Virus record (IMG/VR): IMGVR_UViG_3300015610_001396
Location: 62,001 to 86,440 of that record
DNA length: 24,440 bases
Origin: an uncultured virus (IMG/VR IMGVR_UViG_3300015610_001396)
Taxonomy: Duplodnaviria > Heunggongvirae > Uroviricota > Caudoviricetes
Direction: 5' to 3' (one strand)
Part shown: positions 1 to 24,440 of the stretch, one piece after another
How positions within the stretch are numbered: the stretch's first letter is position 1
Layout: every line of letters starts with the position of its first letter
Notes under the pieces: model-generated
Databases searched by the model: none
What the model saw: the letters and a program-made list of their open reading frames with translations, nothing else
Told to the model about the DNA's origin: nothing
Translations under genes and position numbers: made by a program

Positions 1-252
1 CCCACTGGTCATCAGCAGGCTGTGTGCGCGCGCCATGTAGCTGGGAGCGTTCCCGTCAAAATCCACCGGGGCAGAGTGCTCGAACGTAGCGGTAGCGCCA
101 GAGATGAACCACTGCTCTACTTCCTGGCAGAGCTTCATTGCCTCTGCATGAATCGGGTCATTCTTGCTAGAGCCGGCGACGGCGGCACGCCGCTTAGCCA
201 TGACCTGGTTGGGGGTGAGGGGGAGCATGGGCTGGGATGCGCGAGGGGGCAT
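1..252 (-). CDS. hypothetical protein, 5' part (runs off the window edge)
   Basis: AGAAAGG RBS-like sequence, ATG at 252 and an open frame MPPRASQPMLPLTPNQVMAKRR... to position 1. Confidence 0.7.
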   Translation of the reverse strand, partial: MPPRASQPMLPLTPNQVMAKRRAAVAGSSKNDPIHAEAMKLCQEVEQWFISGATATFEHSAPVDFDGNAPSYMARAHSLLMTSG

Positions 253-279
253 GATGTGGACCTTTCTGGGATGTGTGAG

Positions 280-447
280 TCAGCTTAGCTGTCTGTGTTC
301 TGGGAGTTGCTCGTCATCAAAGAGCATCCCAATGCAGTCTAGCCATTTCTGTGCGTGAGCTACTTTGCTCAAAACAAGATAGCTCGCAGAAAACACAGGG
401 GGCACATGTTTTCCTAGCGGGACTCCTAGTTCATGTGTGAGGAGCAT
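280..447 (-). CDS. micro-ORF (55 aa, MLLTHELGVP...)
   Basis: GAGGAG just before ATG at 447; ML start as in other micro-ORFs; fills the gap after the nuclease. Confidence 0.55.
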   Translation of the reverse strand: MLLTHELGVPLGKHVPPVFSASYLVLSKVAHAQKWLDCIGMLFDDEQLPEHRQLS

Positions 448-460
448 GCTCCTCACACAT
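433..460. repeat. perfect 28-bp palindrome ATGTGTGAGGAGCATGCTCCTCACACAT
   Basis: Sequence equals its own reverse complement. Confidence 0.95.
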
Positions 461-463
461 AGC

Positions 464-1528
464 TCAGGATTCTTCAGCTTGTGCGGAGCTTGCAAGCTCT
501 TGTGCGAGATTCAACACTTCTGCTCTGTGCTTGCAGGAAGCAGGCAGCAAACTCGCAGCTGCGGAAAGCAGATCGTGATGCTCTACATCAAGGCCTGCGG
601 CTGTGGCCATTTCGATCCGTCCCATGTGTTGTTGCACACGGATCTCAACACAACCCCCCACGCCTGCTCGCTCGGCCCACTTAGCCATTTGTACGTCTGC
701 AGCAGCTGATGTCTGTGCGGTAATATAAACGAAGCAATCCGGGTTTTGCTGATCGAGTAATCGTAGATCATCATCATAGGTGTCCTCGGTGGTGTTCATT
801 ACGACAGGCACACGCTGGCGATGAACACTCCAGGCTCCTGCTTGGTTGCGCACCATGTAGTGGCCTACTCCAAATTCCCCATGCGCTGTGCCATGGAAGG
901 CGCCAAGCTGGATCACCTTTTGCGCTTTGTATTTTTGGAAGTTGTGCAGGTGGCCACTGAGGGTTAGCGGCCTGCGGTCGGCAGGGCACTTCATCAATAC
1001 GTCAGCTGCGTCCGTGCTCCCGTCCGCCAGAAAACTTCCCCCAACCACCGCAGCATGTGCAACGAGTACACGGTTTTGAGTGATCCTTCGTGAGCACTCT
1101 TCAATCGCCTGTAGGAATTGTACCGATTTAGTCGTCCAAGAAACTGCCACGACGTACGGACAACCCACAAATGTACTTGACGGTGGGACCACAAAAACAT
1201 TGATCATTCCCTGGTAGGCCAGCAGCGTATGAGCTTTATCGCTGGCCAGGTCGTGGTTGCCCGCGAGGATCAGAACTTTAGATCGCTGAGCGATACGCTC
1301 TAGCACTCTGCGTGTGGCTCCAATGATCGCTGGTGGAGGATTAGCGATGTGGTGAAGATCCCCGAGCTGGATGAACCACTCAGGGTCATGGCGCTCAGCT
1401 ACCTCGAGCATCCCCTGGAGCACCTGTCGCGCTCTCAGCGATACCTCGTGCTCGTCGAGCGGACCCCCATGACGGAAGTTGTGAATATGGGTGTCCCCGA
1501 TCACAACTGCTGCAGCACGATCGCTCAT
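464..1528 (-). CDS. SbcD/Mre11/gp47-like metallophosphoesterase (recombination nuclease subunit)
   Basis: Calcineurin-like motifs GDTH, GDLHH, GNHD, VAH and SGHLH in order; GAAGGG upstream; replication context. Confidence 0.88.
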   Translation of the reverse strand: MSDRAAAVVIGDTHIHNFRHGGPLDEHEVSLRARQVLQGMLEVAERHDPEWFIQLGDLHHIANPPPAIIGATRRVLERIAQRSKVLILAGNHDLASDKAHTLLAYQGMINVFVVPPSSTFVGCPYVVAVSWTTKSVQFLQAIEECSRRITQNRVLVAHAAVVGGSFLADGSTDAADVLMKCPADRRPLTLSGHLHNFQKYKAQKVIQLGAFHGTAHGEFGVGHYMVRNQAGAWSVHRQRVPVVMNTTEDTYDDDLRLLDQQNPDCFVYITAQTSAAADVQMAKWAERAGVGGCVEIRVQQHMGRIEMATAAGLDVEHHDLLSAAASLLPASCKHRAEVLNLAQELASSAQAEES

Positions 1529-1542
1529 GGCCCTTCTTTCTT

Positions 1543-1548
1543 AGTATA
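1543..1548 (-). promoter_or_regulatory. possible -10 element (TATACT) upstream of the nuclease gene
   Basis: TATACT 14 nt upstream of ATG in a 160-bp non-coding gap; no convincing -35. Confidence 0.25.
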
Positions 1549-1689
1549 CAGAAGAGTCCCGAAGGGACGGGATTGAAATAGCCCAGAAATCGTTATTGTT
1601 TTTGCGCAATCGACAACGCGCGTACGATTTCTGCCAAGCCGTTAGGCGCCCATTAGAAGGCCTCTAGGTGAGGGTACACCCTCTGCGGG

Positions 1690-2280
1690 CTACCGCCTCA
1701 CGCGCGGGGCTTGTTGGGGCACCAGGATGGGATCAAACGGGGCCTGCGGGGTGGGTAGGGGCTTCACGGTCGTGATAGGAAGCGCCCTGCCATACCAGAT
1801 GCGATCGACAGCAGCGTTGGCGCTATCAGCGATCATCGACGCTGCCTGCATCATGGGCAGATTGATGATCGTGTGATCCGCTCCCTGGAGATGCCGCTCG
1901 TTGTATTCATTCTCGAGCGCTTGTGCCATGGGAGTCACTGCTTGAGCGATCCGCGACCAGGCGTATGATGCTCCGCGCTTGTTGGAGCACTCTTCCCATG
2001 AGTGCACTGCTGCCCAGAGCATGGCTGGCAGCCACTGCCCATCGGGGATGGCATCGAGCTGCTGCCGCAGATGGGAGTACCACTGACGCCCCCGGTTCAG
2101 GTCGAAGTTGGGGTTTACCAACTTGCTCTGGTGTTTGTTGAAGCTGTCGAGCGCGCGCTGCAGGTAGGGCTGGTGCTTGGGGAGGAAGCGGTCGTGGTAC
2201 CCGTGGATCACAGCGCGCACCATGACAACCCAGAGCCGAGGTACGAGCGCTTGATCTTCGTCTTTGATGATTGCGTTCAT
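1690..2280 (-). CDS. hypothetical protein (196 aa)
   Basis: Long ORF in the operon direction; no recognised motif. Confidence 0.75.
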   Translation of the reverse strand: MNAIIKDEDQALVPRLWVVMVRAVIHGYHDRFLPKHQPYLQRALDSFNKHQSKLVNPNFDLNRGRQWYSHLRQQLDAIPDGQWLPAMLWAAVHSWEECSNKRGASYAWSRIAQAVTPMAQALENEYNERHLQGADHTIINLPMMQAASMIADSANAAVDRIWYGRALPITTVKPLPTPQAPFDPILVPQQAPRVRR

Positions 2281-2302
2281 GTTTTGGTGTGATTGGTGCG
2301 TG

Positions 2303-2452
2303 TTAGGCGTGTAGAAATATTGGCATCAATTCATACGCTGTGGCGTATAGATCAAAATAAGGCTCTGTTTGTAGTTTCTGGTAGTTCCATGGGACGTAAT
2401 ATGGGTAAACCTGCTTGTATTCTGTCAGCGGTTGGCACAGCAACAGCATCAT
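2303..2452 (-). CDS. micro-ORF (49 aa), paralog of 2476-2631
   Basis: MMLLLCQPLTEYKQVYPYYVPWNYQKLQTEPYFDLYATAYELMPIFLHA aligns end to end with its neighbour. Confidence 0.75.
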   Translation of the reverse strand: MMLLLCQPLTEYKQVYPYYVPWNYQKLQTEPYFDLYATAYELMPIFLHA

Positions 2453-2475
2453 TAGCTCAGTGTGGGTGCTCTGCG

Positions 2476-2631
2476 CTAGACGTGGAGAAATATCTCCAGG
2501 AGATCATAGATTGCGGCGTACGGAGGAGGAGGGTAAGGCTCAACCTGCAGGGCTTTTCCATTCCAGGGGATGTAAGAAAGCCCATGCCATTCTAGCCCTT
2601 TTCCTAGTGTTTGGTATATCAACAGCGTCAT
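2476..2631 (-). CDS. micro-ORF (51 aa), paralog of 2303-2452
   Basis: MTLLIYQTLGKGLEWHGLSYIPWNGKALQVEPYPPPPYAAIYDLLEIFLHV; ATGA overlap with the upstream stop. Confidence 0.75.
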   Translation of the reverse strand: MTLLIYQTLGKGLEWHGLSYIPWNGKALQVEPYPPPPYAAIYDLLEIFLHV

Positions 2632-3092
2632 TTGTCGGACACATACCCTTTTGCGCTGATGATGGTTTCTTTGATCAAGCGCACTGACGACAGCTCCCCT
2701 CGGCTGTTCACAACCAGCCAGTTTTCAGGCAGTGCTCGGAATCTGGCTGATTCTGTGACGTAGAGCCTGGCCTTGTCGGGTGCGTGCTCGGGGATCAGTT
2801 GACCATTCGGAAAGCGCAGCAAAAAATGCCCGTGGTGCTTGAACACCCAGTCGATCTGTTCGACTGTGGGCTTGTCGAGCCCAAGCAGGATTTCACTCAT
2901 CCTTTGGATGACCGCGTTGGCCTTTTTGCCACCTTCGGGGCAGAGGTAGACTTTGAGCTGCTCGCGGCAGCGGTAGAGGTCTTTGCGCTGCTGTTTGATG
3001 ATTTCGCGCGCCCTGGCGAGCGGGGTGTCTTCTTCTTCTTCTTCGAGCTGCGCTTGGATCGCTTCTCGGCTCGGCTTGTTGATATTGGCCAT
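2628..3092 (-). CDS. hypothetical protein (154 aa; acidic/coiled-coil N-terminus)
   Basis: AAGGA before ATG; protein-like composition; coupled to the downstream micro-ORF. Confidence 0.75.
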   Translation of the reverse strand: MANINKPSREAIQAQLEEEEEDTPLARAREIIKQQRKDLYRCREQLKVYLCPEGGKKANAVIQRMSEILLGLDKPTVEQIDWVFKHHGHFLLRFPNGQLIPEHAPDKARLYVTESARFRALPENWLVVNSRGELSSVRLIKETIISAKGYVSDK

Positions 3093-3547
3093 AGCGTGAA
3101 ATCCTTGCCTGCATTGGCGTTGAATTCTACGTTGAGCCCTGTTGTGCTGTAGAGCTCGCTGGACTCAACGAGAAGGCCTGTGGGTGTGATTTGGAAGTTG
3201 AAGTTTCTTTGGCAGAGAAAAATGCGGCACGCGTAGGTTTTCGGTTGCTGCACCTGGGCGACAAACCACAGCACGGCGTCGCATTTGTCGTCCACGCCTA
3301 GCCACTCAGCTACAGCATCGCGTACGTGCTTGGCGCTACCCTGCAGGTTGTCCGAGTCCAGCTTGGCCGGCGCATAACGTGTGATGATGACGAGCAGCGG
3401 GTAGGTAGCGGGCTTCGGCCCCCACGCTTTGAGCGCGGTTTCTACGGCGGCGTGTTGTTCGTTCGCACGCTTGGTGCGCTTCCAGAAATGCTCATGCGCG
3501 TTGGCTTCTGAAACCAGGCGCAAATCTGGGATGGTTACGTCGAGCAT
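2897..3547 (-). CDS. RusA-like Holliday junction resolvase
   Basis: RusA pattern: N-terminal S-x-A-N, then D-S-D-N-L-x-G-x-x-K-x-x-R-D...G-V-D-D; S/K/R-rich tail overlaps the next gene. Confidence 0.75.
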   Translation of the reverse strand: MLDVTIPDLRLVSEANAHEHFWKRTKRANEQHAAVETALKAWGPKPATYPLLVIITRYAPAKLDSDNLQGSAKHVRDAVAEWLGVDDKCDAVLWFVAQVQQPKTYACRIFLCQRNFNFQITPTGLLVESSELYSTTGLNVEFNANAGKDFTLWPISTSRAEKRSKRSSKKKKKTPRSPGRAKSSNSSAKTSTAAASSSKSTSAPKVAKRPTRSSKG

Positions 3548-4322
3548 GAGCTATGCTCATAGCATGTACGTACTTCCTATGAAAGCAGAAAACCTACCGA
3601 ATCACCTGATGCCAGGTTCTGTAGATTTGCTGCTGACCGATCCTCCGTACTACGGGGTGGTCGACGAGGCTTGGGACAACCAGTGGCCGAATGCGCACGC
3701 ATACGCGCAATGGCTGGCAGACGTACTGCTGGCGTTCAAGCCCACGCTAGCACCTGACGCATCCATCTTGGTTTTCCAGGCGATGGGGAAGCACGGGTGT
3801 CACCCAGTTTTTGATGTAGTGCGCAAGCTGGAAAATGGCGGGTACCACTTTCGCAACTGGATAACCTGGAAGAAGCGTCGGGCTTACGGCAAGTCTCACG
3901 ATTACCTGTACATCCGCGAGGAGATTCTGTGGTTCAGCATGTCTCCTGATCGCACTCAGGTGCGTTTCAATGTGCCCTTACTGAGCGAAAAGCGCGGCTA
4001 CTCTGGATTTTCCAAAGCCCATCCAGCACATAGCGAATACAAGCGGGTGGGGAATGTGATGACTGACGCGGGTTGTTACGATTTGATTGACGATTGCCCC
4101 GAGCTCATGCGCCCTGAGCGTAGGTGCCAGAAGCCACAGAATCTTATGCGGAGGCTGGTGGAGACGCATAGTCACCCTGGGGATCTTGTGGTTGACCCGT
4201 TTGCTGGGTGGGGCAGCACAGGCGTTGCTGCTTTGTCGCTCGGTCGTGGGTTTCTCGGATGTGAAGCGATCACAGAAGATGCAGCGGCTGCTGATCGTCG
4301 GTGTAGCGCAGCAGCCAGGTAG
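3546..4322 (+). CDS. orphan N6-adenine/N4-cytosine DNA methyltransferase, beta class (start could be 3546 or 3564)
   Basis: SVDLLLTDPPY (motif IV) precedes QKP..L.RRLV and VVDPFAGWGSTG (motif I), the beta-class order. Confidence 0.92.
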   Translation: MSYAHSMYVLPMKAENLPNHLMPGSVDLLLTDPPYYGVVDEAWDNQWPNAHAYAQWLADVLLAFKPTLAPDASILVFQAMGKHGCHPVFDVVRKLENGGYHFRNWITWKKRRAYGKSHDYLYIREEILWFSMSPDRTQVRFNVPLLSEKRGYSGFSKAHPAHSEYKRVGNVMTDAGCYDLIDDCPELMRPERRCQKPQNLMRRLVETHSHPGDLVVDPFAGWGSTGVAALSLGRGFLGCEAITEDAAAADRRCSAAAR

Positions 4323-4392
4323 TGGCTTTTGTGTATGTCCCGTATATGTTGAGTTCTGTCTTGGGGTATTTGCATCGGGATGGCGGGTTCAT
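4270..4392 (-). CDS. micro-ORF (40 aa), antisense overlap with the MTase 3' end
   Basis: ATGA coupling to the upstream micro-ORF; contains GTYTKATTW, resembling the array motif. Confidence 0.4.
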   Translation of the reverse strand: MNPPSRCKYPKTELNIYGTYTKATTWLLRYTDDQQPLHLL

Positions 4393-4583
4393 TGTGTAAG
4401 GCGCCAAATAGTAGGTCGTTGTGTTCTGGATACGCATGAGATGAATTTGTTGAGTATGGGCTTGAGCTTGCCGGCGTTGAGGCTGTTTGCTGGGTATCGC
4501 AGCCTGGGGCGCTCTCTGCAGTAGCTGCCTATGCACTTGCGCAAGTAGAACGACCCGTAAGGTCTAGCTCCATCTACTAGCAT
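4389..4583 (-). CDS. micro-ORF (64 aa, MLVDGARPY...)
   Basis: GAAGGGG 7 nt before ATG; ML start. Confidence 0.6.
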   Translation of the reverse strand: MLVDGARPYGSFYLRKCIGSYCRERPRLRYPANSLNAGKLKPILNKFISCVSRTQRPTIWRLTQ

Positions 4584-4595
4584 GTGTGAGCCCCT

Positions 4596-4769
4596 TCACA
4601 GAGCTGCGAGGTCTGTCTCTGTGTAGTAGGCCGAGCAACAACGCAGCCGCCACATGGCCGTACGATGGTCCACAAGGAAGTACGCGTATCCTTGCCTGGG
4701 ATACGCGTATCCCAGGCAATGTCCCAAATAATAGAGATCGCCCATCGGGATGATGAGAGGCATCCACAT
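4596..4769 (-). CDS. micro-ORF (57 aa, MWMPLIIPMGDLYY...)
   Basis: AAGGGG upstream, directly after tRNA-Ala; hand translation gives an open frame to TGA. Confidence 0.5.
   Translation of the reverse strand: MWMPLIIPMGDLYYLGHCLGYAYPRQGYAYFLVDHRTAMWRLRCCSAYYTETDLAAL
4692..4719. repeat. perfect 28-bp palindrome TTGCCTGGGATACGCGTATCCCAGGCAA
   Basis: Self-reverse-complementary; adjacent direct repeat TACGCGTATCC at 4681-4691 and 4702-4712. Confidence 0.95.
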
Positions 4770-4783
4770 GTACTTACCCCTTT

Positions 4784-4855
4784 TGGTGGAGAGTACGGGA
4801 GTCGAACCCGTCTGTCAGGCCTTGCAAAGGCCCGCACTGTCCCGACAGACTCCCC
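4784..4855 (-). tRNA. tRNA-Ala(UGC) with shortened, non-canonical D-arm and encoded CCA
   Basis: Acceptor GGGGAGT/ACTCTCC with G3:U70, ACCA end, anticodon arm GGGCC-TTTGCAA-GGCCT, T-arm ACGGG-TTCGACT-CCCGT. Confidence 0.85.
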
Positions 4856-4928
4856 ATAGGTTGCTCCAGATGGCCCTGCTGGAGCACCAGGCCCTACGCG
4901 CTGTTAGGCGTGCCGGGATGGGATGGTA

Positions 4929-5816
4929 TCAGAAGGGGATGTCTTCATCATCAGCGGGCCCCGCCGAGGCCTCGAAGTCCGCTTCGCTGTGCACTGGAGT
5001 GGTGTAGGTGGTGCCACGGCGAGCTGCCGGCGCCTGGAGCTGCGGCGTGCCGAGCTCAGGCTTGGGGGCACGGGCCAGGTCGGCAGCGGGGCGCTCGCCC
5101 GTCTCCGACCAGCGCTTGAGCGTGTCGTAGTCGAAAATCTGCACGCGAGCAGTCAGCGACTGGCACATCTCGAGGAAGTGGTTGACCACCGCGGGGTTGT
5201 CGCTGATCGGGCAGGCGTTCTTCTTGTCGACGCTGTACATCACGTCCCGCTTGGGATCACGGGCGTTGGGCTTCGGGCTCTTGGTCACGTCCAAGAGGTT
5301 GCCGCGCATGGGATCGAAGAACATGGGATCGTTGTCGAGCCGCGCCGCATCGATCCACTCACGGAACTTGGTGACGATCCCACCCGGCACGTTCCAGGGG
5401 AGCACCTTGGGGTTTTCGTACACCTGCACGTCCTGAGGCTTGCAACCCTTCGGCGCAAACTTGAGCACCATGAGGTTGACGATGGCCTGACGCTTGGCCA
5501 CCATGTCGCTGTTGCCCATCTCCGCTTCCTCGCAGAAGGGACACGGGGCCATCAGGTTGCGGCTGTGCATGCGCGGGCACACAGCCATGTGGTCCTTGCC
5601 GGCAGCGCGGAAACTGTGCTGCCAGATGGTGATCCAGGGAAAGCCCCCGGACAGGAAGGCATCTTCACGCAGCCCAGGCATCACGCGCACGGCGTAGCGC
5701 CCGAGCTCCATCTGCACCCGCGTAGCGGGGCGAGCCTTCTTGTAGAGCTCGTCGTCGCGGTCGAGCCTGCCGAAGTCGAGCTCGTCGACATTGAAACGGG
5801 AGAGTTGATTACTCAT
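4929..5816 (-). CDS. T4 gp32-like single-stranded DNA-binding protein
   Basis: H...CP...CPFC zinc ligand pattern as in gp32; acidic C-terminal tail DDEDIPF; adjacent to UvsY-like gene. Confidence 0.85.
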   Translation of the reverse strand: MSNQLSRFNVDELDFGRLDRDDELYKKARPATRVQMELGRYAVRVMPGLREDAFLSGGFPWITIWQHSFRAAGKDHMAVCPRMHSRNLMAPCPFCEEAEMGNSDMVAKRQAIVNLMVLKFAPKGCKPQDVQVYENPKVLPWNVPGGIVTKFREWIDAARLDNDPMFFDPMRGNLLDVTKSPKPNARDPKRDVMYSVDKKNACPISDNPAVVNHFLEMCQSLTARVQIFDYDTLKRWSETGERPAADLARAPKPELGTPQLQAPAARRGTTYTTPVHSEADFEASAGPADDEDIPF

Positions 5817-6243
5817 TGAAGTTGTCCACGTCAGCGAGGGGGTGGTTGGGGTTGGTGGGCGCGGGGGTCTGGTGACGCACGAGCGCCCCGATGCTCTGCA
5901 GCATGCGGCTCTTGTGCTCCATGGCCGTCAGCGCGGCTTCGATCTTGGACACCTTGTCCTGCTCGCGCAGGTGGGCATCGCGCGCGGCGACGTATTCCGA
6001 GTCCTGCTCAGCCAGGGCCTTGAGGTCGTCCACGGTCGGCTGCTTGGTCAGCCCGTGGTGAACCTTCAGCCGGAGCCAGGCTTCGTTGTAGGCCGAGCTC
6101 ATCGCGTTGGCGGTACGGCGAGACTCGGTGCGTGCAGCAGCGAGCTTGCCGGCCAGGTTGGCGATTTCCTCGGGAAGGAGGCGCATCTCGTCGAGGATGC
6201 TGGAAATGGATGGAATCGACGTAGCTTCAGAAACAGGGCGCAT
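5809..6243 (-). CDS. UvsY-like recombination mediator protein
   Basis: 144-aa helical protein with T..DLKA....D.EY ... AMEHKSRMLQSI pattern; next to SSB; TGGAG RBS. Confidence 0.6.
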   Translation of the reverse strand: MRPVSEATSIPSISSILDEMRLLPEEIANLAGKLAAARTESRRTANAMSSAYNEAWLRLKVHHGLTKQPTVDDLKALAEQDSEYVAARDAHLREQDKVSKIEAALTAMEHKSRMLQSIGALVRHQTPAPTNPNHPLADVDNFNE

Positions 6244-6284
6244 GAGAGACTCCAGAGCGAGAGAAAATGGGCTGCGCAGTCCTC

Positions 6285-6455
6285 CTACACAGCCAAGAAG
6301 AGGCTAGCACGTTTTGCATACACGATCCAACCGCATCTCAGAATTTCTGGTGTCGCGGTCGTTGACCGCGCCCAGCTCAAAAGCGGGTGCCATGATCCGT
6401 GGCCTATTCGCTCCAGTACGCGACCATGAACAGCGCAGTGGGTTTTTAGCAGCAC
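6285..6455 (-). CDS. micro-ORF (56 aa, MLLKTHCAVHG...)
   Basis: GTG start overlaps the upstream stop (GTGCTGCTAA junction); open frame to TAG. Confidence 0.5.
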   Translation of the reverse strand: MLLKTHCAVHGRVLERIGHGSWHPLLSWARSTTATPEILRCGWIVYAKRASLFLAV

Positions 6456-6601
6456 AGCAACACTATGTTTTTGTAGATGTAGTAGTTACAAAATATCACC
6501 CAGCACTCACACTCAAACATTCCCGCACTACACAAGGACCAAATAGGACCTCTTCTGTTGAAGGATTTAGACGGGACAGTCAGCGGCACGCTGACTAGCA
6601 T
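6446..6601 (-). CDS. micro-ORF (51 aa, MLVSVPLTVP...VLLCC)
   Basis: ML start and Cys-Cys end overlapping the next start, as at array junctions. Confidence 0.5.
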   Translation of the reverse strand: MLVSVPLTVPSKSFNRRGPIWSLCSAGMFECECWVIFCNYYIYKNIVLLCC

Positions 6602-6646
6602 TGTAGCCGCGTTCCGGCTGGAAAATACAGGTTCTCAGTCACTGTA

Positions 6647-6898
6647 TCACCCTTCAATATCTACAACGAGCTCGTAGCGCCATCGAACATGAATCATCTC
6701 GGGGGAAGACTCACTTTCCCGGCAAATCCAAAGGGTAAAACTGTCAGTCAATCCGGCATCAGCATGGTTTTTGATGTACTGCTGGACAGCAGACTCCATG
6801 TTGCTGGCGTCGTAGATTTCTGGCTCATCATTTGAGCTTCCGACAATCAAATTGTCTTCGGGAATCCAAGAATCCCAAATGTGGAACTTGCCCATCAT
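6647..6898 (-). CDS. hypothetical acidic protein (83 aa)
   Basis: ATGA overlap with the polymerase stop. Confidence 0.7.
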   Translation of the reverse strand: MMGKFHIWDSWIPEDNLIVGSSNDEPEIYDASNMESAVQQYIKNHADAGLTDSFTLWICRESESSPEMIHVRWRYELVVDIEG

Positions 6899-9531
6899 GC
6901 CACCTTGTACTTCTGCATCTGCCCCAGGCGCTTGCCGATTTTGACATCTGCGTTGAGTTTCACACCGAGCCAGCCAGCGTGGGCCGTCATTGCCTGAGTA
7001 GACACCGAAATGTATTCGGCCAGTGTGGACTCATGGACGATTCCGACAACAGAGTCGTGAATAGTAACCAGGAGCCGGGCTTGAGCATTGCTATCTTGAA
7101 TCCAACGAACGATGGGGGAGAGGGCAGCAGTTGTCAGATCCGCTGCAGTGCCCTGCACGGGCATGTTCCATGTCGACCTGATGGCGGTTTCCACCAGGGG
7201 TTTGTTGGGGTCGTTTCGGTCCCCAGAGTAGGGCAGGCCGAGGTTGGGCAGCGGGCGGAACCTGGCGTCCATCCCGCGCCATTTGGTGAACGCCCCACCC
7301 TGGGCCACCCCCGCCTTGTGGCGATCGGACATCCACTCACGCAGGCGCTTGTAGCGCCCGAAGATCATGTCCGCGATGCGCTGTGCGTCTTCGCGCGTGA
7401 CGTTTTTCTTGGTCTCTGCGCTCAGGGACTTGGACAGCATGTACCCGATATTTTCGGGGATTTCGTAGATAAGAGAAAAATTGGTAATTTTGGACGCCGT
7501 GCGCTGCTCGTCGGTGAAGTTTGGGCCGTAGATCAACTCAGCAGTCGCAGAGTGGAAGTCCTTGCCGGAATTGATAATTTCAAGCATGTCAGGATCCTGT
7601 GACAGCGCTGCAGCGACACGAATCTCCACTTGGGATTGGTCAATCTCAACGAGTACCCATCCCGGAGGAGCAGCCACACAATCGCGCAGCATCTTTCCTT
7701 CGACGGTACTAGCACGAGGCCAGTTTTGGAGATTAGGCCGCTGGTAGGAAAGCCTGCCAGTTTCAGTCCCGTCCAAGAGGGCAGTTGCATGGATCTTCCC
7801 GTCAGGGCAGATGCTGTTGCGCACCCCCTCGACGTAGGTGCTGAGCATCTTGGTCAGATGGCGCCACTCAAGGATGTCGTTGACGATGGGATGCTTGGTG
7901 CGCAGGGGCTCGAGTGACTTGTCGTCAGTGGAGATACCACCTGTCTTGGTCTTGCCCTTCGGGGGTAGCCCTACCGCCTCAAGCACCTTGATGAGCTGGG
8001 GCCTGGACCCAGGGTTGAACTCTCCTCCCAAGAGGGGTGCGTAGCTTTGCAGCCGTTGCTTGACTGGATCGAGCTCGAGCTCGATGTGCGCCTGCAGCAG
8101 GTTGAGCATGTCGCGGTCGATGGGGAGACCCCACTCCTCCATCTGCGTGAGCGCATGCGTGGCAGGCATCACCACCTCGTGAAACACCAGCTGCTGCCCT
8201 GGGGTCAACTGGTCCTGCAGCTCGCGCCAGAGCTTGATGGTGGCCGCTGTATCTCGCGCGTTGTAGCGGATGCGCACGTCCTGGGGGAGCCATCGATACA
8301 CCCAGGAGTCGAGTTCTGCTTCCTTGTTGTGCATCTCCTGCAGGAGCTCCGCAGGGATGGTGTGCACGGGAATCAGCGGGGGCGTGTATGGTGGGCGCGC
8401 CTTGCCGCTAGGGGTGGGCAGCAGCGAGGTGGCGTACTTCGTCAGCTGCTTTTTGACTTCCTGCAGCGTGTCACGCGCCTCCTTCTTGTGCCCTCCCATG
8501 CCGACGTGGACAGCACAGTTGGCGAGGTCTGCCGGAGCTGTGGGGTTGATCAGCTTGCACAGCAGTCGTGTATCGGCAACATACGCCACGAGGGGCGTAA
8601 GACTCGGATCGGCTGCCAGTGCGTGCTGATCGAATTTCCCGTTGTGTGCGACCTTAGCGATAGCGTCGTCCTGCAGGAGTCGACGGAGCGTAGCCACCCC
8701 ACCATCGAACGGATCGAGTCCTTCTGTATCCCAAACAGCAGAAACAATCTGATCTCCTTCGTACCAAGACAGCGCGAGCGACACGATCTCTTGGCTGTGA
8801 AACGCAGGACGCCAGGTCTCTACGTCGACGCCCACTGTGGGCTGGTCGCTGGATAGCAGGATGTGGTCGTAAATCTCCTGCGCGTCTTCCTCTGTGACAA
8901 CAACGAAGGTATGTGCGCCGATCTGGGCTCCGTGGTGTCGCTTCCACTTCCAGTTGACCATCTTGTCGATGAGCCTGGAGAACTTGGCGCGCACCAAACG
9001 ATTGCGCGCGATGTTCACAGGATCAGGCCCAAACCAGACAGGGAGGGGGCGCTCAGGGTTGTTCAACTTGCGAATAAAAGCATATCCCCCCGTAGCTGCG
9101 TCTGGCGCCACGCCATGCCCAAGCAATGAGTAGGCAGAAAGCGACCCAAGCAGCAGGATAGCCTTGGGATTTGTACGCTCAATCGCGTGCTTGACATACT
9201 TGCGACAAGCATCGACGTGCTCTTCCTCTGCTTCAGATGTAGCGCATCCTACCGCGTGCACAAAGGCCATGGGGATGTTCGGGGCCTTCTGGCTCAGGAT
9301 GGTGCGCACGGTTTTACCAGCGTTGCTGGTAAAAGGCATGCGCGTCACGTTGTCAGCCGCGGTCGGGAGATCGGAGATGACCAGCCATCCCTGGTCCCTC
9401 CCTTCCACAGAAATACACGGGCTAATCCCGGCCCTAGATCCAAGCTCGCAGTCATTACATCCGCCATTCGGGGCAGCCGATACGATTGCGTCCAAAGGAC
9501 TGTCAGGTTCATAGATTGCGAGTTTTTTCAT
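6895..9531 (-). CDS. polA: family A DNA polymerase with N-terminal uracil-DNA-glycosylase-like domain and 3'-5' exonuclease
   Basis: UDG-like CxxC...PF...AG...C...C...PKAILLLG; exonuclease motifs DVET, HNGKFD, YNARD; TGRLS..PNLQN; motif A DQSQVEIR; motif B RTASKITNF..IY; motif C TIHDS. Confidence 0.96.
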   Translation of the reverse strand: MKKLAIYEPDSPLDAIVSAAPNGGCNDCELGSRAGISPCISVEGRDQGWLVISDLPTAADNVTRMPFTSNAGKTVRTILSQKAPNIPMAFVHAVGCATSEAEEEHVDACRKYVKHAIERTNPKAILLLGSLSAYSLLGHGVAPDAATGGYAFIRKLNNPERPLPVWFGPDPVNIARNRLVRAKFSRLIDKMVNWKWKRHHGAQIGAHTFVVVTEEDAQEIYDHILLSSDQPTVGVDVETWRPAFHSQEIVSLALSWYEGDQIVSAVWDTEGLDPFDGGVATLRRLLQDDAIAKVAHNGKFDQHALAADPSLTPLVAYVADTRLLCKLINPTAPADLANCAVHVGMGGHKKEARDTLQEVKKQLTKYATSLLPTPSGKARPPYTPPLIPVHTIPAELLQEMHNKEAELDSWVYRWLPQDVRIRYNARDTAATIKLWRELQDQLTPGQQLVFHEVVMPATHALTQMEEWGLPIDRDMLNLLQAHIELELDPVKQRLQSYAPLLGGEFNPGSRPQLIKVLEAVGLPPKGKTKTGGISTDDKSLEPLRTKHPIVNDILEWRHLTKMLSTYVEGVRNSICPDGKIHATALLDGTETGRLSYQRPNLQNWPRASTVEGKMLRDCVAAPPGWVLVEIDQSQVEIRVAAALSQDPDMLEIINSGKDFHSATAELIYGPNFTDEQRTASKITNFSLIYEIPENIGYMLSKSLSAETKKNVTREDAQRIADMIFGRYKRLREWMSDRHKAGVAQGGAFTKWRGMDARFRPLPNLGLPYSGDRNDPNKPLVETAIRSTWNMPVQGTAADLTTAALSPIVRWIQDSNAQARLLVTIHDSVVGIVHESTLAEYISVSTQAMTAHAGWLGVKLNADVKIGKRLGQMQKYKVA

Positions 9532-9551
9532 TGTGAGTTTCTAAATGACGG

Positions 9552-9581
9552 GGGGCTATTCCCATCACTAGGAATAGCCCC
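9552..9581. terminator. stem-loop (11-bp stem) between the fibre-like gene and polA; possible terminator or processing site
   Basis: GGGGCTATTCC-CATCACTA-GGAATAGCCCC; U-tract weak. Confidence 0.5.
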
Positions 9582-9610
9582 AAATTCAGGCCTGGGATGC
9601 TGGGGGTTGC

Positions 9611-10135
9611 TCAGGGAGCGATGAAGCCGAAGAGCCGCAGCTGCGCGAGCAGAGCGTTCAGCGCTGTACGCGCCTCAGCGTCCACTGTAGCGCCGCCAGC
9701 TGCGTTGGCGATTGCAGCACCGCGCCCGATGGGAGTGGCGCCGCCCATGCCGAAGTTGGTAGAGATGTTGGCATTGCCAACACTGAGGGTGTCGATGGTC
9801 GGGTTGTACGAAAACGTAGCCTCGCTTGCGAGCGAAGCTCCCCCTACGGCTCCATAGGGAACCTGACCAGCGGGAATGGCCACGCTGTTGCCCCCACCCA
9901 CCTGCCCCTCGTAATACGAGTCGTACGCGCCCGAGTACGCGGCATCGTAGGCCAGCCGGATGCCCATCATTGCACCATCGGGGGGGCGGTACCCCGATGT
10001 GCCGCCGAGCGCCGTAGCGACTTGGGCCAGGGACAGGTTGAGGTAGATGCGGCGCTGCGGGGCGATGATGCCGCGCAGGGGGGCAGGGAGCACGAAGGGC
10101 TCAGTACCCGTGTTTTCGATGATCGTCGCGGCCAT
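9611..10135 (-). CDS. putative virion head fibre/decoration protein
   Basis: G/A-rich; C-terminal AIANAAGGATVDAEARTALNALLAQLRLFGFIA resembles fibre trimerisation ends; GGAGAG RBS. Confidence 0.6.
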   Translation of the reverse strand: MAATIIENTGTEPFVLPAPLRGIIAPQRRIYLNLSLAQVATALGGTSGYRPPDGAMMGIRLAYDAAYSGAYDSYYEGQVGGGNSVAIPAGQVPYGAVGGASLASEATFSYNPTIDTLSVGNANISTNFGMGGATPIGRGAAIANAAGGATVDAEARTALNALLAQLRLFGFIAP

Positions 10136-10147
10136 GTCTGAACTCTC

Positions 10148-10306
10148 CTACGTCTGGATGAATGGCAGTAAGGGTTGCTGCCACATGCGGGAGTCTACCA
10201 TAAAACCATCTAGCCACATCTCAGCACCTACGTCCTCTGTTGTAAGACGCGGACGAGTGTATGGCCCATCAGAGAGCACCGATCCTCGGTGCTCAAAAAT
10301 CTTCAT
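10148..10306 (-). CDS. micro-ORF (52 aa, MKIFEHRGSV...)
   Basis: ATGA coupling; its TAG stop merges into the RBS of the next gene. Confidence 0.6.
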   Translation of the reverse strand: MKIFEHRGSVLSDGPYTRPRLTTEDVGAEMWLDGFMVDSRMWQQPLLPFIQT

Positions 10307-10479
10307 TGCTTTGACATCAGCCGTTGGTTTTGGCTTGTCAGGCGCGTCACTTGGCGCTCTAGCAGCTCAATCTCTTCTTTGGCATCCCTGGCTCCGTGCA
10401 GCGATCCAAAATAAAAAGCTGCAACGTGTGTGAGCAAAAGGGCGCTGCCCGCCAGAACTAGGGTGTACACGTCAACCAT
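10303..10479 (-). CDS. small membrane protein (58 aa; one TM helix plus coiled coil)
   Basis: Hydrophobic YTLVLAGSALLLTHVAAFYFG followed by heptad-like EEIELLERQVTRL. Confidence 0.65.
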   Translation of the reverse strand: MVDVYTLVLAGSALLLTHVAAFYFGSLHGARDAKEEIELLERQVTRLTSQNQRLMSKQ

Positions 10480-10481
10480 AG

Positions 10482-10553
10482 AGCTGAGGATGGGAATCGA
10501 ACCCACAACCACTGGTTTACAAAACCAGCGCTCTGCCTTTGAGCTACCTCAGC
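10482..10553 (-). tRNA. tRNA-Thr(UGU), CCA not encoded
   Basis: Acceptor GCTGAGG/CCTCAGC, TAGCTCA..GG..GAGC D-arm, CTGGT-TTTGTAA-ACCAG anticodon arm, GTGGG-TTCGATT-CCCAT T-arm. Confidence 0.95.
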
Positions 10554-10595
10554 GGGGCGTAGGCCCACACAGACAGGGCCTACTGTAGGATCAGA

Positions 10596-11444
10596 TCAGC
10601 TCTTCGGCCAGTTGCTGGTCACGAAGGCCTCGAGGCTCTTCGACATGGTGCTGGCCACCTGCTCGACCGACGAGGTGCGCAGCGCCACCACCCGCGTGTG
10701 GTTGTCGAGGAACCACTGGTGGATCTGCGGGATGGCCTGCTGCATGGTGACGCCCTTGGAGTGCGCGTCCTGCGCCAGCCAGCGGATCACGTCGCCCACG
10801 CGGGGCTTGGCCAGGATGTCGGCGGGCGGGTTGAAGCCCTGCGCGGTGTTGACAGCGGGAGCGGGTGCCGGGGTGGGCTCGAGCTCATCGTCGAACAGGC
10901 TGGCCTGGTTGTCGACGACGGCGGGTGCCGCTGCTGCCTGCGCCGGGGCGGGCGCGGGGGCTGCATCCACGGGCAGGGGGTGCTTGCGGGGGCGTCCAGG
11001 GCCACGCTTCACGGGCTCCTCGGGGGCTTCGCCGTCGCTCAGGCCCGCCATGTTCTGCGGGGGGGCCTGGGTCGGCTGCTGCTTGCGCGGGCGACCCCGC
11101 TTGGGCTTGTCGGCCTCCTCTTCCTCCTCGTCGTCAGCGATGCCGAGACGCCCCTCGCTGGCTGCCGCCGCGTAGATGCTGAACTCGGGGTCGGAGATCA
11201 GCAGCAGCGCGAAGGGGGAGGCGAGCAGGTTGGCCAGGAGCGTGCGCACGATCGACGGGACGCCCTTCACGGTGATGTTGGCCACCATCAGGTGGTTGCC
11301 GTCGTCGTCGGTGCCGAGCGTGGTCTGCGTCTCCGTCAGGTGAAGCTCGGGGCCGAGGCAGTCGAAGTGCGGGGGCAGCGTCGCAGTCTCCTCACCCTCG
11401 GGGCTGTCGTTGTCGATGATGGCGGTGGTGTTGTTTTCGGTCAT
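10596..11444 (-). CDS. AT-hook-containing DNA-binding protein
   Basis: KPKRGRPRK and KRGPGRPRK AT-hook motifs, acidic tract, P/A-rich linkers; AGGAG RBS. Confidence 0.75.
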   Translation of the reverse strand: MTENNTTAIIDNDSPEGEETATLPPHFDCLGPELHLTETQTTLGTDDDGNHLMVANITVKGVPSIVRTLLANLLASPFALLLISDPEFSIYAAAASEGRLGIADDEEEEEADKPKRGRPRKQQPTQAPPQNMAGLSDGEAPEEPVKRGPGRPRKHPLPVDAAPAPAPAQAAAAPAVVDNQASLFDDELEPTPAPAPAVNTAQGFNPPADILAKPRVGDVIRWLAQDAHSKGVTMQQAIPQIHQWFLDNHTRVVALRTSSVEQVASTMSKSLEAFVTSNWPKS

Positions 11445-11449
11445 GTTGA

Positions 11450-11779
11450 TCAGGCTCCTACGTACAGGTGAACAAGGCAGAGATGTTGAGTCATGTCACA
11501 AGCGCGGACACGACCTGAGAGGGGGACGTTCTTGGAGATGAGCACTGCCACAATGCGCGACAGATGCTTCGGAATGTAGCCGATGTGGGTGAGCTTGTTC
11601 TTCAACACAACACTCACCTTGACGGCAAACTTGTCGTACTTGTTGTCGGGCTCAGGAGTGAGCACCAACGCGTCGTCAGGTGCTGGGGCGCTCTCCAAGT
11701 TGCGAAAGCGCACCCCAGCGACCATGAACTCAGCCAGGGGCGTATCATCCACCGTCGTTTTCCTCATTTTCGTTGTCAA
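11450..11779 (-). CDS. HIRAN domain protein
   Basis: VAGVRFR...L.PEPDNKYDKFAVKV...HIGYIP signature. Confidence 0.88.
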   Translation of the reverse strand: MTTKMRKTTVDDTPLAEFMVAGVRFRNLESAPAPDDALVLTPEPDNKYDKFAVKVSVVLKNKLTHIGYIPKHLSRIVAVLISKNVPLSGRVRACDMTQHLCLVHLYVGA

Positions 11780-12062
11780 AAATCTCGTCCATAAAACGAG
11801 AGAATTTGACTACGGCGCCAAGATGCTCGAGCTGGGAACAATCAGAAGATCGCCACATTGTAGCAACCAGCCCTGTTTGATTTTCGGAAGAGAGGTCTTC
11901 CTGAGCAAGGTGTGCAATGCAGGTGATCGAGATGGGGGTCTTGTCTCCATACTTGCGCAGAAACTCACGCAGGATCGTGCTGATGGTTTCGTGGTCGGGG
12001 TCAGTTGGCGTTTGATCCCCGCCGCTTACAAGGCGCAGATGCCCCGGTCGTTTGGCTGCCAT
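11745..12062 (-). CDS. hypothetical protein (start uncertain, 12062 preferred)
   Basis: MAAKRPGHLRLVSGG...; ORF in the operon direction. Confidence 0.6.
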   Translation of the reverse strand: MAAKRPGHLRLVSGGDQTPTDPDHETISTILREFLRKYGDKTPISITCIAHLAQEDLSSENQTGLVATMWRSSDCSQLEHLGAVVKFSRFMDEIFDNENEENDGG

Positions 12063-12187
12063 GTGTAAGCGATAGCACTTCTTTTCCAATAATAGATAGA
12101 AGATGCTGCTTCGCACGCCAGCATTTTTCGGCGACTCGGCACGCTGGATAGGGCCACGCAGCTCCACCAGAGACTAAATAGCAGCAC
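12026..12187 (-). CDS. micro-ORF (53 aa, MLLFSLWWSC...)
   Basis: GTG 2 nt after the upstream stop; MLL start. Confidence 0.4.
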   Translation of the reverse strand: MLLFSLWWSCVALSSVPSRRKMLACEAASSIYYWKRSAIAYTWQPNDRGICAL

Positions 12188-12189
12188 GC

Positions 12190-12666
12190 TTATCTCCAGT
12201 GACGGGTCAGGCGGTATGCGCGATCCATCCGATCTGTAGTGATGGGATTCGCCACACAACGCCCACCCCACCCATACCACGCCAGCACATCAGCGTCCGT
12301 AGCACCAGGCCCGCATCGGTTTCGACGAATGAAGCGTAGCTGCATGAGGGCCCTCGGTGCAGCCAGCTCGATGGTGAGAGTTTCACAGCGCGGTCTACCC
12401 CAGGTGCGCCGGTGCTCGGGCATACTCTCGTACCCCCAGCACCATCGCGGGTTGGTCTGCAGCAGATTGGTCAGGCCGAACGGCGGGTAGCTGGTCAGGT
12501 GGTACCAGTTTTCCCCGTAAGCGACCACGGCGAGCAGTCGTTGTTCAGCAGGATCGGGAGTCGTGTAGGCAATGGCGTAAGCAAAACGCTTGCGGCCTTC
12601 TACGTTGCGCGGGTTGGTCAAGCCAGCCATCAGCAACATCAGACGGATGATGATTTCAGGGTTCAT
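12190..12666 (-). CDS. putative lysozyme-fold/lytic transglycosylase-like protein
   Basis: LLAVVAYGEN (candidate catalytic Glu at helix end), FGL, and LAWYGWG resembling the SLT AxYNxG motif; hydrophobic N-terminus. Confidence 0.45.
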   Translation of the reverse strand: MNPEIIIRLMLLMAGLTNPRNVEGRKRFAYAIAYTTPDPAEQRLLAVVAYGENWYHLTSYPPFGLTNLLQTNPRWCWGYESMPEHRRTWGRPRCETLTIELAAPRALMQLRFIRRNRCGPGATDADVLAWYGWGGRCVANPITTDRMDRAYRLTRHWR

Positions 12667-13054
12667 TGGTGATGAGTTTTCCGAATGCCTCGATGCGGCG
12701 TTGGTAGGTACCGAGATCCTTGTGCATCTGCTCGATGGTATCTCGGTATTTTCGAGCCGCCTTCTCCATTCCCATGTGCTGGGCGAGGATGGCTCGAGGT
12801 GGCCAGAACCAGGGAGAGCTCCCTTTGTTCTGTTGTGCTTCTGTCTGAATCTGAGCCCCGTTTTCCATGGAAATCACTACGATTGAGCGATCATCCATGC
12901 GCACAGAGAACGTGCGGCTGTCGGCCCCAACGACAATACCAACCTTGGTTGACATTGCCTCGGGACCGCAGGAAGTAGACGGGTATCCCGGCACCTTCAC
13001 GAGCAGAACGCGAGACTGGATTGCAGGCACATCGGACTTGTAGCGCACCTGCAT
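12656..13054 (-). CDS. hypothetical protein (132 aa)
   Basis: ORF abutting its neighbours; C-terminal coiled coil. Confidence 0.7.
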   Translation of the reverse strand: MQVRYKSDVPAIQSRVLLVKVPGYPSTSCGPEAMSTKVGIVVGADSRTFSVRMDDRSIVVISMENGAQIQTEAQQNKGSSPWFWPPRAILAQHMGMEKAARKYRDTIEQMHKDLGTYQRRIEAFGKLITNEP

Positions 13055-13063
13055 AGCGCTCGC

Positions 13064-13330
13064 TCAGATCGAGTTGACGATCTCGTTGGGGACCAGGCTG
13101 TAAACCGCAGCGCGGCCCTGGTGCGTGACCTCCACCAGCCCGTTGTCACGGAGGATCTTGAGCATCTGGCTCACACCAGCCGGCTCCATGTTCATCTTCT
13201 TGGCGAGATCGGTCAGGCGCAGCCCTTCGGGGCTGTCGCGCAGGTTGAGCAGCACCAGGGCCCGCTTGGGGCTCGAGATGGCGCGGATGCGCTTGATGTT
13301 GGTGGTCTGCGCGCGTGTCAGCTTCTTCAT
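13064..13330 (-). CDS. ArsR/SmtB-like winged-HTH transcriptional regulator
   Basis: SSPKR..VLL.L....LTDLA..M......VSQMLKILRDNGLV....QGR...YSL; AGGAG RBS. Confidence 0.85.
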   Translation of the reverse strand: MKKLTRAQTTNIKRIRAISSPKRALVLLNLRDSPEGLRLTDLAKKMNMEPAGVSQMLKILRDNGLVEVTHQGRAAVYSLVPNEIVNSI

Positions 13331-13333
13331 GTT

Positions 13334-14161
13334 TCACAGCTCCTGTAGGGACTTCAGTGCCAGGTCATACACGACCTGAGCGGGTAGATCGTCCGGGTCC
13401 AGTGTTGGTGGCAACCGAACGGATGCAGCTTTCTTACCATGTAGCCTGAGCATCATTGCGCTTGCAAGGCCTTTGACCCAGGCATCACCATCGAGCACAA
13501 ACACCACGTCGTCTTTGGCGTTAGCCAGCAACTCCAGGTGCTTGTGGGAGGGGCTACCTAGCACAGCCACAGCATGCGGCCAGAGATAGATAGCATCTAG
13601 CCAACCCTCTACAACCAAAATCGGAGAATGTTCACATTTCTGCAATCTGTCCGCGTTGAACAGCACCTGACCCCTGCGCATTCCAGGGGGGTATAGGTAG
13701 CTGCGGTCGCTGGGCAGGACGCTGCGCGCAACCCACCCCTCCATCCTGCCGCTGTTGATGATGGGAAGTATCAGACGCCCACGATATGGCCCCGTGTCAC
13801 AAAAACCCACGAATAGGGGCTCCCATAGATCCTCAGGAATCTGGCGTTTGTGAGCGTAGTTAGTATAAGCCCGAAACCGCTTCGATACGCCGTGAAGAGG
13901 TTGGTATGCAGCGGGCAGCGGGATCTCTGTGATGAAGCTGTCAGGATCATCCTGCGGGGACCAATCGCGCTGGTTGTTGGGGTAGACCTGCCCGTAGCTG
14001 TCGCAGCGAAAGCACTTGTACAGGTTCTTGTCTAGGTCGACCCAGAGCGCCAGCTTCTTGTCTTTGCGGTGGTTGCGCAGCTCGCATCGAGGGCACCTGG
14101 TGTTGAACTTGGTACGCCCGGCTGCATGCTGCAGGATGTGCTGCCGGATCAAGTTGCTCAT
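13334..14161 (-). CDS. dnaG: DNA primase (zinc finger plus TOPRIM)
   Basis: CPRC...YKCFRC zinc ribbon, GRLILPI...GWVAR, VVEGWLDA, LDGDA, DPDD; start MSNLIRQ at 14161 overlaps the upstream TGA. Confidence 0.9.
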   Translation of the reverse strand: MSNLIRQHILQHAAGRTKFNTRCPRCELRNHRKDKKLALWVDLDKNLYKCFRCDSYGQVYPNNQRDWSPQDDPDSFITEIPLPAAYQPLHGVSKRFRAYTNYAHKRQIPEDLWEPLFVGFCDTGPYRGRLILPIINSGRMEGWVARSVLPSDRSYLYPPGMRRGQVLFNADRLQKCEHSPILVVEGWLDAIYLWPHAVAVLGSPSHKHLELLANAKDDVVFVLDGDAWVKGLASAMMLRLHGKKAASVRLPPTLDPDDLPAQVVYDLALKSLQEL

Positions 14162-14739
14162 CAGTCGTCTGGGTGGGCGATGTGATCTGCGAACGGAGCC
14201 AGCTTGCTGAGCGCGTGATCTACGATGTGCTGGATGCGCTGCTGCGTGCAGCCCAGGAGCTCTGCGATCACAGTGTATGGCGTGACGGTATCCGCAGGTT
14301 GATCGTCCACGAACGCCAGTACACAAGTGTATGAAAAATGCTCAAGGTCGGGCACGTATGGCTCGTCAGCTCGCGGGTGAATGATGTTGATGGTCGCCAT
14401 ACGGGGCTTACCGGGCCTGTATTTGCCTTCACGTACATTGCTCGCCATGTGGTGCTTGCACCGGAGGTAGGTACACGGAACTTCCTTGGTACCGCGCCGC
14501 GCCTCTTGGCATTCGCCGTAGGTTGCAGGGAGCGGCCCCAGCGCCTCTGGGGTAGCGGTGGGGTCTTTGTAAACGGGGAGGAAGAACCGTTTGTCGACGC
14601 GCACGGGGTCGATCGTGACGGTCTTCGGGCGAGCACGCTTCCTGTGTCGGATCACTTTGGCACCGTCCAGTATGTTGCGAGTGGTTTGTACGCGCGGGCC
14701 GCTTCGACTCCTGCGGGCGTACCGATCAGCACGTTGCAC
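14161..14739 (-). CDS. Cys/His metal-binding protein with C-terminal sigma-70 region-4-like HTH
   Basis: P.TY.EC...PC.Y.RCKHH...TC.L followed by IAELLGCTQQRIQHIVDHALSKL. Confidence 0.7.
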   Translation of the reverse strand: MQRADRYARRSRSGPRVQTTRNILDGAKVIRHRKRARPKTVTIDPVRVDKRFFLPVYKDPTATPEALGPLPATYGECQEARRGTKEVPCTYLRCKHHMASNVREGKYRPGKPRMATINIIHPRADEPYVPDLEHFSYTCVLAFVDDQPADTVTPYTVIAELLGCTQQRIQHIVDHALSKLAPFADHIAHPDD

Positions 14740-14975
14740 TTTCGGAGCATCCCTCGGTAGGCATCCAAAGGTGACGAATGCAGCGCCACAACCACGTTTG
14801 CACGCGCACCGTTTTGCGTAGGAGCTGAGTGATCGGTTTGATTGGGCGTCGGATACCCATGTACGACCAGCCTCTTACAAGGTACATCTATGGGATTTCC
14901 CATTAGCAAATGAAGCTCCTGGCAGTCAAGGAGCTCGATAAGGCCTTTTGCGATTTCCAGCTGGTCGCGCCTCAT
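14652..14975 (-). CDS. hypothetical protein (start uncertain)
   Basis: Open frame between the helicase and the sigma4-like gene. Confidence 0.5.
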   Translation of the reverse strand: MRRDQLEIAKGLIELLDCQELHLLMGNPIDVPCKRLVVHGYPTPNQTDHSAPTQNGARANVVVALHSSPLDAYRGMLRKCNVLIGTPAGVEAARAYKPLATYWTVPK

Positions 14976-14995
14976 GCTGCCAAGCAGCACACCAA

Positions 14996-16267
14996 CTACG
15001 TCCCCCATACGCCCATCCTGCAGATGTCCCGCTGGTGCTCTGCCTCGACGCCCTGCTTGTTGACATCCATGAGCCGATGGCGGATCACCCACCAGTAGTA
15101 GGTCAGGGCTCGTGGATTGATGCTGATCATCAAGTCAGCAATGCGAATCTTGTGTTGCGAATCGGCAACGTCCGATTCGTCCAAAACAGTGTCCGCAGGA
15201 GCGCCGCGCTGCTTTCTAACGGCCTGGGTTGCTGTAATGCCCCAGCGGTTCTCCTGCACCACCCAATCACGAAAGGACTCGCAAACAGTCCGCTGAGCCT
15301 CATACTCGCCCTTCTCTTGGCGGTGTGATCCTACCTTGTCGGTATAGTCGATGATGACGATGTTGTACCGCACACCGTTCTGGCGCTCCTGGTCATGGAC
15401 CCAGGCTCGGATGTTGGCGATCTTTGTGGTGATCGGAGCGAAATACTCAATGATCACACTGCCATGAGGTACCGCCTTGAGGAATAGGCGGACATCAGCT
15501 TGTCTATCCGACAAGCTGTCAGTTGGAATACCAACCATCGCAGCCAGGGTGCGCGCCATTTGAACCGCACGAGGGTTTTCGAGGGTGGCGATTGCCACAT
15601 TTTCTCCGCGCAAGAGATTTGCAGCAGCACAGTTGGTGAGCTCCATGGACTTACCGCTGTTCGGGCCACCCAGGAACATCGTCAGCGTTGCGCGAACAGG
15701 ACCGCCACGCAAGAGGATGTCTAGGTCAGGCACGCCAGTCGTGCAGACCTCAAGTTGAGTGGAATCGAGAGCCTCTTCCAGGCCCGAATCGAACGAGATG
15801 CCTCCACTAGCATCGGCGAGGCCGATTTTGGAAGCACGATCCATGGCCCGTGCGGCTGCTTCCAGTTGAGCTGGATCTCCTGATTGGTATGCCTGGATAG
15901 ATCGTTCAGCAGCACGCTTCAGCGCTTCTTGGTGTAGGTGGGGCTTCCAGGCTTCGACGTAGGCATCGTCGTCCATGTCGGGCTCGGTACACAGGAGTAG
16001 TTCCTCTACTTCTGCAAAAGCCTCATGTGTGATCTTGCCAGCGTCAACCCAGTTACGAATCTGCTGAAGCAGCACGACCGTGGAAGGTAGGCGCCCAGCT
16101 GTGCTCTGCGTACAAGCCAGCGCAGACCGCATGAGAAGCTCTGCGGCTGCGTCGTTGAGCTTGGCAGGGTCGATGTGGCCTGAGAGCCGACTGTAGAGCT
16201 TCTGCGAGATGCACATCGCGCAGATAGACAGCCGCTCGAATGAGGGGATCGTCGCGTACTTTTTCAT
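14996..16267 (-). CDS. dnaB: DnaB-like (SF4) replicative helicase
   Basis: TGVPDLD.LLRGG, Walker A GGPNSGKS, TLEN, Walker B IIDY, TATQ, ADLMI. Confidence 0.9.
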   Translation of the reverse strand: MKKYATIPSFERLSICAMCISQKLYSRLSGHIDPAKLNDAAAELLMRSALACTQSTAGRLPSTVVLLQQIRNWVDAGKITHEAFAEVEELLLCTEPDMDDDAYVEAWKPHLHQEALKRAAERSIQAYQSGDPAQLEAAARAMDRASKIGLADASGGISFDSGLEEALDSTQLEVCTTGVPDLDILLRGGPVRATLTMFLGGPNSGKSMELTNCAAANLLRGENVAIATLENPRAVQMARTLAAMVGIPTDSLSDRQADVRLFLKAVPHGSVIIEYFAPITTKIANIRAWVHDQERQNGVRYNIVIIDYTDKVGSHRQEKGEYEAQRTVCESFRDWVVQENRWGITATQAVRKQRGAPADTVLDESDVADSQHKIRIADLMISINPRALTYYWWVIRHRLMDVNKQGVEAEHQRDICRMGVWGT

Positions 16268-16441
16268 GCTGCCTGTTGTCGCTATTCAGCGAGAAGGTGA
16301 CATCGGCTGAGTGTAGGGTATTGTTGGGAACCATACGACGCGTATGGTTGAATCAAGATCCCATACAACCTGTAGACGAGCATTGTACCAGGCCTGCAGG
16401 GGTATACCTGCTACTCAGCACATGGTCTGTGGTTTTGTGAA

Positions 16442-16657
16442 TCAGCATAACACGCTAGCAGGGCTTGGCGTTTGCAGGAGGGGACGATGCAGCTCATTGA
16501 CAGAATACTGTAAACGAGAAAGCCAAACGTCTACATGAATGCTGCGGTGATCACCAGAAAGAAATGGTAGGTATTTGGGCAAATACCTACTCCTCACCTG
16601 GGACACCCGATCCATGGTTACTTCTGTTCTACGTTGCCAGTAGAGAAGTACGATCAT
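16442..16657 (-). CDS. micro-ORF (71 aa, MIVLLYWQ...SVLC)
   Basis: ATGA overlap at the start, ATGCTGA junction at the end. Confidence 0.5.
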   Translation of the reverse strand: MIVLLYWQRRTEVTMDRVSQVRSRYLPKYLPFLSGDHRSIHVDVWLSRLQYSVNELHRPLLQTPSPASVLC

Positions 16658-16803
16658 ACCGAGCACCATAGTCGGTGCGCGAACGATACAACCGCAAATT
16701 TGTGAGCTTGGATGCTCTGTGCATGTAGATGAAGCCAGAACGTATACATGTTTGCTGGTATGAAGTCTTGCCGGTAGGTCATGCGAATTGCGCACTTGAT
16801 CAC
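16654..16803 (-). CDS. micro-ORF (49 aa, MIKCAIRMTY...)
   Basis: GTGA overlap with the upstream stop and ATGA overlap downstream. Confidence 0.5.
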   Translation of the reverse strand: MIKCAIRMTYRQDFIPANMYTFWLHLHAQSIQAHKFAVVSFAHRLWCSV

Positions 16804-17369
16804 CACAGAAACTCTCCTGAAGCTACTCTCGCGTCGATGCGGGACTGCAGCGCTGCAGCTTGGTGCTCAGCTTCCAGCAGGGTGTCTGGATCGATACACC
16901 CAGACAGAGATTGCTGCCAGCACAAACGTGTGGCTGGGGGAAAAACGATGCGAGGGGGGCAGTTGAGCTTCAGCTGGTTGAACACCCGCATGTTGTGGCG
17001 ATTGAACACCTTGAGCGAGCACACATAGGTGTGCGGGATCGACATGTGCCGACTCTTGTTGGTGAACTCCCACAAGTAGGTACAAAACTTGACCCAGGCG
17101 GCGGGAGGGATCCGAGCGACTTCCAACGCACAGTAGGCGTTATCCCACATCAGCTTGTGTGTGGGATAAATCGTTTTGGCAGCGTGGGGGCCGAGGCAGC
17201 GCGAGGAAATGAAGAGCTTGGCCAAGTACTGCCCACCTGAGAGGGTAGGGACGGCCAGGGGGGCCGCAGGGATGATAGCCCGCGGGAGGTCGAGTAGCTT
17301 TGCGTACTGTGCACGATGTTCGGCGTGGGTGCTTGCCGAAATGAGGTCGTCCAGTTCGTGCCTGATCAC
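16800..17369 (-). CDS. hypothetical protein (about 190 aa; start at 17369 or 17420)
   Basis: Long ORF; GTG at 17369 overlaps the TGA of the upstream micro-ORF. Confidence 0.6.
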   Translation of the reverse strand: MIRHELDDLISASTHAEHRAQYAKLLDLPRAIIPAAPLAVPTLSGGQYLAKLFISSRCLGPHAAKTIYPTHKLMWDNAYCALEVARIPPAAWVKFCTYLWEFTNKSRHMSIPHTYVCSLKVFNRHNMRVFNQLKLNCPPRIVFPPATRLCWQQSLSGCIDPDTLLEAEHQAAALQSRIDARVASGEFLW

Positions 17370-17512
17370 ATGCGGTTTGCTTGTTGTGGTGTGGTGAGTG
17401 CGAGGTGTGTGATCTTCCATGTGAGGTGTTTGCGCGGGCGCACTCTCACTTCCATGTCTGTATTGCACATCGGGTACACAAGATACGCTTCGTGAGCTGC
17501 AACCATCAGCAT
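17366..17512 (-). CDS. micro-ORF (48 aa, MLMVAAHEAY...)
   Basis: ATGCTGA junction with the upstream ORF. Confidence 0.5.
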   Translation of the reverse strand: MLMVAAHEAYLVYPMCNTDMEVRVRPRKHLTWKITHLALTTPQQANRM

Positions 17513-17649
17513 AGGAATATCGTGCCTCTGTAGGGAGCAAAAACTCGGTAGCGGGGAAATCCAACACATAGGGCGTTGGTAGATGGCATTATTGCTGCCT
17601 TACAGCGAGAACTCCTGCCCCTAATCAGGAAAAATGCAAATGGCATCAT
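17506..17649 (-). CDS. micro-ORF (47 aa, MMPFAFFL...IFLC)
   Basis: ATGA overlap upstream, ATGCTGA overlap downstream. Confidence 0.5.
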   Translation of the reverse strand: MMPFAFFLIRGRSSRCKAAIMPSTNALCVGFPRYRVFAPYRGTIFLC

Positions 17650-17846
17650 TGAGCGAATACCCCCAACCCTAAGTTCCAAACAGCGCGCATAAAGAAGTAA
17701 TGGAGGTTCAGGTGGAGCATCTTTCGGCTTTTGATGAAGCGTGTAGCAACGTAAGGGTAGCGGTACCCCATTGCGAGCTGAGTGTGGTTGGCCTGCATCA
17801 TGTGCATAGGTGTTCCCACTTTCCAACTAGAGACAGGCAGCAGCAT
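17646..17846 (-). CDS. micro-ORF (66 aa, MLLPVSSWK...)
   Basis: Starts 4 nt after the helicase stop; N-terminus resembles 21657-21839 (MLLMSCSWK). Confidence 0.55.
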   Translation of the reverse strand: MLLPVSSWKVGTPMHMMQANHTQLAMGYRYPYVATRFIKSRKMLHLNLHYFFMRAVWNLGLGVFAQ

Positions 17847-17850
17847 CTAC

Positions 17851-19236
17851 CTATCGGAGCTTTCCGTAGTGAGACTTTCGATCGAGGAAGTGCGAAATCA
17901 GCATTGCGCAGTCTCTATGCGCTGAGCCAGCACATCCGCACCCGATGTCGGCAAAGTCGTAGACCGGAAACTCCGTCTTGATTTCCTTGCCCTCCGAGTA
18001 TCGACGCGCTGCGCGTCCTACTTTCTGGATGACAGGGATAGCGGCTTTGCCTCCAGCCAAATTCATCATGCTGGCTACGACAGGAACGTCTACACCTTGT
18101 TGAAATACATCGGTACAAACGAGGATGTCCAGCTCACCACGCTTGATGTTCGCCAGAGTTTGTGCGTTTTCTGCTTTGCCAGTTTCTCCAGTAGCGAGAG
18201 CTGTACGAAAACCTGACGGGTTTCTATCTCGCAGACGCGCGTAAATGCTTCTGGCGTGCTCGACGCTTTTCGTAAATACCATGATCGGCTTGGGAGCAGA
18301 TTGAATCGCGCTGATTGCAGCTGCATTTCGCGGCTGATTGTTAGAGATCGCTGCCATGTAAGCGTCATGCCATACAGCGAGGGAGGTGTCTGTGGGTTCA
18401 TGCTGGTAAGGCAAGTACACAACCTGGGGGGCAGCAACTGCTTTCAGGTCGGTAACAGCCTCCTTGAATGTGATTTTGTGCAGCACAGGGCCGAAAGCCC
18501 CGATCACATAGTAGTGCTTCTGGTCAGCGCGCAGCATTGCTGTCGCACTCAGCCCGTATCGGTAGTAGGCGTTGACAAACCTGTTCATCAGCGTCTGGCA
18601 GGTCGGTGAAGCCGCTCCGTGGACCTCATCGTAGATGACCTGCTGATACCGATCCCAGGGGAATCGCTGGGCCTCGTTGAGCGCCTGGTAGGTACACACA
18701 ACCAGATCGCTGATCTGGTGGAACCCACCACCGTAGACCGTTGGGGCCACATTCAACCTGGCCTTGAAGCGCTCAACGATCTGCTGCAGCAGCGGCTCGT
18801 TGGGCACGATGATCACTGTCGGAAGCGGGCGGATGGCGTATAGTGCGACCACAAGCTCGCCCTTCCCGGTCCCAGTCGGATGACTGAATATGCCACGGGG
18901 CATTTTGCGAGCAGCGCTAATGGCGTCTTGCTGATAATCACGAAGCCAATCGGTGCTCGTACATCGAGCTGGGTCGGCCCTTGGTACTTGCCTACGGTCG
19001 GACAGAGCATACTCAACCCCCAGCGGCTTGATCCATTGGTCCATGACGAAGCGCATCATGCCTGTGGCGAAGCGTACAGCGCTCTTGCCTGGCACAGGCT
19101 CCCCCATGGAAAGAATTGCGGATCCCGCGCGCCCTACTCGAGCCCTAAACGAGAGTGCTCCGCGCAGAGAGGCGAGCGTTTTTGCATCAGCGTGAGCCAG
19201 GGTGCTCACATTTCCAATCTCAAAAATGACAGGCAT
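17851..19236 (-). CDS. superfamily 2 DExH helicase (UvsW/T5 D10-like)
   Basis: LRDYQ Q-motif, PTGTGK, DEVH, GLSAT, GVDVP, QKVGRAAR. Confidence 0.92.
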   Translation of the reverse strand: MPVIFEIGNVSTLAHADAKTLASLRGALSFRARVGRAGSAILSMGEPVPGKSAVRFATGMMRFVMDQWIKPLGVEYALSDRRQVPRADPARCTSTDWLRDYQQDAISAARKMPRGIFSHPTGTGKGELVVALYAIRPLPTVIIVPNEPLLQQIVERFKARLNVAPTVYGGGFHQISDLVVCTYQALNEAQRFPWDRYQQVIYDEVHGAASPTCQTLMNRFVNAYYRYGLSATAMLRADQKHYYVIGAFGPVLHKITFKEAVTDLKAVAAPQVVYLPYQHEPTDTSLAVWHDAYMAAISNNQPRNAAAISAIQSAPKPIMVFTKSVEHARSIYARLRDRNPSGFRTALATGETGKAENAQTLANIKRGELDILVCTDVFQQGVDVPVVASMMNLAGGKAAIPVIQKVGRAARRYSEGKEIKTEFPVYDFADIGCGCAGSAHRDCAMLISHFLDRKSHYGKLR

Positions 19237-19242
19237 GGCTAC

Positions 19243-19410
19243 CTATAACACGCATCGTGCTTTGGTGTTCCAAATTGGGTGCCAGTAGTCTGACTTTTGC
19301 GACGTTCCTGGGTGCATACAAATGAGAATCCGGCCTGTGTATTTAGATTCAGAGCAACGGCTCAGCCCATGTTTAGGAGTGCCCCACAGTAAAAACTGAT
19401 TTAGCTGCAT
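19243..19410 (-). CDS. array microprotein (55 aa), SDxW family
   Basis: Contains ILICMHPGTSQKSDYW. Confidence 0.75.
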   Translation of the reverse strand: MQLNQFLLWGTPKHGLSRCSESKYTGRILICMHPGTSQKSDYWHPIWNTKARCVL

Positions 19411-19411
19411 C

Positions 19412-19573
19412 TCACACCAAATTGAATTGCCAGTTGTTTTTTCTGTTGCACGCTCGCGTTGCCCAGAAATCTGAGCCTCCTAAGTCGTCACCGCTGTACA
19501 TGTAGATGACCATGCGCCCGCGCCATAGGCGGACGCGTGAAGTCCGCTCTTTGCGGTTGCAGTGAAGTTTCAT
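19412..19573 (-). CDS. array microprotein (53 aa), SDxW family
   Basis: Contains MVIYMYSGDDLGGSDFW; ATGA coupling. Confidence 0.75.
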   Translation of the reverse strand: MKLHCNRKERTSRVRLWRGRMVIYMYSGDDLGGSDFWATRACNRKNNWQFNLV

Positions 19574-19719
19574 GTCACCACGTACAGTTTCTGTGTGTAA
19601 TACAATCCATCAGGTGCCGCGAGATCGTAAATGTACCACCAAGGAAAAAACACAGTTAGGTAGTAAACAAAGGCGGTGTGGTTTTGCATTGACCTATTTA
19701 GGGCGTAGTGAAGTTTCAT
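19570..19719 (-). CDS. array microprotein (49 aa, MKLHYALN...)
   Basis: ATGA overlaps at both ends; shares the MKLH start with its neighbour. Confidence 0.65.
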   Translation of the reverse strand: MKLHYALNRSMQNHTAFVYYLTVFFPWWYIYDLAAPDGLYYTQKLYVVT

Positions 19720-19889
19720 GTTTTTTGTGTCAGTTGTACTGGCGCAACCAGTTTCCATTGGTCTGAGCGCTCGAGGTCAATTGAACGGCACATAAACTCA
19801 AATAGCTGGGTGCCTGAGTGGCAGACTACAGGGAGTCTGGTGGTGCCTGATGCATGCGATTGCGGGCAGATGTGGGCACGCACAAACAT
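19716..19889 (-). CDS. array microprotein (57 aa), SDxW family
   Basis: Contains LFEFMCRSIDLERSDQW. Confidence 0.7.
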   Translation of the reverse strand: MFVRAHICPQSHASGTTRLPVVCHSGTQLFEFMCRSIDLERSDQWKLVAPVQLTQKT

Positions 19890-19892
19890 GAC

Positions 19893-20036
19893 CTACTCCA
19901 GCAAAATGAACCCCATGTCGCGTCTCCGTTGACCCCAAAAGTCGCTCTTTTGGTAATCACCGATGTGCATGTACGCGTACAATCGGTAGATGGCGTACTC
20001 GATGACTGCGAGGTATGTGAAGTTCAACAGCAGCAT
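19893..20036 (-). CDS. array microprotein (47 aa), SDxW family
   Basis: Contains LYAYMHIGDYQKSDFW. Confidence 0.75.
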   Translation of the reverse strand: MLLLNFTYLAVIEYAIYRLYAYMHIGDYQKSDFWGQRRRDMGFILLE

Positions 20037-20170
20037 TTGTGATGCCTTTTATCTCCTGCAAAGATCCACGGGTCGGACTTGAGAGTAATTCCAGGGATCA
20101 TGGATACTCTCAGCGCCAACAGAGGCATTGCGATACGCTTGAGGCCGTCACCTCCATCCATACAGAGCAT
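20024..20170 (-). CDS. array microprotein (48 aa), SDxW family (start uncertain)
   Basis: Contains LRVSMIPGITLKSDPW; ends CCC overlapping the next ATG. Confidence 0.65.
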   Translation of the reverse strand: MLCMDGGDGLKRIAMPLLALRVSMIPGITLKSDPWIFAGDKRHHKCCC

Positions 20171-20627
20171 CTTCTACATCCAGCAGTTTGTCGCGGTTTT
20201 TTGTGTTCGGGTCGCGCAGCTTAGCTGCGAGCAGGCGTGCCGCTTGGGCGATTTCTACGGCACGTTCCATATCGAGATGCGCATCGCTCCCGATATGGGC
20301 CACTTCATCAAGCTCTTGTGTGTACTGCTTGCCTTCTCTGATTGAGCTGTAAAGCATCCTGCGCGGGACACGATCTGGTCGCACGGCTTGCAGGTACAGA
20401 GTGGCTACATCGTTCTGGGCGCATCGCCACAGGTAGGCGCTCAGGTCGCCTTTGGTGGGGTCGTAACCGCCGCTGTTGAGCACCTCAAGGCACTTCACCA
20501 CAGCGGTGTTTACCAGGTCTTCGTAGTCGATGTGGGTGTGCTTGATGGCTCTTCGGTATCTGGAAGCCAGAACTCTTGAAGCTTTCATCACAGCATTTAT
20601 CTGCTCTTGTGTGTAGCGATCAGCCAC
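20148..20627 (-). CDS. sigma-70 family protein, region 2 only
   Basis: LASRY...DYEDLVNTAVV..LE....YDPTKGDLSAYLW; AGGAG RBS before GTG; no clear region-4 HTH. Confidence 0.8.
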   Translation of the reverse strand: MADRYTQEQINAVMKASRVLASRYRRAIKHTHIDYEDLVNTAVVKCLEVLNSGGYDPTKGDLSAYLWRCAQNDVATLYLQAVRPDRVPRRMLYSSIREGKQYTQELDEVAHIGSDAHLDMERAVEIAQAARLLAAKLRDPNTKNRDKLLDVEDALYGWR

Positions 20628-20634
20628 ATAGCTC

Positions 20635-20799
20635 CTATGCTGTTAGTTGAAGTGAACCCTGCCCGTACGTCGAATCCTCAAATCTCCGGTAATGCGCCCA
20701 AAAATCAGATTTGGTGTACTCCCCGTCTTGCATGGACCAGAAGAGGTAGGACGGGTAGCGGGTTGCTTGGCGAACACGAGAAAGATGTTTGATGGTCAT
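20635..20799 (-). CDS. array microprotein (54 aa), SDxW family
   Basis: Contains LFWSMQDGEYTKSDFW. Confidence 0.8.
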   Translation of the reverse strand: MTIKHLSRVRQATRYPSYLFWSMQDGEYTKSDFWAHYRRFEDSTYGQGSLQLTA

Positions 20800-20803
20800 T
20801 GAA

Positions 20804-20980
20804 TCACACCTTCAGAACTAGGGTGACGTTGCCCATAAATGTCGTGTTGCTGTAGTTGGTGGTTCTACACCACCAATCAGCTTTCTTGTATGGGCCACTG
20901 TACATGCTCCAAGAAAGGTCACTTGTGCCTAGTGGGACATATTTGGCCAAGGCACGAAAACCAGTGTTCTTCACAAGCAT
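20804..20980 (-). CDS. array microprotein (58 aa), SDxW family
   Basis: Contains LSWSMYSGPYKKADWW. Confidence 0.8.
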   Translation of the reverse strand: MLVKNTGFRALAKYVPLGTSDLSWSMYSGPYKKADWWCRTTNYSNTTFMGNVTLVLKV

Positions 20981-20981
20981 T

Positions 20982-21167
20982 TTACACCAAAAGCAGCAGA
21001 GCTGCGTAGCGGAAGTCCACGAAGAGATCGCCGCGTTTTGACGCCCAATGGCCAGACCTTACGTATTCCTCATTGGGGCCCCAATCTAGCCATCGTCTGC
21101 TTATGGCAACATGCCGTCGTGAGGGACAAATTGGACAACGTGGATGGTACCCAACAGCGGTCAACAC
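20982..21167 (-). CDS. array microprotein (61 aa), degenerate motif
   Basis: Contains LDWGPNEEYVRSGHW; GTGTTGA junction. Confidence 0.6.
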   Translation of the reverse strand: MLTAVGYHPRCPICPSRRHVAISRRWLDWGPNEEYVRSGHWASKRGDLFVDFRYAALLLLV

Positions 21168-21346
21168 TTCTGCACCTCGGCTGAGGAGTCCAAGATCGTG
21201 TGAAACACTATATCGCACGCGCCCGTGTTCCTGGCCCAACGCAGAAGGACAATGCGCGCTTCTGCACCACCAGGGCGCATGAGGTAAAGGCATCTAGGCC
21301 ATCTGTCATTGGGATAACTTGGGTGCTGCGCTTGTGTGCAGAGCAT
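21161..21346 (-). CDS. array microprotein (61 aa), partial motif
   Basis: GAGGA before ATG; contains LYLMRPGG. Confidence 0.6.
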   Translation of the reverse strand: MLCTQAQHPSYPNDRWPRCLYLMRPGGAEARIVLLRWARNTGACDIVFHTILDSSAEVQKC

Positions 21347-21352
21347 GGATCC

Positions 21353-21511
21353 TCAGGTGAGAAAGAATGGGAACTTTGTCACAGAAGCTGCCAAATCGAG
21401 CCAGTCGTGGCCGCTACTCCATGCCCCAAGATAGGGAGGGCTGATCAGCCGTGCGGGTTTGGCACTGGGGCACCTATAAAGAAAACCCCAACGCTCTGGG
21501 AGCACCATCAT
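21353..21511 (-). CDS. array microprotein (52 aa, MMVLPERWG...)
   Basis: ATGA coupling; tiles the array. Confidence 0.55.
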   Translation of the reverse strand: MMVLPERWGFLYRCPSAKPARLISPPYLGAWSSGHDWLDLAASVTKFPFFLT

Positions 21512-21663
21512 AGGACACCCAAGTGCGGTTCGTGGTGCATGAAGTCATACCACTCACGATCAAGCAGCGCCCCTGCTGTGTCGTTGAACCAGATTGTCAG
21601 CCAGTGATCGCAGGCCTTCACTTCTTTTTGTGTGTTGCTGGGTGCTCCCATGATAGCTAGCAT
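21508..21663 (-). CDS. array microprotein (51 aa, MLAIMGAP...)
   Basis: ATGCTAG junction; contains KACDHW. Confidence 0.55.
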   Translation of the reverse strand: MLAIMGAPSNTQKEVKACDHWLTIWFNDTAGALLDREWYDFMHHEPHLGVL

Positions 21664-21839
21664 GCGAAGCGATCTTTCAGGTTGTCGGGTGTTCCGTGCT
21701 CATTCAAGGCGCGCAAACTCAAACGTGCCATTCTTTGCAAGAACTTGATCCCTTCTTTGAGCGCAATCACATAGGAAAAATTCCTGCGATCACGCCTAGT
21801 TGGTTGCGGGTTTTTCCAAGAGCAGGACATTAGCAGCAT
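21657..21839 (-). CDS. array microprotein (60 aa, MLLMSCSWK...)
   Basis: ATGCTGCTAA junction upstream, ATGCTAG junction downstream. Confidence 0.55.
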   Translation of the reverse strand: MLLMSCSWKNPQPTRRDRRNFSYVIALKEGIKFLQRMARLSLRALNEHGTPDNLKDRFAC

Positions 21840-21976
21840 AGGCGTTGGGATGAATAGGCTGTGTTGTGGAATTTCCACATACGAGCATCTTCGCCGGCCA
21901 ATGCGAATGGGAGCGGATAGAAAGAGGCCCACCCTATCCTTGTCAGGCAGGATGTTGCAAATCTTGTAACGGTCAT
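21830..21976 (-). CDS. array microprotein (48 aa, MTVTRFAT...RLCC)
   Basis: Tiles the gap and ends CC overlapping the next start; an alternative frame is also open. Confidence 0.45.
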   Translation of the reverse strand: MTVTRFATSCLTRIGWASFYPLPFALAGEDARMWKFHNTAYSSQRLCC

Positions 21977-21984
21977 AGCGGCAC

Positions 21985-22167
21985 TCAGCAGATGATCAGC
22001 ATATCTTTGTGCCTAAATTCCACAAACTTTCGATACTTGCCTTCTATCGCGCACCACCAGTCTGAGCGAATCAATGTTGCTCCCGGCTGCATTGCCCAGA
22101 ACAGAAGTGTTAGACCCCTGTATGATTTGGCGCAATACATCGGCACTTTATTTTCGTATACGTTCAT
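21985..22167 (-). CDS. array microprotein (60 aa), SDxW family
   Basis: Contains LFWAMQPGATLIRSDWW. Confidence 0.8.
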   Translation of the reverse strand: MNVYENKVPMYCAKSYRGLTLLFWAMQPGATLIRSDWWCAIEGKYRKFVEFRHKDMLIIC

Positions 22168-22174
22168 GCGCGAC

Positions 22175-22357
22175 TCAGCAGTTGAGGTTCATGTGTTTTT
22201 GGTTGAAATGCAGAGGCTGCCCATAGATCGGCCCAATGCACCAAAAATCTGGTCCACGAACGGGCCAGCCTCGTTGCATAGACCAGTAGAGAATGTCCAC
22301 ACACCTAGAACATTGCGTGGGGAATGCTGCCCATCTGTAGTGCTCACAGATCAGCAT
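22175..22357 (-). CDS. array microprotein (60 aa), SDxW family
   Basis: Contains LYWSMQRGWPVRGPDFW; ATGCTGA junction. Confidence 0.78.
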   Translation of the reverse strand: MLICEHYRWAAFPTQCSRCVDILYWSMQRGWPVRGPDFWCIGPIYGQPLHFNQKHMNLNC

Positions 22358-22497
22358 ACACGCACCAGCACATTTAGGGTGAAAGATCGCGCTCGAATAA
22401 ACCAGTGGGTATGATTTGCCCAATTGGGCGACCAAAGACACATGGGTACAAGGTTCCGAAAATCGTACCGCAATGCCGAACTGGTATGAAGTATCAT
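22351..22497 (-). CDS. array microprotein (48 aa, MILHTSSA...)
   Basis: ATGA and ATGCTGA overlaps; degenerate CLWSPNWANHTHW. Confidence 0.55.
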   Translation of the reverse strand: MILHTSSALRYDFRNLVPMCLWSPNWANHTHWFIRARSFTLNVLVRVC

Positions 22498-22640
22498 AGA
22501 CGACACAATCCGTTTCTAACGCGCCCGAAACCCAACAACCACCAAGGGTCGGATTTGCAATAGCCTTTCTCGTGCATCGACTCACGCAAGCTCTTGGAGG
22601 GGGTGTGGTGTTTCGGAGTTTGTAACGCCAAGATGCTCAT
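22494..22640 (-). CDS. array microprotein (48 aa), SDxW family
   Basis: Contains LRESMHEKGYCKSDPW; ATGA overlaps at both ends. Confidence 0.78.
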   Translation of the reverse strand: MSILALQTPKHHTPSKSLRESMHEKGYCKSDPWWLLGFGRVRNGLCRL

Positions 22641-22810
22641 GTTGCAATCTTGTGCCAATAGGCCCGTTTAGTGGGTGCACACAAGTCGCGGATCCAATTA
22701 TCAGACTTGACCCATTCAATCCCCGGGTGCATCGACCAGTGCAATCTATCGCTGGGCGAGCCCACTTTAGGAGCCGGCCTCATACCTGTGGTGGCGTAGA
22801 GGACTTTCAC
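22637..22810 (-). CDS. array microprotein (57 aa), SDxW family
   Basis: Contains LHWSMHPGIEWVKSDNW; GTGA overlap with the upstream gene. Confidence 0.8.
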   Translation of the reverse strand: MKVLYATTGMRPAPKVGSPSDRLHWSMHPGIEWVKSDNWIRDLCAPTKRAYWHKIAT

Positions 22811-23688
22811 AGCGTCAACACATCAGCAGTCTGCTTCTCGATCATCGCGTCGCTGATCTGCTTGCGCAGAAGCTCCAGGTTGGTGCCGAGCAGCTTCTCG
22901 TACATGACGATCTTGTTGATGCCCGCCTCGGCTTCCGCTGCAGCCTTCTCCAAGGTCGACGCGCGGGGCCCATACTTCCCAGGCTCCTTCTCGGTGGAGA
23001 GCGCCTTGCGGCGAATCTCCATGGTGTCCTGAGCGAGCTTGGCGGCTTCCTCCCCGAGCGCGGCGATCACGGCAGCCACAGCGTCGGGTCCGTCCATCGC
23101 GGGGATCTGAAAAATGCTCACCGTGGGAAAGCACTTCACGATGTCGAGCCAGCGCTGCTTGGTCTCCGGGGGCACGAAGTACACGCCGCCAGCGGCGCGC
23201 AGCCCCAGGCCGTTGATGGCCGGCGAGCGAACGATACGGGCCAGGAAGCTGCCCACGGCAGAGCTGTCCAGGGTGCCCCAGATGCGATCGAACTGATCCT
23301 GCAGCATCTCCTCATCGAAGATGTCGCGCTGCTCAGCCATGTCCTTGTAGTGGAGCTTGCCCTCCGAATCGGCAGACACGCACCACAGGCAGTGGTAGTC
23401 GCTGGAGTTTTTGCTGCCGGTGTGGCGGTACAGGCCGATGGTGCCTGAGGGCTCTCCCTTCACTGGCATCACCTTCGTCATACCACCACGCGTGGTGTGA
23501 GATGCCTCCAGCGCAGTCGTGAGAACCTTACCTGGGGACATACGAGCGGGAAGTGCATCGGCCCCGACCAGCGAACGCGCGGTAAGTGCCTGGCAAGTGA
23601 AATCGTAATGAACACTGCCCTGGATGCTCCAGTAGGTGACGATGCCGCAGGCGGGGGTGTTGTCCTTGACAGCGATGATCTGGGTCAT
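22807..23688 (-). CDS. DUF6744-like phage protein (293 aa)
   Basis: G.VTYWSI N-terminus, LRAAGGVYFVP motif and helical C-terminus, recalled from this family; AAGGGA RBS; ATGA overlap. Confidence 0.6.
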   Translation of the reverse strand: MTQIIAVKDNTPACGIVTYWSIQGSVHYDFTCQALTARSLVGADALPARMSPGKVLTTALEASHTTRGGMTKVMPVKGEPSGTIGLYRHTGSKNSSDYHCLWCVSADSEGKLHYKDMAEQRDIFDEEMLQDQFDRIWGTLDSSAVGSFLARIVRSPAINGLGLRAAGGVYFVPPETKQRWLDIVKCFPTVSIFQIPAMDGPDAVAAVIAALGEEAAKLAQDTMEIRRKALSTEKEPGKYGPRASTLEKAAAEAEAGINKIVMYEKLLGTNLELLRKQISDAMIEKQTADVLTL

Positions 23689-23906
23689 GGTGGTTGTTCC
23701 CTTGGACACGTTGAAATGAAAGCGAGCCGCTGCTGCTCAAGCGCATCAAGAGCAGCCTGCACACGCAGATCATGCTTGCGTGCGCGTTCAGGAAAGAGCT
23801 CTCCACGACAGTGCTCAAAGCACCAGTGGCAGAGGCCTCGGTAGATTGTGTTTGTGATGGGACAGTCGAGTTGGCTGTCTTGGCACGCGGCGCAGTGGCA
23901 TTTCAT
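23685..23906 (-). CDS. small Cys-rich (zinc-finger-like) protein (73 aa)
   Basis: CxCxxC...C...CxxCxxxC pattern; ATGA coupling at both ends. Confidence 0.65.
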   Translation of the reverse strand: MKCHCAACQDSQLDCPITNTIYRGLCHWCFEHCRGELFPERARKHDLRVQAALDALEQQRLAFISTCPREQPP

Positions 23907-24085
23907 GTGTGAAGAGCCCAGGTCACATCCACAAAATACTCATCAGTCACTAGATGGGATCCTGGTGGGCCCCAAGAATACCCCCAGCGCCGCACCTCTC
24001 CTAGTACGCGCAGCCGCCCGCGGGCTGCTAGCACCTGGCGCGCAGCCCTCAGCGTGGACCATTTTACGATGGTTAGGCATTTCAT
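23903..24085 (-). CDS. micro-ORF (60 aa, MKCLTIVKW...)
   Basis: TAAGGAG RBS; YSWGPPGSHLVTDEY loosely resembles the array motif. Confidence 0.6.
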   Translation of the reverse strand: MKCLTIVKWSTLRAARQVLAARGRLRVLGEVRRWGYSWGPPGSHLVTDEYFVDVTWALHT

Positions 24086-24101
24086 GTGAGCAGTGCGCTC
24101 C

Positions 24102-24278
24102 TTATTGCTGACCACAAGACTTGCTTATGGGCAGCAGAAAGATCGCGGTCGCCTCAAGATTAGCAAAGCATCTGCCAGGTGGCGTGACGATCATCCCCTT
24201 CAACCATGAGCGTATCTGCCGGTCTTGCCCACCGCCAATCCCATGTGGACGGATGGCGCGCCAGATCGGTTGACGCAT
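24102..24278 (-). CDS. micro-ORF (58 aa, MRQPIWRA...)
   Basis: Open frame whose TAA stop merges into the next RBS. Confidence 0.4.
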   Translation of the reverse strand: MRQPIWRAIRPHGIGGGQDRQIRSWLKGMIVTPPGRCFANLEATAIFLLPISKSCGQQ

Positions 24279-24440
24279 AGCTGACTGACTGGGATCGTTG
24301 GCGATCTACAATGATTATCCGCATGGCAAACGCTCGTGTCGGATGGATCGCGTTCTCCAGAAATACGGATGACTGGTCTTGCTGCCCAATAGGTATGACA
24401 GGCCAAACGAAGCCCGCATAGGAACAATCCTGCTGGTCGG

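Follow-up and report, generated by a model that had tools for sequence, protein, structure and literature searches.

In lytic phages, hyperplastic or accessory regions and host-takeover modules take the form of clusters of many small early genes, as in the plastic regions of T4-type phages and the host-takeover module of SPO1. Accessory phage genes can also change in copy number: a phage homing endonuclease is described as amplifying anti-defense genes to evade bacterial immunity (PMC13096335). In polymorphic toxin and cassette systems, as presented in PMC3482391, a conserved part is joined to C-terminal modules that are swapped by recombination.

We analyzed a 24.4-kb window (the whole stretch of 24,440 nucleotides) from the complete, circularly closing 86-kb genome of an uncultured wastewater phage. 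The window contains a tight, partly overlapping string of minus-strand genes (19243-22810) located between a DUF6744-like gene and a helicase, eleven of which encode microproteins of one lineage-specific, tandemly amplified family. The phage carrying this array is novel, and the family is an orphan, previously undescribed.

Layout of the array

Minus-strand ORFs of at least 45 aa cover 99.2% of the array. In dinucleotide shuffles of the same region the mean coverage is 65% and the maximum 89.6%, with 0 of 500 shuffles at the observed value. The first-pass annotation had described overlaps or gaps of at most 8 nt; the tight tiling holds, but the 8-nt limit does not, since with the starts chosen here the overlap reaches 23-43 nt at some junctions. 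ATGA and GTGA overlaps are present between array ORFs, and TGA is the most frequent stop. Searches of the array for DNA repeats, tandem repeats, tRNAs and Rfam families were negative.

The motif-bearing ORFs are 47-60 aa long and are spread over all three reading frames. For member 2, database gene callers use an alternative ATG at 22640, giving 48 aa (P0013). The internal ATG of the ORF at 19570-19758 forms an ATGA overlap with the stop of the preceding gene, and this ORF and member 10 have identical first four codons (MKLH) through an exact 15-nt repeat.

Features of the array and its neighbours, in array order, with E-values from leave-one-out (LOO) HMMs
Feature	Coordinates	Strand	Description	LOO E
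DUF6744-like gene (upstream)	22807..23709	-	300 aa, divergent relative; homologues P0105 and P0106 match PF20529 DUF6744	
Member 1	22637..22810	-	57 aa, LHWSMHPGIEWVKSDNW; GTG start; 4 nt overlap with stop of DUF6744-like gene	6.4e-7
Member 2	22494..22658	-	54 aa from TTG, LRESMHEKGYCKSDPW	1.3e-3
Motif-less small ORF	22351..22506	-	51 aa; outside the family by HMM	
Member 3	22175..22357	-	60 aa counted from internal ATG, LYWSMQRGWPVRGPDFW	9.2e-5
Member 4	21985..22167	-	60 aa, LFWAMQPGATLIRSDWW; orthologue P0009	6.9e-8
Central motif-less small-ORF block	20982..21976	-	six ORFs: 21830-21976, 21657-21839, 21508-21663, 21353-21511, 21161-21346, 20982-21293	
Member 5	20804..20980	-	58 aa, LSWSMYSGPYKKADWW	1.1e-7
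Member 6	20635..20799	-	54 aa, LFWSMQDGEYTKSDFW	2.5e-9
Sigma-like gene interrupting the array	20148..20627	-	159 aa, region 2 only; TIGR02937, phrog_1740, position	
Member 7	20024..20170	-	48 aa, LRVSMIPGITLKSDPW	4.6e-4
Member 8	19893..20036	-	47 aa, LYAYMHIGDYQKSDFW	1e-6
Member 9 (marginal)	19716..19889	-	57 aa, LFEFMCRSIDLERSDQW; all-member core HMM 24.6 bits	0.067 (rank 12)
Small ORF without full motif	19570..19758	-	internal ATG at 19719	
Member 10	19412..19573	-	53 aa, MVIYMYSGDDLGGSDFW	5.8e-5
Member 11	19243..19410	-	55 aa, ILICMHPGTSQKSDYW; final gene ahead of helicase	1.8e-4
Superfamily-2 helicase (downstream)	17851..19236	-	ResIII and Helicase_C domain matches	

The sigma-like gene is the only gene that interrupts the array, as had been claimed. 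Its label is indirectly right: the match to TIGR02937 (sigma70-ECF superfamily; E 9.1e-5, 22.1 bits) lies below the cut-off of 42.9 and that to phrog_1740 has an E-value of 0.028, while the gene occupies the position of Sigma70_r2 genes in relatives. The DUF6744 label of the upstream neighbour is likewise right by way of its homologues, the protein itself having no direct Pfam match.

Conservation and membership of the family

Eleven ORFs share the motif L-x-W-S-M-x-x-G-x(3-4)-[KR]-S-D-x-W within a 17-residue core, and all eleven peptides quoted in the first-pass annotation are present as written. The loose pattern [KRGE][SAP]D.W has 11 matches in the six frames of the window, all on the minus strand (19296-22708) and all with a Met 8-9 residues upstream; the rest of the genome has 6 further matches, none of them in this context. 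In the codon-level alignment Ser is encoded by TCG, TCT, TCC, TCA and AGC, Lys or Arg by AAA, AAG, CGC and AGG, Asp by GAT and GAC, and the motif Gly by all four of its codons. Information content is minimal at third codon positions (0.90/1.30/0.03 bits for the Gly codon), and the motif spacer changes only by whole codons, in steps of +3 nt. The third-position wobble, the exchanges between Lys and Arg and between TCN and AGC codons, and the 3-nt spacer steps agree with the earlier proposal of protein-level conservation. As judged from these sequence patterns, the core is kept by selection acting on the protein.

Leave-one-out HMMs recovered 10 of the 11 members, the omitted one ranking 11th of 1931 six-frame segments with E-values from 2.5e-9 to 1.3e-3; the remaining one, member 9, is marginal. 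A core-only HMM gives the members 24.6-39.5 bits and the best non-member segment of the genome 9.2 bits. None of the 8 other array ORFs appears among the top 35 genome segments of this search. Nineteen motif-carrying microproteins had been counted at first; since these eight fall outside the family, its size is 11, and the degenerate motif versions visible by eye in several ORFs are without statistical support by HMM. The ORFs of the central block are outside the family by HMM, and no counterpart of them was found in a relative, L002.

The eleven paralogs are 17-35% identical to each other in pairs. The idea that a gene family was amplified here, with flanks that vary around a constant core, stands, and a relative keeps the motif although its array DNA does not align. 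The members are very probably a real family of coding paralogs under selection. Their GC3 of 0.59 exceeds GC1 (0.46) and GC2 (0.45) and is the highest of the three in 10 of 11 members, and in 5 of 7 non-member array ORFs. Shine-Dalgarno-like pairing is of the same strength as in the long genes of the phage (-3.0 and -3.2 kcal/mol, respectively; background -1.95; P 0.07). A coding model trained on those long genes scored 10 of 11 members as 'non-coding' because their composition is atypical. Contigs from RNA libraries cover the sigma-like gene and two members only, and may be DNA carry-over. Promoter and terminator scans gave results at shuffle level.

Recurrence and turnover

An HMM built from the window members alone finds independent members in relatives, five in L002 and two in L003. 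A search of 5.8 billion proteins recovered 18 small proteins, and an exhaustive search of 1.84 billion gave 16 matches, 12 of which are small proteins. Family members thus occur again in an uncultured relative of this phage and among metagenome proteins, all within one narrow clade. The first-pass annotation did not recognise the family, and indeed it has no match among Pfam (even at E up to 10), PHROG, NCBIfam or PDB entries. None of the 43 more distant phage loci with the flanking DUF6744 gene contains it, and on this evidence the family appears to be accessory; about 20 of these loci have the helicase downstream as well.

An uncharacterised repeat domain of the dinoflagellate Prorocentrum (C..V.WAMQTGI...PDWY..L..SSFEDFQ) resembles the family locally, over 23 columns (W-[AS]-M-Q-x-G ... 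D-W-[WY]). The E-value of this match is inflated by the three repeats, and profile-profile comparison gives a probability of only 17.5% (P 0.0014, the target having been selected out of 1.8 billion proteins). The domain is Cys-framed and extends into SSFEDFQ, features that the phage proteins lack, and we judge it a look-alike.

Turnover of the family is rapid: members are lost, replaced and recombined between strains, with N- and C-terminal halves exchanged at the motif. The array has no blastn match in L002, where the flanking genes are 77-78% identical. Strain contig comparison reveals a deletion of 19421-20146, comprising four members and one other ORF, and a replacement of 22374-22733. The chimera P0006 is 100% identical to member 6 in its N-half and 96% identical to member 5 in its C-half; between P0016 and an L002 member, the N-halves share 82% but the C-halves 16%.

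The orthologue of member 4 carries 7 changes, which all fall within the first 25 residues and leave the last 35 untouched, and of the 10 changes in P0011, 8 are outside the central 28 residues; counting against constraint, 5 of 6 changes in P0017 fall within the motif. Compared with a strain of ~90% identity, every indel in member 5 and in the ORF at 21508-21663 is frame-compensated. Among close strains, DNA could be compared for a single pair, L002 and L003. Here one member has 10 substitutions in ~140 nt, distributed 5/3/2 over codon positions, whereas 13 of the 16 substitutions across the 1386 nt of the helicase are at third positions. This member has no purifying signal outside the motif.

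Candidate roles and related systems

The best explanation as a whole, to which we give slightly less than an even chance, is a selected paralog family of putative accessory host-interaction proteins. The core would serve as a common scaffold or docking element, probably a helix-turn-helix-cap packed around the two Trp, and the variable N- and C-terminal tails may give each copy a separate specificity. The array would then be a set of dispensable proteins for host takeover or counter-defence. Host interaction is the likeliest role, though its probability is below even. The roles put forward in the first-pass annotation (a docking core, anti-defence, decoys, RNAP or sigma modulation) are candidates. 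AlphaFold2 models of two members have pLDDT values of 52 and 44 and yielded no structural neighbours, and the ESM Atlas model of member 4 has a pLDDT of 0.58; with no confident predicted structure, function is inferred only.

It is less likely that the members are small nucleic-acid-binding or transcription/replication modulators, acting on DNA, RNA or RNA polymerase together with the sigma-like protein. Under this reading the microproteins may have replaced, in this clade, the sigma, ParB-like or HTH proteins that fill the slot in relatives. The members are basic (pI at least 8.4 in 10 of 11) and rich in Trp, Tyr, Cys and Met, with about three times the Trp and twice the Tyr of the phage's long genes, and adjacency to the sigma-like gene is kept in L002. 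Six slot intervals checked in distant relatives contain sigma and ParB_N genes, with an HTH_17 gene in one; ParB_N has a single weak match in this genome, elsewhere than the array (E 0.012). However, no nucleic-acid-binding family, HTH and ParB included, is matched by the members even with E-values up to 10. Strains can also dispense with entire members, and a core regulator is not expected as eleven divergent copies.

Largely functionless, decaying duplicates of an amplified small gene, drifting and being lost until the motif alone is recognisable, are improbable. Their near-random composition, rich in Cys, His and Trp, would fit decay, as would the lack of a confident fold from either model, the eight neighbouring ORFs without a recognisable motif, the loss of copies between strains and the neutral-looking substitutions of the L002/L003 member. 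Yet the motif persists across phages with unalignable array DNA, reading frames remain open, indels are frame-compensated, orthologue pairs retain long invariant stretches, and Trp reaches 4.5%, where base composition alone would predict a much lower 1.6%.

Still less probable is that every microprotein forms a single beta-alpha-beta-beta-beta module of the VOC (glyoxalase/bleomycin-resistance) fold, modules pairing as homo- or heterodimers to form a binding cleft that could, for example, sequester a small molecule. Of 10 alignment rows for the Atlas model of member 4, 8 are to VOC, PhnB-like and bleomycin-resistance modules (52-58 residues, TM 0.56-0.61), and we read the length of ~55 aa, the strand-like N-terminal M-x-[ILV] and the alternating hydrophobic C-termini as fitting one module. 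But the Atlas itself cautions against reading much into TM >0.5 over short stretches, a search of the genome with PF00903 was empty up to E 10, the family matches neither Pfam at that threshold nor PDB sequences, and the AlphaFold2 models (pLDDT 52 and 44) have no structural neighbour.

A library of RiPP precursor peptides, with the motif as the recognition sequence of a modifying enzyme and variable Cys-rich C-termini as cores, is very unlikely. The tandem array of short divergent peptides, its one recognition-like motif and several Cys-rich C-termini recall such a library; against it, a scan of 100 distinct larger ORFs (15 + 85) found no radical-SAM, YcaO, lanthipeptide or peptidase family, two of the members lack Cys, the motif lies in the centre and does not form a long N-terminal leader, and N-termini vary as much as C-termini. 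Most doubtful, and already disfavoured, is a nucleotide-level element (a repeated promoter, an RNA motif or TGA-recoded longer genes) with incidental ORFs, for which the 'non-coding' scores and frequent TGA stops speak, and against which stand the three-base period of conservation with free third positions and the Ser codon switch, the +3 nt spacer changes, the lack of DNA repeat, Rfam or tRNA matches, the use of all three frames, the failure of TGA read as Trp to give a coherent long gene, and a promoter scan at shuffle level.

As a putative set of accessory host-interaction proteins, the array resembles the T4-type and SPO1 modules in being a dense same-strand string of tiny unannotated genes between conserved replication genes, with content that varies between close relatives. 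It differs in that eleven of the genes belong to a single paralogous family built on a strict 17-residue core; all-against-all BLAST of 17 intervals from distant relatives found no within-locus paralogs. The expansion of small accessory phage genes, presumably under host pressure, is shared with the case described in PMC13096335; there, as reported, a homing endonuclease promoted a segmental amplification that is recent, whereas the array copies are old (given their low identity), no endonuclease was seen adjoining them, and anti-defence is a candidate role. Compared with the polymorphic toxins as described in PMC3482391, the array proteins are small and lack toxin, immunity or trafficking domains, and their core is flanked by variable sequence on both sides. 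They share with them a constant segment combined with variable modules, and the breakpoints of the array chimeras lie in or beside that segment.

A tandem array of eleven paralogous microgenes

All genes of the window lie on the minus strand, and the window forms the final 24.4 kb of a virus record of 86,440 bp. The two ends of this record share a 22-bp overlap, and IMG/VR classes it as bearing direct terminal repeats and 100% complete. In the interval from a 300-aa gene to a superfamily-2 helicase gene, about 19 short ORFs tile this strand together with one gene of 159 aa. Minus-strand ORFs of at least 45 aa cover 99.2% of the interval, against a mean of 65% and a maximum of 89.6% in dinucleotide shuffles, none of 500 reaching the observed value. 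Several junctions are ATGA or GTGA overlaps. Eleven of the short ORFs, hereafter members, carry the core L-x-W-S-M-x-x-G-x(3-4)-[KR]-S-D-x-W, and together they occupy all three reading frames.

Features of the window and of the whole-genome record
Feature	Position	Strand	Remarks
Array of short ORFs	19243-22810	-	
300-aa gene	22807-23709	-	DUF6744-like; upstream border of the array interval
Superfamily-2 helicase gene	17851-19236	-	ResIII, Helicase_C; downstream border of the array interval
Sigma-like gene	20148-20627	-	159 aa; inside the array interval
Member 2	22494-22658	-	
Member 4	21985-22167	-	
Member 5	20804-20980	-	
Member 6	20635-20799	-	
Member 9	19716-19889	-	
Member 10	19412-19573	-	
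Exact 15-nt direct repeat	19561-19575 and 19707-19721		spans the start and first four codons (MKLH)
Cys-rich ORF	23685-23906	-	73 aa; upstream of the DUF6744-like gene
DNA polymerase A	6895-9531	-	878 aa; N-terminal uracil-DNA-glycosylase-superfamily domain (PF03167, E 6.6e-7), then 3'-5' exonuclease, polymerase
tRNA-Thr(TGT)	10481-10553	-	ARAGORN and Rfam (72.6 bits)
tRNA-Ala(TGC)	4784-4855	-	doubtful: ARAGORN only, absent from Rfam at E up to 1
1053-aa ORF	L005:16538-19699	+	whole-genome record, outside the window; intein splicing domain (PF14890, E 2e-10)
DUF2201 VWA-like and putative metallopeptidase protein	L005:851-2116	-	whole-genome record, outside the window; adjoins a 453-aa ORF of unknown family

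The first-pass annotation described 19 microproteins with a common motif. The eleven motif peptides that it quoted are correct: the loose pattern [KRGE][SAP]D.W has 11 matches in a six-frame translation of the window, all on the minus strand within the array interval and each with a Met 8-9 residues upstream, while the rest of the 86-kb genome holds six matches, none of them in this context. For 10 of the 11 members, an HMM built from the other ten placed the omitted one 11th among 1931 six-frame segments (E 2.5e-9 to 1.3e-3); member 9 is marginal, with rank 12 and E 0.067. The membership had to be reduced to 11, however: members score 24.6-39.5 bits with a core-only HMM, against 9.2 bits for the next best genome segment, and the top 35 segments include none of the other eight array ORFs. 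Nor do these eight have a counterpart in the related uncultured phage L002. The degenerate motif versions attributed to them, such as LYLMRPG (21161-21346) and RSGHW (20982-21293), are fragments recognised by eye, without statistical support. One non-member ORF (19570-19758) shares, at an internal ATG, the MKLH first codons and the 15-nt stretch with member 10, which suggests the trace of a partial duplication.

The proposal that conservation acts at the protein level is borne out when 16 copies (the 11 of the window and five of one relative) are aligned codon by codon. Core serines are encoded by TCG, TCT, TCC, TCA and AGC, and the K/R position by AAA, AAG, CGC and AGG. The core glycine uses all four codons, with 0.90, 1.30 and 0.03 bits of information at positions 1, 2 and 3, and the spacer between G and K varies in length by whole codons only. 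No tandem repeat, tRNA or Rfam match was found in the array, scans for DNA repeat families detected none beyond 13-16-mers, and direct or inverted repeats are otherwise absent. Reading TGA as Trp produces no coherent longer gene. Because conservation follows codons, all three frames are in use and these searches were empty, a repeated DNA or RNA element is a very unlikely explanation of the array, and a non-coding element is the least credible of the readings considered here.

Composition gives further indications. GC3 of the members (0.59) exceeds GC1 (0.46) and GC2 (0.45), and in 10 of 11 the third position has the highest GC; a 182-aa ORF on the other strand lacks this periodicity. When trained on the long genes of the phage, a Markov model favours 'non-coding' for 10 of 11 members, but is uninformative because the composition of the array is atypical (GC1 in the long genes is 0.65). 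Shine-Dalgarno-like pairing upstream of the starts is -3.0 kcal/mol, level with the long genes (-3.2) and stronger than the background (-1.95), though not significantly (P 0.07). Promoters and terminators show no excess over shuffles. Contigs from an RNA library (X19) extend over the sigma-like gene, two of the members and the flanks; they may be DNA carry-over, and stretches that they leave uncovered carry no information. The encoded proteins are basic (pI at least 8.4 in 10 of 11) and enriched in Cys, Tyr, Met and Trp, the last making up 4.5% of residues, where the long genes have 1.4% and base composition predicts 1.6%. Taken at the level of sequence, the analyses show a real, protein-coding and lineage-specific family of eleven tandem paralogs with a selected 17-residue core.

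Distribution, turnover and chimeras

The family, which the first-pass annotation did not recognise, matches nothing described in the libraries searched and is new to Pfam-A, PHROGs, NCBIfam (two members) and the PDB sequences. Pfam at E up to 10 returned no family for 10 of 11 members and, for one, a sole match to PriCT_2 at chance level (E 0.055). PHROGs v4 gave nothing better than E 0.1, NCBIfam nothing for the two members tested, and a profile search of PDB sequences at E up to 10 no matches. A literature search, which was not exhaustive, found no description of such an array.

The search beyond this genome that had been suggested with the annotation recovered five members in L002, two in a short metagenome contig (L003) and a number of metagenome proteins. 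In the IMG/VR contig (L001/L002/L009) the flanking genes are 76% (300-aa protein) and 81% (helicase) identical in amino acids. By blastn the 2.3-kb interval between them shows no match to the window, in contrast to flanks with 77-78% DNA identity; its five ORFs were recognised by an HMM built from the window only (E 1.4e-5 to 1.8e-3), as were the two in L003. With the family profile, 18 proteins were recovered from 5.8 billion by a word-seeded search; an exhaustive HMM search, run on 1.84 billion cluster representatives, gave 16 matches. All credible matches are 47-86 aa long, unnamed and without Pfam domains.

Four long, repetitive proteins from the exhaustive search (P0019, P0021, P0024 and P0026) were rejected: their E-values arise from 3-26 repeats of a weak match and represent score inflation. 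One of them, P0026 of the dinoflagellate Prorocentrum, contains three copies of ...VMWAMQTGIVKNPDWY..., strikingly similar by eye to the phage motif. It was rejected as a relative after Atlas, homologue and hhalign checks. Since hhalign of the members with 72 dinoflagellate domain copies gives a probability of only 17.5% over 23 columns (reversed control 0.1%), we regard the WAMxxGI...PxWY repeat domain as a look-alike. In its own right it is a large uncharacterised Prorocentrum/protist repeat domain (P0026, P0028-P0100) of the form C..G..CY..V.WAM..GI..HP.WYPGL...SSFEDFQ..LH, without a Pfam model.

The distribution of the family is narrow. Positions 17000-24440 have no blastn match among 50,697 phage records, and the DNA polymerase A of this phage is at most 27% identical to that of any cultured phage. 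IMG/VR searches with two matching database proteins (P0025, P0023) and a homologue of the DUF6744-like protein (P0105) found nothing; the helicase alignment found nothing among genome contigs and two short contigs only among metagenomes. Near-identical sequence occurs in wastewater and activated-sludge runs (20 runs from 10 studies listed), most of the 20 holding small shares of the sampled words.

A 43-kb contig from run X15, representing a strain about 90% identical, spans the region and reveals copies deleted or replaced in a related strain. It lacks 19421-20146, comprising four members and one other ORF, with 8 nt in their place, and 22374-22733 is replaced by 99 other letters. Inside the array, these differences amount to the presence or absence of whole genes. 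Its indels in member 5 (+1/-1; -1,-1,-1; -3; -1/+1) and in the ORF 21508-21663 (+1/-1) restore the frame in every case. Between members and their orthologues among the database proteins, constraint is uneven: all seven between P0009 and member 4 fall within the first 25 residues, eight of ten between P0011 and member 6 lie outside the central 28 residues, and five of six between P0017 and member 2 are inside the motif. L002 and L003 are the only close pair with DNA. Between them, one member carries 10 substitutions over roughly 140 nt, distributed 5/3/2 over codon positions, compared with 16 in 1386 nt of the helicase gene, 13 of them at third positions. Outside the core, a purifying signal is absent from this member. 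That the array consists of functionless duplicates under drift is improbable.

Some of the database proteins are natural chimeras. P0006 joins an N-half with 100% identity to member 6 to a C-half with 96% identity to member 5. P0016 has 82% of its N-half, but 16% of its C-half, in common with one L002 member, and P0018, read by eye, has the C-half but not the N-terminus in common with the same member. The exchange points, located in or adjoining the motif, point to the core as the site of exchange. The family is accessory, being absent from relatives and variable between strains, and it is reshuffled at its core.

The interval between the DUF6744-like and helicase genes

The 300-aa upstream protein has no direct Pfam match at E up to 10; its homologues (47% and 28% identity) match DUF6744 (PF20529) with E 1.3e-7 and 1.7e-8. 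Upstream of its gene, the product of the Cys-rich ORF, which is 55% identical over 67 aa in L002 and has no family match, may be a small zinc-binding protein. The sole interruption of the small-ORF tiling is, as first annotated, the sigma-like gene, whose match to TIGR02937 (sigma70-ECF) is weak (E 9.1e-5; 22.1 bits against a cut-off of 42.9) and covers the region-2 part only. A search of the genome for PF04542 at E up to 1 was negative.

In many distant phages, uncultured and 70-140 kb in size (L010-L046), the genes follow the order DUF6744 - Sigma70_r2 - ParB_N - small/HTH_17 - helicase. Using the alignment of DUF6744-like proteins, we fetched 43 further distant-phage loci, about 0.5 Mb in total. 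They contain no family members, the best false match having E 0.017 among 10,054 segments, and the search doubles as a negative control for the family HMM. In about 20 of the 43 the helicase gene lies 1.5-5.5 kb downstream of the DUF6744 gene, and the 17 intervals compared hold ORFs of ordinary size without within-locus paralogs. Six intervals were scanned for domains: a Sigma70_r2 gene and a ParB_N gene were each found in five, and an HTH_17 protein in one (L030:3936-4232, E 1.9e-6). The sigma-like gene occupies the position of the Sigma70_r2 genes in five of six relatives checked, and the only ParB_N-like match in this genome is weak (E 0.012) and located elsewhere. It follows from the gene content of the distant intervals that the window lineage has kept the sigma-like gene and filled the rest of the slot with microgenes: between DUF6744 and helicase lies a conserved slot, and one lineage has exchanged its content.

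Possible roles of the family

We tentatively favour the reading that the members are dispensable host-interaction proteins acting in takeover or counter-defence. The core would give all copies the same scaffold or docking element, and specificity would reside in the tails, an arrangement that fits such a role. The main rival, which we consider unlikely, is that they are small nucleic-acid- or RNAP-directed modulators that replaced the ParB and HTH genes of the slot; none of the 11 members matches any helix-turn-helix family, HTH_17 and MerR-like included, at E up to 10.

A further reading, in our judgement quite unlikely, is a phage-borne, recombination-shuffled library of microprotein binders, in which the core would serve both as a scaffold and as DNA microhomology for the exchange of N- and C-halves among paralogs and co-infecting strains. 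If true, shuffling would continuously yield new tail combinations, hence new specificities against host factors, and would amount to a cassette-type mechanism of diversification that acts on proteins as small as about 55 residues.

AlphaFold2 predictions for two members (alignments of 27 and 31 rows) reached pLDDT 52 and 44, and the first model had no structural neighbour (Foldseek against the PDB; VIA wide search). A homodimer prediction for member 4 scored 0.00, which speaks neither for nor against pairing. The low-confidence model that the ESM Atlas gives for member 4 is similar (TM 0.56-0.61) to single beta-alpha-beta-beta-beta modules of the VOC/glyoxalase type. A search of the six genome frames for PF00903 at E up to 10, however, was negative (13 of 14 control genomes were positive), and the Pfam scan and PDB sequence searches of the members found no VOC family. 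The likeness is a lead only, as no sequence method backs it, and VOC-like half-modules are a highly improbable identity. RiPP precursor peptides are more remote still: no cognate modifying or recognition enzyme was detected by Pfam in 100 larger ORFs (85 from the genome, at E up to 1e-4, and 15 from the window) of 109 crudely called.

Small phage proteins, of which a review (PMC11323111) speaks in millions, constitute a large and mostly unread share of phage genomes. The array offers an unusually tractable case, with eleven natural variants of one core side by side. If these are host-interaction factors, they form a ready panel in which to look for a new target or for a novel route to specificity; should they be drifting duplicates only, the array is a clean example of microgene birth and loss in a phage. 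Plastic clusters of tiny accessory genes are a general phenomenon in phages. The present array stands out for its eleven paralogs with a strict core, for having taken over a conserved slot and for its chimeras.
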